Source of the DNA: a virus
Lineage: Duplodnaviria; Heunggongvirae; Uroviricota; Caudoviricetes
Virus record (IMG/VR): IMGVR_UViG_2778261536_000007
Strand: one strand, 5' to 3'
DNA length: 8,910 nt
Part shown: piece by piece, positions 1 through 8,910 of the stretch
Position numbering within the stretch: the first letter of the stretch is position 1
How the letters are laid out: each line of letters opens with the position of its first letter
The notes under the pieces: model-generated
The model's database searches: none
Told to the model about the DNA's origin: nothing
The model's input: only the letters and a program-made list of their open reading frames with translations
Translations under genes and position numbers: made by a program

Positions 1-133
1 CATAACCTGAATCTGAGGCAGCACCTGGCACGGCTGGGACGGAAGTCGCTGTCGTTCTCAAAATCGGTGGAGCTGCATGACAAAGTCATCGGGCATTATC
101 TGAACATAAAACACTATCAATAAGTTGGAGTCA

Positions 134-481
134 TTACCCGCCGTGCGGCCTCAACACCCGAAAAGCTTCTTTAAATCTCTGTCGCAAATCATCACGCCAG
201 GCATCTTTATTCAGCCGTCCATATTTCTTTCCCATCCAGGCGTTATCACCAACACGCTCAAGATGCGGAGGGTCTAATACAACCATCGAAAAAGATGCGT
301 CTGCAAATGATAATGCACGAAAATCTGCGATAATGTCAGGGCTGATAATCAAGCGTCTCCCATTGCGTAATGTGTATCCTTCTTTTCTGATATCGCTGAA
401 TATCGCCCGTTTGTCAGACTTATCGAACCAGAACATGCGGCTGCCACAGCACATATCAAGAATGGTTGCCGGTGCACTCAC
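134..481 (-). CDS. SAM-dependent methyltransferase-like protein (115 aa), possibly an amino-methyltransferase fragment
   Basis: Translation carries a motif I-like ILDMCCGS, a DPPH tetrapeptide (motif IV of N6-adenine/N4-cytosine methyltransferases) and VLRPHGG. Ends at a double stop TAATGA with no room for a target-recognition domain. Probable GTG start at 481 overlapping the upstream stop (GTGA), AGGA about 9 nt upstream. Confidence 0.55.
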   Translation of the reverse strand: MSAPATILDMCCGSRMFWFDKSDKRAIFSDIRKEGYTLRNGRRLIISPDIIADFRALSFADASFSMVVLDPPHLERVGDNAWMGKKYGRLNKDAWRDDLRQRFKEAFRVLRPHGG

Positions 482-900
482 TGCGCCACGTCCTGAAAAT
501 TACCCTGATAGAAAGCCAGTATGCGCTGCATAACTTCGCTCTTCCGGCACTCGCGACAGATTATGTTTAGGCGACTGTCGTAGCGACGTATTTCTCCGTC
601 AGGTGATGACCAGATAAGGTCCGGATCAACCACAGCAGGTTTCTTCACCTTTGCCCTCGAGAGTTTTTTGCGGGCGTTTTGCCAGTCCTTACGCGCCTGT
701 TCAGAGGGGAATAACCCGTAGCCGGAGTTGTATACATCGCCACTGGCTACCAGCTCTCTGGCAAGAACGCTCATCAGATATCTAGTCGCACCTGTTTTAG
801 CTTCCAGTTGCCGTAACGTCTCACGGCCGCTCTGGCGCACGAGTTCCACCACCTGCCATTTAATTTTTTCCCGCTCTTCTTGTGTAAAAACTTTTGCCAC
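478..900 (-). CDS. Hypothetical phage protein (140 aa)
   Basis: Long ORF with GTG start preceded by a strong SD (AAGGGGGA, 3-4 nt spacer). Stop overlaps the start of the downstream methyltransferase-like ORF. No recognised catalytic motif. Confidence 0.5.
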   Translation of the reverse strand: MAKVFTQEEREKIKWQVVELVRQSGRETLRQLEAKTGATRYLMSVLARELVASGDVYNSGYGLFPSEQARKDWQNARKKLSRAKVKKPAVVDPDLIWSSPDGEIRRYDSRLNIICRECRKSEVMQRILAFYQGNFQDVAQ

Positions 901-940
901 AAGTCCCCCTTAAAATTACCTCATGACCTGAAATCAACAC

Positions 941-1906
941 TTATCCTCTGAAACCAGGCGGAATTTCTGTATCCGGTTCAGAAATATGATTAACACAACG
1001 CTGTACAGGTGAACGTCCCAGGCGGATGACCAGTTCGTCCCATTTTTCGCGGAGCTTTGACGGGCTCATGATGTTTTTTACCCAGAATGGATCTCGCTGA
1101 ACCCGACCAAACATTTCGCAAATTTGTCTGTGGCTTCTGCCATCCAGCATCCGCATTGTGCGCACGTCATTGGCCCAGGCAGTCCAGTTAGGCTCTTTTG
1201 GTCGCATGATCTCGCCATCATCACTGGCTGCCTGTTCGTAGAGACCCACGATCCGCCCCCAGATCCACTGCGCACACGCCAAATCCTCCCTGCTACCCCA
1301 CTGGCGTTTTTTCGCACTAAACACAACCGCGTCGGAGTTCCGGGTTAAAGAATCCTGTTCAGTCGTCTGCGGGTCCGGTTGCGAAGCTTCCGGACGAAAA
1401 GTGTTTTTATTCTCTGTAGTAATCTCTGTTGTATTCTCTGTAAGATCATCAGGCCATTTTGACCCGATGACATTGGGTCGTTTTGAACCAATGGAGCGTT
1501 TCATTTTGACCTCTTCCATCGTGTCATTTTGACCTGATGGAGCGGCGCATTTTGAACCGATGGATTCGCTCAATTTGCCACCATCTAAAAGCTCGCTCCC
1601 ATAGTTGATCGTGTAGAAATTGGTCATATCGCGCTTTGATTTATTGAGCTTTTCACAACGCAAAAGCCCCAGCGTTTTCAGACTTGCAAACGCGCGCTTT
1701 AACGTTGATTCTGACCAGAATGGGAACTGTTCAAGCCATTGTTCCGTTGTGTTATAAATCCAGCGAACACCATCACATTCCATGCCGGAGTTGGTATCTC
1801 TCAACCAGTAGTGCAGTTGTTGCAAAACAATGGCTTCGTTTAAGCCAATTTTCATTGCCAGCTGCGTGTTTATAACCAGTGGGCGTTCAGCAAAAAGAAG
1901 GCTCAT
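941..1906 (-). CDS. Phage replication initiator (lambda O-like role) with DnaT-like C-terminal tail
   Basis: First ATG at 1906 (the track's longer ORF to 1960 starts on TTG with no SD). Iterons sit inside the gene as in lambda O, giving a repeated SIGSK peptide. C-terminus ...SEPDTEIPPGFRG resembles the end of E. coli primosomal protein DnaT as I remember it. Confidence 0.7.
   Translation of the reverse strand: MSLLFAERPLVINTQLAMKIGLNEAIVLQQLHYWLRDTNSGMECDGVRWIYNTTEQWLEQFPFWSESTLKRAFASLKTLGLLRCEKLNKSKRDMTNFYTINYGSELLDGGKLSESIGSKCAAPSGQNDTMEEVKMKRSIGSKRPNVIGSKWPDDLTENTTEITTENKNTFRPEASQPDPQTTEQDSLTRNSDAVVFSAKKRQWGSREDLACAQWIWGRIVGLYEQAASDDGEIMRPKEPNWTAWANDVRTMRMLDGRSHRQICEMFGRVQRDPFWVKNIMSPSKLREKWDELVIRLGRSPVQRCVNHISEPDTEIPPGFRG
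1408..1442. repeat. Three tandem 12-bp AT-rich repeats (core TCTCTGT) flanking the iterons
   Basis: TCTCTGT recurs at 1411, 1423 and 1435, a 12-bp period, immediately next to the iteron block inside the replication gene. Confidence 0.6.
1455..1570. repeat. Putative replication origin: five direct iterons of ~23 bp (CATTTTGA[C/A]C + GATGGAGCG-like)
   Basis: Copies begin at 1455, 1479, 1502, 1525 and 1548 with 23-24 bp spacing, all inside the initiator gene. Confidence 0.7.
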
Positions 1907-2408
1907 AATTCCATCCAGCTTTTTGTTGGTATTGCTGTCGATACGCAAGCTTGAAAGCAATTGCTTTTTCTATAAGTTCGTCAGTTTCACGATCCACTAC
2001 GGCAGGATCAGCAAAAAGCAGTCCGGACTCCACCACATCGCCATATTCTTTGTTTAACCCGGCGATCATGCACGTGATGCTTTTTCCGTCAGTAATTTCA
2101 CGATACAACCTGAAATCACTAATCCGGATAGCCTCCATAATCGCAGGCACTAGCGCCGTGAACTTTTCACGCTTATCCCTGGTGTCGATAGCCTTCCAGC
2201 GTTCGAATATCTTCACTCGATTAACACCAAGCGCTCGCTGATCAACCGCGCCACCTTCATCTGTGACACGCTGAACATCGATGTTCGGGCGCTCTTTCAA
2301 AGCCCAGAATGCTTCAGTGATTAATATCGTCGCCTGCTCCTGTGTCATTCCTGGTCGACATATCCAGGCATCCAGAGCCTCACGAGCCTGTTCAGGAGTG
2401 ATTTTCAT
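1887..2408 (-). CDS. Hypothetical protein (173 aa) in the cII position downstream of cro-like dicC
   Basis: ATG start at 2408. Overlaps the dicC stop by 17 nt and the replication gene start by about 20 nt. Function unknown; slot corresponds to cII/YdaT-like regulators. Confidence 0.5.
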   Translation of the reverse strand: MKITPEQAREALDAWICRPGMTQEQATILITEAFWALKERPNIDVQRVTDEGGAVDQRALGVNRVKIFERWKAIDTRDKREKFTALVPAIMEAIRISDFRLYREITDGKSITCMIAGLNKEYGDVVESGLLFADPAVVDRETDELIEKAIAFKLAYRQQYQQKAGWNYEPSFC

Positions 2409-2619
2409 TGTTCAACCGCCCCGCCCGCTTCGTCTTACGATATTCATCATAAACTTTGGGATCATACTGAAGCTCCCCGCCAGATGCCTCCTGTAGACGC
2501 ATCGCGCGACCTTCAGGAACCAGTATCCCCCAAGCAGCAACACTTGCCAGCCTCACTCCTGCGGCATTGGCAAGCTTTGTTTTGCTGCCAAAAAAAGTAA
2601 TTGCGTCAACTTTAAGCAT
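2392..2619 (-). CDS. dicC: Cro-like HTH regulator DicC
   Basis: Small HTH protein (GSKTKLANAAGVRLASVAAWG) divergent from the repressor gene. ATG at 2619 follows a strong SD (AGAGGGGG, 5 nt spacer). An in-frame TTG at 2622 would give 76 aa. Confidence 0.75.
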   Translation of the reverse strand: MLKVDAITFFGSKTKLANAAGVRLASVAAWGILVPEGRAMRLQEASGGELQYDPKVYDEYRKTKRAGRLNNENHS

Positions 2620-2631
2620 CAAAGCCCCCTC

Positions 2632-2651
2632 TTGTTAGACTTTTCTAACAT
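2632..2651. promoter_or_regulatory. Operator palindrome TTGTTAGA-N4-TCTAACA in the dicC/dicA divergent promoter region (OR-like)
   Basis: Near-perfect inverted repeat in the 80-bp intergenic region. Same motif recurs at 3142-3163. A degenerate copy may lie at about 2684-2698. Confidence 0.65.
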
Positions 2652-2699
2652 TATTGTGCGCGGGATACCTAAGTCAAGAAAAATTAGAATTACCTAACT

Positions 2700-3107
2700 A
2701 TGGATACAAGAACCCTGGGCCAGCGAGTTCTGGCGCGACGAAAAGAATTACGCTTAACACAACGAGAAGCCGCGCGCCTCGCTGGAGTTGCTCACGTCAC
2801 AATTTCACAATGGGAAAGAGACGAAACCCAGCCAGTCGGAAAACGATTGTTTGCTTTAGCGGATGCTCTGAAGTGCTCACCTACATGGCTAATGTTTGGT
2901 GACGAAGACAAGGCACCAGTGCCTGCACAAGAACTTCATGTGGAAACAGAGCTAACTCCCAACCACAAAGAATTGATCGAATTATTCGATGCTCTTCCAT
3001 CTTCCGAGCAGGAAGCCTTGCTGTCTGAAATGCGCGCAAGAGTAGAAAACTTCAACAAACTCTTCGAAGAAATGCTTAAAGCGCGTAAAAATAAATCAAT
3101 AAAATAA
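2700..3107 (+). CDS. dicA: XRE-family HTH repressor DicA (cI-like, 135 aa)
   Basis: Classic HTH_3 domain (LTQREAARLAGVAHVTISQWE). 135 aa matches DicA. No SD upstream of the ATG; a TAGAAT -10-like hexamer at 2685-2690 suggests a leaderless transcript. Confidence 0.85.
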   Translation: MDTRTLGQRVLARRKELRLTQREAARLAGVAHVTISQWERDETQPVGKRLFALADALKCSPTWLMFGDEDKAPVPAQELHVETELTPNHKELIELFDALPSSEQEALLSEMRARVENFNKLFEEMLKARKNKSIK

Positions 3108-3141
3108 CATTCTTTTCAAGTGATTAGTTGCGCCCACCCTT

Positions 3142-3163
3142 TTTGTTAGATCAATCTAACAAA
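3142..3163. promoter_or_regulatory. Operator palindrome TTTGTTAGA-tcaa-TCTAACAAA upstream of the dicB operon (OL-like)
   Basis: Perfect 9-bp inverted repeat with 4-bp spacer, same motif as at 2632-2651, lying between the dicA stop and ydfA. Confidence 0.7.
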
Positions 3164-3169
3164 AAACAC

Positions 3170-3198
3170 TTGCCTCTCATGTTAGGTTATTCTAAATT
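3170..3198 (+). promoter_or_regulatory. Candidate sigma70 promoter of the dicB operon (-35 TTGCCT, 17-bp spacer, -10 TAAATT)
   Basis: Hexamers with 17-bp spacing just downstream of the operator; a degenerate operator half-site pair (TGTTAG...CTAAA, 3180-3196) overlaps the -10. Confidence 0.4.
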
Positions 3199-3275
3199 AT
3201 TTTCCATCAAGACACCGCACGGTGTTCTCAGCAAACAGTTCCGCTACCCCGGCGTTAAGGGGAAATGAGGTCAGC

Positions 3276-3431
3276 ATGGATACTATCGATCTTGGCAACA
3301 GCGAATCTCTGGTATGTGGCGTGTTCCCCAACCAGGACGGTACGTTCACCGCGATGACGTATACCAAAAGCAAAACGTTTAAAACCGAAAATGGTGCCCG
3401 TCGCTGGCTGGAAAGAAACCCAGGTGAGTGA
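3276..3431 (+). CDS. ydfA: Small acidic protein YdfA (51 aa)
   Basis: ATG at 3276 preceded by GAGG (5 nt spacer); the track ORF from 3222 starts on GTG with no SD. Size and position match first gene of the Qin dicB operon. Confidence 0.7.
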   Translation: MDTIDLGNSESLVCGVFPNQDGTFTAMTYTKSKTFKTENGARRWLERNPGE

Positions 3432-3432
3432 T

Positions 3433-3561
3433 ATGGATTTCGACACAATCATGGAAAAGGCTTACGAAGAATACTTCGAAGGTCTTGCCGACGGCGAAGA
3501 AGCTCTCAGCTTCAACGAATTTAAACAGGCGCTTTCCAGTTCGGCAAAATCTAACGGCTGA
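3433..3561 (+). CDS. ydfB: Small protein YdfB (42 aa)
   Basis: Not in the ORF track (too short). ATG at 3433 follows AGGTGA with 5 nt spacer. Upstream stop overlaps (TGAtATG). Translation MDFDTIMEKAYEEYFEGLADGEEALSFNEFKQALSSSAKSNG. Confidence 0.6.
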   Translation: MDFDTIMEKAYEEYFEGLADGEEALSFNEFKQALSSSAKSNG

Positions 3562-3590
3562 TAAGCGAAACAGCACCGCGAGGAATCAGT

Positions 3591-3809
3591 ATGCAGAAAC
3601 GAGAACCCGTCATCATCGCGCCAGACTATACCGATGATGAACTTTATGAGTGGATGCGCCAGAAAATTAATGCAGCGCAGGATTTGAAATGGGCCAATGA
3701 AACCAGGGCTAAGCAGGCTGAAAATCTGTCCGCTCTGGAGCAGGATATCACCAATCTGGAAAAAGCAGCGGCATTAAGCATTGCCAGAATGATTACATAC
3801 CCGCGTTAG
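3591..3809 (+). CDS. ydfC: Small protein YdfC (72 aa)
   Basis: ATG preceded by GAGGA with 6 nt spacer. Size and position match ydfC of the Qin dicB operon. Confidence 0.7.
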   Translation: MQKREPVIIAPDYTDDELYEWMRQKINAAQDLKWANETRAKQAENLSALEQDITNLEKAAALSIARMITYPR

Positions 3810-4149
3810 TAGCTAATCAACAAAGCTAAGGTTAGTAATTAAGGAGTTCTCCACGGGTGAGGTGGAGTGCGTGCGCCGGACACGGGTGAGCATCCGGCAC
3901 TGACAGTTTACTGAAAGGATATTTCCCTGAAAAGTCAGACCATAACGCGAAAGCGCACGGCGAGGTAGCTGGTTCATAGATAGCCTGTCGTTAAATTTTC
4001 GTCGACCGTGCGCTTCCGGTTGTGGCAACCCGCGAAATGGCGCGGCGGTAAGTATGGCGGGGTTATTCCTTCCCCGTTGAGGACACCGGGTTGTCAGGTT
4101 GACCATACGCTTAAGTGACAACCCCGCTGCAACGCCCTCTGTTATCAAT

Positions 4150-4202
4150 TTTCTGGTGACGTTTGGCGGTATCAGTTTTACTCCGTGACTGCTCTGCCGC
4201 CC
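4150..4202 (+). ncRNA. dicF: DicF small regulatory RNA (53 nt), processed from the dicB operon transcript
   Basis: Sequence TTTCTGGTGACGTTTGGCGGTATCAGTTTTACTCCGTGACTGCTCTGCCGCCC matches DicF as I remember it. It sits between ydfC and dicB with no protein-like ORF and ends in a GC-rich stem plus T-run. Confidence 0.7.
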
Positions 4203-4207
4203 TTTTT
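4165..4207 (+). terminator. Rho-independent terminator-like 3' end of DicF (GGCGG...CCGCC stem followed by TTTTT)
   Basis: GGCGG (4165-4169) can pair with CCGCC (4197-4201), directly followed by TTTTT (4203-4207). Read-through is needed to express dicB downstream. Confidence 0.45.
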
Positions 4208-4376
4208 AAAGTGAATTTTGTGATGTGGTGAATGCGGCTGAGCGCACGCGGAACAGTTAAAACCAAAAACAGTGTTATGGGTGGATTCTCTGTATCCGGC
4301 GTTAATTGTTAACTGGTTAACGTCACCTGGAGGCACCAGGCACTGCATCACAAAATTCATTGTTGAGGACGCGATA

Positions 4377-4565
4377 ATGAAAACGTTATTACCAAACGTT
4401 AATACGTCTGAAGGTTGTTTTGAAATTGGTGTCACTATCAGTAACCCAGTATTTACTGAAGATGCCATTAACAAGAGAAAACAAGAACGGGAGCTATTAA
4501 ATAAAATATGCATTGTTTCAATGCTGGCTCGTTTACGTCTGATGCCAAAAGGATGTGCACAATGA
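4377..4565 (+). CDS. dicB: Cell-division inhibitor DicB (62 aa)
   Basis: ATG at 4377 preceded by GAGGA with 7 nt spacer; the longer track ORF from 4272 has no start signal. Translation MKTLLPNVNTSEGCFEIGV... and 62-aa length match DicB. Confidence 0.8.
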   Translation: MKTLLPNVNTSEGCFEIGVTISNPVFTEDAINKRKQERELLNKICIVSMLARLRLMPKGCAQ

Positions 4566-4753
4566 ATTCAGCATTTGTGCTTGTTCTGACAGTTTTTCTT
4601 GTTTCCGGAGAGCCAGTTGATATTGCAGTCAGTGTGCACAGGACAATGCAGGAGTGTATGACTGCAGCAACCGAACAGAAAATTCCCGGTAACTGTTACC
4701 CGGTCGATAAAGTTATTCACCAGGATAATATCGAAATCCCGGCAGGTCTTTAA
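4562..4753 (+). CDS. ydfD: Small protein YdfD (63 aa) with N-terminal hydrophobic segment, lysis-associated
   Basis: ATG at 4562 overlaps the dicB stop (ATGA), AAGGA 8 nt upstream. N-terminal hydrophobic stretch AFVLVLTVFLV followed by a Cys-containing soluble part. Confidence 0.75.
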   Translation: MNSAFVLVLTVFLVSGEPVDIAVSVHRTMQECMTAATEQKIPGNCYPVDKVIHQDNIEIPAGL

Positions 4754-4846
4754 AACAGTTCCGTAATAAATATCCGGTTTCATTCTTATATGCCAGCAAT
4801 GGCAGGGATTTGTTCATCCTTAAATCTGTCATGAGGTTAAAACAAA

Positions 4847-5104
4847 ATGAGTAAAGTCTTTATTTGCGCCGCTATTCCTGACGAACTGGCAACAAGGGAA
4901 GAAGGCGCTGTGGCTGTAGCCACAGCCATTGAAGCTGGCGACGAACGCCGTGCTCGAGCAAAATTTCACTGGCAGTTCCTGGAACATTATCCGGCTGCTC
5001 AGGACTGCGCTTATAAATTTATTGTCTGCGAGGATAAACCTGGCATACCCCGCCCTGCCCTCGATTCATGGGATGCTGAATATGCAGGAAAACCGCTGGG
5101 ATGA
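4847..5104 (+). CDS. Hypothetical small protein (85 aa) preceding the exonuclease gene
   Basis: ATG with GAGG about 10 nt upstream. Its 3' end overlaps the beginning of the long exonuclease ORF in another frame. Confidence 0.55.
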   Translation: MSKVFICAAIPDELATREEGAVAVATAIEAGDERRARAKFHWQFLEHYPAAQDCAYKFIVCEDKPGIPRPALDSWDAEYAGKPLG

Positions 5105-7271
5105 GGAGTCTGCTTCTTTTGTCCCGGTTGAGACTGAATCCGATCCGATGAACGTCACTTTTGACAAGCTGGCCCCTGAAGTACAGAACGCTGTCATGGT
5201 TAAGTTCGACACATGTGAAAACATCACCGTTGATATGGTTATTAGCGCACAGGAATTGTTGCAGGAAGACATGGCAACATTCGACGGACATATCGTTGAA
5301 GCGTTGATGAAAATGCCAGAAGTTAACGCCATGTATCCGGAGCTTAAGTTGCACGCCATTGGGTGGGTTAAGCATAAATGTATTCCTGGTGCTAAATGGC
5401 CCGAAATTCAGGCAGAGATGCGCATCTGGAAAAAACGTCGCGAAGGTGAACGCAAGGAAACCGGAAAATACACGTCTGTTGTTGATCTCGCCCGCGCCAG
5501 AACCAATCAACAGTACACTGAAAATTCAACAGGAAAAATCAGCCCGGTCATTGCTGCCATTCATCGCGAATACAAGCAGACATGGAAAACACTGGATGAC
5601 GAACTGGCCTACGCTCTCTGGCCTGGTGATGTGGATGCCGGAAACATTGACGGCAGCATCCATCGCTGGGCAAAAAAAGAAGTTATCGACAACGACCGCG
5701 AAGACTGGAAGCGTATCTCGGCATCAATGCGCAAACAGCCTGATGCCCTTCGCTACGACCGCCAGACTATTTTTGGCCTTGTCCGTGAGCGTCCGATCGA
5801 CATTCACAAAGATCCCATAGCACTGAACAAATATATCTGCGAATACCTGACGACAAAGGGCGTGTTTGAGAATGAAGAAACAGACCTGGGCACTGTTGAT
5901 GTTCTCCAGTCATCAGAAACACAAACTGATGCAGTGGAAACTGAGGTATCTGATATCCCAAAAAATGAAACCGCGCCGGAAGCTGAACCATCTGTAGAGC
6001 GTGAGGGGCCGTTCTATTTCCTCTTCGCAGATAAGGACGGAGAAAAATACGGTCGCGCAAACAAACTTTCTGGTCTGGATAAGGCACTGGCTGCTGGCGC
6101 CACTGAAATCACAAAAGAAGAATATTTTGCCCGAAAAAATGGCACATACACGGGCTTACCGCAAAATGTAGATACCGCTGAAGATTCAGAACAACCAGAG
6201 CCGATAAAAGTTACCGCTGACGAAGTAAACAAAATTATGCAGGCAGCCAATATCAGCCAGCCTGACGCCGATAAGTTGCTTGCTGCATCACGTGGTGAAT
6301 TTGTTGAAGGGATTAGTGACCCGAATGATCCGAAATGGGTTAAGGGGATCCAGACCCGCGATTCTGTGAACCAGAACCAGCATGAATCGGAACGGAACTA
6401 CCAAAAAGCGGAACAAAACAGCACAAATGCGTTACAAAACGAGCCAGAAACGAAACAGCCTGAACCAGTGGCGCAACTGGAAGTGGAAAAAGTCTGCACC
6501 GCCTGCGGTCAGACCGGCGGCGGCAACTGCCCTGATTGTGGCGCGGTGATGGGCGACGCAACATACCAGGAAACATTCGATGAAGAGTATCAGGTTGAAG
6601 TTCAGGAAGATGATCTGGAGGAAATGGAAGGCGCTGAACATCCACACAAGGAGAACACTGGCGGCAATCAGCATCACAATAGCGATAATGAAACTGGCGA
6701 GACGGCAGATCACTCAATTAAGGTGAACGGTCATCACGAAATCACATCCACCAGCAGGACGTGTGACCATCTAATGATCGACCTTGAAACCATGGGAAAA
6801 AATCCTGATGCCCCGATCATCTCAATAGGTGCAATATTTTTCGATCTGGAAACTGCTGGCGGAGTCATTGATCGGGACACCATTAAATGGTGGCTTAAGC
6901 AATCACGCGAAGCGCAATCTGCCATTATGACCGATGAAATCCCGTTAGATGATGCACTGTTACAATTGCGGGAATTTATCGACGAAAACTCCGGTGAATT
7001 TTTTGTTCAGGTTTGGGGAAATGGAGCCAACTTCGACAACACGATTTTGCGCCGTTCATACGAACGGCAGGGGATCCCCTGCCCGTGGCGTTACTACAAC
7101 GATCGCGATGTACGCACAATCGTTGAGCTGGGGAAAGCCATAGACTTCGATGCCAGAACGGCTATTCCATTCGAAGGTGAGCGCCATAATGCACTTGATG
7201 ACGCCCGTTACCAGGCAAAATACGTTTCAGTTATCTGGCAAAAACTGATCCCGAGTCAGGCTGATTCTTAA
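5082..7271 (+). CDS. RecE-like protein (annotated in databases as exodeoxyribonuclease VIII) with C-terminal DEDDh (DnaQ/RNase T-like) 3'-5' exonuclease domain
   Basis: Track ORF 4929-7271 starts on TTG inside the upstream gene; first in-frame ATGs are 5073 and 5082. Middle segment DKLLAASRGEFVEGISDPNDPKWVKGIQTRD resembles E. coli RecE as I remember it. C-terminal about 170 aa carry DEDDh motifs: DLETMG, WGNGANFDN, HNALDDARYQ. Confidence 0.75.
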   Translation: MQENRWDEESASFVPVETESDPMNVTFDKLAPEVQNAVMVKFDTCENITVDMVISAQELLQEDMATFDGHIVEALMKMPEVNAMYPELKLHAIGWVKHKCIPGAKWPEIQAEMRIWKKRREGERKETGKYTSVVDLARARTNQQYTENSTGKISPVIAAIHREYKQTWKTLDDELAYALWPGDVDAGNIDGSIHRWAKKEVIDNDREDWKRISASMRKQPDALRYDRQTIFGLVRERPIDIHKDPIALNKYICEYLTTKGVFENEETDLGTVDVLQSSETQTDAVETEVSDIPKNETAPEAEPSVEREGPFYFLFADKDGEKYGRANKLSGLDKALAAGATEITKEEYFARKNGTYTGLPQNVDTAEDSEQPEPIKVTADEVNKIMQAANISQPDADKLLAASRGEFVEGISDPNDPKWVKGIQTRDSVNQNQHESERNYQKAEQNSTNALQNEPETKQPEPVAQLEVEKVCTACGQTGGGNCPDCGAVMGDATYQETFDEEYQVEVQEDDLEEMEGAEHPHKENTGGNQHHNSDNETGETADHSIKVNGHHEITSTSRTCDHLMIDLETMGKNPDAPIISIGAIFFDLETAGGVIDRDTIKWWLKQSREAQSAIMTDEIPLDDALLQLREFIDENSGEFFVQVWGNGANFDNTILRRSYERQGIPCPWRYYNDRDVRTIVELGKAIDFDARTAIPFEGERHNALDDARYQAKYVSVIWQKLIPSQADS

Positions 7272-7282
7272 TGTTCAACTGT

Positions 7283-7314
7283 CGCCGGTTGTGACTGGTA
7301 TTCTGCAACCGGCG
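7283..7314 (+). other. Perfect 9-bp stem hairpin (CGCCGGTTG / CAACCGGCG, 14-nt loop) between exonuclease and xis
   Basis: Perfect inverted repeat with no following T-run, so not a canonical intrinsic terminator. Confidence 0.5.
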
Positions 7315-7343
7315 CTCGTCTAATGTAAGAGATAAAGAAATCG

Positions 7344-7595
7344 ATGAGCGAAGTAATCATGATTGTCTCTCCCGGCAAATGGGTATCCGAAGAGCAGTTA
7401 ATTGCGCTGAAAGGAATAAAAAAAGGTACGTTAAAAAAGGCCCGGGAAAAATCGTTTATGGAAGGAAGGGAATATAAGCATGTCGCTCATGACGGTATGC
7501 CATGGGATAACAGCCCATGCTTTTACAACCTGGAAGAAATTGATCGCTGGATTGAGCGCCAGGCATCAGCGAGACCAAGACGTCATCTTACTTGA
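7344..7595 (+). CDS. xis: Excisionase (lambda Xis-like)
   Basis: 83-aa protein directly upstream of the integrase; the motif EGREYKH resembles the lambda Xis DNA-binding region. Confidence 0.7.
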   Translation: MSEVIMIVSPGKWVSEEQLIALKGIKKGTLKKAREKSFMEGREYKHVAHDGMPWDNSPCFYNLEEIDRWIERQASARPRRHLT

Positions 7596-7629
7596 CTAAA
7601 AGCCACACTAACTAATGAGAGAAGTTGAA

Positions 7630-8910
7630 ATGAAATATCCGACAGGCGTGGAAAACCATGGAGGGAAATTACGTATCTGGTTTGTTTATAAAGGCGTAAG
7701 AGTCAGGGAAAATCTGGGGGTTCCTGACACAGCAAAAAACAGGCGCGTTGCAGGTGAACTACGCGCCTCTGTTTGTTACGCAATAAAAACTGGTGTTTTC
7801 GACTATGCAAAACAGTTTCCCTCCTCACGCAATCTGGAAAAATTTGGTGAGGCCCGACAAGATTTAACCATAAAAGAACTGGCTGAAAAATTTCTGGCAC
7901 TGAAAGAAACTGAAGTCGCAAAAACATCACTCAACACATACCGTGCCGTCATCAAAAATATCCTGAGCATAATCGGTGAAAAAAATCTTGCCTCATCGAT
8001 TAATAAAGAAAAATTACTGGAGGTTCGTAAAGAGCTACTGACTGGATACCAGATCCCCAAAAGTAACTATATTGTTACACAACCAGGGAGATCGGCTGTA
8101 ACTGTAAATAATTACATGACAAATCTTAACGCCGTGTTCCAGTTTGGTGTTGATAACGGTTACTTGGCAGATAACCCGTTTAAGGGGATCTCGCCATTAA
8201 AGGAATCAAGAACCATTCCGGATCCTCTTTCGCGGGAGGAATTCATCCGTCTTATCGATGCGTGCAGAAATCAGCAAGCCAAAAATTTATGGTGTGTTTC
8301 TGTTTATACTGGCGTTCGCCCTGGTGAGCTGTGTGCACTTGGATGGGAGGACATAGATCTGAAAAATGGAACAATGATGATCAGGAGAAATTTAGCAAAA
8401 GACCGTTTCACGGTACCAAAAACACAGGCGGGAACCAATCGGGTCATTCATCTTATTAAGCCAGCAATCGACGCTCTCCGGAGTCAGATGACATTAACGA
8501 GACTGAGCAAAGAGCATATCATTGATGTTCACCTCAGAGAGTATGGCAGAACAGAAAAACAAAAATGCACCTTTGTTTTTCAACCTGAAGTGTCAGCGAG
8601 AGTAAAAAATTATGGTGACCATTTTACCGTTGACTCAATAAGGCAGATGTGGGACGCAGCGATAAAACGTGCCGGACTCCGCCATCGAAAATCATATCAG
8701 TCGAGACATACTTATGCCTGCTGGTCGCTGACAGCTGGTGCTAACCCGGCATTTATAGCAAACCAGATGGGCCATGCAGATGCGCAAATGGTATTTCAGG
8801 TATACGGAAAATGGATGTCTGAAAACAATAATGCACAGGTAGCTTTGTTAAATACACAGTTAAGCGAGTTTGTCCCAACCATGCCCCATAACGAAGCAAT
8901 GAAAAATTAA
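7630..8910 (+). CDS. int: Phage tyrosine integrase (lambda Int family)
   Basis: N-terminal MKYPTGVE... arm-binding-like start and C-terminal catalytic region (VYTGVRPGEL, SRHTYA, GHADAQMVFQVYGKW with catalytic Tyr). Alternative upstream ATG at 7615. Stop codon is the last three bases of the window. Confidence 0.85.
   Translation: MKYPTGVENHGGKLRIWFVYKGVRVRENLGVPDTAKNRRVAGELRASVCYAIKTGVFDYAKQFPSSRNLEKFGEARQDLTIKELAEKFLALKETEVAKTSLNTYRAVIKNILSIIGEKNLASSINKEKLLEVRKELLTGYQIPKSNYIVTQPGRSAVTVNNYMTNLNAVFQFGVDNGYLADNPFKGISPLKESRTIPDPLSREEFIRLIDACRNQQAKNLWCVSVYTGVRPGELCALGWEDIDLKNGTMMIRRNLAKDRFTVPKTQAGTNRVIHLIKPAIDALRSQMTLTRLSKEHIIDVHLREYGRTEKQKCTFVFQPEVSARVKNYGDHFTVDSIRQMWDAAIKRAGLRHRKSYQSRHTYACWSLTAGANPAFIANQMGHADAQMVFQVYGKWMSENNNAQVALLNTQLSEFVPTMPHNEAMKN

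Follow-up and report, generated by a model that had tools for sequence, protein, structure and literature searches.

A methyltransferase-like reading frame in the defective Qin prophage of Escherichia coli is probably a remnant cut by IS1

We analysed an 8,910-nucleotide stretch of viral DNA (hereafter the window) and found that the short methyltransferase-like open reading frame (ORF) at positions 134..481 on its minus strand is, with a probability of about 0.93, the non-functional remnant, cut by the insertion sequence IS1, of a gene for a phage class I SAM methyltransferase of about 160 aa whose decay took at least two steps. The ORF lies in Qin, a defective E. coli prophage adjoining rspAB. 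Read from the window, the ORF begins with GTG and has 115 codons, giving a 115-aa protein (MSAPATILDMCCGS...VVLDPPHLE...RVLRPHGG) that is closed by tandem stops, TAA and then TGA, directly after RPHGG. A PHROGs profile search matched it to PHROG 954 'DNA methyltransferase' (E = 4.8e-57, 193.8 bits), and 1,878 proteins of our protein collection matched it at E ≤ 1e-5; these matches make the ORF clearly a relative of methyltransferases, not an accidental open frame. The PHROG 954 match and an alignment with intact relatives of 157-162 aa mark it as a truncated methyltransferase pseudogene, and RefSeq annotates it as an ordinary CDS (WP_096264793.1). The first-pass annotation, which was made from the letters alone, had suggested comparing the ORF with methyltransferase families and full-length homologs, and this comparison yielded both the profile match and an alignment in which the C-terminus is missing.

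Identity of the ORF was 87-89% to the intact E. coli copies, 82% to a Klebsiella phage relative and 70% to an Erwinia phage relative, the latter two over residues 5/6-114. Motif I (ILDMCCGS) occupies residues 7-14 and motif IV (DPPH) residues 70-73. Among 42 close relatives, D9, C11, C12, G13, S14, D70, P71, P72 and H73 are invariant, and D70-P71-P72-H73 is still invariant across 70 diverse family members. The Pfam match to the ORF was weak and generic (Methyltransf_25, E = 0.0012, under the gathering score), the Pfam signals for the ORF and its family were sub-threshold Methyltransf_25/11 matches only, and an NCBIfam scan of the ORF returned no family. Thus, Pfam and NCBIfam leave the family undefined and PHROGs defines it. 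Motif I, the DPPH motif, the double stop and a convergent frame (1..123) ending 10 bp away had all been reported in the first-pass annotation, and all are present.

Bases 1..138 (plus strand) are the right-hand end of an IS1A-like element, identified by Pfam and genome comparison and made up of the final 40 codons of the transposase with their stop (1..123), followed by the right inverted repeat. Frame 1..123 lacks a start codon within the window and stops 10 bp short of the end of the ORF; it aligns to positions 92-131 of the 131 in Pfam PF03400 DDE_Tnp_IS1 (E = 7.1e-19; 68.9 bits, cutoff 24.1). This match identifies the frame as the C-terminus of the IS1 transposase InsB, in keeping with the earlier suggestion that it might be the 3' end of a gene. 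The right terminal inverted repeat ends ...GGAGTCATTACC at base 138 and reads GGTAATGACTCC... on the strand of the ORF, so that the breakpoint between IS1 and prophage falls at 138..139, which equals 3000/3001 of the IS1-free locus described below. On the ORF strand, native ...CCG CAC GGC G is followed by IS1-derived GG TAA TGA. Because the inverted repeat abuts native ...GGC G, the second and third bases of the closing glycine codon (codon 115) and both stops, TAA (134..136) and TGA (131..133), belong to IS1, and the native part of the ORF is only 139..481, that is, 114 codons and one base.

This breakpoint bears directly on the frameshifted gene proposed in the first-pass annotation, here taken as a gene that is whole except for a frameshift near 100..160, arising by sequencing error or programmed, and that runs on into a 25-codon frame. 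Such a frame is indeed open after the stop (58..135, minus strand, 25 codons and a stop), but it lies wholly within the IS1 segment, antisense to the 3' end of the transposase, and its sequence is unlike the family's conserved C-terminus (VLIFKWNETQIP...QRTGK.DKTHW), and the alignment refutes this explanation; the same junction is moreover present in a closed genome assembly (E. coli 17MR471). The 25-codon frame thus reads as a chance open frame in IS1 and not as part of the methyltransferase, and we give the frameshift explanation a practically negligible probability. Because this frame is the antisense of the transposase 3' end, resequencing of positions 100-160, as had been suggested, would not restore a gene. 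Programmed frameshifting was rejected in its own right, the continuation frame being IS1 antisense, and we likewise considered and rejected the idea that the gene is split, its second half lying elsewhere in the window.

We then compared window positions 1..700 with 5,426 complete E. coli genomes by megablast. Many genomes were 100% identical over 139..700, with the match starting exactly at base 139, and none of those matches extended into 1..138. Bases 1..138 matched thousands of IS1 copies elsewhere, with a median of 11 matching places per genome. The exact IS1 junction was found in one of the 5,426 genomes, that of 17MR471, a complete closed genome whose chromosome matches the whole window end to end (locus L001); within the 138 IS1 bases compared, the sole difference is at window position 28 (G in the window, A in 17MR471), and the window may thus derive from another assembly or from a strain closely related to 17MR471. 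Taking as hallmarks of IS1 a length of ~768 bp and imperfect terminal inverted repeats of ~23 bp (GGTAATG...), of which the window holds the right end only, we found that the element in 17MR471 is 768 bp long and that 19 of the first 23 bases pair between its imperfect terminal inverted repeats. RefSeq labels this element 'IS1-like element IS1A family transposase', with the transposase annotated as a programmed-frameshift product.

Comparison with the IS1-free locus of E. coli CFSAN064036 (L002) revealed what the element replaced. In 17MR471 the left flank of IS1 matches this locus up to L002:1574 and the right flank from L002:3001, and IS1 therefore stands in place of L002:1575..3000, or 1,426 bp. 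The lost segment comprised an out-of-frame 3' remnant of the methyltransferase and small decayed downstream ORFs, including a DUF7167 pseudogene. The flanks CACCCGCAGTCA and CGCCGTGCGGCC differ, and the 9-bp direct target duplication was absent from the IS1 flanks in 17MR471 because the 1,426 bp beside IS1 are missing. Its absence speaks against a simple insertion but leaves the identification as IS1 untouched. Deletions that start at the element's own end are a known outcome of IS1 activity and leave no duplication, and the same product is expected from recombination between two IS1 copies of the same orientation. Both junctions are contiguous in 17MR471 only, other strains carrying IS1 at different nearby sites, and no genome among the 5,426 shared just one of the two junctions; for this reason adjacent deletion and recombination between two IS1 copies are indistinguishable here.

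We also weighed whether the junction could be an assembly artefact in which contigs were misjoined through the repeated IS1. The 17MR471 chromosome is closed and complete, with consistent Qin prophage sequence on either side of IS1, and this stands against a misjoin even though IS1 is multicopy (the median of 11 matching places given above) and both junctions are contiguous in a single complete genome. The missing target-site duplication would also fit an artefact, but IS1 deletions without duplication are well known. Even with a misjoin, the underlying allele would be a 118-aa pseudogene with a nonsense codon and a frameshift, and the gene would still be dead. We regard an artefact as very unlikely.

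Other mobile-element traces were seen around this site. In other E. coli strains, such as CFSAN051542 (L010:926-1623; hits H88-H95), IS1 copies occur at other positions within a few hundred bases of the locus, so that IS1 seems to have struck repeatedly in the decayed part of Qin that follows the methyltransferase gene. To the left of IS1, outside the window (L001:1048-2097), lie a partial ISEsa1 (IS1202-like) transposase pseudogene and ydfW; they add to the signs that mobile elements have damaged this part of Qin in successive layers.

The length of the undamaged gene could be read from its relatives. Those of Klebsiella phage ST846-OXA48phi9.2 (QBP07693.1) and Erwinia phage vB_EhrS_49 (AXH43497.1) have 160 and 156 aa, respectively, and intact E. 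coli copies have 157 aa (strain 181.1, WP_021575571.1) or 161-162 aa (P0009, P0011 and P0016). The truncation and missing C-terminus that had been suspected earlier are borne out by these lengths of 156-162 aa against 115 aa, and full-length homologs of about 115 aa, which had been named as a possible outcome, did not emerge. A search of a representative library of 1.84 billion proteins with an intact copy returned 2,030 clusters at E ≤ 0.001, in which the match almost always spans from about residue 5 to 157-160; some family members have N-terminal extensions of 50-80 residues, and the C-terminal segment is conserved core. Similarly, the ORF covers positions 52-161 of the PHROG 954 profile, against 49-203 for an intact relative, and so matches the profile without spanning its whole core of ~155 residues. 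Among 40 intact close relatives, 31 columns conserved at ≥90% fall past the end of the ORF, including those of FKWNETQIP and QRTGK.DKTHW.IF.K.

An AlphaFold model of the intact 162-aa P0009 protein, built from a diverse 70-sequence alignment (pLDDT 94.1, pTM 0.89), placed these residues in the fold; it replaced an earlier model from 42 close relatives (pLDDT 69, TM 0.3-0.4 in the fold search). In the P0009 model, which represents the intact relatives, the seven-stranded β-sheet core (β1-β7) is complete, with strand β5 at 110-121, a helix at 127-131 and a hairpin of β6 (138-144) and β7 (150-156). Residue 115, the last of the ORF, falls inside β5, and β6 and β7 are absent, so that the ORF does not hold the seven-stranded class I core. 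The ORF lacks the last ~46 conserved residues, which by this model comprise most of β5, a helix and the terminal β-hairpin.

Lesions other than the IS1 cut were found in the same gene. The IS1-free allele of CFSAN064036 is 100% identical over 139..700 and goes on as ...RPHGVLIF, a stop, WNETQIPVSQILALTDRKPVICQRTGKKR and a further stop. Its first lesion is TTT TAA TGG in place of the intact TTT AAA TGG, which turns Lys119 into a stop; the second, seen in nucleotide alignment with intact copies, is one extra base in a run (GGGAAAAAACG vs GGAAAAAACG), a +1 frameshift past which the conserved NDKTHWIIFMK is readable in another frame only. IS1-free alleles read ...GVLIF, stop, WNETQIP... and ...QRTGKKR, stop, where intact copies read ...GVLIFKWNETQIP... 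and ...QRTGKNDKTHW.... RefSeq flags the CFSAN064036-type copy as 'frameshifted; internal stop', and the 118-aa form also occurs in CE10-type genomes and in phage PhiR42_1. Since the IS1 breakpoint lies 12 bases upstream of this older in-frame TAA, IS1 would have turned a dead ORF of 118 aa into a dead ORF of 115 aa. Moreover, of 69 highly conserved columns the window allele departs from the consensus at seven (H36Y, C39R, D40N, P58S, F69L, T94A and G102R), against 0-3 deviations (median 1) at the same columns in the 40 intact relatives, a comparison that slightly favours the latter, the consensus being drawn from the sequences scored. These seven deviations fit relaxed constraint. The older stop and frameshift, the deviations and the IS1 cut together agree with the 'decayed orphan methyltransferase' that was one reading in the first-pass annotation.

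Decay of this gene extends beyond the Qin allele. Alleles at least 95% identical were present in about 480 of the 5,426 complete genomes, and versions of 80-90% identity, in other prophages, in about 420. Two of the latter were inspected, of which one was intact and the other, from a prophage of E. coli O157:H7 MB41-1 (L009:301-774), carried an independent internal stop at W95. Some database proteins share the N-terminus and carry unrelated tails after residues ~93 (P0018/P0022) or ~106 (P0006 and P0007), and these switched tails suggest other insertions or deletions. These sequences indicate several independent inactivations of the methyltransferase gene.

The 115-aa product itself is probably inactive, as conservation and the predicted fold indicate. 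The opposing idea, raised earlier as a mini-enzyme needing a partner, is that it serves as a functional mini-methyltransferase or SAM-binding subunit whose partner supplies the missing parts. Motif I and DPPH are intact, the native start is kept and translationally coupled to the DUF977 gene, and RefSeq lists the ORF as an ordinary CDS, all of which would suit such a protein. Its end, however, is set by an insertion sequence and not by the gene, and the 46 residues it has lost belong to the most conserved of the family, holding near-invariant positions and three core secondary-structure elements, strands of the fold's core included. The retained part also carries the seven substitutions at conserved positions, and the junction, seen in just one of the 5,426 complete genomes, does not mark a form that has been maintained. 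We consequently assign the mini-enzyme only a very small probability.

The reading that we favour, a remnant dead in at least two steps, can be set out as follows. In an ancestor common to hundreds of E. coli genomes, codon 119, AAA (Lys), would have mutated to TAA, an inserted base would have shifted the frame downstream, and substitutions would have accrued at conserved positions. Later, in the lineage of the window, IS1 would have come to lie after codon 114 and the 1,426 bp beyond it, including the rest of the gene, would have been lost, either by IS1-mediated adjacent deletion or by recombination between two IS1 copies. By chance, the IS1 inverted repeat (GGTAATGA...) provides an in-frame TAA and TGA, and hence a tidy 115-aa ORF of the kind that gene callers accept. 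The wide distribution of the nonsense allele and the single genome with the IS1 junction suggest that the nonsense mutation came first and IS1 second; the window copy has lost the TAA-bearing region, and a TAA in its direct ancestor is thus not readable from the window itself.

The surroundings of the ORF are those of a Qin prophage. The early rightward operon runs in the order cro-like gene, YdaT-family gene, O-like initiator, DUF977 gene and methyltransferase gene, the last one. The 140-aa DUF977 or 'Ren-like' protein is encoded at 478..900 on the minus strand (Pfam DUF977, E = 5.1e-29; PHROG 142, E = 1.6e-47), and its stop shares four bases (GTGA) with the methyltransferase start, as in prophages with intact copies. 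Because of this overlap, the remnant may still be transcribed and translated on derepression of the operon, without bearing on function. The O-like replication initiator lies at 941..1960 on the minus strand (PHROG 391 'replication initiation O-like', E = 6.3e-91; 941..1906 in RefSeq). Its longest ORF (339 aa, TTG start at 1960) reaches 18 codons beyond the annotated CDS (321 aa), into the YdaT-family gene upstream of it (1887..2408).

The Qin locus also holds an integrase, an excisionase, a frameshifted exonuclease gene, ydfD, dicB, the DicF RNA, ydfC/B/A and a cI-like repressor. Full-length DicF small RNA was detected at 4151..4202 on the plus strand (Rfam RF00039, 76.7 bits, E = 5e-16), upstream of dicB (~4377..4565) and ydfD (~4562..4753), an order shared with Qin of E. 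coli K-12. The exonuclease gene (4847..7271, plus strand) is split into two overlapping ORFs, 4847..5104 and 4929..7271, and is annotated as frameshifted in 17MR471; the split is another sign of a defective prophage. The window ends at the stop codon of a tyrosine integrase (7615..8910, plus strand; annotated 7630..8910), and directly past the integrase in 17MR471 follow rspB and rspA, marking the boundary between prophage and chromosome.

We further considered what the intact family may do. A fold search with the P0009 model returned 181 PDB chains at E ≤ 0.001, all of them class I SAM-dependent methyltransferases. The best structural neighbours were RNA enzymes (Bud23 m7G, Trm11 m2G, TrmM m6A, an m4₂C synthase and NSun6), with TM-scores of 0.5-0.6 at 13-18% identity, and M.TaqI ranked lower. 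Querying PDB sequences with an intact relative gave nothing meaningful (best E = 0.3, a metallo-β-lactamase), and literature searches found no experimental paper on the PHROG 954 family. The motif (D/N/S)PP(Y/F/W/H) is an established amino-methyltransferase motif IV. DPPH at residues 70-73 conforms to it, and by this analogy its invariance after β4 suggests that an exocyclic amino group is methylated. The fold search leaves the chemistry unsettled, because Bud23 (m7G) and NSun6 (m5C), which are non-amino enzymes, reach equal scores. Intact members amount to a core of ~155 residues with no target-recognition domain; the earlier argument from the absence of such a domain in the window copy thus loses its force, the intact members having no separate one either. 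The PHROGs label 'DNA methyltransferase' is an annotation only. It is possible, though clearly less likely than not, that the intact family, a minimal methyltransferase of temperate phages, acts on RNA (tRNA or rRNA, like Bud23, Trm11 and TrmM) or on DNA regardless of sequence, and is not the conventional sequence-specific DNA methyltransferase of the annotation. Two features of the P0009 model also deserve mention. Class I methyltransferases usually carry a helix between motif I and the next strand, and the model has none there (residues 10-25). After DPPH, at 74-94, it has a conserved basic loop (R76, G78, W82, K85, K86, Y87 and G88), a candidate substrate-binding element for a protein that has no recognition domain.

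IS1 and the methyltransferase fragment are both already annotated in RefSeq, and a previously decayed gene disrupted by an insertion sequence in a defective prophage is routine genome erosion. RefSeq is inconsistent on this gene: WP_096264793.1 and WP_001310834.1 are CDSs, and an identical allele elsewhere is 'frameshifted; internal stop' (window 134..481; L002:2854-3298; L007:301-657; L009:301-774). The clusters of truncated proteins are large in our protein collection (P0001 with 128 members, P0004 with 385). With the 115-aa and 118-aa remnants listed as CDSs in some genomes and as pseudogenes in others, misleading clusters of truncated 'methyltransferases' arise, which can mislead inference based on length or on motifs. 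The parent family is large, widespread in at least 2,030 clusters at 50% identity, and its study is best begun from an intact copy (the 157-aa protein of strain 181.1 or the 162-aa P0009) and not from the window locus.

Finally, we compared the locus with known systems. Like IS1 of the IS1A/IS1B type from Enterobacteriaceae, the element has the transposase C-terminus, an inverted repeat ending GGTAATGAC... and, in 17MR471, a length of 768 bp; it differs in that the window holds the last 138 bp only, in the missing 9-bp target duplication and, relative to 17MR471, at position 28. With intact members of PHROG 954 the window copy shares ILDMCCGS, DPPH and its place after the replication and DUF977 genes, whereas it ends at residue 115 of ~160, without FKWNETQIP...QRTGK.DKTHW.IF.K, and carries 7 substitutions. 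The closest counterpart is the 118-aa Qin allele (WP_001310834.1 of E. coli CE10; XSB42581.1 of PhiR42_1), which is 96-100% identical over the shared part, has the same substitutions at conserved sites and, on the aligned sequences, appears to be the direct precursor state of the window copy. That allele has the internal TAA (codon 119) and has kept its out-of-frame 3' remnant, while the window copy is 4 codons shorter and has the remnant deleted. The amino-group methyltransferases (N6-adenine, N4-cytosine or N2-guanine) Trm11, TrmM and M.TaqI resemble the family in having motif I ahead of a (D/N/S)PP(Y/F/W/H) motif, in the family an invariant DPPH, and align with the P0009 model at TMq values of 0.57-0.60, 0.61 and 0.51, respectively; they differ from the family by an identity of 13-18%, and the family has no separate target-recognition or RNA-binding domain.

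Follow-up and report, generated by a model that had tools for sequence, protein, structure and literature searches.

A 140-amino-acid protein encoded on the minus strand of a defective Escherichia coli prophage was found to belong to the family that joins Pfam DUF977 with the Ren protein of phage lambda, and its gene closes the early-right (pR-type) replication operon of that prophage. The prophage lies on a stretch of 8,910 nucleotides of Caudoviricetes DNA, called the window here, and the product of the gene is called the window protein. We read the window protein as a Ren-type, probably non-essential accessory of the early-right replication module, and would give this reading a probability of about 50%. 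The features of the locus, in window coordinates, are as follows.

1..138, strand not assigned: end of an IS1 element, inserted in the methyltransferase gene.
139..481, minus strand: remnant of a class I SAM-dependent methyltransferase gene, cut by IS1 (the intact form has 157 aa).
478..481, minus strand: GTGA stop/start overlap of the DUF977 gene with the downstream ORF.
478..900, minus strand: coding sequence of the DUF977 / Ren-like protein, 140 aa, identical to WP_001151262.1.
502..582, minus strand: conserved C-terminal motif (codons 107-133), in common with lambda Ren.
583..648, minus strand: basic linker, poorly conserved and predicted to be disordered (codons 85-106; from the alignment, AlphaFold2 and dN/dS).
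649..900, minus strand: predicted winged helix and helix 67-84 (codons 1-84; from AlphaFold2 pLDDT and dN/dS).
905..911, minus strand: Shine-Dalgarno sequence AAGGGGG, with a 4-nt spacer to the GTG start of the DUF977 gene.
941..1906, minus strand: O-like replication initiator, the upstream gene of the DUF977 operon (PHROG 391; start at 1906 as called by PGAP).
2650..2677, minus strand: pR-like promoter TTGACT-16-AATAAT, before the cro/dicC-like gene.

The preliminary description had listed the window protein as one of unknown function; database searches show that it is no orphan without a family. The protein is named 'DUF977 family protein' in RefSeq, under the accession given above, and it matches Pfam DUF977 (PF06163) at E 5e-29, with 101.5 bits against a gathering cut-off of 22.1 and with its residues 1-136 aligned to model positions 1-134 of 134, the full length of the model. 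Among the PHROGs it falls in group 142 ('Ren-like exclusion protein', E 1.6e-47), which is also the group of lambda Ren (NC_001416, 40280..40570; E 1.6e-41). When the two alignments were compared as profiles with hhalign, the DUF977 alignment matched the Ren-family alignment with 96.7% probability (E 3.4e-10); the match spans the winged helix-turn-helix (wHTH) region and the C-terminal motif of both families. BLASTP of the window protein against lambda Ren aligns the C-terminal 20 residues only (window NIICRECRKSEVMQRILAFY, lambda Ren NLVFKECRQSAAMKRVLAVY; 10/20 identical, E 2e-6), and lambda Ren itself scores below the Pfam DUF977 threshold. Searches with the window protein returned no family from NCBIfam and no meaningful sequence match from the PDB. 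Judging from these alignments, DUF977/LygF and lambda Ren form one family with a two-part architecture.

Proteins 67-99% identical to the window protein are named either 'LygF' or DUF977 in phage records, and the name LygF carries no function. A representative search gave 99 clusters at 50% identity, many of which are fragments, and a scan of species-level genome contigs with a narrow alignment gave 7 loci, five of them of Escherichia/Shigella type. The DUF977 family is therefore small and enterobacterial. The window protein is an ordinary, previously catalogued member of the DUF977/Ren family. One candidate member was ruled out: YdaW of the K-12 Rac prophage, considered as a DUF977 protein, is a DUF1627 protein with no similarity to the window protein. 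Positions 3753-4313 of locus L093 are this E. coli K-12 Rac ydaW, which encodes a truncated DUF1627 protein. The ydaW gene was reported as a blocker of the retron-Sen2 toxin, and since YdaW belongs to a different family, that result is not transferable to the window protein.

The open reading frame is 423 nt long, starts with GTG at 900..898 and ends with TGA at 480..478. The ORF that follows on the minus strand, 134..481, has its GTG at 481..479, so that stop and start overlap. The preliminary description had reported a GTG start, a strong Shine-Dalgarno sequence and a GTGA overlap with a methyltransferase-like ORF, and all of this is borne out; the ORF is real. The AAGGGGG box is in place, and the start codon sits at the same aligned position in 88 related loci, as GTG in 56 and ATG in 32, each time with a Shine-Dalgarno sequence before it. 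The commonest variants among these loci have an AGGGGG, AGGAGG or GGAGG box before the start. Their DUF977 stop sits in a GTGA(G) context even as the next gene differs, which places the mosaic junction between replication module and variable region at or just past the stop. Window positions 100-2000 are 100% identical to E. coli 17MR471, in which PGAP calls both coding sequences, keeps the 4-nt overlap and likewise gives the DUF977 coding sequence 423 nt. The ORF is intact in the window, the protein is 100% identical in 18 other retrieved loci, and the clusters of its close homologues represent thousands of member sequences.

Purifying selection on the DUF977 family is strong. The median pairwise dN/dS over 52 distinct DUF977 alleles is 0.11. 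Two blocks of the N-terminal winged-helix domain have values of 0.06 and 0.016 and the C-terminal motif has 0.14, and the last seven codons are neutral, with a dN/dS of about 1. The conserved start position and the dN/dS of 0.11 together indicate that the DUF977 gene is real and constrained.

An AlphaFold2 model of the window protein, built on a 16-sequence alignment, predicts a winged helix followed by one helix, then a flexible basic linker, and at the C-terminus a short helix that carries the conserved motif. Block-mean pLDDT is at least 90 over residues 11-80, and the predicted elements are helices at 7-24, 29-36 and 40-53, a two-strand wing at about 57-64, and then a helix at 67-84. Confidence is low over the basic linker (85-115) and moderate for a C-terminal helix at 122-132. 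A helix-turn-helix had been guessed earlier in the segment RYLMSVLARELVASGDVY, and a structure prediction suggested as a check; the segment falls in the modelled winged helix, as the recognition helix and the first wing strand, which agrees with the guess. DUF977 was previously recognised as a winged helix (PMC2686095). In a low-confidence AlphaFold2 model (mean pLDDT 62) of a protein resembling lambda Ren, the secondary-structure elements follow one another in the same order. The folds closest to the wHTH of the window protein are MarR/ArsR/IscR-type regulators and Z-alpha domains, and a BFVD fold search with the window-protein model gave no match at E <=0.001.

The C-terminal motif reads Y-x4-N-x-I-C-x-E-C-R-x-S-x-x-M-x-R-[VI]-L-A-F-Y. 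The form that defines the lambda Ren family is N-x-[IV]-[CF]-x-E-C-R-x-S-x-x-M-x-R-[VI]-L-A-[FV]-Y, to which the window protein conforms. When DUF977 and Ren proteins are aligned together, N112, E117, C118, R119, S121, M124 and R126 never vary.

The prophage in the window is a Qin-type (dicB/dicF) defective lambdoid E. coli prophage adjoining rspB. It carries DicF RNA, dicB, ydfA-D, an excisionase and an integrase, and it is by DicF, dicB and ydfD together that the element was identified as Qin-type. The DicF antisense sRNA lies at 4151-4202 on the plus strand (Rfam RF00039, 76.7 bits), and dicB and ydfD then follow. On the minus strand the operon runs in the order cro/dicC-like gene, cII/YdaT-like gene, O-like initiator and DUF977, and the pR-like site listed above is the sole strong promoter-like site on that strand upstream of the DUF977 gene. 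The earlier placement of the gene immediately after the replication initiator, in the same operon, was thus correct, with the O-like gene at 941..1906 directly upstream. The prophage is defective in several respects: IS1 has inserted into it, the methyltransferase is a pseudogene, the exonuclease gene is frameshifted, and there are fragments of IS elements. An ORF at 4929-7271 on the plus strand encodes 780 aa with a C-terminal 3'-5' exonuclease domain; PGAP records this gene as a frameshifted pseudogene of 2425 nt, and its homologue is exodeoxyribonuclease VIII in phage records.

Gene order was compared across a close set of 88 loci whose DUF977 proteins are 91-100% identical to the window protein, and in 84 of them DUF977 is the last gene of the replication module. 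Its neighbours vary on both sides. The upstream neighbour is the O-like initiator of the window in 40 loci, a second initiator type in 14 and a DUF1627 protein in 30, and the downstream neighbour is a methyltransferase in 23, a 137-aa zinc-ribbon protein in 18, a QueH-like protein in 12 and one of at least 10 other types in the rest. Alleles 91-98% identical to the window protein sit between differing combinations of these neighbours. Distant homologues (34-42% identity) were found in five contexts, four of which are informative, the fifth contig being too short. All four have YdaS/YdaT-like regulators and an initiator ahead of the DUF977 homologue, in some cases together with an IstB/DnaC-like loader or a DUF1627 protein. 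Lar-like or other unrelated genes lie downstream, and in locus L097 the gene beyond the immediate neighbour encodes a Dam methylase. Because the module-end position is constant amid varying neighbours, the conserved feature is the position that closes the replication module. The DUF977/Ren family marks the boundary between replication module and variable region in lambdoid prophages, whichever type of initiator or loader is used.

To our knowledge, no member of the DUF977/Ren family, lambda Ren included, has a known biochemical activity. What is recorded of function comes from lambda, the only phage for which the ren phenotype is known. The ren gene is non-essential (PMC10695390). According to the supplement of bioRxiv 10.1101/2021.04.19.439022, ren mutants grow poorly on Rex+ lysogens and have suppressors in O and P (the original work being Toothman and Herskowitz 1980), O, P and ren overlap and are co-translated, and the two-hybrid signals of Ren with RexA and RexB are modest or weak. 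A RexB-Ren contact was seen with one yeast two-hybrid vector pair, a pair with which Ren was rather promiscuous (PMC3224144).

The analysis shows the family, architecture, operon position and selection described above; from the lambda record we infer how the window protein could act as a Ren-type accessory. The winged helix would dock it at the origin complex, either to DNA or to one of the proteins there, and the C-terminal helix would bind a partner, for example the initiator or an exclusion protein. The replication complex could thereby be tuned in such a way that its intermediates do not trigger the Rex-type abortive-infection or exclusion systems of resident prophages. In the subgroup of the window protein, however, the recognition helix has little basic character, which leaves DNA binding uncertain. 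Searches by tblastn with lambda RexA and RexB found neither gene in the window or in the DUF977 loci, with flanks of about 5 kb; the single match came from locus L089, which matches the query only at residues 108-131, the C-terminal motif. As rexAB is missing from the flanks of the DUF977 loci, protection against the phage's own Rex is not the conserved role, and since DUF977 is found in prophages that have no rexAB of their own, the name 'Ren-like exclusion protein' should be taken as a label and not as a demonstrated function.

The fold would also suit an ordinary winged-helix transcription factor, acting on the variable delayed-early ('nin-like') genes or on its own operon. The nearest folds named above are those of regulators and Z-alpha domains, wHTH proteins from neighbouring prophage genes appear as putative transcription factors in surveys of E. 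coli (PMC9308461), and distant family members have R-R or R-H in the recognition helix. We nevertheless consider a transcription factor unlikely: DUF977 keeps its 91-100% identity across loci whose downstream genes have nothing in common, so there is no conserved target operon, and the most conserved part of the protein is the C-terminal motif, which lies outside the wHTH. Lambda ren, moreover, has no known regulatory phenotype.

It is also conceivable that at this particular locus the gene has no function and is merely carried along in a prophage that is decaying. The defects listed above (IS1, the pseudogenised methyltransferase, the frameshifted exonuclease and the IS fragments) speak for this, and because the prophage is defective, the DUF977 gene may currently do nothing at the window locus. 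Yet the ORF is intact, its protein recurs unchanged in those 18 other loci, and strong purifying selection is found across the family, which makes a mere passenger a rather improbable explanation.

A third explanation starts from the place of the gene beside the initiator, in a module that has no P- or DnaC-like gene: the DUF977 protein could be a substitute for a helicase loader, linking host DnaB to the O-like initiator as an adaptor. The preliminary description had noted that a loader usually occupies this slot and that the protein has no Walker motifs. The second point stands, as the Pfam search found no ATPase signature, and neither Pfam nor NCBIfam gave a match at E <=1 to a Walker/AAA+, lambda P-family or helicase-loader domain in the window protein, whose size and fold are those of a wHTH. 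As to the first, the gene does not occupy the loader slot: elsewhere DUF977 follows DnaC/IstB-type loaders, with or without DUF1627 between them. The order in Shigella phage 75/02 Stx is initiator, DnaC-like loader, DUF1627, DUF977, and locus L099 has a pair of initiator and DnaC/IstB loader before DUF977. The lambda homologue ren comes after both O and P, and it is dispensable (PMC10695390). A protein that occurs both with and without a DnaC-like loader does not replace the loader, and this explanation is very unlikely.

Loading in the window module is more likely to fall to the O-like initiator, with its DnaD-like region and DnaT-like tail, working with host DnaB-DnaC. The O-like protein also matches DnaD-like helicase-loader PHROGs, and its last 20 residues, QRCVNHISEPDTEIPPGFRG, share 14/20 positions (70%) with the end of E. 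coli DnaT; together these matches suggest that recruitment of the host's loading machinery is probably done by the initiator. The tail is encoded at window positions 941-1000 on the minus strand, the final 20 codons of the gene. The second initiator type, found in 14 close loci and unrelated in appearance, has the same DnaT-like C-terminal tail, and the initiator of one distant module has a Pfam DnaT domain. DnaT is required for the recruitment and loading of DnaB in replication restart (PMC5778457). A tail common to two initiator types suggests DnaT mimicry, by which modules without a loader may recruit host DnaB-DnaC. The O-like gene also seems to contain the origin, probably at window positions 1408-1562: five iterons with a spacing of 23 bp (CATCnGGnCATTTTGAmCnGATG) occupy 1447-1562, and three tandem 12-bp units, TATTCTCTGTAG, adjoin them at 1408-1443.

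The gene on the other side of DUF977 had been described as methyltransferase-like, and the overlap taken to suggest that the two are co-translated as a unit. In the window this gene is only a remnant, interrupted by the IS1 junction at 138/139 at about codon 113, and relatives free of IS1 have an in-frame nonsense codon after codon 118. The co-occurrence check proposed for the pair was run over the 88 close loci and the distant homologues. The overlap part of the proposal stood, but the pairing did not prove to be conserved: only 23 of the 88 close loci have the methyltransferase as neighbour, of which 19 are nonsense-truncated (118 aa), 2 are IS1-cut and 2 are intact. The preliminary description had itself named absence of conservation of the pair as grounds for rejection, and the idea of a methyltransferase unit fails on that ground; it was largely refuted by the non-conserved pair. 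That DUF977 should serve as a co-translated DNA-targeting or regulatory subunit of the enzyme is thus barely credible: the GTGA overlap is found in 23/23 loci with this neighbour, and DNA modification or anti-restriction genes often lie downstream elsewhere (Lar-like genes, or Dam one gene on), but the GTGA context accompanies the commonest DUF977 variants whichever gene is next, 21 of the 23 methyltransferases are truncated beside an intact DUF977, and the distant homologues have other downstream neighbours.

Returning to the Ren-type accessory, a broader version of it may be put forward tentatively, as a possibility that we hold to be distinctly less probable than the reading of the window protein itself. 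Ren/DUF977 might be a third component that lambdoid replication modules have in general, whatever their initiator or loader type, and which acts on the origin complex and either masks the replication intermediates that trigger Rex-like sensors or governs the switch from theta to rolling-circle replication. If this were true, the DUF977 branch, which is found in many E. coli genomes without a rexAB of its own, would be a tractable system for the biochemistry of lambda ren. Few gaps are left in the gene map of lambda, and assigning a function to Ren would fill one of them. The window locus itself adds little: RefSeq gives the protein the same annotation, and Pfam and PHROGs already contain the family.

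Among known systems, lambda P and the DnaC/IstB-like ATPases resemble the window gene in neighbourhood only, as genes beside an initiator; they resemble the window protein neither in sequence nor in domains, and they co-occur with DUF977 elsewhere. The MarR/ArsR/IscR and Z-alpha wHTH proteins have 8-16% sequence identity to it, and none of them has the DUF977/Ren C-terminal motif. DUF1627 proteins such as K-12 Rac YdaW are also small, contain a wHTH and lie at the end of lambdoid replication modules, and in Rac- and Stx-type modules the DUF1627 gene is often directly upstream of DUF977, but they are a separate family. The Qin prophage of K-12 has no replication genes, whereas the Qin-type prophage of the window retains them. 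Compared with Pfam PF06163 DUF977, the 'LygF' of Salmonella and of Rac- and Stx-type phages, the window protein has no notable difference. Lambda Ren is shorter, at 96 aa against 140 aa, and the window protein has in addition an N-terminal helix, the predicted helix at 67-84 and the basic linker of about 25 residues. The cysteines of the motif also differ, with C-x-x-C in the window protein and F-x-x-C in lambda Ren, and the lambda prophage carries rexAB, whereas none was found in the prophage of the window. Lambda Ren nonetheless shares PHROG 142, the wHTH and the C-terminal motif with the window protein, and lambda ren ends the replication block of the pR operon, translationally linked to its neighbours, in the same slot that the window gene occupies.

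Follow-up and report, generated by a model that had tools for sequence, protein, structure and literature searches.

The stretch of DNA analysed here (8,910 bp, referred to as the window) comes from a virus of the class Caudoviricetes and carries on its minus strand an O-like replication initiator gene with two sets of tandem repeats in its middle (Table 1). The genes around it follow the order cI / cro / cII-like / O behind a pR-like promoter, which would transcribe cro, the cII-like gene and O and in doing so pass through the repeats. This upstream site was the only one returned by the promoter/terminator scan, which placed no promoter within the candidate origin. A DUF977/Ren-like gene and a methyltransferase lie downstream of the initiator gene, and no P gene was found directly after it. 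Similarly, in the complete genome of phage HannyBb, which carries the initiator gene, no P, DnaC or DnaB homologue and no helicase-loader gene is annotated.

The initiator reading frame is open upstream to 1960 in the ORF list, and the ATG start used here is also the one annotated in phages PhiR42_1 and HannyBb, where the product is called 'replication protein O / O-like'. The protein matches PHROG 391 ('replication initiation O-like') along nearly its whole length (E 5.6e-91, residues 17-321 against profile positions 11-298 of 298), and a Pfam scan returned no family at E <= 0.01, RepA_N included. The gene is present in 1849 of 5426 complete E. coli genomes, about a third, and its RefSeq product name is 'hypothetical protein'; naming this product as an initiator with an internal origin would close a gap in prophage annotation. 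None of the relatives inspected has an annotated rep_origin feature, and none of the RNA families in an Rfam scan overlaps the repeats, the sole match being DicF at 4151-4202.

Table 1. Features of the initiator gene, its internal repeats and the upstream promoter, with positions in the window.
Feature	Position	Strand	Remarks
Replication initiator gene, O-like	941..1906	minus	321 aa, ATG at 1906
N-terminal winged-helix domain, presumed iteron-binding	1571..1906	minus	aa 1-112; AlphaFold model, pLDDT 85
Possible degenerate sixth iteron, GGTGGCAAATTGAGCGAAT	1564..1586	minus	23 bp upstream of iteron 1; weak, by eye
Iteron 1, CCATCGGTTCAAAATGCGCCGCT	1541..1563	minus	
Iteron 2, CCATCAGGTCAAAATGACACGAT	1518..1540	minus	
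Iteron 3, GGAAGAGGTCAAAATGAAACGCT	1495..1517	minus	most degenerate arms
Iteron 4, CCATTGGTTCAAAACGACCCAAT	1472..1494	minus	best palindrome
Iteron 5, TCATCGGGTCAAAATGGCCTGAT	1448..1470	minus	23 bp from core to 12-mer block
GATC (Dam site) where iterons and 12-mers meet	1444..1447		read from sequence
Three 12-mers, ACAGAGAATACA / ACAGAGATTACT / ACAGAGAATAAA, presumed DNA unwinding element	1406..1441	minus	
Dyad GTCCGG-N11-CCGGAC	1373..1395		10 bp past the 12-mers, slot of the lambda right-hand inverted repeat
C-terminal domain homologous to the lambda O C-domain	1019..1339	minus	aa about 190-296; BLASTP
C-terminal tail (...VNHISEPDTEIPPGFRG) with a likeness to the final 20 or so residues of host primosomal DnaT	944..1006	minus	
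pR-like promoter TTGACT-16-AATAAT	2650..2677	minus	promoter scan

Among solved structures, the best matches to the N-domain model of the initiator are the N-domains of RepA_N-type plasmid initiators (4pql, 5kbj and 4pt7, which include a Rep-DNA complex), although at 16-18% identity the likeness is one of fold only. The scores of the top Foldseek matches are modest (E about 3e-3, TM about 0.55), and those of generic wHTH regulators are almost as high. The family to which this domain belongs comprises 15,898 representative clusters and has no Pfam model. Lambda O matches the TIGR01610 phage_O_Nterm model at 5e-39 whereas the window protein has no match to it, and the hhalign probability of the N-domain is below 1% against the N-domain of lambda O and 0.3% against P22 gp18. 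Judged by these comparisons, the N-domain superfamily that carries the 12-mer is outside Pfam and distinct from lambda O. The C-domain, in contrast, aligns with that of lambda O (34% identity over 148 aa, E 5e-26 by BLASTP) and also matches PHROGs 2357 and 277. For the C-terminal tail, NCBIfam models gave solely a weak match to DnaT (positions 160-179, E 0.006), and in a PDB sequence search only the DnaT tail was matched (chains 2ru8, 6aep and 9zbt_D, corresponding to aa 301-321). The likeness to DnaT is weak and consists of 20-residue matches. A 2026 preprimosome paper describes the DnaT C-domain as docking onto PriA. The missing helicase loader and the DnaT-like tail together suggest that host helicase loading is hijacked by a route other than that of lambda P. 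An HUH-nickase site at the repeats was considered and dropped, as the initiator is not an HUH-type protein.

The first set of repeats is an array of five iterons. The original prediction of direct repeats starting at 1455, 1479, 1502, 1525 and 1548 was borne out, since the window contains exactly five copies of the core GKTCAAAAYG, always on the minus strand and at these plus-strand starts (spacing 24, 23, 23 and 23), against 0.19 occurrences expected by chance and with five reached in 0 of 200 shuffles. Tandem Repeats Finder gives a period of 23 at 1481-1564 and one of 12 at 1411-1442, and a repeat search places 23-bp copies in register at 1447, 1471, 1494, 1517 and 1540. However, the wording of the repeat needed correction: the copy at 1479 reads CGTTTTGA instead of CATTTTGA, and of the five copies only two have the proposed tail GATGGAGCG (a third one has GATGGATTCG). 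The true unit is a 23-bp near-palindrome of 9+5+9 bp, ATcaGGTCAA-A-aTGaCCtgAT, and the copies follow one another at about two helical turns from 1563 to 1448 in the direction of transcription. At the slot equivalent to the possible sixth iteron, the relative L006 has a good copy. Across 13 diverged relatives the iterons are spaced by multiples of 23 bp, and the distance from the last core to the 12-mer block is always 20-23 bp, with near-invariant positions also outside the search pattern (A3 in 51/51 copies, T23 in 50/51).

Both sets of repeats (1406-1563) sit between the parts of the gene that code for the N-domain (1571-1906) and the C-domain (1019-1339), and they are translated, as had been proposed, the five iteron copies giving SIGSK, PSGQND, EEVKMK, SIGSK and VIGSK. 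As 23 is not divisible by 3, the iterons are translated in all three frames; palindromic and read in this way, they are elements of the DNA, and the protein has no matching repeat.

The second set, of three 12-mers, comes after the iterons only when the gene is read as it is transcribed, along the minus strand, and this is the sense in which the original prediction had placed it there: iterons run from 1563 to 1448, 12-mers from 1441 to 1406 and the dyad from 1395 to 1373. TCTCTGT starts at 1411, 1423 and 1435 as claimed, and ACAGAGAWTA has three minus-strand occurrences at 1408-1441 where 0.02 would be expected. The block is the G+C minimum (0.30) and the least stable 36-bp stretch of the gene (-39.8 kcal/mol against a mean of -48.6), and as single-stranded DNA it is predicted to be free of secondary structure. 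The junction with the last iteron, in which ...GATCTT is followed by ACAGAGA, can be read in the sequences of many enterobacterial relatives. On the other side of the block, a perfect dyad of at least 6 bp is present at the equivalent position in 20 of 41 non-redundant relatives, compared with 8% of shuffles, and its arms co-vary. There are no DnaA boxes near the repeats (the only TTWTNCACA match, at 881-889, is at chance level) and no IHF sites near them, pattern matches being at chance level and away from the origin. These absences are compatible with a lambda-like origin, yet one possible support is gone. Two further candidates were rejected, a sigma-70 promoter within the 12-mers for its poor hexamers, judged by eye, and DnaA-trio-like elements, with no DnaA box nearby.

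Conservation of the 12-mers reaches far beyond the window. In 2-4 copies, ACAGAGAnTACn directly follows iteron arrays of at least ten unrelated kinds, carried by phages, prophages and plasmids whose hosts include Proteobacteria, Firmicutes, Fibrobacteres, Nitrospinota, Acidobacteria and cyanobacteria, the cyanobacterial cases being Nostoc plasmids and one Synechococcus phage. In viral contigs, of which more than 120 have it, the exact 23-nt core adjoins 10 or more unrelated arrays of iterons, and the block is found in replication-initiator genes of cultured Bacillus, Staphylococcus, Burkholderia and Acinetobacter phages, among others. When all 1536 possible codings of the block peptide TENTTEIT were scanned for, 57 of 120 genome matches had one of two nucleotide strings; the non-canonical codings, 62 in number, were every one outside the family, which uses two codings of the 1536. 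Moreover, the canonical codons for TENTTEIT are used in 36 of 37 ORFs with the N-domain. In the flanking 12-mer units, no variation occurs at third-codon positions 3 and 9 (48/48), whereas position 8, which changes the amino acid, is free. The 12-mers do share one reading frame in 40 of 41 non-redundant cases, and the encoded Thr/Glu-rich linker peptide may make some contribution. A non-coding orphan copy of the block is carried by the Bacillus plasmid pBSG3, in a cassette of iterons, 12-mer and palindrome that is homologous to the rep gene of phage PM1 and has no initiator. Two block matches in Staphylococcus plasmids were inspected and both lie within phage-type genes, and the block was not found in RepA_N plasmids. 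The 12-mer block is a DNA-level, sequence-specific element common to one large initiator superfamily. The repeats had been described as AT-rich, which holds in that they are A+T-rich and the least stable part of the gene; however, to judge from the sequence comparisons, they are more than A+T-rich DNA and are conserved in a sequence-specific manner across phyla. No description of the motif was found in the searchable literature, which excludes subscription journals and the lambdoid ori papers of 1979-1984.

What the block carriers have in common is the N-domain. Among 40 of them, the N-domains of 39 form one cluster, whereas the C-domains fall into 16 clusters. An HMM narrowly built on the window-type N-domain missed a second type, and the types were joined by profile-profile comparison, with links of 92-98%. 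The converse test, from N-domain to block peptide, was done on representative proteins: among those retrieved by N-domain alone, the peptide footprint is present in 57 of 95, against 0.7 expected. Iterons and C-domains vary within this superfamily while the 12-mer block stays. Among mosaic relatives, Klebsiella phages have only 1408-1849 in common with the window, and what other E. coli prophages share with it is confined to the C-domain, up to query position 467. The motif also marks the joint at which modules for origin specificity and host specificity are shuffled.

The best explanation of the repeats is that they constitute the origin from which a lambdoid prophage replicates, situated within the initiator gene of that prophage, with a probability of about 0.8 on the basis of sequence and of analogy with lambda. 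The lambda-style origin originally proposed is supported by layout, C-domain, dyad and gene order, with the qualifications that the N-domain is not of the lambda O type and that there is no P gene. As the N-domain has no sequence relation to lambda O or P22 gp18, the lambda mechanism is carried over by analogy only. On this analogy, dimers of the winged-helix N-domain would bind the five 23-bp dyad-symmetric iterons, and the iterons, in phase and each with an A-tract at its centre, would form a wrapped nucleoprotein complex. This complex, together with supercoiling and transcription from the pR-like promoter, would melt the three adjacent ACAGAGAnTACn 12-mers, after which the lambda-O-like C-domain and the DnaT-like tail would bring in the host machinery for helicase loading. 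Binding, melting and helicase recruitment at the candidate origin are thus put forward by comparison with known origins. By a similar comparison, a conserved part of the initiator may read the 12-mers, perhaps as one single strand, in the manner of plasmid Reps with their 13-mers. The wider proposal, for which the odds appear roughly even, is that ACAGAGAnTACn in 2-4 tandem copies is a newly recognised sequence-specific origin element: a superfamily hallmark held constant in nucleotide sequence across phyla while iterons and recruiting domain are exchanged, and serving as a strand-opening or loading site that is read by the initiator or by a universal host factor.

An exclusive reading by the host, in which a DnaB-family helicase, DnaG primase, SSB or ssDNA-acting DnaA recognises the 12-mers, for instance as a loading or priming site, is rather unlikely. 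It would account for a sequence that stays constant in hosts of several phyla while the initiator C-domains differ, and for a block predicted to be unstructured as single-stranded DNA. Moreover, the complementary strand has CTG in each unit, and CTG is the template trinucleotide of E. coli primase. However, the trinucleotide preference of primases varies among phyla, the block goes with a single N-domain superfamily and has no DnaA box beside it, and the origins of lambda O / P22 gp18 and SPP1 G38P are without it despite using the machinery of the same hosts.

It is improbable that the block is conserved as a recombination linker for the swapping of N- and C-modules, with no role in unwinding. 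The homology of mosaic relatives does break exactly at the block, in the Klebsiella phages as in the other E. coli prophages, and a single N-domain superfamily is found combined with 16 clusters of C-domains. However, selection of this second-order kind cannot fix 23 nt across phages of Bacillus, Staphylococcus, Burkholderia, Acinetobacter and Escherichia, and the same 23 nt occur in genomes of Fibrobacteres, Nitrospinota and Acidobacteria; hosts without a shared gene pool offer no recombination selection that could hold them constant. In addition, thermodynamic stability within the gene is lowest at the block, which sits at the site of the lambda unwinding region, and mosaic joints at this place are better seen as a consequence of its conservation.

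A purely regulatory function of the repeats, in autorepression, as a transcriptional roadblock or in copy-number 'handcuffing' by the initiator or another protein, with the origin elsewhere, is quite improbable, even though plasmid iterons serve copy control too. Against it stand the full lambda layout, with iterons, least-stable block and dyad in the right order and orientation, the retention of this layout with fixed distances across many relatives, the plasmid that keeps the cassette alone without the gene, and the annotated origin of P22, which has a matching layout and place in gene 18. Hardly credible is an action at the protein level only, as a flexible linker (SIGSK..., TENTTEITTEN) between domains with no role for the DNA, because, although both repeat sets are translated and the block keeps one frame in 40 of 41 non-redundant relatives, the period of 23 is not a multiple of 3 and gives three different peptides from five copies, every iteron copy is a DNA palindrome, TENTTEIT uses two of 1536 codings with synonymous positions invariant and a non-synonymous one free, and pBSG3 keeps an untranslated copy.

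If the reading of ACAGAGAnTACn as an origin element is true, the motif could be used for locating phage origins straight from sequence. Unwinding elements are usually deemed merely A+T-rich, but this 12-mer is kept letter for letter from Escherichia to Bacillus, Burkholderia, Fibrobacteres and Nitrospinota, and a 12-base unit held constant against synonymous drift points to a specific reader. Should the initiator be that reader, the binding of single-stranded DUE repeats by Rep proteins would extend from a few plasmids to thousands of phages.

Several known systems resemble the candidate origin in part. In the Gram-positive RepA_N plasmids, the origin repeats lie inside the rep gene. Their initiators (RepA of pSK41 and pTZ2162) are the best structural matches to the predicted N-domain, and they share the division into a DNA-binding N-domain and a variable, host-specific C-domain; however, with no Pfam RepA_N match (E <= 0.01) for the window protein the likeness is at the level of the fold only. 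The lactococcal phage-encoded resistance known as 'Per' consists of phage-origin fragments carried on plasmids, which the orphan cassette of pBSG3, related to phage PM1, resembles; this cassette belongs to a relative and not to the window.

Another parallel is offered by RK2 TrfA and F RepE, in which a winged-helix initiator acts on iterons beside an unwinding element of short direct repeats (PMC4081077). Winged-helix plasmid Reps bind the repeated 13-mers of the DUE on one of the two strands, and none of the repeats is dispensable (PMC4081077). The sequence of the DUE repeats matters in these plasmids, and the 12-mers of the window are conserved at the nucleotide level. However, RK2 and F have their origins outside the rep gene and with DnaA boxes, and their repeat sequences are unrelated. 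Lambda-type O proteins also bind A/T-rich ssDNA (PMC7466680).

In lambda and P22, too, the origin is internal to the initiator gene (gene O and gene 18, respectively), at its middle, and consists of dyad-symmetric iterons, four to six in number and centred on AAAA(C/T), a region of low stability with short repeats and then an inverted repeat. In P22 the annotated origin occupies the corresponding place in gene 18 and is arranged alike, and with lambda the window also shares the gene order cI / cro / cII / O and a homologous C-domain. The N-domain, however, has an unrelated sequence, the window has abutting iterons of 23 bp (CATyrGkTC-AAAAy-GaCCyrATG) whereas those of lambda are 19 bp (ATCCCTC-AAAAC-GAGGGAT), and the unwinding block is made of ACAGAGAnTACn in place of the ACAAAAGACAnT of lambda and P22, with ACAGAGAnTACn in turn absent from the latter origins. 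The window initiator ends in a DnaT-like tail and has no counterpart of the lambda P gene or the P22 gene-12 helicase with it. The inverted repeats correspond in position, with GTCAGAG...CTCTGAC on the right-hand side in lambda and GTCCGG...CCGGAC in the window. In one class of relatives the sequence past the 12-mers continues as that of lambda does past its A+T-rich region, and in this class the ACAGAGAnTACn 12-mers occupy the very slot of the lambda A+T-rich region.

The repeats embedded in the initiator gene had been predicted from the sequence to form a lambda-style replication origin, and both their anatomy and their comparison with relatives support this reading. Its five 23-bp iterons stand with a slightly corrected consensus: the whole window has five copies of the core GKTCAAAAYG, each within an iteron (0.19 copies expected; at least five in 0 of 200 shuffles), and each iteron is built as a palindrome of 9+5+9 bp. 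The core of the three 12-bp repeats (12-mers) is present three times in the window against 0.02 expected. The original prediction had asked for a tandem-repeat check, and Tandem Repeats Finder and a separate repeat search both recovered periods of 23 and 12. The repeats are translated as foreseen, the five iteron copies encoding SIGSK, PSGQND, EEVKMK, SIGSK and VIGSK. Since 23 is not divisible by three, the iterons are read in all three frames, which excludes a purely protein-level repeat. Read in the direction of transcription, GATCTT separates the last iteron from the first 12-mer; this junction is usual among enterobacterial relatives, and GACAAAT is the usual one in Firmicutes.

Features of the proposed origin, the initiator gene and the surrounding prophage segment
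Feature	Position	Strand	Detail
DUF977/Ren-like gene	478-900	-	
Initiator gene	ATG at 1906, stop 941-943	-	321 codons; ORF open back to 1960
DnaT-like tail of initiator	944-1006	-	last 21 residues (...VNHISEPDTEIPPGFRG)
Dyad	1373-1395		GTCCGG-N11-CCGGAC; ten bp past the 12-mers, in the slot of lambda's GTCAGAG...CTCTGAC
12-mers	1441→1406	-	ACAGAGAATACA ACAGAGATTACT ACAGAGAATAAA, in transcription direction
Dam site in iteron/12-mer junction	1444-1447		inside GATCTT
Iterons, ~23 bp	1563→1448	-	CCATCGGTTCAAAATGCGCCGCT, CCATCAGGTCAAAATGACACGAT, GGAAGAGGTCAAAATGAAACGCT, CCATTGGTTCAAAACGACCCAAT, TCATCGGGTCAAAATGGCCTGAT, in transcription direction
cII-like/YdaT-family gene	1887-2408	-	
P22-Cro-like gene	2392-2622	-	
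pR-like promoter	2677→2650	-	promoter scan
cI-like repressor	2700-3107	+	
DicF antisense RNA	4151-4202	+	full length; Rfam RF00039, 76.7 bits
780-aa ORF	4929-7271	+	C-terminal Rv2179c-like 3'-5' exonuclease domain
Integrase gene	7615-8910	+	reaches the window's last base

The 12-mer block is as A+T-rich as predicted, forming both the G+C minimum of the gene (0.30) and, at -39.8 kcal/mol, its 36-bp stretch of lowest stability (window mean -48.6, sd 3.5). As single-stranded DNA the block is predicted to be unstructured and the iterons to form hairpins. Iterons of the same type in 13 diverged relatives are spaced at multiples of 23 bp, with the last core always 20-23 bp before the block. Positions outside the search pattern are nearly invariant in these relatives (A3 in 51/51, T23 in 50/51), defining a 21-bp dyad suited to a dimer. 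At the position of the dyad beyond the 12-mers, 20 of 41 non-redundant relatives have a perfect dyad with arms of 6 bp or more, against 8% of shuffles. Comparison with the 55 nt after the block in L004, L027, L104, L138, L167, L228 and other loci shows that its arms co-vary, a change in one being compensated in the other (GGTTGC/GCAACC, GGTTTC/GAAACC, GGTTCC/GGAACC, GTCCGG/CCGGAC). More distant taxa often have a (CG)n tract, translated ...RARA..., at this position. Pattern scans found no DnaA box or IHF site near the repeats, and no Rfam family overlaps them.

The gene order is cI-like, P22-Cro-like, cII-like/YdaT, initiator, DUF977/Ren-like and methyltransferase. Further along, DicF together with the YdfB/C/D-like small genes annotated in relatives identifies a Qin/dicB-type prophage segment, and a large ORF, annotated in relatives as exodeoxyribonuclease VIII or RecE-like, is followed by the integrase gene, which gives the orientation of the prophage arm. 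The initiator gene is 96.5-99.6% identical in PhiR42_1, HannyBb and mEp460_ev081, where it is annotated as replication protein O, O-like or 'primosomal protein I', and it occurs in 1849 of 5426 complete E. coli genomes; among the matches listed, RefSeq labels these copies 'hypothetical protein' and the upstream cII-like neighbour 'toxin YdaT family protein'.

The initiator has no Pfam match as a whole, and is assigned to PHROG 391 ('replication initiation O-like') with E 5.6e-91. Its C-terminal domain is homologous to that of lambda O (34% identity, E 5e-26). For the N-terminal 112 residues there are 377 homologues, and in none of them does a Pfam domain cover that region; neither Pfam nor NCBIfam holds a model for this N-domain despite the 15,898 representative clusters recovered by a profile search. 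Its structure, predicted with confidence from an alignment of 34 homologues, is a winged helix (pLDDT 85). Among solved structures the model comes closest to the N-domains of RepA_N-type plasmid initiators, one Rep-DNA complex among them, with modest scores and generic wHTH regulators close behind. The final 21 residues are similar to the end of host DnaT's C-terminus, with weak NCBIfam and PDB matches. Downstream of the initiator there is no gene of the P, DnaC or DnaB type, and the annotation of the complete HannyBb genome lists none either; a DnaT-like tail without a loader gene may allow direct engagement of the host restart or helicase-loading machinery.

The 12-mer block is shared far more widely than the gene. 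Stx-converting phages have only 40 bp in common with the initiator gene, namely the block, and their 'O' protein gene combines other iterons and other N- and C-domains with four copies of this 12-mer directly after the iterons. Among the matches listed, the exact 23-nt block core occurs in more than 120 viral contigs, the 200 bp upstream of it fall into 16 classes with at least 10 unrelated iteron arrays, and these arrays all end 0-10 nt before the block. In one viral class the sequence after the block continues like that of lambda after its A+T-rich region, placing the block in the slot of that region. In cultured phages, too, the block sits within replication-initiator genes; the hosts are Bacillus (PM1), Staphylococcus (phage 37) and Burkholderia (DC1, in visibly G+C-rich flanks), as well as Acinetobacter, Erwinia, Pseudomonas, Xanthomonas, Vibrio and Synechococcus.

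Every coding of the encoded peptide T-E-N-T-T-E-I-T (1536) was sought in one genome per species, 596 Gb in which about 25 chance matches are estimated. The canonical coding ACAGAGAATAC[A/T]ACAGAGATTAC accounts for 57 of the 120 matches listed, each directly after an iteron-like array, in Enterobacterales, Acinetobacter, Aeromonadaceae, Pasteurellaceae, Lachnospiraceae, Clostridium, the Bacillus cereus group, Fibrobacteres, Nitrospinota, Deltaproteobacteria and Acidobacteria. Among these 120, ORFs with the N-domain (by HMM) number 36 with canonical against one with non-canonical coding, the latter differing by one synonymous change; the 21 canonical matches without an N-domain HMM match have a second N-domain type or are truncated, and the remaining 62 codings all lie outside the N-domain family. 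In flanking units outside the search pattern, under an extension criterion that favours consensus-like units, third-codon positions 3 and 9 never vary (48/48), and position 8, where a change switches between Asn, Ile, Ser and Thr, has 0.35 bit.

Plasmids carry the block too. In pBSG3 (L328, NC_014104; 715-885), a small Bacillus plasmid with its own unrelated 'protein rep' gene, a stretch of about 190 bp with homology to the PM1 gene (L244, 1385-1600) lies outside any ORF. This cassette comprises four iterons, three ACAGAGATTACT 12-mers and the GC palindrome CGCGCAAAAACACGCGC; stops close the T-E-I-T frame, and beyond either end the homology is lost over a few dozen bases. Several related Bacillus plasmids of 8.4-8.9 kb match as well. 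This orphan cassette may act as a decoy against the phage, or may let the plasmid be replicated by it. Taken together, the codon, flanking-unit, cultured-phage, viral-contig and plasmid results indicate selection on the DNA sequence of the block itself.

Under single-linkage phmmer clustering, the N-domains of 39 of 40 non-redundant block carriers form one cluster and their C-domains 16, including lambda-O-C-like, DnaB_2/DnaD-like, Phg_2220_C, DnaA_N and DUF6017 types. Profile-profile comparison links the window-type, other proteobacterial and Firmicute/Acinetobacter N-domains with 92-98% probability, against less than 1% for the lambda O N-domain. Among 95 single-N-domain representatives picked without regard to 12-mers, a two-unit peptide footprint is present in 57 (median residue 140; 0.7 expected from shuffles) and at least one unit in 77, whereas the footprint was found in only 2 of 44 proteins that have two N-domains in tandem. 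By these sequence comparisons the block is a hallmark of one initiator superfamily. The best-scoring N-domain relatives (P0121-P0157 and others) are long proteins of about 400-880 aa with a tandem domain pair, a different architecture. The block is also a mosaic joint, judging from where homology to the window gene stops: in Klebsiella phages it is limited to the N-domain, iterons and block, and in other E. coli prophages to the C-domain, ending at the block.

The best-supported scheme for initiation, by analogy, is lambda-like: N-domain dimers bound to the phased iterons would build a wrapped complex, this complex would melt the neighbouring 12-mers, and the C-terminal part of the initiator would bring in the host helicase system. 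The way in which the 12-mers are conserved suggests that they are read specifically. The main alternative to the initiator as their reader is a universal host factor; the tie of the 12-mers to the N-domain superfamily favours the initiator. It possibly reads them on one single strand, as winged-helix plasmid Rep proteins read the repeated 13-mers of unwinding elements (PMC4081077), and binding to A/T-rich ssDNA is known for lambda-type O proteins (PMC7466680). The DnaT-like tail offers a lead towards P-independent helicase recruitment; in a preprimosome structure, the DnaT C-domain is docked on PriA.

The iterons share with those of lambda a palindromic design, including the AAAA(C/T) centre, although lambda's are 7+5+7 bp. 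The initiators of lambda and P22 have a different N-domain family, and no sequence relationship was found between the window's N-domain and lambda O or P22 gp18. In the slot held by the 12-mers, both phages carry the short repeat ACAAAAGACAnT: the A+T-rich origin parts of lambda (L003, 1120-1165) and P22 (L329, 1925-1965) share ACAAAAGACAnT(AT)nACAAAAGA. As this repeat is common to both despite their different iterons, lambda-O-type initiators seem to have their own conserved unwinding repeat, parallel to ACAGAGAnTACn. SPP1 gene 38 has neither repeat. No description of the 12-mer motif was found in the searchable literature. Early lambdoid origin papers reportedly describe lambda, phi80 and 82 as differing in their iterons and sharing the A+T-rich part; if so, variable iterons with a conserved unwinding part would be an old principle, and what is new would be this 12-mer motif, its wide spread across taxa and the evidence from codon choice. 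The window's system is set apart from these known origins by its 12-mer element, its distinct N-domain superfamily and its no-loader arrangement.

What the first reader, a model, noticed from the sequence alone, without database searches (positions are those of the whole stretch)
941..1906. Initiator with a DnaT-like C-terminal tail and no adjacent helicase loader
The C-terminus ends ...RCVNHISEPDTEIPPGFRG, closely resembling the C-terminal end of E. coli primosomal protein DnaT as I remember it. A DnaT-like domain fused to an iteron-binding N-terminal domain would let the phage recruit the host primosome directly, which would explain why no P or DnaC-like gene follows.
Basis: partly seen in the sequence, partly recalled or inferred. 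Interest (0 to 1): 0.5.

Follow-up and report, generated by a model that had tools for sequence, protein, structure and literature searches.

The report
Phage initiator carrying DnaT's tail peptide
A lambda O-type phage replication initiator ends in the same 20-residue flexible tail as the host restart protein DnaT; across phages this tail goes with DnaC-type helicase loaders, which suggests how this loader-less phage borrows the host loader.

Summary
ORF 941-1906 (-) encodes a 321-aa protein whose last 20 residues match E. coli DnaT 160-179 (14/20 identical), and no helicase or loader gene follows it, here or in complete relatives. The "DnaT-like domain" reading does not hold. Residues 147-294 are homologous to the lambda O C-terminal domain, not to DnaT's three-helix ssDNA-binding domain. 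Only DnaT's flexible tail is shared.

The protein is a lambda-O-type initiator. It has an N-terminal winged-helix domain and a disordered linker whose DNA carries six 23-bp iterons plus an AT-rich stretch. An O-type C-terminal domain and the tail follow.

The tail (R-[DC]-V-N-x-[IV]-S-x-P-D-x-x-I-P-x-G-F-R-G-COOH) ends at least ten different phage initiator architectures. It ends the protein encoded just upstream of about 73 of 80 phage DnaC-like genes. It ends none of 80 initiators upstream of lambda-P-type loaders and none of 80 upstream of P22 DnaB-type helicases. All 80 chromosomal DnaT proteins sampled keep it, next to dnaC.

Best reading (inferred, not shown): the tail docks DnaC-type loaders, and this phage uses host DnaB-DnaC. 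The tail therefore does not explain loader absence, since it usually precedes a phage dnaC. DnaT's tail has no assigned function in the papers read, so this is testable.

The parts
941..1906 (-). CDS of the 321-aa lambda-O-type replication initiator (stop codon 941-943). Its start overlaps the end of the cII/YdaT-like gene by 20 nt.
   Evidence: Translation. PHROG 391 'replication initiation O-like', E 5.6e-91. Same CDS in RefSeq and in phage records.
1583..1879 (-). N-terminal winged-helix domain (aa about 10-108), the presumed iteron-binding domain.
   Evidence: AlphaFold model: helix/strand pattern with pLDDT 60-80. Weak fold matches to plasmid RepA N-terminal domain structures, 5kbj/4pql at E about 0.02. 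42-49% identity to the N-terminal parts of initiators of Staphylococcus, Bacillus, Pseudomonas and Hafnia phages.
1447..1585 (.). Six tandem 23-bp iterons (core CATTTTGAMC) inside the coding sequence. They encode the repeated SIGSK-type peptide of the disordered linker.
   Evidence: the repeat finder families D1 and D2, spacing 23-24 bp. The linker has pLDDT about 25-40.
1380..1440 (.). AT-richer stretch (38-40% GC) with a repeated TTnTATTCTCTGTA. It lies just downstream of the iterons in the direction of the gene and is the candidate unwinding element.
   Evidence: Composition profile and repeat D3. The layout matches lambda ori; function is inferred.
1019..1300 (-). C-terminal helical domain (aa 203-296), homologous to the lambda O C-terminal domain.
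   Evidence: BLASTP to lambda O: 34% identity, E 5e-26. tblastn to many lambda and Stx phage O genes. Helices with pLDDT 60-78.
944..1003 (-). DnaT-type C-terminal tail (aa 302-321, QRCVNHISEPDTEIPPGFRG), predicted disordered. Proposed docking peptide for DnaC-type loaders.
   Evidence: match to DnaT 160-179. pLDDT about 30. Recurrence and co-occurrence data.
901..940 (.). Spacer between the initiator stop and the DUF977 start (40-41 nt). Many relatives have a dnaC-like gene starting 0-7 nt after the stop instead.
478..900 (-). DUF977 / Ren-like gene, in the position of lambda ren. It is not a loader and co-occurs with phage dnaC-like genes elsewhere.
   Evidence: Pfam PF06163, E 5e-29. PHROG 142. 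Seen as the 2nd or 3rd gene after dnaC-like in 21 loci.
134..481 (-). SAM-dependent DNA methyltransferase gene, truncated at its 3' end by IS1.
   Evidence: PHROG 954. Homology with genomes that lack the IS starts at base 139.
1887..2408 (-). cII-like / YdaT-family gene, immediately upstream in the same operon.
   Evidence: PHROG 163 and Pfam PF06254.
2392..2622 (-). Cro/DicC-like gene, first gene of the rightward-type operon.
   Evidence: Pfam P22_Cro. Annotated as DicC in PhiR42_1.

Best explanation
The gene encodes the origin-specific replication initiator of a Qin-like lambdoid (pro)phage. It is built like lambda O.

- An N-terminal winged-helix domain binds six 23-bp iterons that lie inside the gene itself, next to an AT-richer stretch.
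- A disordered linker follows.
- A lambda-O-type C-terminal domain comes next.
- In place of lambda O's own C-terminal peptide (...DLTNTDWIYGVDL), it carries the 20-residue flexible tail found at the end of the host protein DnaT.

I propose that this tail is a short docking peptide for DnaC-type helicase loaders. In many phages it would hand the initiator-origin complex a phage DnaC-like protein bound to host DnaB. In this phage, which has no helicase or loader gene, it would recruit the host DnaB-DnaC complex directly, as DnaT is thought to do at restarted forks.

Shown:
- the domain anatomy, the iterons and the homologies;
- amino-acid-level conservation of the tail;
- its strict association with DnaC-type loader genes, and not with P-type or DnaB-type genes;
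- the absence of a loader gene in this module.

Inferred: iteron binding, the physical partner of the tail, and use of host DnaC.
For: Anatomy:
- PHROG 391, E 5.6e-91.
- 34% identity to the lambda O C-terminal domain, E 5e-26.
- Iterons and AT-rich stretch.
- Domain/disorder pattern of the model.

The tail is a discrete, selected module:
- It ends at least ten unrelated initiator architectures. These include Phage_rep_O, DUF1376/YdaU, DnaT-domain proteins and several unnamed families.
- Homology between families starts about 20 residues from the end.
- Every synonymous codon is used at the conserved S, P, D, I, P and G positions.

Partner specificity, using sets of loci chosen by the downstream gene only:
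- 55 of 80 proteins encoded upstream of phage DnaC-like genes end in IPxGF[RS]G, and about 18 more in close variants. This spans 13 of 14 clusters of initiator bodies.
- 0 of 80 do so upstream of lambda P.
- 0 of 80 do so upstream of P22 gp12-type helicases.
- All 80 chromosomal DnaT proteins of Enterobacteriaceae species keep PD..IP.GFRG, and at least 79 are followed by dnaC.
- The dnaT stop lies 2 nt from the dnaC start.
- K-12 Rac YdaU has the tail and precedes YdaV, which is 50% identical to DnaC. Gifsy-2 shows the same arrangement.

Loader-less modules look viable:
- Phage HannyBb (source given as bird poop, host E. coli) has a 99% identical initiator. Its whole genome has no match to DnaC, P or gp12, and its only Walker-A ORF is the terminase.
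- PhiR42_1, Tritos and SPN1S are similar.

Hosts of phages with the tail are all Enterobacterales, the order in which the domesticated dnaC arose (PMC5109545).

The DnaT tail is flexible, has no assigned function, and is not part of the PriA/PriB/DnaT cryo-EM models (PMC5778457; PMC13377028).
Against: - No binding data exist, and no complex prediction could be run here.
- The tail codons adjoin the loader gene, so mosaic recombination would co-transfer them without any physical interaction. The sampled loci are not phylogenetically independent.
- The last two codons are strongly biased (AGG GGG). They double as the ribosome-binding site of the downstream dnaC-like gene, so part of the conservation is at the DNA level.
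- The authors of the preprimosome structure favour the DnaT N-terminal domain as the DnaB/DnaC recruiter (PMC13377028).
- This particular prophage copy is decaying: it has an IS1 insertion and a frameshifted exonuclease gene. Function in this strain is therefore not assured.
- A few DnaC-linked initiators have other endings, such as EKPPGFN and FISEDF.
Confidence: 0.55

Rival explanations
1. The tail binds host DnaB helicase directly, not the loader. It would tether DnaB to the origin complex whichever loader is used.
For: DnaB is the one component common to DnaT-dependent restart, phage modules with their own DnaC-like protein and loader-less modules. [quoted passage not shown]
Against: If DnaB were the target, P-type modules could use the same tail, because lambda P also delivers host DnaB. 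Yet 0 of 80 P-linked initiators carry it. The tail follows the loader type, not the helicase.
Confidence: 0.15
2. The protein mimics DnaT towards the restart proteins (PriA, PriB or PriC) and assembles a PriA-type primosome at the phage origin.
For: The tail is DnaT's. DnaT works with PriA and PriB. Some phage and plasmid replicons use PriA-dependent priming (PMC5778457).
Against: The parts of DnaT known to contact the restart proteins are absent here. These are the acidic linker and N-terminal domain, which contact PriB, and the three-helix domain, which contacts PriA and ssDNA. The cryo-EM models of PriA/PriB/DnaT were built from DnaT 84-153, without the tail. The strict link with DnaC-type genes is left unexplained.
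Confidence: 0.1
3. The tail is a leftover. The ancestor had a phage dnaC-like gene right after the initiator, that gene was deleted, and the tail in this defective prophage no longer does anything.
For: Near-identical initiators with the same tail are followed by dnaC-like plus DUF1627 plus DUF977 in other prophages. The spacer ends in the same ribosome-binding context that follows dnaC-like stop codons elsewhere, a possible deletion scar. This copy carries IS1 and a frameshifted exonuclease gene.
Against: The loader-less arrangement occurs in 35 of 118 viral loci and in at least two different initiator families. It is also present in complete phage genomes (HannyBb, PhiR42_1) with the tail intact. 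Within the window's family, the sequence before the motif has diverged into three types while the final IPxGFRG stays invariant. Host DnaC is 48-50% identical to the phage DnaC-like proteins aligned, so it is a plausible substitute.
Confidence: 0.12
4. The similarity to DnaT is a chance resemblance of two short C-termini.
For: The match is only 20 residues. The database E-values are weak, 0.006-0.04.
Against: Pairwise E is 9e-8. The same 20-residue consensus, always at the C-terminus, recurs in hundreds of phage initiators and in all 80 sampled DnaT proteins.
Confidence: 0.01

Closest known systems
Bacteriophage lambda O protein (origin-specific initiator)
   Same: Same position in the operon, after cro and cII. 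Iterons plus an AT-rich stretch lie inside the gene. Two domains are joined by a linker encoded by the origin. The C-terminal domains are homologous: 34% identity, E 5e-26.
   Different: The N-terminal domain belongs to a different winged-helix family (no Pfam Phage_rep_O hit). The last 27 residues differ: a DnaT-type tail here, against ...DLTNTDWIYGVDL in lambda O. No P gene follows.
E. coli DnaT (primosomal protein I), residues 160-179
   Same: The 20-residue C-terminal tail, 14/20 identical. It is predicted disordered here and is flexible in the DnaT NMR structure (PMC5778457).
   Different: There is no DnaT N-terminal oligomerisation/PriB-binding domain, no acidic linker and no three-helix ssDNA-binding domain. 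The gene is not followed by dnaC.
Rac prophage YdaU-YdaV, Gifsy-2 O-homologue/DnaC-homologue, and similar 'initiator + DnaC-type loader' phage modules
   Same: The initiators end in the same tail and sit in the same operon position. Some are close relatives of the window protein.
   Different: Those modules encode their own DnaC-like AAA+ loader, starting 0-7 nt after the initiator stop. The window module goes straight to the DUF977 gene.
DopC of Alteromonadales-type bacteria (Brezellec et al. 2017, PMC5509034)
   Same: A lambda-O-like N-terminal HTH combined with a DnaT-derived C-terminal part, in a replication-helicase context.
   Different: DopC carries the DnaT C-terminal domain (HHpred match to 2ru8), has no iterons, and is paired with a P-derived protein (DopE). 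The window protein has the O-type C-terminal domain plus only the DnaT tail. It has iterons and no partner gene.
'Initiator-solo' phage replication modules (Weigel and Seitz 2006, recalled from memory, not read here)
   Same: The replication module encodes an initiator but no helicase or loader, so host DnaB and its loader must be recruited.
   Different: I could not check whether that review describes this family or the tail.

Membership tests
Lambda-O-type phage replication initiators | Significant sequence match to a curated or clustered initiator family | tested here: met
   PHROG 391 'replication initiation O-like', E 5.6e-91, covering residues 17-321.
Lambda-O-type phage replication initiators | Origin (iterons plus AT-rich region) located inside the initiator gene, between the two domains | tested here: met
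   Six 23-bp repeats at 1447-1585 and a 38-40% GC stretch at 1380-1440, within the linker-coding part. Binding was not tested.
Lambda-O-type phage replication initiators | C-terminal domain homologous to that of lambda O | tested here: met
   BLASTP 34% identity over 148 columns, E 5e-26.
Lambda-O-type phage replication initiators | N-terminal domain of the Phage_rep_O (PF04492) type | tested here: not met
   No Pfam hit. The N-terminal domain resembles initiators of Staphylococcus and Bacillus phages and RepA_N-like folds instead.
Lambda-O-type phage replication initiators | Followed by a cognate helicase loader or helicase gene (P, DnaC-like or DnaB-like) | tested here: not met
   The next gene is DUF977. 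No tblastn match to P, DnaC or gp12 in 59 loader-less loci, nor in the HannyBb genome or the PhiR42_1 segments that together cover almost all of that genome.
DnaT (primosomal protein I) | DnaT three-helix ssDNA-binding domain (Pfam PF17948) | tested here: not met
   No Pfam hit at E <= 0.1. hhalign probability 0.1% between the two domain families. A phage protein that does have the domain scores 8.8e-18.
DnaT (primosomal protein I) | Whole-protein score above the NCBIfam equivalog cut-off (NF002770) | tested here: not met
   16.3 bits against a cut-off of 201. Only model positions 160-179 match.
DnaT (primosomal protein I) | N-terminal oligomerisation / PriB-binding domain and acidic linker | tested here: not met
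   BLASTP finds no alignment outside the tail.
DnaT (primosomal protein I) | C-terminal flexible tail ...S-E-P-D-x-x-I-P-x-G-F-R-G | tested here: met
   14/20 identical, E 9e-8. The motif is invariant in 80/80 chromosomal DnaT proteins.
DnaT (primosomal protein I) | Gene immediately upstream of dnaC | tested here: not met
   Not so in the window. It is so for dnaT and for many phage tail-bearing initiators.
Initiator-solo replication module | No helicase or helicase-loader gene in the phage genome | tested here: met
   The complete HannyBb genome and nearly the whole PhiR42_1 genome have no homologue of DnaC, P or gp12. In HannyBb the only Walker-A ORF of 120 aa or more is the terminase.
DnaC-docking tail (class proposed here) | Physical binding of the tail to a DnaC-type loader | not testable with these tools
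   Only co-occurrence is available.

The most novel reading that the evidence does not exclude
The 20-residue tail shared by DnaT and many enterobacterial phage initiators is the missing element that recruits the DnaB-DnaC complex. It would do so both at phage origins and at PriA/PriB/DnaT preprimosomes. On this reading the dnaT-dnaC operon is a domesticated 'initiator C-terminus plus loader' half of a phage replication module. Phage initiators would carry interchangeable C-terminal peptides that specify which loader type they work with: the IPxGFRG tail for DnaC-type, WIYGVDL for P-type, and other endings for DnaB-type helicases.
Probability: 0.4. Interest if true: 0.8.

Novelty: new variant of a known kind. 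Interest (0 to 1): 0.58.

Why it matters
How the PriA/PriB/DnaT preprimosome brings in DnaB-DnaC is called unknown in the 2026 structural paper (PMC13377028) and in the 2014 DnaT structure paper (PMC4132743). None of the DnaT papers read assigns a function to the flexible tail. Phage genomes offer a natural experiment on this point. The tail moves as a unit between unrelated initiators, and it tracks DnaC-type loaders only. That yields a specific, inexpensive prediction: the peptide binds DnaC, and tail-less DnaT fails to load DnaB.

It would also explain how lambdoid phages without any loader gene start replication. More generally, it suggests that short C-terminal peptides match initiators to their loaders, which would help in annotating and engineering phage replication modules. 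If the partner turns out to be something else, the finding is still a widespread, selected, unannotated motif on proteins that RefSeq mostly labels as hypothetical.

Tried and rejected
- Searching 1.84 billion representative proteins with the 30-residue C-terminus gave only 16 hits, mostly fragments of the same family. A motif this short has too little statistical power there.
- The AlphaFold model was only moderately confident (mean pLDDT 54). The Foldseek PDB search gave no match at E <= 0.001, only weak winged-helix/RepA-like hits for the N-terminal domain. I did not use it to judge the C-terminal domain.
- A profile-profile comparison of the O-type C-terminal domain with the DnaT domain was negative. 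The alignments were shallow (5 and 4 sequences), so a very remote relationship is not excluded.
- A full-text search for the motif strings (PGFRG, IPPGF, PPGFRG) found nothing relevant.
- I found no paper on PhiR42_1. Wrobel and Wegrzyn 2002, on the evolution of lambdoid replication modules, is not held. I cannot say whether the link between the initiator C-terminus and loader type was already described there.
- DUF977 as a substitute loader: rejected, because it also occurs downstream of phage dnaC-like genes.
- Conservation of the tail as purely DNA-level (ribosome-binding site of the next gene): rejected for all but the last two codons.
Full report
**Observation.** The minus-strand ORF at 941-1906 encodes 321 residues ending ...QRCVNHISEPDTEIPPGFRG. 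RefSeq and two phage records annotate the same CDS. BLASTP against E. coli K-12 DnaT (sequence) aligns residues 302-321 with DnaT 160-179. The alignment has 14/20 identical and 18/20 positive residues, with pairwise E 9e-8, and nothing else aligns. Searches of PDB sequences and NCBIfam find the same 20-21 residues and no more. The proposed alignment of 'residues about 200-321' is not.

**Context.** The window is a Qin-like lambdoid prophage of E. coli, in inverted orientation.
- It carries a DicA-like repressor (2700-3107, +), the DicF RNA (4151-4202), dicB, an exonuclease gene, xis and int.
- On the other strand lie cro/DicC-like (2392-2622), cII/YdaT-like (1887-2408), the initiator, a DUF977/Ren-like gene (478-900) and a methyltransferase gene cut by the end of IS1 at bases 1-138.
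- 519 complete E. coli genomes hold at least 80% of the left 3.2 kb.
- This copy is decaying. Besides the IS1, its exonuclease gene has a 2-nt deletion.

**Anatomy of the protein.**
- PHROG 391 'replication initiation O-like' matches residues 17-321 at E 5.6e-91.
- Residues 147-294 are 34% identical to lambda O 135-270, E 5e-26.
- The N-terminal about 150 residues resemble initiators of Staphylococcus, Bacillus, Pseudomonas and Hafnia phages.
- An AlphaFold model (mean pLDDT 54, so only the outline is usable) shows four parts. A winged-helix-like domain covers residues 10-108. Residues 109-202 form a disordered stretch. A helical domain covers 203-296. The tail, 297-321, is disordered.
- The disordered linker is encoded by six tandem 23-bp repeats (1447-1585, core CATTTTGAMC), followed in the gene's direction by a 38-40% GC stretch (1380-1440). 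This is the lambda ori arrangement.
- Iteron binding and unwinding are inferred by analogy with lambda O.

**What the DnaT likeness is.** Pfam's DnaT domain does not match. A profile-profile comparison of the O-type C-terminal domain family with the DnaT domain family gives probability 0.1%. [quoted passage not shown] That tail is exactly what is shared. No function is assigned to it in the DnaT papers I could read. The 2026 cryo-EM models of PriA/PriB/DnaT were built from the DnaT 84-153 unit, so the tail is not in them (PMC13377028).

**The tail is a mobile module.** I scanned IMG/VR with a degenerate DNA pattern for [DE]xxIPxGFRG-stop.
- 118 ORF ends were extracted. Most carry extra conserved residues that the pattern did not ask for, giving the consensus R-[DC]-V-N-x-[IV]-S-x-P-D-x-x-I-P-x-G-F-R-G-COOH.
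- The proteins fall into at least ten architectures. These include Phage_rep_O N-domains, DUF1376 (the Rac YdaU type), proteins with a true DnaT domain, and unnamed families.
- Unrelated bodies join the same 20 residues (for example ...NPWLLPVSGTNN|QRCVNH... and ...LVIRLGRSPA|QRCVNH...).
- All synonymous codons occur at the conserved S, P, D, I, P and G positions, so selection acts on the peptide. The last two codons are biased to AGG GGG, which also forms the ribosome-binding site of the next gene.
- Within the window's own family, the sequence before the motif has diverged into three types while the final IPxGFRG is invariant.

**Which gene the tail goes with.**
- Of the 118 tail proteins, 57 are followed within 0-7 nt by a DnaC-like AAA+ gene (Pfam IstB_IS21; aligned examples are 48-50% identical to E. 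coli DnaC).
- 35 are followed by DUF977, as here; 6 by a Dam methylase; 3 by a RuvC-like gene; 11 by other genes. The remaining 6 had too little downstream DNA. None is followed by a P-like or DnaB-like gene.
- I then chose loci by the downstream gene alone. Among 80 viral loci with a DnaC homologue, the upstream protein ends in IPxGF[RS]G in 55 and in close variants (VPPGFRG, IPDGFTG and the like) in about 18. This holds in 13 of 14 clusters of initiator bodies.
- Among 80 loci with lambda P, 79 initiators end in ...DLTNTDWIYGVDL and none has the tail.
- Among 80 loci with a P22 gp12-type helicase, none has it.
- On chromosomes, 80 of 80 DnaT proteins from different Enterobacteriaceae species keep PD..IP.GFRG, and at least 79 are followed by dnaC. 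In K-12 the gap between dnaT and dnaC is 2 nt.
- K-12's Rac prophage repeats the pair: YdaU ends ...RQVNTVSLPDSAIPPGFRG and precedes YdaV, 50% identical to DnaC. Gifsy-2 does the same.
- Deposited phages with the tail all have Escherichia, Shigella, Salmonella, Klebsiella or Pantoea as host or in their name. dnaC of Enterobacteriales has been argued to be a domesticated phage gene (PMC5109545).

**Loader-less modules.** Close relatives of the window protein with the identical tail occur both with dnaC-like plus DUF1627 plus DUF977 and with DUF977 alone. The tail therefore does not 'explain' loader absence. The loader-less form is nonetheless not just debris.
- Phage HannyBb (source bird poop, host E. 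coli) has a 318/321 identical initiator followed by the same DUF977 gene. Its 45-kb genome has no tblastn match to DnaC, P or gp12, and its only Walker-A ORF is the terminase.
- PhiR42_1 (99.7% identical initiator) likewise has no loader.
- The 5.8-6 kb regions retrieved around the tail-bearing initiators of Tritos and SPN1S also lack one.
- Across 59 loader-less loci (664 kb) there was no hit to any of the three loader or helicase types.

**Mechanism proposed.** The initiator binds its iterons and opens the adjacent AT-richer DNA. Its C-terminal tail docks a DnaC-type loader carrying host DnaB. In this phage that loader is host DnaC itself. The argument is by parsimony. Initiator tails differ by module type, and this tail is the one tied to DnaC-type partners, including the cellular DnaT-DnaC pair. 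I put this at about 0.55.

For the relic reading, there is a weak possible deletion scar in the spacer.

Main caveats:
- Tail and loader gene are physically adjacent, so linkage alone could produce co-occurrence.
- The samples are not independent.
- There are no binding data.
- The authors of the preprimosome structure favour the DnaT N-terminal domain as the DnaB/DnaC recruiter.

**Relation to what is known.** The protein is a member of the lambda-O-like initiator kind, with a non-canonical N-terminal domain and no cognate loader. It is not a DnaT family member, because four of five defining features fail. O-like proteins fused to the DnaT C-terminal domain have been described (DopC, PMC5509034). 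Some phage proteins that carry this tail are already annotated 'primosomal protein I'. I found no description of the tail as a separate motif or of its link to DnaC-type loaders. The most relevant older paper (Wrobel and Wegrzyn 2002) could not be read.

**Verdict.** This is a new variant of a known kind. Interest is moderate to high, because it turns the open question of how DnaT recruits DnaB-DnaC into a simple peptide-binding experiment.

Noticed in passing
window 1-138: The 3' end of an IS1 element truncates the SAM methyltransferase gene (134-481). Of the listed matches, only strain 17MR471 covers bases 1-138; the other listed genomes match from base 139.
   Followed up: partly
window 4847-7271: The exonuclease gene has a 2-nt deletion near 5080 (a frameshift, splitting it into ORFs 4847-5104 and 4929-7271). 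It also has a 45-nt in-frame deletion near 6841, relative to the intact 2472-nt gene in NZ_LR778141. This prophage copy is decaying.
   Followed up: yes
window 4151-4202 (+): DicF antisense sRNA: Rfam RF00039, 76.7 bits, full length. dicB follows it (within ORF 4272-4565). The element is therefore a Qin-type prophage that keeps the replication module K-12 Qin has lost.
   Followed up: partly
window 901-940; L115, L019: The spacer after the initiator stop ends in TAATTTTAAGGGGGACTT|GTG. This is the same context that follows the stop codon of phage dnaC-like genes upstream of DUF977 in other prophages. It may be the scar of a dnaC-like deletion, but only about 20 nt are shared, so the evidence is weak.
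   Followed up: partly
L205-L284 (lambda P loci); L204:2030-2929: Initiators upstream of lambda-P-type loaders have bodies of different lengths (281-366 aa) but an almost invariant last 15 residues, KLDLTNTDWIYGVDL (79/80). This may be the P-specific counterpart of the DnaT-type tail.
   Followed up: partly
L367-L446 (P22 gp12-type loci): Initiators upstream of DnaB-type phage helicases end in one of two other conserved peptides...LTGVREGKFADRGIA or ...LRPKVLIAIREGTL. This fits the idea that the initiator's C-terminal peptide matches its partner.
   Followed up: no
L146, L158, L162, L167, L198: A minority of initiators upstream of DnaC-like genes end in ...EKPP[EG]FN or ...QFI[PS]EDF instead of IPxGFRG. 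These could be degenerate or alternative versions of the docking peptide.
   Followed up: no
L015, L022, L040, L051, L052, L070: A tail subclass, D[PV]M.FGPV[DE]..IPEGFRG, is followed by a Dam-type methyltransferase gene overlapping or abutting the stop codon (offset -3 to 0), not by dnaC-like. The tail type ...KYECDTRIPEGFRG of Citrobacter and Salmonella homologues of the window protein also has IPEGFRG.
   Followed up: no
L069, L081, L090, L102, L448 (SPN1S): Phage proteins of 270-275 aa combine an unrelated N-terminal domain with a full DnaT domain plus tail. PF17948 scored 8.8e-18 for L081; the others resemble it in sequence. In the three IMG/VR loci the next gene is RuvC-like, and in L102 and SPN1S it is a DUF1064-type protein. 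None has a loader gene next to it.
   Followed up: partly
P0001, P0002, P0004: Some E. coli genomes carry a 448-aa ORF that joins a YdaT/cII-like N-terminal part (Pfam PF06254) to the whole initiator. The two genes overlap by 20 nt in the window, so a frameshift could produce such a fusion.
   Followed up: no

Follow-up and report, generated by a model that had tools for sequence, protein, structure and literature searches.

The repressor gene of a Qin-type E. coli prophage is flanked, on both sides, by copies of one palindromic operator. These copies are non-random, overlap predicted promoters, are conserved among relatives, and change with the repressor. Our analysis concerns a stretch of 8,910 nucleotides, hereafter called the window, and loci related to it. 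A sequence-only reading of this DNA had noticed the two-sided arrangement, and that observation is confirmed. The same reading proposed that one repressor controls two promoters, in the manner of lambda. This is supported by the layout, by conservation on both sides, and by the way in which sites and recognition helix change together. Note that the evidence supports a model already published for K-12 Qin, with a textbook architecture. Since the layout is described for that prophage, the finding is real but ordinary. What we add is that the two-sided arrangement holds across Enterobacterales, shifting together with the recognition helix, and that the frequent window allele departs from K-12 at inner operator positions. 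The four sites are very probably the operators of a lambdoid immunity region.

We refer to the sites as O1 to O4 (Table 1). The sequence TTGTTAGA-N4-TCTAACAA has 16 specified bases. All 16 are matched by O3, which reads TTGTTAGA-TCAA-TCTAACAA and sits within a perfect inverted repeat (I6, with 12-nt arms at 3140-3151 and 3154-3165). This corresponds to the second site of the earlier reading, placed there at 3142-3163. The first, O1, reads TTGTTAGA-CTTT-TCTAACAt and matches 15/16. Here, the exact palindrome stops at 2650, and base 2651 is T rather than the consensus A. Hence, the start given for this site was right but its end was one base generous. Degenerate extra copies had also been mentioned, and these are real; O2 and O4 each match 11/16 specified bases. 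The centres of O1 and O2 are separated by 49 bp, those of O3 and O4 by 36 bp, and those of O1 and O3 by 511 bp. Only two sites were recognisable in each spacer.

As the earlier reading had suggested, the motif was scanned with mismatches and the counts compared with shuffled sequences. Allowing up to 3 mismatches, the 20-mer has 3 matches in the window, compared with 0.04 expected, and none of 200 shuffles reached 3. Similarly, the core TTAG-N6-CTAA occurs 4 times, where 0.10 is expected, and 0/200 shuffles reached 4. All four cores are located next to the repressor gene, two in the spacer on each side of it. In strain 17MR471, 19.2 kb of this prophage contain no fifth core. The sites are thus far above chance. 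A match at 411-430 (TTGTCAGACTTATCGAACCA) was set aside as a chance occurrence; it is within a methyltransferase gene, has 3 mismatches, and does not include the TTAG/CTAA core.

Table 1. Operators, predicted promoters and genes of the immunity region, in window coordinates.
Feature	Position	Strand	Basis or remark
O1, strong operator TTGTTAGACTTTTCTAACAT	2632-2651	.	motif scan; K-12 Oc by position
O2, weak operator-like copy AAATTAGAATTACCTAACTA	2681-2700	.	K-12 Oa by position
O3, perfect operator TTGTTAGATCAATCTAACAA	3143-3162	.	extended palindrome 3140-3165
O4, weaker operator ATGTTAGGTTATTCTAAATT	3179-3198	.	
Predicted dicC-like promoter, PR-like	2650-2677	-	consensus scan, 10/12 matches
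Predicted dicA -10 TAGAAT, PRM-like	2685-2690	+	invariant positions in 15 loci
Predicted dicB-operon promoter, PL-like, dicBp equivalent	3170-3198	+	conserved pattern
dicC-like cro gene, P22_Cro family	2392-2619	-	75 aa from ATG at 2619
dicA-like repressor gene, 135 aa, HTH_3	2700-3107	+	Pfam and homology
Start of repressed operon, ydfA to dicB	3276-4565	+	
ydfA (DUF1391)	3276-3431	+	
ydfB	between ydfA and ydfC	+	after ydfA
ydfC	3591-3809	+	
DicF antisense RNA, full-length, between ydfC and dicB	4151-4202		Rfam RF00039, 76.7 bits
dicB	ends 4565	+	annotated in identical strain
ydfD, exonuclease gene, xis, int	further 3'		

The window is from a Qin-type E. coli prophage. It is 100% identical to E. 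coli 17MR471, where it adjoins rspB, the position of Qin in K-12, and where ydfA-D and dicB are annotated. The repressor and cro-like genes are divergent, 80 bp apart, and have one shared control region. The cro-like protein is 86% identical to K-12 DicC and the repressor 57% identical to K-12 DicA. Hence, the gene label used in the earlier reading holds for a DicA homologue but not for K-12 DicA itself. For the 135-aa repressor, accession WP_000381212.1, Pfam shows only HTH families, with no Peptidase S24 autocleavage and dimerisation domain. K-12 DicA likewise has none (PMC10448788). Pfam also places a YdaT-like gene in the gene context. When a query spanning 2300-3500 was compared as DNA, K-12-type loci matched it in the flanks only (59% coverage). 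Among 5,426 complete E. coli genomes, 562 have a place covering at least 80% of this query, which we read as a window-type region. Roughly one complete E. coli genome in ten has the window-type repressor allele, which occurs at Qin and also at other loci.

Some parts of the prophage are disrupted or differ from K-12. The exonuclease gene 3' of ydfD (4847-7271) is split into overlapping ORFs, at 4847-5104 and 4929-7271, and is annotated in the identical strain as a frameshifted pseudogene with a 3'-5' exoribonuclease domain. Upstream of the window, the 17MR471 prophage is interrupted by IS1 and ISEsa1 (L002 1-6800). In K-12, the gene order is rem-hokD-relE-relB; near relBE in 17MR471, neither rem nor hokD is annotated.

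Both predicted early promoters are overlapped by sites. The predicted dicC-like promoter has a -35 element TTGACT (2677-2672), a 16 nt spacer, and a -10 element AATAAT (2655-2650), with transcription starting at about 2643. O1 covers the last 2 nt of this -10 element and includes the predicted start. The sequence AGTCAA, from the -35 region, is nearly invariant in a 15-locus alignment. On the other side of the repressor gene, the predicted dicB-operon promoter consists of TTGCCT (3170-3175) and TAAATT (3193-3198), with a 17 nt spacer and a start at about 3205 or 3206, in a conserved CCATCAA. This promoter scores 8/12, under the threshold of the consensus scan, by which it was not called. About 17 loci, which belong to several genera and include K-12 (TTGACC ... 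TAATCT), keep the pattern TTG-N20-TAANNT, then CCATCAA. O4 occupies the spacer and the -10 element. Note that the right half of O4 (C-TAA-ATT) doubles as the -10 hexamer TAAATT; hence, the operator is degenerate. O3 ends 8 bp upstream of the -35 element.

The dicA promoter is less obvious. In K-12, it was described as not recognisable (PMC3441716), and another report found no site for RNA polymerase in the region that it covered (PMC7567609). No variation was seen at T2685, A2686, A2689, T2690, A2696, or A2697 in the 15 aligned loci, some of which have other operator specificities. These bases point to a -10 element, TAGAAT, and to a start at A2696 or A2697, which would give a leader of 3-4 nt. 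There is no good -35 element upstream of TAGAAT and no Shine-Dalgarno sequence before the ATG at 2700. From this, we infer a weak, PRM-like promoter, and the sequence suggests a nearly leaderless dicA mRNA, resembling that made for lambda cI from PRM. The conserved -10 element and nearly leaderless start may explain why K-12 studies missed the promoter.

O2 overlaps this predicted -10 element, and its last base is the A of the dicA start codon. A serious possibility, though somewhat doubtful, is that the true operators are limited to O1, O3, and perhaps O4. In that case, O2 would essentially be the dicA -10 element and the start of transcription and translation, with an operator likeness that is incidental or vestigial. 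Consistent with this, TAnnAT and the AA located 6-7 nt downstream are invariant in the 15 loci whatever the operators, and the equivalent K-12 site, Oa, did not bind DicA in vivo, nor did the other weaker site, Om (PMC3441716). However, the exact TTAG-N6-CTAA core is kept at O2 in every window-type and K-12-type locus. Furthermore, in relatives with ATTGAG-type operators, the O2 position reads ATTAAG-ATAT-CTAAAT, only one change per half-site from their own operator. A role in regulation is also indicated by K-12 DicC, which binds the dicC-dicA spacer and represses dicA 48- to 84-fold (PMC11430063). All the same, O2, overlapping the conserved -10 element beside the dicA start, is probably a promoter element no less than an operator, and may be mainly a promoter.

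We return to the reading in which all four sites are operators. It is highly likely that O1 serves to occlude the dicC promoter, that O4 together with O3 does so at the dicB-operon promoter, that DicC shares the sites, and that O2 is used to shut off dicA. The repressor would bind TTGTTAG(R)-N4-(Y)CTAACAA as a dimer. Bound to O1, it would cover the edge of the -10 element and the start of the leftward dicC promoter, blocking RNA polymerase. Bound to O4, it would occlude the spacer and -10 element of the rightward ydfABC-dicF-dicB promoter. The perfect O3, just upstream of the -35 element, probably loads repressor cooperatively onto the weaker O4; at about 3.4 helical turns, the O3-O4 spacing is not clearly in phase for such cooperation. 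Silencing of both early promoters by one protein would parallel the action of lambda cI at OR and OL. DicC, the cro-like protein, would act on the same sites as the repressor. O2 is the likely place for DicC, or excess DicA, to shut off dicA in the manner of lambda OR3. Operator binding by the window allele is predicted from its K-12 homologue, which binds Oc but shares only 57% identity with it.

Binding of K-12 DicA to Oc represses dicC and is also needed for dicA expression (PMC3441716). Possibly, this reported activation is an indirect effect. O1 is centred about 55 bp upstream of the predicted dicA start, and only 7 bp separate the -35 element of the dicC promoter from the dicA -10 element. 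Given this short gap, a polymerase on the strong dicC promoter would presumably also occupy the dicA promoter.

The K-12 record bears on which protein uses the sites. Operators at dicCp and dicBp, like those at lambda PR and PL, are attributed to K-12 Qin by Bejar 1988, as cited in PMC10448788. By ChIP-seq, DicC occupies one site either side of dicA, with a TTNG...CNAA motif in which the right half is C(G/A/T)AA (PMC11430063). Direct in vivo occupancy on both sides has been shown for DicC only (PMC11430063). As presented in PMC7567609, the RegulonDB entry for DicA at K-12 dicBp is low-evidence with a binding location that is not known, and in that account the location is not experimentally established. 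These data would fit a situation in which DicC alone uses the sites, and the repressor controls the dicB-side promoter indirectly or elsewhere. We consider this very unlikely. DicA itself binds the same palindrome in vivo at Oc, which is TTGTTAGTCATAACTAACAA, and one A-to-C change in the CTAA core abolishes this binding (PMC3441716). In K-12, dicBp is derepressed 22-fold on deletion of dicA, and deletion of dicC has no effect (PMC10448788). The palindromes on both sides also co-vary with the recognition helix of the repressor.

The 3140-3165 palindrome could, in principle, act in RNA rather than DNA, as a hairpin terminating dicA. Its distance from the dicA stop codon is 33 nt, and its folding energy is -12.2 kcal/mol (z = -3.3). 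In addition, we detected no intrinsic terminator after the dicA stop and before the dicB-operon promoter (3108-3142). However, AAAAAACAC rather than a U tract comes after the AU-rich stem, and for lack of such a tract O3 was rejected as a terminator. Moreover, its sequence matches that of O1, which has a different transcript context. In L088 and L111, a separate GC-rich terminator precedes the equivalent site. Hence, we rate a terminator, in place of a protein site, as a shade less probable even than exclusive use by DicC. Those two loci, and other relatives, have a clear GC-rich hairpin and T run after the repressor gene. In the window, with no dicA terminator detectable, read-through into the toxic operon would need to be prevented by another mechanism.

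The window can be compared with known systems. It shares with K-12 Qin the chromosomal locus, the order dicC, dicA, ydfABC, dicF, dicB, a repressor of 135 aa, the outer half-sites TTGTTAG...CTAACAA, and the positions of sites relative to -35 and -10 elements and start codons. The Oc-type sequence TTGTTAG-N6-CTAACAA is present between dicC and dicA, with one mismatch at the last base. In contrast, operator positions 8/13 are A/T in the window and T/A (or C/G) in K-12-type sites. The distal dicB-side site is perfect and the proximal site degenerate, whereas K-12 has the reverse. Finally, the window has no recognisable counterpart of the middle site, Om.

Similarly, lambda has divergent repressor and cro genes around one operator cluster, and a second cluster on a promoter 3' of the repressor gene, pointing the same way. 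In both cases, a cro-like protein shares the sites, and the repressor gene has a weak promoter and a transcript with almost no leader, both of them predictions for the window. However, lambda has three sites per cluster, rather than two recognisable ones, its clusters are 2.4 kb apart instead of 511 bp, and the window repressor is without the S24 autocleavage domain. Residues 1-71 of the window repressor match the DNA-binding domain of P22 C2 (E = 1e-18; PDB 1adr, 2r1j). Helix-3 residues V33, S36, Q37, W38, E39, and R40 are identical, and both repressors have dyad-symmetric operators of 18-20 bp. The two differ in that the C-terminal part of the window repressor is short and not cleavable, and in that its operator is TGTTAG-N6-CTAACA, where P22 C2 recognises ATTTAAG-N4-CTTAAAT. 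Short repressors from lambdoid prophages, without an Ala-Gly/S24 module, are also found among the Gifsy-type and Rem-DicA systems, where antirepressors control repressors that are not SOS-cleavable. K-12 DicA has no cleavage site and is antagonised by Rem (PMC10448788). Unlike in that system, no gene for this antirepressor is annotated in 19 kb of the identical prophage of 17MR471.

Conservation was assessed on genome contigs. Scanning IMG/VR with the repressor protein alone gave only near-identical loci, which have no comparative power. Searches with a family alignment gave 57 loci from species-representative genomes, of which 39 are full-length. These cover Escherichia, Citrobacter, Buttiauxella, Enterobacter, Pantoea, Serratia, Rahnella, Rouxiella, and other genera. 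Counting from the repressor start, the 55 exact TTAG-N6-CTAA cores of the 39 loci are all placed in one of two intervals, -88 to -10 or +432 to +547, and hence only in the two flanking spacers. In almost every locus, the upstream 20-mer has its first base at position -69 or -70 relative to the ATG of the repressor; the downstream site is 35-40 nt past the stop codon. Central operator bases vary freely between species; half-sites and positions are kept. We also did the reverse, starting from 80 IMG/VR contigs with an exact TTGTTAG-N6-CTAACAA. A DicA homologue was at most 70 bp from the motif in 29 of these and farther away in none. The other 51 contigs have no homologue and reflect the matches to be expected by chance in so large a collection.

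Where the recognition helix differs, so do the sites. Relatives with ISLWES or FKWEN, rather than ISQWER, have different palindromes, and have them on both sides of the repressor gene, for example ATATTGAG-N4-CTCAATAT and TTGTTGAG...TAAACAA. Thus, VSGSSISLWES and VSDSSISLWES helices occur with ATATTGAGTTTTCTCAATAC upstream and ACATTGAGTTTTCTCAATTT downstream, ISHATISLWES with TTGTTGAGTTTATTTAACAA and TTGTTGAGTTTTATCACCAA, and VSYASISLWES with TTGTTGAGAATGTTAAACAA and TTGTTGAGTTTTCTAAACAT, respectively. For KSSVSVFKWEN, upstream and downstream sites are both of the ATAACT/AGTTAT type. The repressor and its cro-like partner change their recognition helices together. We conclude that, although some flanking bases are alike among three of the four sites (25-nt direct-repeat family D1), chance matches or functionless remnants of a local duplication are effectively refuted as the origin of the repeats, since the counts were reached by no shuffle, central bases diverge when half-sites and positions are kept, and the sites change together with the repressor.

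The inner operator positions vary on a finer scale. We compared 85 distinct combinations of repressor and site, using 2632-3198 of the window, 3338-3910 of L001, and other loci. Across these, half-site position 8 follows the recognition helix. It is a purine in 73/76 cases for the GVAHVTI clade, to which the window belongs, and mostly a purine for other V(A/S)HVTISQWE groups. In the KISHVSV clade, which includes K-12, it is a pyrimidine in all 56, and one GISHVSV locus adds 4. The window operators do not have the K-12-type pyrimidine. Residues 30, 34, and 35 track the difference, and residue 49 (R or N) does not. Note that these sequences are related by descent; hence, the correlation is suggestive rather than proof. 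It is possible, and we put this forward tentatively, that the window allele has a distinct immunity specificity, beyond being a diverged copy of K-12 DicA. If so, the DicA family would have a readable operator code. HVTISQW would pair with TTGTTAG-purine, HVSVSQW (K-12) with TTGTTAG-pyrimidine, and ISLWES helices with (T)TTGAG-type sites. The two common E. coli alleles would then not cross-repress each other's promoters.

Downstream of O4, the 5' leader of the ydfA/dicB transcript (3205-3270 in the window, 3905-3975 in L001, and about 17 other loci) is conserved across genera, and this persists in loci with other repressors and operators. Its form is CCATCAA ... CAC(N)GTG ... CTCAG ... invariant GTTC(C/T)G, followed by a hairpin. 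The leader has no Rfam match, even at E = 10, and no second copy within the window, and a literature search found no paper on such an element. An HK022-type put element was considered and rejected, there being no sequence similarity to the HK022 PL/putL region. RNAalifold predicted no structure from a MAFFT alignment of the leaders, in which the hairpins are out of register. When sequences were folded one by one, the second hairpin kept its pairing with different stems: CCCC/GGGG, CCCUG/CAGGG, GCCU/AGGC, ACCC/GGGU, GUUCG/CGAAC, AUCUG/CAGAU, and GCGU/ACGC. The loops are GGCG(A/U)UAA or G(G)AAAGA, of which the latter resembles boxB. The leader could be nut- or put-like, or some other cis-acting RNA, at the PL-equivalent promoter.

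The same dicC/dicA/ydfA/dicB module is present in a sequenced live phage, mEp460 (L260 1679-2740). Hence, the module is not confined to cryptic prophages. The mEp460 repressor is of the VSGSSISLWES type, with ATTGAG-type operators, whereas the phage and window leaders share 98% identity. Immunity cassettes are thus swapped while the leader stays constant.

Follow-up and report, generated by a model that had tools for sequence, protein, structure and literature searches.

The 340-nt stretch between ydfC and the small RNA DicF contains a covarying and mobile structured RNA module, which we call module B and which is well supported as a discrete part of the DicF precursor and as a candidate for a new Rfam family. 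It is preceded in the same stretch by a second, hairpin-rich part, module A. We take the stretch as a whole to be the non-coding 5′ portion of the DicF precursor, and at the same time the 3′ UTR of ydfC, in a dicBF operon of the Qin type, with module B acting in cis, and would give this joint explanation a probability of about 60%. DicF is one of the earliest small RNAs discovered in bacteria, and the steps of its processing are textbook knowledge. A reading of the stretch in terms of processing is therefore correct but known; what is new is module B as a discrete mobile RNA module. The dependence on RNase III and RNase E comes from published experiments on E. coli K-12, while the anatomy, conservation, covariation and modularity described below were computed here.

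The dic locus and the processing of DicF

The window, by which we mean the whole 8,910-nt stretch of phage DNA that was analysed, represents the dic locus of a Qin-type prophage, as identified from its ORF list and from Rfam, with the gene order dicC, dicA, ydfA, ydfB, ydfC, the 340-nt gap, DicF, dicB and ydfD (Table 1). Downstream of ydfD follow a large exonuclease-like ORF, an excisionase-like ORF and an integrase. In the region 4847-7271, an 85-aa ORF (4847-5104) overlaps, in another frame, the start of a 780-aa ORF (4929-7271); this exonuclease gene looks intact in the window and is truncated in its K-12 counterpart. The gap between ydfC and dicF has matches in 4429 of the 5426 complete E. 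coli genomes. K-12 is 99.1% identical over this region, with three differences within 3810-4210 (at positions 3889, 3898 and 3958) and none at all across 3959-4210, so that both its position between ydfC and dicF and its identity to K-12 mark the stretch as the leader of the dicBF operon.

Table 1. Coordinates of genes and RNA features in the window
Feature	Positions	Strand	Basis or remark
dicC	2392-2622	minus	ORF list
dicA	2700-3107		ORF list
ydfA, then ydfB	ydfB ending 3561		ORF list
ydfC	3591-3809		ORF list
Module A, first hairpin CUCCAC / GUGGAG	3849-3867	+	MFE fold; holds start of 10-codon GTG ORF
Module A, 6-bp hairpin GCCGGA / UCCGGC	3875-3898	+	Exact pairing
Module A, hairpin CUGAC / GUCAG around small GGA..UCC hairpin	3900-3938	+	MFE fold
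Long duplex, about 22 bp (3940-3963 with 3999-4025)	3940-4025	+	Folds and alifold on 49 sequences; candidate RNase III substrate
Module B, four-helix junction with pseudoknot	4019-4133	+	MFE fold, covariation, covariance-model matches
P0	4019-4026 with 4126-4133	+	MFE fold of 4014-4149
H1	4030-4034 with 4041-4045	+	MFE fold of 4014-4149
H2	4058-4062 with 4072-4076	+	MFE fold of 4014-4149
H3	4088-4096 with 4116-4124	+	MFE fold of 4014-4149
Loop-linker pseudoknot, GUAUGG with CCAUAC (in H3 loop)	4052-4057 with 4103-4108	+	Covariation
C/A/U-rich single-stranded linker	4134-4149	+	Unpaired in fold of 4014-4149
DicF sRNA with intrinsic terminator and U-tract	4150-4207	+	Same RNA unit as the 340-nt stretch
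DicF core match	4151-4202	+	Rfam RF00039, 76.7 bits
dicB	4378-4565		ORF list

The RF00039 covariance model detects nothing within 3810-4149, even at E-values of up to 10, placing the stretch upstream of DicF and outside that family, and scans of the window and 13 related loci with Rfam 15 assigned no family to module A or module B. Elsewhere in these sequences, the E-value scans matched DicF, STnc100 (sub-threshold), tRNA, C4, IsrK, CssrB and STnc150. The sub-threshold STnc100 match of the window lies in the dicF-dicB spacer at 4214-4354 (34.1 bits, with a gathering score of 47), and similar ones were seen at loci L004 and L005 and in P1 upstream of tciA (L001, 4342-4461). A simple scan for sigma-70 promoters on the plus strand within 3000-4800 returned none, and the same scan missed dicBp and the DicF terminator.

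In K-12, a 190-nt DicF species requires RNase III, which makes its 5′ end, mapped by primer extension, while the 53-nt DicF requires RNase E, which makes its 5′ end in turn (PMC10448788). That paper, by Ragunathan et al. 2023, cites Faubladier et al. 1990 for both roles and confirms them. No internal promoter was found, the main species in the wild type is the terminated ydfABC-dicF transcript, and in stationary phase the 190-nt species builds up as a stable RNA (PMC10448788). The proposal, made in the initial annotation, that the hairpins of the stretch could be RNase III/E processing sites for DicF was right, yet it had already been published for this very sequence (PMC10448788), K-12 being identical from 3959 onwards. 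The K-12 Qin precursor, which derives from the same locus, does not differ in kind from that of the window: it shares an RNase III-made 5′ end, an RNase E-made 53-nt DicF and a terminator-made 3′ end (PMC10448788, which cites Faubladier et al. 1990). The K-12 DicF papers examined regard the 137 nt in front of DicF as no more than precursor sequence, and describe for them no conserved fold, covariation, mobility or occurrence without DicF.

The sequence given with the primer extension in PMC10448788 corresponds to 3966-4202 of the window. Since the 190-nt and 53-nt species share the 3′ end made by the terminator, RNase III cuts about 137 nt ahead of DicF, and the 5′ end of the 190-nt species would come from a cut in the 3′ arm of the long duplex of module A, probably at about 4016/4017. 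This placement rests on a promoter-like pair, CTTGCC and TTCTAAAT, at about 3169-3198, which points to a transcription start near 3204; with such a start, the position numbered '813/814' in PMC10448788 would fall at about 4016/4017, although the ydfABC-dicF transcript would then be about 1,004 nt long, at odds with the 1,146 nt that the paper gives. RNase E would cut at the 3′ end of the single-stranded linker, at 4149/4150, yielding the 5′ end of the 53-nt DicF; the need for RNase E is taken from PMC10448788, and the DicF model itself begins one nucleotide further on.

Architecture and covariation of the leader

Folding of 3810-4210, which the initial annotation had suggested, gave -146.4 kcal/mol, with z = -3.19 and none of 100 shuffles as good. 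The plus strand of the 340-nt stretch has no ORF of 60 aa or more, the ORF list containing a 36-aa GTG ORF at 4008-4118. On the minus strand, a 111-aa TTG ORF (3813-4148) exactly fills the gap between ydfC and dicF; some phage records carry a 'hypothetical protein' beneath the match, the other records examined having no feature there, and substitutions lean mildly towards the third codon position of this ORF in counts that are not independent of each other. In many relatives of 87-99% identity, however, 1-nt indels or stops interrupt it, even more so in divergent ones, leaving 93, 77, 60 or 59 aa in many of the former; the variable length of H2 shifts its frame, and no gene is annotated across the stretch in the E. 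coli genome records examined. The other coding candidate, a 10-codon GTG ORF at 3857 behind the Shine-Dalgarno sequence AAGGAG at 3841-3846, is present as first described, but its start codon reads GTC in several variants, and two alternative 5′-end versions lack AAGGAG, so that neither component is conserved. With neither ORF kept intact in relatives, we see next to no chance that the stretch encodes a protein. Its description as untranslated and structured is right.

Module A (about 3849-4025) is a series of hairpins that closes with the duplex of about 22 bp. The place of its first hairpin is taken in other lineages by a different hairpin-forming sequence, GACCACACG...CGUGUGGUC, while the sequence of 3900-3938 is conserved in the module A alignment. 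The 6-bp stem between them, 3875-3880 with 3893-3898, pairs exactly as first reported; in 49 unique homologues its stem is nearly invariant, its loop is variable and compensatory changes are absent, and in K-12 the substitution C3898A disrupts the closing pair. Such 6-bp stems were found in every one of 300 dinucleotide shuffles of 3810-4149, and this one is therefore not beyond chance on its own. A perfect 10-bp stem is rare by comparison, being reached by only 5 of 300 such shuffles. In the window it joins 3951-3960 (AAGCGCACGG) to 4006-4015 (CCGTGCGCTT), exactly as described, and forms the core of the long duplex, which has the near-continuous length (about 20 bp or more, or about two turns) expected of an RNase III substrate. 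Inside its own lineage, this duplex exhibits only G.U changes among the 49 sequences, making covariation uninformative there. Analogous duplexes of 17-20 bp with co-varying arms are found in the leaders of cdtI, Citrobacter, Erwinia, Izhakiella, Trabulsiella and Serratia; these six lineages have duplexes of different sequence, which end exactly at module B.

The MFE fold of the 136-nt fragment 4014-4149 is exactly the four-way junction formed by P0, H1, H2 and H3, although as a single sequence the fragment folds no better than its shuffles (z = -0.61). In an independent MAFFT alignment of 30 variants, changes on both sides were seen in six of the nine pairs of H3, the pseudoknot was 100% paired, running through the series U:A, U:G and C:G with no C.A combination, and all covariation measures lay above those of 500 out of 500 shuffles. 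A second, model-fitted alignment, which leans towards the model, comprised 40 loci with covariance-model matches of 65-157 bits; 94.6% of its cells pair, as opposed to 36-59% with slid partners, and 13 of the 27 pairs of module B change on both sides. H2 is built from at least eight different stem sequences, whereas H1 is conserved and displays no covariation; the P0 duplex forms in almost all lineages with GUUGUGG, and its support is limited.

The unpaired nucleotides of the H3 loop and of the linker between H1 and H2 are near-invariant. When a scan imposed only the 5′ half of the module, the H3 loop still came out nearly invariant, with four single-base variants, indicating that its conservation is not just an effect of the search. 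In a P7-like module B (locus L021, 4668-4806), a G-rich insertion, GGGGGGGGGGGCGACUCCCUGAC, lengthens H2 and leaves the rest undisturbed, from which we conclude that H2 tolerates insertions. We also considered a tRNA-like element and rejected it: ARAGORN found none, the Rfam tRNA model matched nothing, and the likeness is confined to the outline of a four-way junction.

It had been proposed initially that 4116-4127 (TGACAACCCCGC) may pair with either 4057-4064 or 4087-4096, and that such an attenuator could control read-through into dicB. Both complementarities are indeed present in the window, and the pairing of 4057-4064 with 4120-4127 is complete (8/8) in 31 of 73 unique variants. In the P1, P7, Serratia, Trabulsiella, Erwinia and Izhakiella relatives, however, this complementarity decays to only 3-5 of 8 positions, while the competing hairpin, 4087-4096 with 4116-4125, keeps 7-9 of 10 in divergent lineages, with compensatory changes, and H2 and H3 covary as separate hairpins. 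The linker to the terminator is 25-90 nt long and variable in sequence, with no conserved switching or anti-terminator helix in it; no exclusive pairing overlapping the terminator is conserved, and no Rfam riboswitch family matches. We consider such an attenuator or riboswitch very unlikely. A real mutually exclusive pairing is a different one, in which GGUUGUGG can pair either with CCAUAAC at 3940-3946 or with the strand after H3, forming P0.

Distribution and mobility of module B

Local blastn comparison of related loci resolved the gap into a mosaic of separate blocks. Phage phiSTEC1589-Stx1c carries the module A block (about 3830-4024) without the rest; the reverse case, a module B block (about 4019-4141) with no module A, is seen in phages cdtI, P1 and P7 and in a phage labelled Actinobacillus. 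Pattern scans located module B in more than 100 further viral contigs and in prophages of E. albertii, E. ruysiae, Shigella, Citrobacter, Trabulsiella, Erwinia tracheiphila, Izhakiella and Serratia symbiotica. Most E. coli genomes carry it as well. Its behaviour is that of a discrete cassette, present once per locus and once in the complete cdtI genome, with no copy in the PR operon, and it sits in repressor-controlled early operons beside host-takeover genes, such as dicB, kil and exo.

The 5′ flank of module B is of two types. In P1, P7 and Shigella-type loci, a promoter is located 15-35 nt upstream, and in the other type, module B adjoins the 3′ arm of a 17-22-bp duplex closing a variable insert, with the arms of this duplex differing and co-varying among the window, cdtI/Citrobacter, Erwinia/Izhakiella, Trabulsiella and Serratia. 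Having either a duplex or a promoter just upstream in all cases, module B is never far from a generated 5′ end. On its 3′ side, every downstream variant type inspected has a hairpin and a T-run within about 20-90 nt. This 3′ unit is variable, comprising DicF and at least nine other types, and module B is better conserved than the sRNA part that follows it. In Rac-SA53 and phiSTEC1589, which have no module B, the duplex is joined directly to the linker and the sRNA terminator; since all three of these elements are kept there, module B is not needed for an sRNA of this kind. Shigella phage 75/02 Stx has retained only a 3′ remnant of module B.

The 'dicF-like region' of the P1/P7 ban leader (NC_005856) is homologous to 4030-4126 of the window, with 78-82% identity. 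Like the Qin leader, it has a repressor-controlled promoter before it and an intrinsic terminator after it, but its 3′ unit is a plain GC-rich terminator and it has no RNase III duplex. The Rfam DicF model does not match at this region, which is module B plus a plain terminator, not DicF, and which is situated just 3′ of the C1-controlled Pban promoter. The 'dicF-like' annotation of P1 is thereby corrected, as it marks module B and not DicF.

Several individual loci deserve separate mention. In a Shigella flexneri prophage (L139, minus strand, 963-1578), IsrK (59.6 bits) and C4 antisense RNA (76.7 bits) lie on the same strand behind module B and a degenerate DicF-like unit, so that several non-coding RNAs appear to be strung on one strand. 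The phage labelled Actinobacillus vB_Apl-pPE4 (L004, about 1610-1760) has an E. coli-like dicA/ydaT/kil/exoVIII region, in which the linker and sRNA-terminator unit is tandemly duplicated after module B. Metagenome-assembled genomes labelled Bacillota, Veillonella parvula and Collinsella (L140, L141 and L145) carry module B of P1 or Qin type, essentially identical to that of E. coli, and these contigs have probably been mis-binned. The terminator hairpin behind module B contains, in Erwinia, Izhakiella, Trabulsiella, Serratia and a viral contig (L148, L149, L146, L137 and L059), an SD-like AGGAG with AUG/GUG and UUCU after it; the small ORFs that could start from Erwinia-type terminator hairpins were rejected as short (about 40 aa) and inconsistent between loci. 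About 60-170 nt 5′ of module B, L148, L149 and L059 have a duplex-closed insert with two hairpins, T-loop-like GGUUCAAUUCC and GUUCAAUUCGGAC, which matched neither tRNA nor any other Rfam family. Finally, leaders of the cdtI type (L003, about 1690-1790; L043, L059 and L148) have a second long duplex, ACAACAGAGAAGAGCAUC ... GGUGUUCUUCUCUGUUUUGU, after the terminator, with the look of an RNase III substrate.

Possible roles of module B and its relation to known systems

Three observations constrain the function of module B: the terminator unit behind it, its conservation above that of the sRNA, and its generated 5′ end. In the explanation that we favour, with the probability given above, it is the cis-acting folded 5′ body of the long form of a two-module DicF precursor. 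Cleavage of the 3′ arm of the module A duplex by RNase III, near 4016/4017, would create the 5′ end of the 190-nt species and would free GGUUGUGG (4018-4025) from the upstream CCAUAAC. The freed strand may then pair with GCUGCAAC (4126-4133), so that P0 closes module B into a compact four-helix junction, which would be locked by the loop-linker pseudoknot. Module B would stay joined to DicF within the 190-nt intermediate until RNase E cuts the linker and the 53-nt DicF is released. With its base-paired and nearly flush 5′ end, it could serve as a putative nuclease-resistant handle in cis, which would determine how stable the 190-nt species is and when RNase E releases the variable sRNA. The near-invariance of the unpaired H3 loop and of the H1-H2 linker suggests recognition of a specific partner, going beyond a passive handle.

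A serious rival, to which we assign the smaller likelihood, is that module B is a putative trans-acting structured phage RNA and itself the functional product, which would bind a conserved host protein or RNA, with DicF as its exapted terminator end. In Qin, such a product would be a fragment of about 135 nt, freed by RNase III at its 5′ end and by RNase E at its 3′ end, and in P1/P7 a primary transcript of about 185 nt from the C1-controlled Pban promoter. Such a role would accord with the stronger conservation of module B than of the sRNA on its 3′ side, where at least ten types replace one another, with its discrete-cassette behaviour, with unpaired segments that are near-invariant even when not imposed by the search, and with an H2 stem and loop that are hypervariable, as might be expected of a specificity element. 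In P1/P7, module B begins about 28 nt after the inferred Pban start and is followed only by a linker and the plain GC-rich terminator; it is always found in repressor-controlled early operons near dicB, kil and exo, and the 190-nt species is stable in stationary phase (PMC10448788). On the other hand, a fragment of about 135 nt is not reported, the published probes being targeted at DicF, no partner of module B is on record, and module B always had a terminator unit after it, as would be equally expected of a cis accessory. Put more broadly, module B may tentatively be viewed as an unrecognised and widespread family of structured phage RNAs, putative decoys or modulators of a host protein or RNA during prophage induction, in which case the primary product proper would be the 190-nt species, and the 53-nt DicF would be a piece of its terminator end that was exapted.

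An unlikely alternative, in our estimate, is that module B acts in cis as an antiterminator RNA like put, letting RNA polymerase read through the DicF terminator into dicB, exo, xis and int (in P1, into the tRNAs and ban). It is true that module B is without exception placed after an early promoter and before the first intrinsic terminator, and that the later genes need read-through; moreover, the annotation of cdtI and of Qin-like phages includes no N, and module B is lost or truncated in two N-type phages. The further idea that module B replaces N nevertheless had to be discarded, as the anticorrelation fails in Rac-SA53, which has no annotated N and lacks module B too. This DicA-type relative still has the sRNA terminator in front of kilR and recE. 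In addition, it is termination at the DicF terminator that makes DicF, and in the wild type the terminated ydfABC-dicF transcript predominates (PMC10448788).

Comparison with HK022 bears on the same alternative. Its put RNA is, like module B, a structured RNA in the early operon of a lambdoid phage without N, upstream of terminators, but consists of two stem-loops with a triplex (PMC9378689), while module B joins four helices and adds a pseudoknot. A blastn search of the HK022 genome, put regions included, returned only chance words, and covariance model R1, run with filters off, found nothing above noise, so that module B bears no similarity in sequence or structure to putL or putR. Nor does it have copies in both the PL and PR operons; unlike put, it is a single-copy element, and some relatives do without it.

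A lambda-type nut site was rejected as well. The GUGCUCU(U) stretch upstream of module B, which looks like boxA, forms in every lineage the 3′ arm of the long duplex, and N is not annotated in cdtI or Qin-like phages; a single-stranded boxA, a boxB hairpin and N in the same phage were thus not found together. In the lambda N leader, RNase III cuts a long duplex of the PL leader and remodels the downstream RNA, controlling the translation of N next to nutL. Set against that leader, the window has neither N nor a nut site, and its downstream element is a non-coding module.

Close parallels in processing are MicL, ArcZ, CpxQ and SroC, sRNAs that are cut from longer transcripts by RNase E and among which DicF is listed as the first example (PMC9438474). 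As with DicF, RNase E frees a terminator-bearing 3′ sRNA from a longer RNA; in contrast to DicF, what is discarded on the 5′ side in those cases does not form a structured domain with conservation, covariation and mobility of its own. Core sequence strings of module B had no match in the literature searched, although older dicF papers may already note a conserved upstream sequence.

The DicF locus is present in most E. coli genomes, and module B, shared by P1/P7 and by prophages of several genera of Enterobacterales, now provides a defined object for mutation. Its recognition raises the question of whether the abundant 190-nt species is an intermediate or a functional RNA.

What the first reader, a model, noticed from the sequence alone, without database searches (positions are those of the whole stretch)
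4150..4207. DicF sRNA embedded in the operon
The 53-nt sequence matches DicF, a prophage sRNA that represses ftsZ and other host mRNAs. Together with dicB this locus gives the prophage two independent routes to block host division. It also means an apparently gene-free segment is functional RNA and not a gap.
Basis: partly seen in the sequence, partly recalled or inferred. Interest (0 to 1): 0.5.

Follow-up and report, generated by a model that had tools for sequence, protein, structure and literature searches.

The report
DicF small RNA in Qin-like prophage

Summary
Confirmed and ordinary. Window 4150-4202 (+) is 53/53 identical to E. coli K-12 dicF (b1574). It matches Rfam DicF (RF00039) over the full model at 76.7 bits (gathering score 48, E 5e-16). 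Bases 4203-4207 are the T-run of its intrinsic terminator. The gene lies between ydfC and an intact dicB (62/62 aa identical to K-12) in the ydfABC-dicF-dicB-ydfD operon of a Qin-like prophage. Window 3959-4635 has no difference from K-12, so the published facts apply directly: RNase E makes the 5' end, the 3' end comes from termination or RNase III, and the RNA represses ftsZ, xylR, pykA and manX with Hfq. DicF is present in 3975 of 5426 complete E. coli genomes.

Two caveats. DicF fills only 53 of the 567 nt between ydfC and dicB. My in-silico DicF-ftsZ pairing energy was no better than shuffled controls, so the function rests on sequence identity plus published experiments.

Side observation: the 116 nt just upstream (4018-4133), the body of the known 190-nt DicF precursor, is a discrete conserved block with covariation support. 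It also occurs in other lambdoid phages and in P1/P7, always followed by a terminator hairpin. It has no Rfam family, and its function is unknown.

The parts
4150..4202 (+). dicF, the mature 53-nt DicF sRNA
   Evidence: Exact 53/53 match to K-12 b1574. Rfam RF00039 76.7 bits, gathering score 48.
4150..4164 (+). Single-stranded 5' region of DicF. The literature assigns xylR pairing to the 5' end.
   Evidence: Unpaired in the MFE and centroid fold and in the Rfam consensus. The 5'-end role in xylR pairing is from PMC5069750.
4165..4207 (+). DicF 3' stem-loop (4165-4201) plus C4202 and the T5 tail (4203-4207). It is an intrinsic terminator, and its 3' region pairs with ftsZ and pykA.
   Evidence: Fold -15.9 kcal/mol, z -2.18. 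All Rfam pairs are canonical. Termination gives the 53-nt species (PMC5069750). The simple terminator scan missed it because the loop is 9 nt and the stem is bulged.
4149..4150 (+). Position of the RNase E cleavage that makes the DicF 5' end (CAAU|UUUCUGG)
   Evidence: Inferred from the annotated K-12 5' end and the RNase E dependence of the 53-nt species. Not tested here.
4018..4133 (+). Conserved structured block forming the body of the 190-nt DicF precursor (about 4013-4202)
   Evidence: Identical to K-12. 78-89% conserved in cdtI, 2H10, Stx2c, F1055, pPE4, P1 and P7 phages. 74 distinct variants from viral contigs. Proposed structure 94.2% paired against 35-52% in slid controls, with 6 pairs changed on both sides. 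Covariance model R1 scores 140.4 bits. No Rfam family at E<=1.
3948..4018 (+). Inverted repeat I2 (3948-3960 / 4006-4018), a candidate RNase III stem. The predicted 5' end of the 190-nt species (about 4013) lies in its right arm.
   Evidence: 13 nt, 92% complementary. The position is my arithmetic, so this is an inference.
4203..4376 (+). dicF-dicB leader, including the long-range stem I1 (4212-4230 / 4341-4359). The predicted 3' end of the 72-nt RNase III species (about 4221) lies in the left arm.
   Evidence: 19 nt, 89% complementary. The 72-nt species is from PMC5069750. Sub-threshold full-length Rfam STnc100 match at 4200-4409, 34.4 bits against a gathering score of 47, whose outer stem is I1. 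Nearly invariant across dicB-linked and kil-linked loci.
4377..4565 (+). dicB, the MinC-dependent division inhibitor
   Evidence: 62/62 aa identical to K-12 DicB. Pfam PF05358 134.6 bits.
4562..4753 (+). ydfD
   Evidence: RefSeq annotation of the near-identical locus L001 and of K-12. One nucleotide difference from K-12.
3276..3809 (+). ydfA (3276-3431), ydfB (3433-3561) and ydfC (3591-3809), the upstream genes of the operon
   Evidence: Annotation of L001 and K-12 transferred by alignment.
3143..3198 (+). Control region at the position of K-12 dicBp. It contains the palindrome TTGTTAGATCAATCTAACAA (3143-3162) and the hexamers TTGCCT (3170-3175) and TAAATT (3193-3198), 17 nt apart.
   Evidence: Alignment with the K-12 dicA-ydfA intergenic region. 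The hexamers score 8/12, below the scan's cut-off, so they were not flagged. Assignment is by position only, so this is inferred.
2700..3107 (+). DicA-like repressor gene, a variant immunity type
   Evidence: 135 aa, 57% identical to K-12 DicA. Annotated as an HTH protein in L001.
2392..2622 (-). DicC/Cro-like gene
   Evidence: 86% identical to K-12 DicC.

Best explanation
Window 4150-4202 (+) is the dicF gene of a Qin-like lambdoid prophage of E. coli. It has no promoter of its own.

Transcription. It is transcribed as part of the ydfABC-dicF-dicB-ydfD operon from a promoter (about 3170-3198) just downstream of a DicA-like repressor gene. That repressor normally keeps the promoter off.

Processing. 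RNase III cuts a stem upstream (about 4013) to give a 190-nt intermediate. RNase E cuts at 4149|4150 to give the mature 5' end. The 3' end arises either by intrinsic termination at the GC-rich hairpin and U-run (4165-4207), giving the 53-nt form, or by RNase III cleavage in the 4212-4230/4341-4359 stem of read-through transcripts, giving the 72-nt form.

Action. Mature DicF binds Hfq. Its 3' region base-pairs with the ribosome-binding regions of ftsZ and pykA mRNAs, and its 5' region with xylR mRNA. This blocks translation, and loss of FtsZ causes filamentation. Read-through transcripts also express DicB, which inhibits division through MinC.

Basis. Shown here: identity, structure, context and integrity of the parts. 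Taken from the literature on the identical K-12 sequence: processing, Hfq dependence and targets. Inferred: the exact cut positions and the promoter hexamers in this window.
For: Exact 53/53 identity to K-12 dicF, with identical flanks. No difference from K-12 anywhere in 3959-4635. Rfam DicF 76.7 bits, full length, E 5e-16, the only gathering-level hit in the window. Predicted terminator hairpin plus T5. Syntenic operon with intact dicB. 100% identity of window 3500-5000 to many E. coli chromosomes. The element is in 3975 of 5426 complete E. coli genomes. Inverted repeats lie where the published RNA lengths place the RNase III cuts. [quoted passage not shown]
Against: Nothing contradicts the identification. 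Weak points:
- My in-silico DicF-ftsZ duplex spans the Shine-Dalgarno region and start codon, but it is not significantly better than dinucleotide shuffles (z -1.7, 51/1000; cofold ddG z +0.14). Pairing is therefore not demonstrated computationally here.
- The repressor is only 57% identical to K-12 DicA and the operators differ. Induction conditions known for K-12, such as Rem, may not transfer.
- The host's own ftsZ sequence is not in the window; K-12 ftsZ was used.
- Expression in this strain is untested.
Confidence: 0.97

Rival explanations
1. The hairpin is functionally just the intrinsic terminator or attenuator separating ydfABC from dicB. In this strain the released 53-nt RNA would be a by-product with no trans-acting role, for example because the operon is never derepressed.
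For: The structure is a bona fide terminator. Related phages carry unrelated terminator hairpins at the same place after the conserved upstream block, so a terminator at this position is the conserved feature. The repressor here is a different immunity type.
Against: The sequence is identical to an RNA shown, by compensatory mutations, to regulate ftsZ, xylR and pykA in trans (PMC5069750). The single-stranded 5' seed and loop are conserved to the base across thousands of genomes, which a mere terminator would not require. The two roles are also not mutually exclusive.
Confidence: 0.02
2. The stretch is protein-coding. Mechanical ORFs overlap it on the minus strand (4111-4266, 51 aa; 4178-4513, 111 aa), and several phage records annotate 'hypothetical protein' across it.
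For: The ORFs exist. 'Hypothetical protein' features lie under the match in several phage records.
Against: There are no Pfam or PHROG hits for either ORF. One uses a TTG start, and the other runs antisense through dicB. The K-12 and RefSeq annotations have no gene there. The RNA model explains the conservation fully.
Confidence: 0.01

Closest known systems
DicF of E. coli K-12 cryptic prophage Qin (b1574; Rfam RF00039)
   Same: Identical 53-nt sequence and identical flanks from 3959 to 4635. Same operon order ydfA-ydfB-ydfC-dicF-dicB-ydfD. The near-identical locus L001 (CFSAN064036) ends its prophage next to a truncated zinc-binding dehydrogenase gene, as K-12 Qin does next to rspB.
   Different: The surrounding prophage is less decayed than K-12 Qin. 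There is no IS2, and a long exonuclease ORF, xis and int are present. The repressor is a 57%-identical DicA variant with different operators. The region left of dicC carries ydaT-like and DUF977 genes absent from K-12 Qin.
KilS sRNA (b4833) upstream of kilR in prophage Rac
   Same: Same position in the early-left operon, immediately upstream of a small division-inhibitor gene. The 3' part of KilS gives a sub-threshold DicF match (39.1 bits). It has the same GGCGG/CCGCC terminator scaffold and is followed by the same highly conserved leader.
   Different: The 5' seed and loop sequences differ. It is below Rfam's DicF threshold. It lacks the 116-nt upstream block. The downstream gene is kilR, not dicB. 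KilS was reported with a possible promoter of its own, and the paper does not mention DicF (PMC8175672).
'dicF-like region' in the ban operon leader of phages P1 and P7
   Same: It shares the 116-nt structured block found upstream of DicF (77-82% identity), followed by an intrinsic-terminator hairpin. It also sits just downstream of a repressor-controlled early promoter.
   Different: The similarity is to the precursor body, not to the 53-nt DicF. There is no Rfam DicF hit in P1 or P7 at E<=0.1. The downstream genes are tRNAs and ban rather than dicB.
STnc100 (Rfam RF02076), a prophage-encoded sRNA of Salmonella and E. coli
   Same: The dicF-dicB leader (4200-4409) aligns over the full 206-position model, including the outer stem and the CACCUGGAGGCACCAGGCAC hairpin.
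   Different: The score of 34.4 bits is below the gathering score of 47, so it is not a member by Rfam's criterion. Here the sequence is the 5' leader of dicB rather than a demonstrated separate sRNA.

Membership tests
DicF (Rfam RF00039) | Match to the family covariance model at or above the curated gathering score | tested here: met
   76.7 bits against 48, E 5e-16, model 1-52/52, no non-canonical pairs.
DicF (Rfam RF00039) | Sequence identity with the type member (E. coli K-12 dicF, 53 nt) | tested here: met
   53/53 identical at window 4150-4202, and the flanks are identical too.
DicF (Rfam RF00039) | 3' GC-rich stem-loop followed by a U-run (intrinsic terminator, Hfq-type sRNA 3' end) | tested here: met
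   MFE and centroid stem-loop at 4165-4201, -15.9 kcal/mol, z -2.18, followed by T5 at 4203-4207.
DicF (Rfam RF00039) | Location inside the dicBF operon of a lambdoid prophage, between ydfC and dicB, under a DicA-type repressor | tested here: met
   Gene order confirmed against K-12 and RefSeq annotation. dicB is intact. The repressor is a 57% DicA homologue.
DicF (Rfam RF00039) | Antisense pairing of the 3' region with the ftsZ translation-initiation region | tested here: inconclusive
   The predicted duplex covers ftsZ -29 to +19, including the SD and AUG. However, its energy is not distinguishable from shuffled DicF (z -1.71, 51/1000; cofold ddG z +0.14). Pairing is established experimentally for the identical RNA (PMC5069750).
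DicF (Rfam RF00039) | Generation by RNase E (5' end) and termination or RNase III (3' end); Hfq binding; accumulation as 53-nt and 190-nt species | not testable with these tools
   Literature only. The sequence features are consistent: an AU-rich site at 4149|4150 and inverted repeats at the predicted RNase III positions.
HK022 put antitermination RNA (considered for the upstream block 4018-4133) | Detectable sequence and structure similarity to putL/putR; about 70 nt, two stem-loops | tested here: not met
   Covariance model R1 of the block finds nothing in the HK022 genome at E<=10. The block is 116 nt with four or five helices, whereas put is about 70 nt with two stems (PMC9378689).
STnc100 (Rfam RF02076) (considered for the dicF-dicB leader 4200-4409) | Match at or above the gathering score | tested here: not met
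   34.4 bits against 47, although the match is full length with E 1.7e-5.

The most novel reading that the evidence does not exclude
The 116-nt block immediately upstream of DicF (window 4018-4133, identical in K-12) may not be a passive precursor segment. It could be a distinct, uncatalogued structured RNA domain shared by Qin-like and cdtI/Stx2c-type lambdoid phages and by P1/P7. In every context seen it lies in an early, repressor-controlled transcript directly upstream of an intrinsic terminator. It could act in cis on that terminator, setting the ratio of terminated DicF to read-through dicB, or it could direct RNase III and RNase E processing.
Probability: 0.35. Interest if true: 0.45.

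Novelty: already known. Interest (0 to 1): 0.1.

Why it matters
For the finding itself this is mainly an annotation point. dicF was discovered around 1990, and its targets and processing are well characterised. The listed RefSeq (PGAP) rows for the same sequence annotate nothing under it, and some phage records place hypothetical proteins across it. Recognising it prevents mis-annotation. It also flags that this strain carries a toxic, repressor-controlled pair of division inhibitors, here in a prophage that still has xis and int. The only forward-looking value lies in the side observations. The DicF precursor body is a conserved, co-varying RNA block shared with P1-like and other lambdoid phages. 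DicF and KilS look like interchangeable sRNA cartridges in one conserved cassette upstream of different division inhibitors.

Tried and rejected
(1) RNAduplex and cofold of DicF against K-12 ftsZ (-80..+40 and -40..+20). The duplex covers the SD and AUG, but the energy is not better than mono- or dinucleotide shuffles, so it is not used as evidence.

(2) Folding the 291-nt context 3985-4275 gave z -1.19, not distinguishable from shuffles. The MFE did not even retain the terminator hairpin, so no processing stems were read from it.

(3) The simple promoter and terminator scan found neither the dicF terminator (9-nt loop, bulged stem) nor a + strand promoter upstream of ydfA (hexamers 8/12). This is explained by the scan's rules and is not evidence of absence.

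(4) Coding rivals. Pfam and PHROG searches of the five ORFs overlapping or filling the gap returned nothing apart from DicB itself and a partial phrog_8854 match for ORF 4008-4118. That ORF is rejected because natural variants carry 1-, 4- and 5-nt indels in the P3 hairpin and upstream in-frame stops truncate it.

(5) put-like homology of the upstream block: no hit in HK022.

(6) A tRNA or tmRNA-like identity for the block: ARAGORN found nothing.

(7) The genome-contig scan with GGCGCGGCGGYAAGYATGG was meant to broaden covariation. Most of the 120 hits were chance matches in GC-rich genomes; only Escherichia and P1-like copies were real.

(8) The P1 genome paper (tried as PMC523184) is not held, so the origin of the 'dicF-like region' label could not be read.

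Full report
1. THE OBSERVATION

The sequence at 4150-4207 reads TTTCTGGTGACGTTTGGCGGTATCAGTTTTACTCCGTGACTGCTCTGCCGCCC followed by TTTTT. A cmscan of the whole window against Rfam 15 at gathering thresholds returns exactly one hit. It is RF00039 DicF at 4151-4202 (+), 76.7 bits (gathering score 48), E 5e-16, covering model positions 1-52 of 52 with no non-canonical pair.

The K-12 MG1655 record annotates dicF (b1574) as a 53-nt ncRNA at 1649382-1649434. That sequence occurs exactly at window 4150-4202. A 91-nt alignment including 20 nt of flank on each side is 100% identical.

2. CONTEXT

Window 3500-5000 is 100% identical to many E. coli chromosomes. In one of them (L001, strain CFSAN064036) and in K-12, the annotated order is: Cro/DicC-like (-), DicA-like repressor (+), ydfA, ydfB, ydfC, [dicF], dicB, ydfD, exonuclease, xis, int.

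Transferred to the window, the coordinates are:
- DicC-like: 2392-2622 (-)
- Repressor: 2700-3107
- ydfA: 3276-3431
- ydfB: 3433-3561
- ydfC: 3591-3809
- dicF: 4150-4202
- dicB: 4377-4565
- ydfD: 4562-4753
- Exonuclease: from 4847
- xis: 7344-7595
- int: from 7615

In L001 the prophage ends next to a truncated zinc-binding dehydrogenase gene. K-12 Qin ends next to rspB in the same way. The window therefore comes from a Qin-like prophage that is less decayed than K-12 Qin, with no IS2 and with xis and int present.

DicB is 62/62 identical to K-12 DicB and matches Pfam DicB at 134.6 bits. A base-by-base comparison with K-12 from the promoter region to the end of ydfD shows no difference at all between 3959 and 4635. 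That interval covers the precursor, dicF, the dicB leader and dicB.

The control region does differ. The repressor is only 57% identical to DicA and DicC is 86% identical. The operator and promoter segment diverges up to about 3211, after which the transcribed region is near-identical. By position, the promoter hexamers are TTGCCT (3170-3175) and TAAATT (3193-3198). These are too weak for the simple scan to flag.

3. ANATOMY OF THE RNA

Folded alone, 4150-4210 gives a 15-nt single-stranded 5' region. It is followed by a bulged stem-loop (4165-4201, -15.9 kcal/mol, z -2.18) and a U-run, matching the Rfam consensus.

The literature on the identical K-12 RNA states the following:
- The operon transcript starts at dicBp upstream of ydfA and is repressed by DicA.
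- RNase III cleavage gives a 190-nt species, and RNase E gives the 53-nt 5' end (bioRxiv 10.1101/2023.04.14.536235).
- The 3' end comes from Rho-independent termination (53 nt) or from RNase III processing of read-through mRNA (72 nt) (PMC5069750).
- DicF binds Hfq. Its 3' region pairs with ftsZ and pykA and its 5' region with xylR, as validated by compensatory mutations (PMC5069750).

Converting the published lengths to window coordinates puts the 190-nt 5' end near 4013 and the 72-nt 3' end near 4221. Both fall inside arms of inverted repeats found independently: I2 (3948-3960/4006-4018) and I1 (4212-4230/4341-4359, 19 nt). That is what a double-strand-specific nuclease requires. The assignment is an inference, but it is consistent.

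4. WHAT I COULD NOT SHOW

I tested DicF against the K-12 ftsZ initiation region. The best duplex spans -29 to +19, including the Shine-Dalgarno sequence and the AUG. Its energy is not significantly better than shuffled DicF: z -1.71 with 51 of 1000 shuffles as good, and a cofold ddG z of +0.14. The computational test is therefore inconclusive, and the functional claim rests on identity with the RNA studied experimentally. A fold of the 291-nt context was also uninformative.

5. RIVALS

Minus-strand ORFs overlap dicF (4111-4266 and 4178-4513), and some phage records annotate hypothetical proteins there. These ORFs have no Pfam or PHROG support.

The idea that the element is only a terminator is compatible with the structure. 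It does not explain base-perfect conservation of the unpaired seed and loop, nor the published trans-acting effects.

6. HOW COMMON IT IS

A 76-nt query centred on dicF matches 3975 of 5426 complete E. coli genomes, with up to 7 copies per genome and 3044 records at >=99% identity. The listed RefSeq rows show no annotated feature under it.

It is also present at >=99% identity in 14 sequenced phage records. A 2016 statement that phage databases held no DicF or DicB hit (PMC5069750) is therefore out of date.

7. THE REST OF THE 'GAP'

DicF fills 53 of the 567 nt between ydfC and dicB. Two other conserved elements lie there.

(a) The dicB leader (4203-4376). It gives a full-length but sub-threshold match to Rfam STnc100 (34.4 bits against a gathering score of 47), and the model's outer stem is I1. 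The same leader is nearly invariant upstream of kil or kilR in Rac-type and Stx phages and in K-12 Rac. In those loci it is preceded by a DicF-like hairpin scoring 34-41 bits. In K-12 Rac that hairpin lies inside the annotated sRNA KilS. The KilS paper does not mention DicF.

(b) The 116 nt at 4018-4133, which form the body of the 190-nt precursor, are a discrete block.
- The block is absent from the Rac-type loci.
- It is 78-89% conserved in phage cdtI, 2H10, Stx2c phages, Salmonella F1055 and pPE4. It also occurs in the ban-operon leader of P1 and P7, where the P1 record labels it 'dicF-like region'.
- In each case a terminator hairpin follows, but those loci have no Rfam DicF.
- A viral-contig scan gave 74 distinct variants.
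- A model with a closing stem, three hairpins, a short helix and a loop pseudoknot is 94.2% paired, against 35-52% when partners are slid. Six pairs change on both sides.
- The variable hairpin changes sequence and length, with indels of 1, 4 and 5 nt, while staying paired. That argues against the small ORF 4008-4118 and its partial PHROG hit.
- No Rfam family matches at E<=1.
- A covariance model of the block scores 140 bits on the window and on K-12, but finds nothing in HK022, so it is not a put homologue.
- A species-representative genome scan recovered real copies only in Escherichia species and P1-like elements; the other hits were chance matches.

The function of this block is unknown. 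A cis effect on the adjacent terminator or on processing is a hypothesis only.

8. VERDICT

The feature is a textbook, experimentally characterised sRNA present in most E. coli genomes, so its novelty is 'already known' and its interest is low. The modest residual interest lies in the uncatalogued structured block upstream of DicF and in the DicF/KilS cassette relationship.

Noticed in passing
window 4018-4133 (+); identical in K-12 at L002:5251-5366: A discrete 116-nt conserved block forms the body of the 190-nt DicF precursor. It also occurs in cdtI, 2H10, Stx2c, F1055 and pPE4 phages and in the P1/P7 ban leader, always followed by a terminator hairpin. It has covariation support (94% paired, 6 double-sided changes, a possible pseudoknot GUAUGG/CCAUAC). 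It has no Rfam family and no HK022 put homology. Function unknown.
   Followed up: partly
window 4200-4409 (+): The dicF-dicB leader gives a full-length, sub-threshold match to Rfam STnc100 (34.4 bits against a gathering score of 47). Its outer stem is the 19-nt inverted repeat 4212-4230/4341-4359. This leader is nearly invariant upstream of both dicB and kil/kilR in different prophages, more conserved than the sRNA in front of it.
   Followed up: partly
L009 2406-2503 (-) (K-12 Rac, kilS); L005 1190-1244; L006 1152-1206; L008 1409-1459: Rac-type and Stx phages carry a sub-threshold DicF-like hairpin (34-41 bits) at the equivalent position upstream of kil. In K-12 it lies inside the annotated sRNA KilS. 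DicF and KilS look like positional and structural counterparts in one cassette (sRNA-terminator, conserved leader, small division inhibitor). The KilS paper does not mention DicF.
   Followed up: partly
window 2700-3107 and 3143-3211: The repressor is only 57% identical to K-12 DicA, and the operator/promoter segment differs (palindrome TTGTTAGATCAATCTAACAA at 3143-3162). The transcribed operon beyond about 3211 is near-identical. This looks like a different immunity type driving the same dicBF cargo.
   Followed up: partly
window ~5079 and ~6840 (exonuclease gene 4847-7271): Relative to the near-identical locus L001, the window lacks 2 bp (AT) at about 5079. This splits the exonuclease into ORFs 4847-5104 and 4929-7271 in different frames. 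It also lacks 45 bp in frame at about 6840. The cause could be a pseudogene or a sequencing error.
   Followed up: partly
window 4155-4163 and 4319-4327: The DicF 5' seed GGUGACGUU is perfectly complementary (9 nt) to a site in the dicB leader about 50 nt upstream of the dicB start. This could sequester the seed in read-through transcripts or let DicF act on dicB mRNA. About 0.7 such pairs are expected by chance in 600 nt, so the evidence is weak.
   Followed up: no
window 4008-4118 (+): A 36-aa GTG ORF partially matches phrog_8854 (profile 29-53 of 59, E 7e-12). It is probably a spurious phage ORF family called over the conserved RNA block, since natural variants carry frame-breaking 1-, 4- and 5-nt indels.
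   Followed up: partly
L225 ~4560-4680 (-) (genome-contig hit; organism title not displayed): A DicF variant keeps the upstream block and the 5' seed UUUUCUGGUGACGUUUGGCGG but has a different 3' hairpin (GGCGGCAUCUGUUUGCCCAUGAACUGAUGUCCGCC). The ftsZ-pairing part is replaced, which suggests modular evolution of the sRNA.
   Followed up: no
public records matching window 4140-4215: The listed RefSeq/PGAP E. coli records show no feature under dicF, and several phage records place 'hypothetical protein' CDSs across it. DicF is also now found at >=99% identity in 14 sequenced phage records, contrary to a 2016 report of no phage hits.
   Followed up: partly

Follow-up and report, generated by a model that had tools for sequence, protein, structure and literature searches.

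Among the described relatives of the gene considered here is ydfE, of the E. coli K-12 prophage Qin, which has been described as a pseudogene of the dicB operon (bioRxiv 10.1101/2024.09.21.614188). Our search of the literature on ydfE turned up no study of what the protein does; the gene is only listed there as one of that operon's pseudogenes. The K-12 copy is truncated after ~256 codons by IS2, while a short ATATAT repeat in its 5' part is intact. An uninterrupted form of the gene is found in CFSAN064036, where RefSeq annotates a single CDS of 2472 nt as 'exonuclease' (WP_001515375.1, 823 aa). This Qin-like/PPompW-type protein matches phrog_2082 from end to end and is composed of the domains YdfE_N, YdfE_C and Rv2179c-like. 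The putative exonuclease of PPompW_EH2246 (LC567836, PPompWEH2246_030) is homologous as well, with 90% amino acid identity over the first 160 residues. It too is annotated as frameshifted by a deletion, but the deletion lies elsewhere, and its first 160 codons, ATATAT included, are intact.

RecE (exodeoxyribonuclease VIII, NF007259) resembles the intact protein in its non-catalytic part, over residues 246-625. The resemblance is a partial, central match of 280.4 bits, against a cutoff of 1269 bits for membership in NF007259. The catalytic domain of the intact protein is not that of RecE; it is predicted to be a 3'-5' exonuclease domain of the DEDDh Rv2179c-like type, and its closest match among solved structures is PDB 8kel, a 227-aa 'Exodeoxyribonuclease'. 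Many records name the gene 'exonuclease VIII' because its central part resembles RecE, and judged by its domains this label looks like a misnomer.

The stretch of DNA that we analyzed (8,910 nucleotides, here called the window) is a lambdoid E. coli prophage that resembles Qin. Its gene order is that of a DicC-like Cro/CI regulator, a divergent HTH repressor in the position of dicA, ydfA, ydfB, ydfC, DicF, dicB, ydfD, the exonuclease gene, xis and int. The DicF small RNA (4151-4202, plus strand; Rfam RF00039, 76.7 bits) lies upstream of dicB (4377-4565), which is overlapped at ATGA by ydfD (4562-4753), and the exonuclease is the next gene of the dicB operon after ydfD. Between ydfD and the exonuclease start (4791-4814, plus strand) the sequence TGCCAGCAATGGCA could form a weak hairpin resembling a terminator, with a T-rich tail after it, although such hairpins are no commoner here than in shuffled sequence. 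Scanning positions 4500-5400 for promoters and terminators yielded no signal beyond what shuffled sequence gives, and it revealed no internal promoter for the downstream part of the exonuclease gene.

The window shares with the intact WP_001515375.1 gene the locus dicB-ydfD-exo-xis-int, the start codon and the domains, and the two differ by one substitution in 2472 nt besides two deletions. Unlike the intact gene, however, the copy in the window is short of 2 bp at codons 79-80 and of a further 45 bp, and it cannot encode the 823-aa protein. With K-12 ydfE it shares the gene itself, the 5' end and the upstream dicB-ydfD operon; the window copy is full length but frameshifted, whereas the K-12 copy keeps its frame through the repeat and is cut short by the insertion. 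The pseudogene in the window, with its two lesions, extends from 4847 to 7271 on the plus strand (as do all features of this gene given below) and is a full-length homologue of K-12 ydfE that would encode 823 aa if it were intact.

Two long open reading frames are found at the 5' end of this gene in the window. The first (4847-5104) begins with ATG and has 85 codons. The second (4929-7271) begins with TTG, has 780 codons and lies in the +1 frame relative to the first. An earlier note on this DNA had drawn attention to the overlap of the two frames and to the fact that the second contains no ATG before 5073 and 5082, and the open reading frame list and the sequence agree with that description: these are the only two ATG codons of the 4929 frame before 5148, and a start at either one would reduce the overlap to the 23-32 nt given there. 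As listed, the two frames overlap by 176 nt, or ~58 codons. This length is unremarkable, since the 4929 frame, whose preceding stop is the TAG at 4917, is open for just 53 codons upstream of the indel at 5080, and since the same exonuclease gene has 4 other places where an off-frame run of 58 codons or more contains no stop. The overlap is within what chance produces; the real feature of the region is a switch of the coding frame at 5080-5083. The good start context that had been ascribed to the 85-codon frame is also real. A GAGG Shine-Dalgarno sequence (4834-4837) is located 9 nt before the ATG at 4847-4849, it is conserved in K-12 and in four phages, and this ATG is the annotated start of the intact CDS. 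The TTG at 4929 and the 51 codons that follow it are, in contrast, simply the +1 frame of the real gene; the stretch 4929-5081 is an apparent 5' extension that is open but not coding.

The cause of the frame switch is a loss of two bases. Where relatives have GAATATATGCAG, with (AT)3, the window has GAATATGCAG, with (AT)2 at 5080-5083, so that ATAT is the remnant of ATATAT. Aligned pairwise, the window and the intact CFSAN064036 CDS differ by a gap of 2 bp near 5079, a substitution at 6008 and a gap of 45 bp that follows 6840. Where the first gap falls, the intact gene reads GAATATATGCAGG and the window GAATATGCAGG, one unit of the repeat having gone, a loss that the pairwise and multiple alignments place in the repeat as a whole and not at a particular position within it. 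In a multiple DNA alignment with six relatives (CFSAN064036, K-12 MG1655, mEp460_ev081, PPompW_EH2246, Evi and phage 204576) ATATAT is present in all 6 and the gap occurs only in the window. The earlier note had suggested that an indel might split a single longer protein and had pointed to the segment gaatatgcag near 5078-5088 as the place to look; alignment to the relatives locates the 2-bp loss precisely there, in what is a continuous 823-aa gene in those relatives. The intact protein reads ...DSWDAEY-MQENRWDEES... across the site. The product of the window is native through Tyr79 and then continues AGKPLG before the TGA at 5102-5104, which is out of frame in the relatives, and the ATG at 5082 is the codon of the internal Met80. 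When the two bases are restored, the ATG at 4847 opens a single gene of 823 aa. The 85-codon frame (4847-5104) is made up of 79 native codons belonging to YdfE_N, six out-of-frame codons and a premature TGA, and what is left of the gene (5082-7271) has moved into the +1 frame and represents residues 80-823 of the intact protein, less 15 aa. We consider it nearly certain that a single prophage exonuclease gene, inactivated by a frameshift, accounts for both reading frames.

The pattern of substitution agrees with a single frame. Upstream of the site, 17-18 of the 21-22 substitutions that separate the window from each of four divergent phages are at third positions of codons in the 4847 frame, and downstream of the site the third-position bias follows the same continuous frame in the relatives. 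Upstream of the site, therefore, the coding frame under selection is that of 4847 and not that of 4929.

The single-frame state is the rule in complete genomes and in phages. Megablast found the region in 4319 of 5426 complete E. coli genomes. The best two matches, 17MR471 and MB10, agreed at 901 of 901 bases, while those that came next, at 99.8% identity, extended over 903 bases and so gave a first indication of a 2-bp indel. Over the 6901 nt compared, the identity of the window to E. coli 17MR471 is 100%; from MB10 it differs by one base, at position 1709. With 63 nt around the site as the query, 3524 E. coli records in 3516 complete genomes gave a match, the site being at the centre of the query, and only 17MR471 and MB10 matched it exactly. 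All the next-ranked records span 65 nt at 96.9% identity and hence carry two extra bases; among the matches of this query in complete E. coli genomes there was no record at 98.4%, the value expected for the deletion with one mismatch. Residues 1-160 of the intact protein, searched by tblastn against 50,697 phage records, gave 17 matches, each of them one uninterrupted 480-nt piece with 90-100% identity. In 17MR471 and MB10 the equivalent of window 4847-7271 is annotated by PGAP/RefSeq as one CDS, a pseudogene, 'frameshifted'; this status was therefore already known in public annotation.

These surveys bear directly on one of the options of the earlier note, that of two genes with an overlap of 23-32 nt. 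In the form considered here, both genes would be genuine and translationally coupled, one encoding an 85-aa protein and the other an exonuclease whose start is the ATG at 5073 or at 5082. Gene callers do in fact report an 85-aa gene and a 729-aa gene from the equivalent of 5082 on other contigs that carry the allele, and the allele persists on ~130 contigs. However, only 2 of the 3516 complete genomes that matched have the arrangement, and it is missing from each of the 17 phage records, none of which has the junction of the window. The ATG at 5082 from which the second gene would start is an internal methionine codon in relatives, and the stop that the first would need, which orthologues do not conserve, is read there out of frame, so that neither half of a coupled pair is conserved as such. 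No strong Shine-Dalgarno sequence precedes 5073 or 5082. The split must also be very recent, since the window differs from the intact allele by a single substitution, and the exonuclease domain of the window copy is itself damaged, as described below. With complete E. coli genomes and phage records showing one frame, we reject the two-gene explanation as very improbable.

The same single-frame state speaks against the suggestion of a programmed frameshift. In this explanation +1 (or -2) ribosomal frameshifting, or transcriptional slippage, would join the two frames into a full-length protein, and the geometry for such recoding is present, the frames overlapping with the downstream one in +1. 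The relatives, however, encode the protein in one frame, so that no recoding signal is needed or conserved in them, and, since the flanks of the site are the same as in alleles that are in frame, a stimulatory element has not evolved there. The interval in which rescue would have to occur (5084-5104; 21 nt, GCA GGA AAA CCG CTG GGA TGA) was inspected by eye, and it contains no prfB-like CUU-UGA, no X XXY YYZ heptamer, no upstream Shine-Dalgarno stimulator and no long homopolymer of the kind that would allow transcriptional slippage. The locus has neither the conserved two-frame arrangement nor, on inspection of this interval, the slippery motif with stimulator that characterize programmed frameshift genes of the prfB, dnaX and IS3 types. 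With the relatives in frame and the rescue interval devoid of a slippery site, recoding was rejected, and we give it almost no credence.

Domain matches are found in both frames. The 85-aa frame matches phrog_2082 at positions 1-80 of 823 (E=6e-55). A scan of this frame against our local copy of Pfam returned nothing; its domain is known only from a newer precomputed model, YdfE_N (PF27430), and the precomputed assignments identify the part that follows as YdfE_C (PF27432). The window has a YdfE_N region directly after dicB-ydfD, as indicated by phrog_2082, PF27430 and synteny, and it has the YdfE_C region and the C-terminal Rv2179c-like domain, with PF27432 and PF16473 both found on the 729-aa calls. 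In the intact protein PF16473, the Rv2179c-like 3'-5' exoribonuclease domain, covers the C-terminal residues 642-813 (E=2.3e-67). The product of 5082-7271 matches the same model with E=5.9e-57, at 192.7 bits versus 226.5 bits for the intact protein. The one property of phrog_2082 and of the full-length YdfE family that the window lacks is a continuous frame of ~823 codons, which the 2-bp deletion splits. The window holds a pseudogene of the Qin-type exonuclease family and, judged by its sequence, no functional member, and the pseudogene is young, being one substitution from the intact allele.

The second lesion is an in-frame deletion of 45 bp in the exonuclease domain, between two copies of TCGATC. 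The intact gene reads ...TTTTTCGATC[CGCAAACC...ACTATCGATC]TGGAAAC..., where the bracketed part is missing from the window, and the deletion removes 15 codons, PQTGDMGPEFSKTID, just after the strand that carries the DxE motif. The junction is marked in the window by the surviving copy of the 6-bp direct repeat (6841-6846, from pairwise alignment and translation), and the deleted bases correspond to L001:5244-5288 in CFSAN064036. Among the complete genomes listed, only 17MR471 and MB10 have this junction as a contiguous sequence. Deletion between short direct repeats, like the loss of a repeat unit, is a classic signature of replication slippage.

A course of decay that accounts for both lesions can be proposed. 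The starting point would be the intact gene, running from ATG 4847 to the stop at 7271 and encoding 823 aa as YdfE_N, YdfE_C and a DEDDh-type Rv2179c-like domain. One AT unit was then lost from the (AT)3 at codons 79-80, probably by replication slippage. Ribosomes starting at 4847 would from then on read 79 native and 6 wrong codons and stop at the TGA at 5102-5104, and the other 744 codons would fall in the +1 frame. By chance this frame is free of stops back to 4917, which gives the look of a second long ORF starting from TTG 4929. The 45-bp deletion between the TCGATC repeats, with its loss of 15 exonuclease-domain residues, may have followed later or arisen independently, and here too the sequence suggests slippage. 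We infer from the two lesions that the window copy has lost its function. Re-initiation at the ATG at 5082 could possibly give an N-terminally truncated product; this ATG precedes the premature stop by 20 nt, the only motif ahead of it is a weak GGGA at a distance of 8 nt, and in the window copy any such product would also carry the deletion in the exonuclease domain.

The exonuclease gene is commonly broken in prophages. All that a search for homologues with the 85-aa frame recovered were short pieces of the gene, cut off at contig ends or frameshifted in other ways, and the search did not reach distant full-length relatives; PHROGs likewise contains separate families for fragments of this protein. 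The window adds to a series of inactivations of accessory genes in the dicB operon, by IS2 in K-12, by other frameshifts in PPompW and by probable slippage in an AT repeat here. The significance of the case is limited mostly to correct annotation, as it is one of ordinary prophage gene decay, and it would be wrong to report the 85-aa and the TTG-started 780-aa ORFs as a pair of genes or as a candidate for recoding.

The frameshift allele is not confined to the window. The exact 85-aa product is present on ~130 public contigs (NCBI, ENA and Logan; indexed in 204 blocks), among them those of the draft assemblies GCA_000713435.1 and GCA_000704965.1 and one metagenome scaffold. All 7 loci that were retrieved have the 2-bp junction. 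Five of the 7 carry the 45-bp deletion as well and are 1-2 substitutions from the intact CFSAN064036 gene; two of these five, L009 and L011, were also aligned directly to the window and differ from it by one base each. These data also address the view that the 2-bp gap is an error of sequencing or assembly and that the organism itself has an intact gene. Short repeats commonly give rise to indel errors, the deletion is seen in only 2 of 3516 complete genomes, and the protein collection contains many differently frameshifted N-terminal fragments that resemble assembly noise. Against this, two complete genomes that are independent and differ in source share the junction, the exact product recurs across the three public collections, in most carriers the frameshift is accompanied by the second, specific lesion, and the frameshift itself sits on three haplotypes. 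This pattern fits inheritance and not random error. An error of this kind was rejected on the basis of that recurrence, and we regard it as extremely unlikely. Since the frameshift recurs in independent assemblies, twice without the 45-bp deletion, it is an inherited mutation and not a read error. The frameshift can exist without the second lesion, and it probably arose first.

Three haplotype backgrounds of the frameshift can be distinguished, namely the type of the window, that of L012, with a different 3' half and integrase, and that of L015, with flanking SNPs. Both L012 and L015 have the 2-bp junction without the 45-bp deletion. L012 departs from the window at three positions in 4000-4249, agrees with it throughout 4250-5677 and diverges strongly from ~5790 on; it is a mosaic recombinant. 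In L015 the SNPs lie within ~300-400 nt on either side of the site. The deletion on three haplotypes and ~130 contigs would be explained if the (AT)3 at codons 79-80 were a recurrent slippage hotspot, or if the YdfE_N fragment or the loss of the exonuclease were mildly advantageous. We think it unlikely that either is so, and a single neutral mutation spread by descent and by lambdoid mosaic recombination fits the evidence equally well. Persistence of the allele on the three haplotypes could mean that the lesion is tolerated or that truncated products retain some activity.

Two features of these loci were noted in addition. In L012 the mosaic breakpoint is inside the exonuclease gene, at the equivalent of window ~5700-5790, and the 3' half, together with the excisionase (PF07825) and the integrase (Arm-DNA-bind_1), belongs to a different lambdoid lineage. 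L015 carries a 21-bp in-frame insertion at gene position ~1543 (window ~6388), where the exonuclease has an acidic central linker of low complexity; this linker appears to be variable in length.
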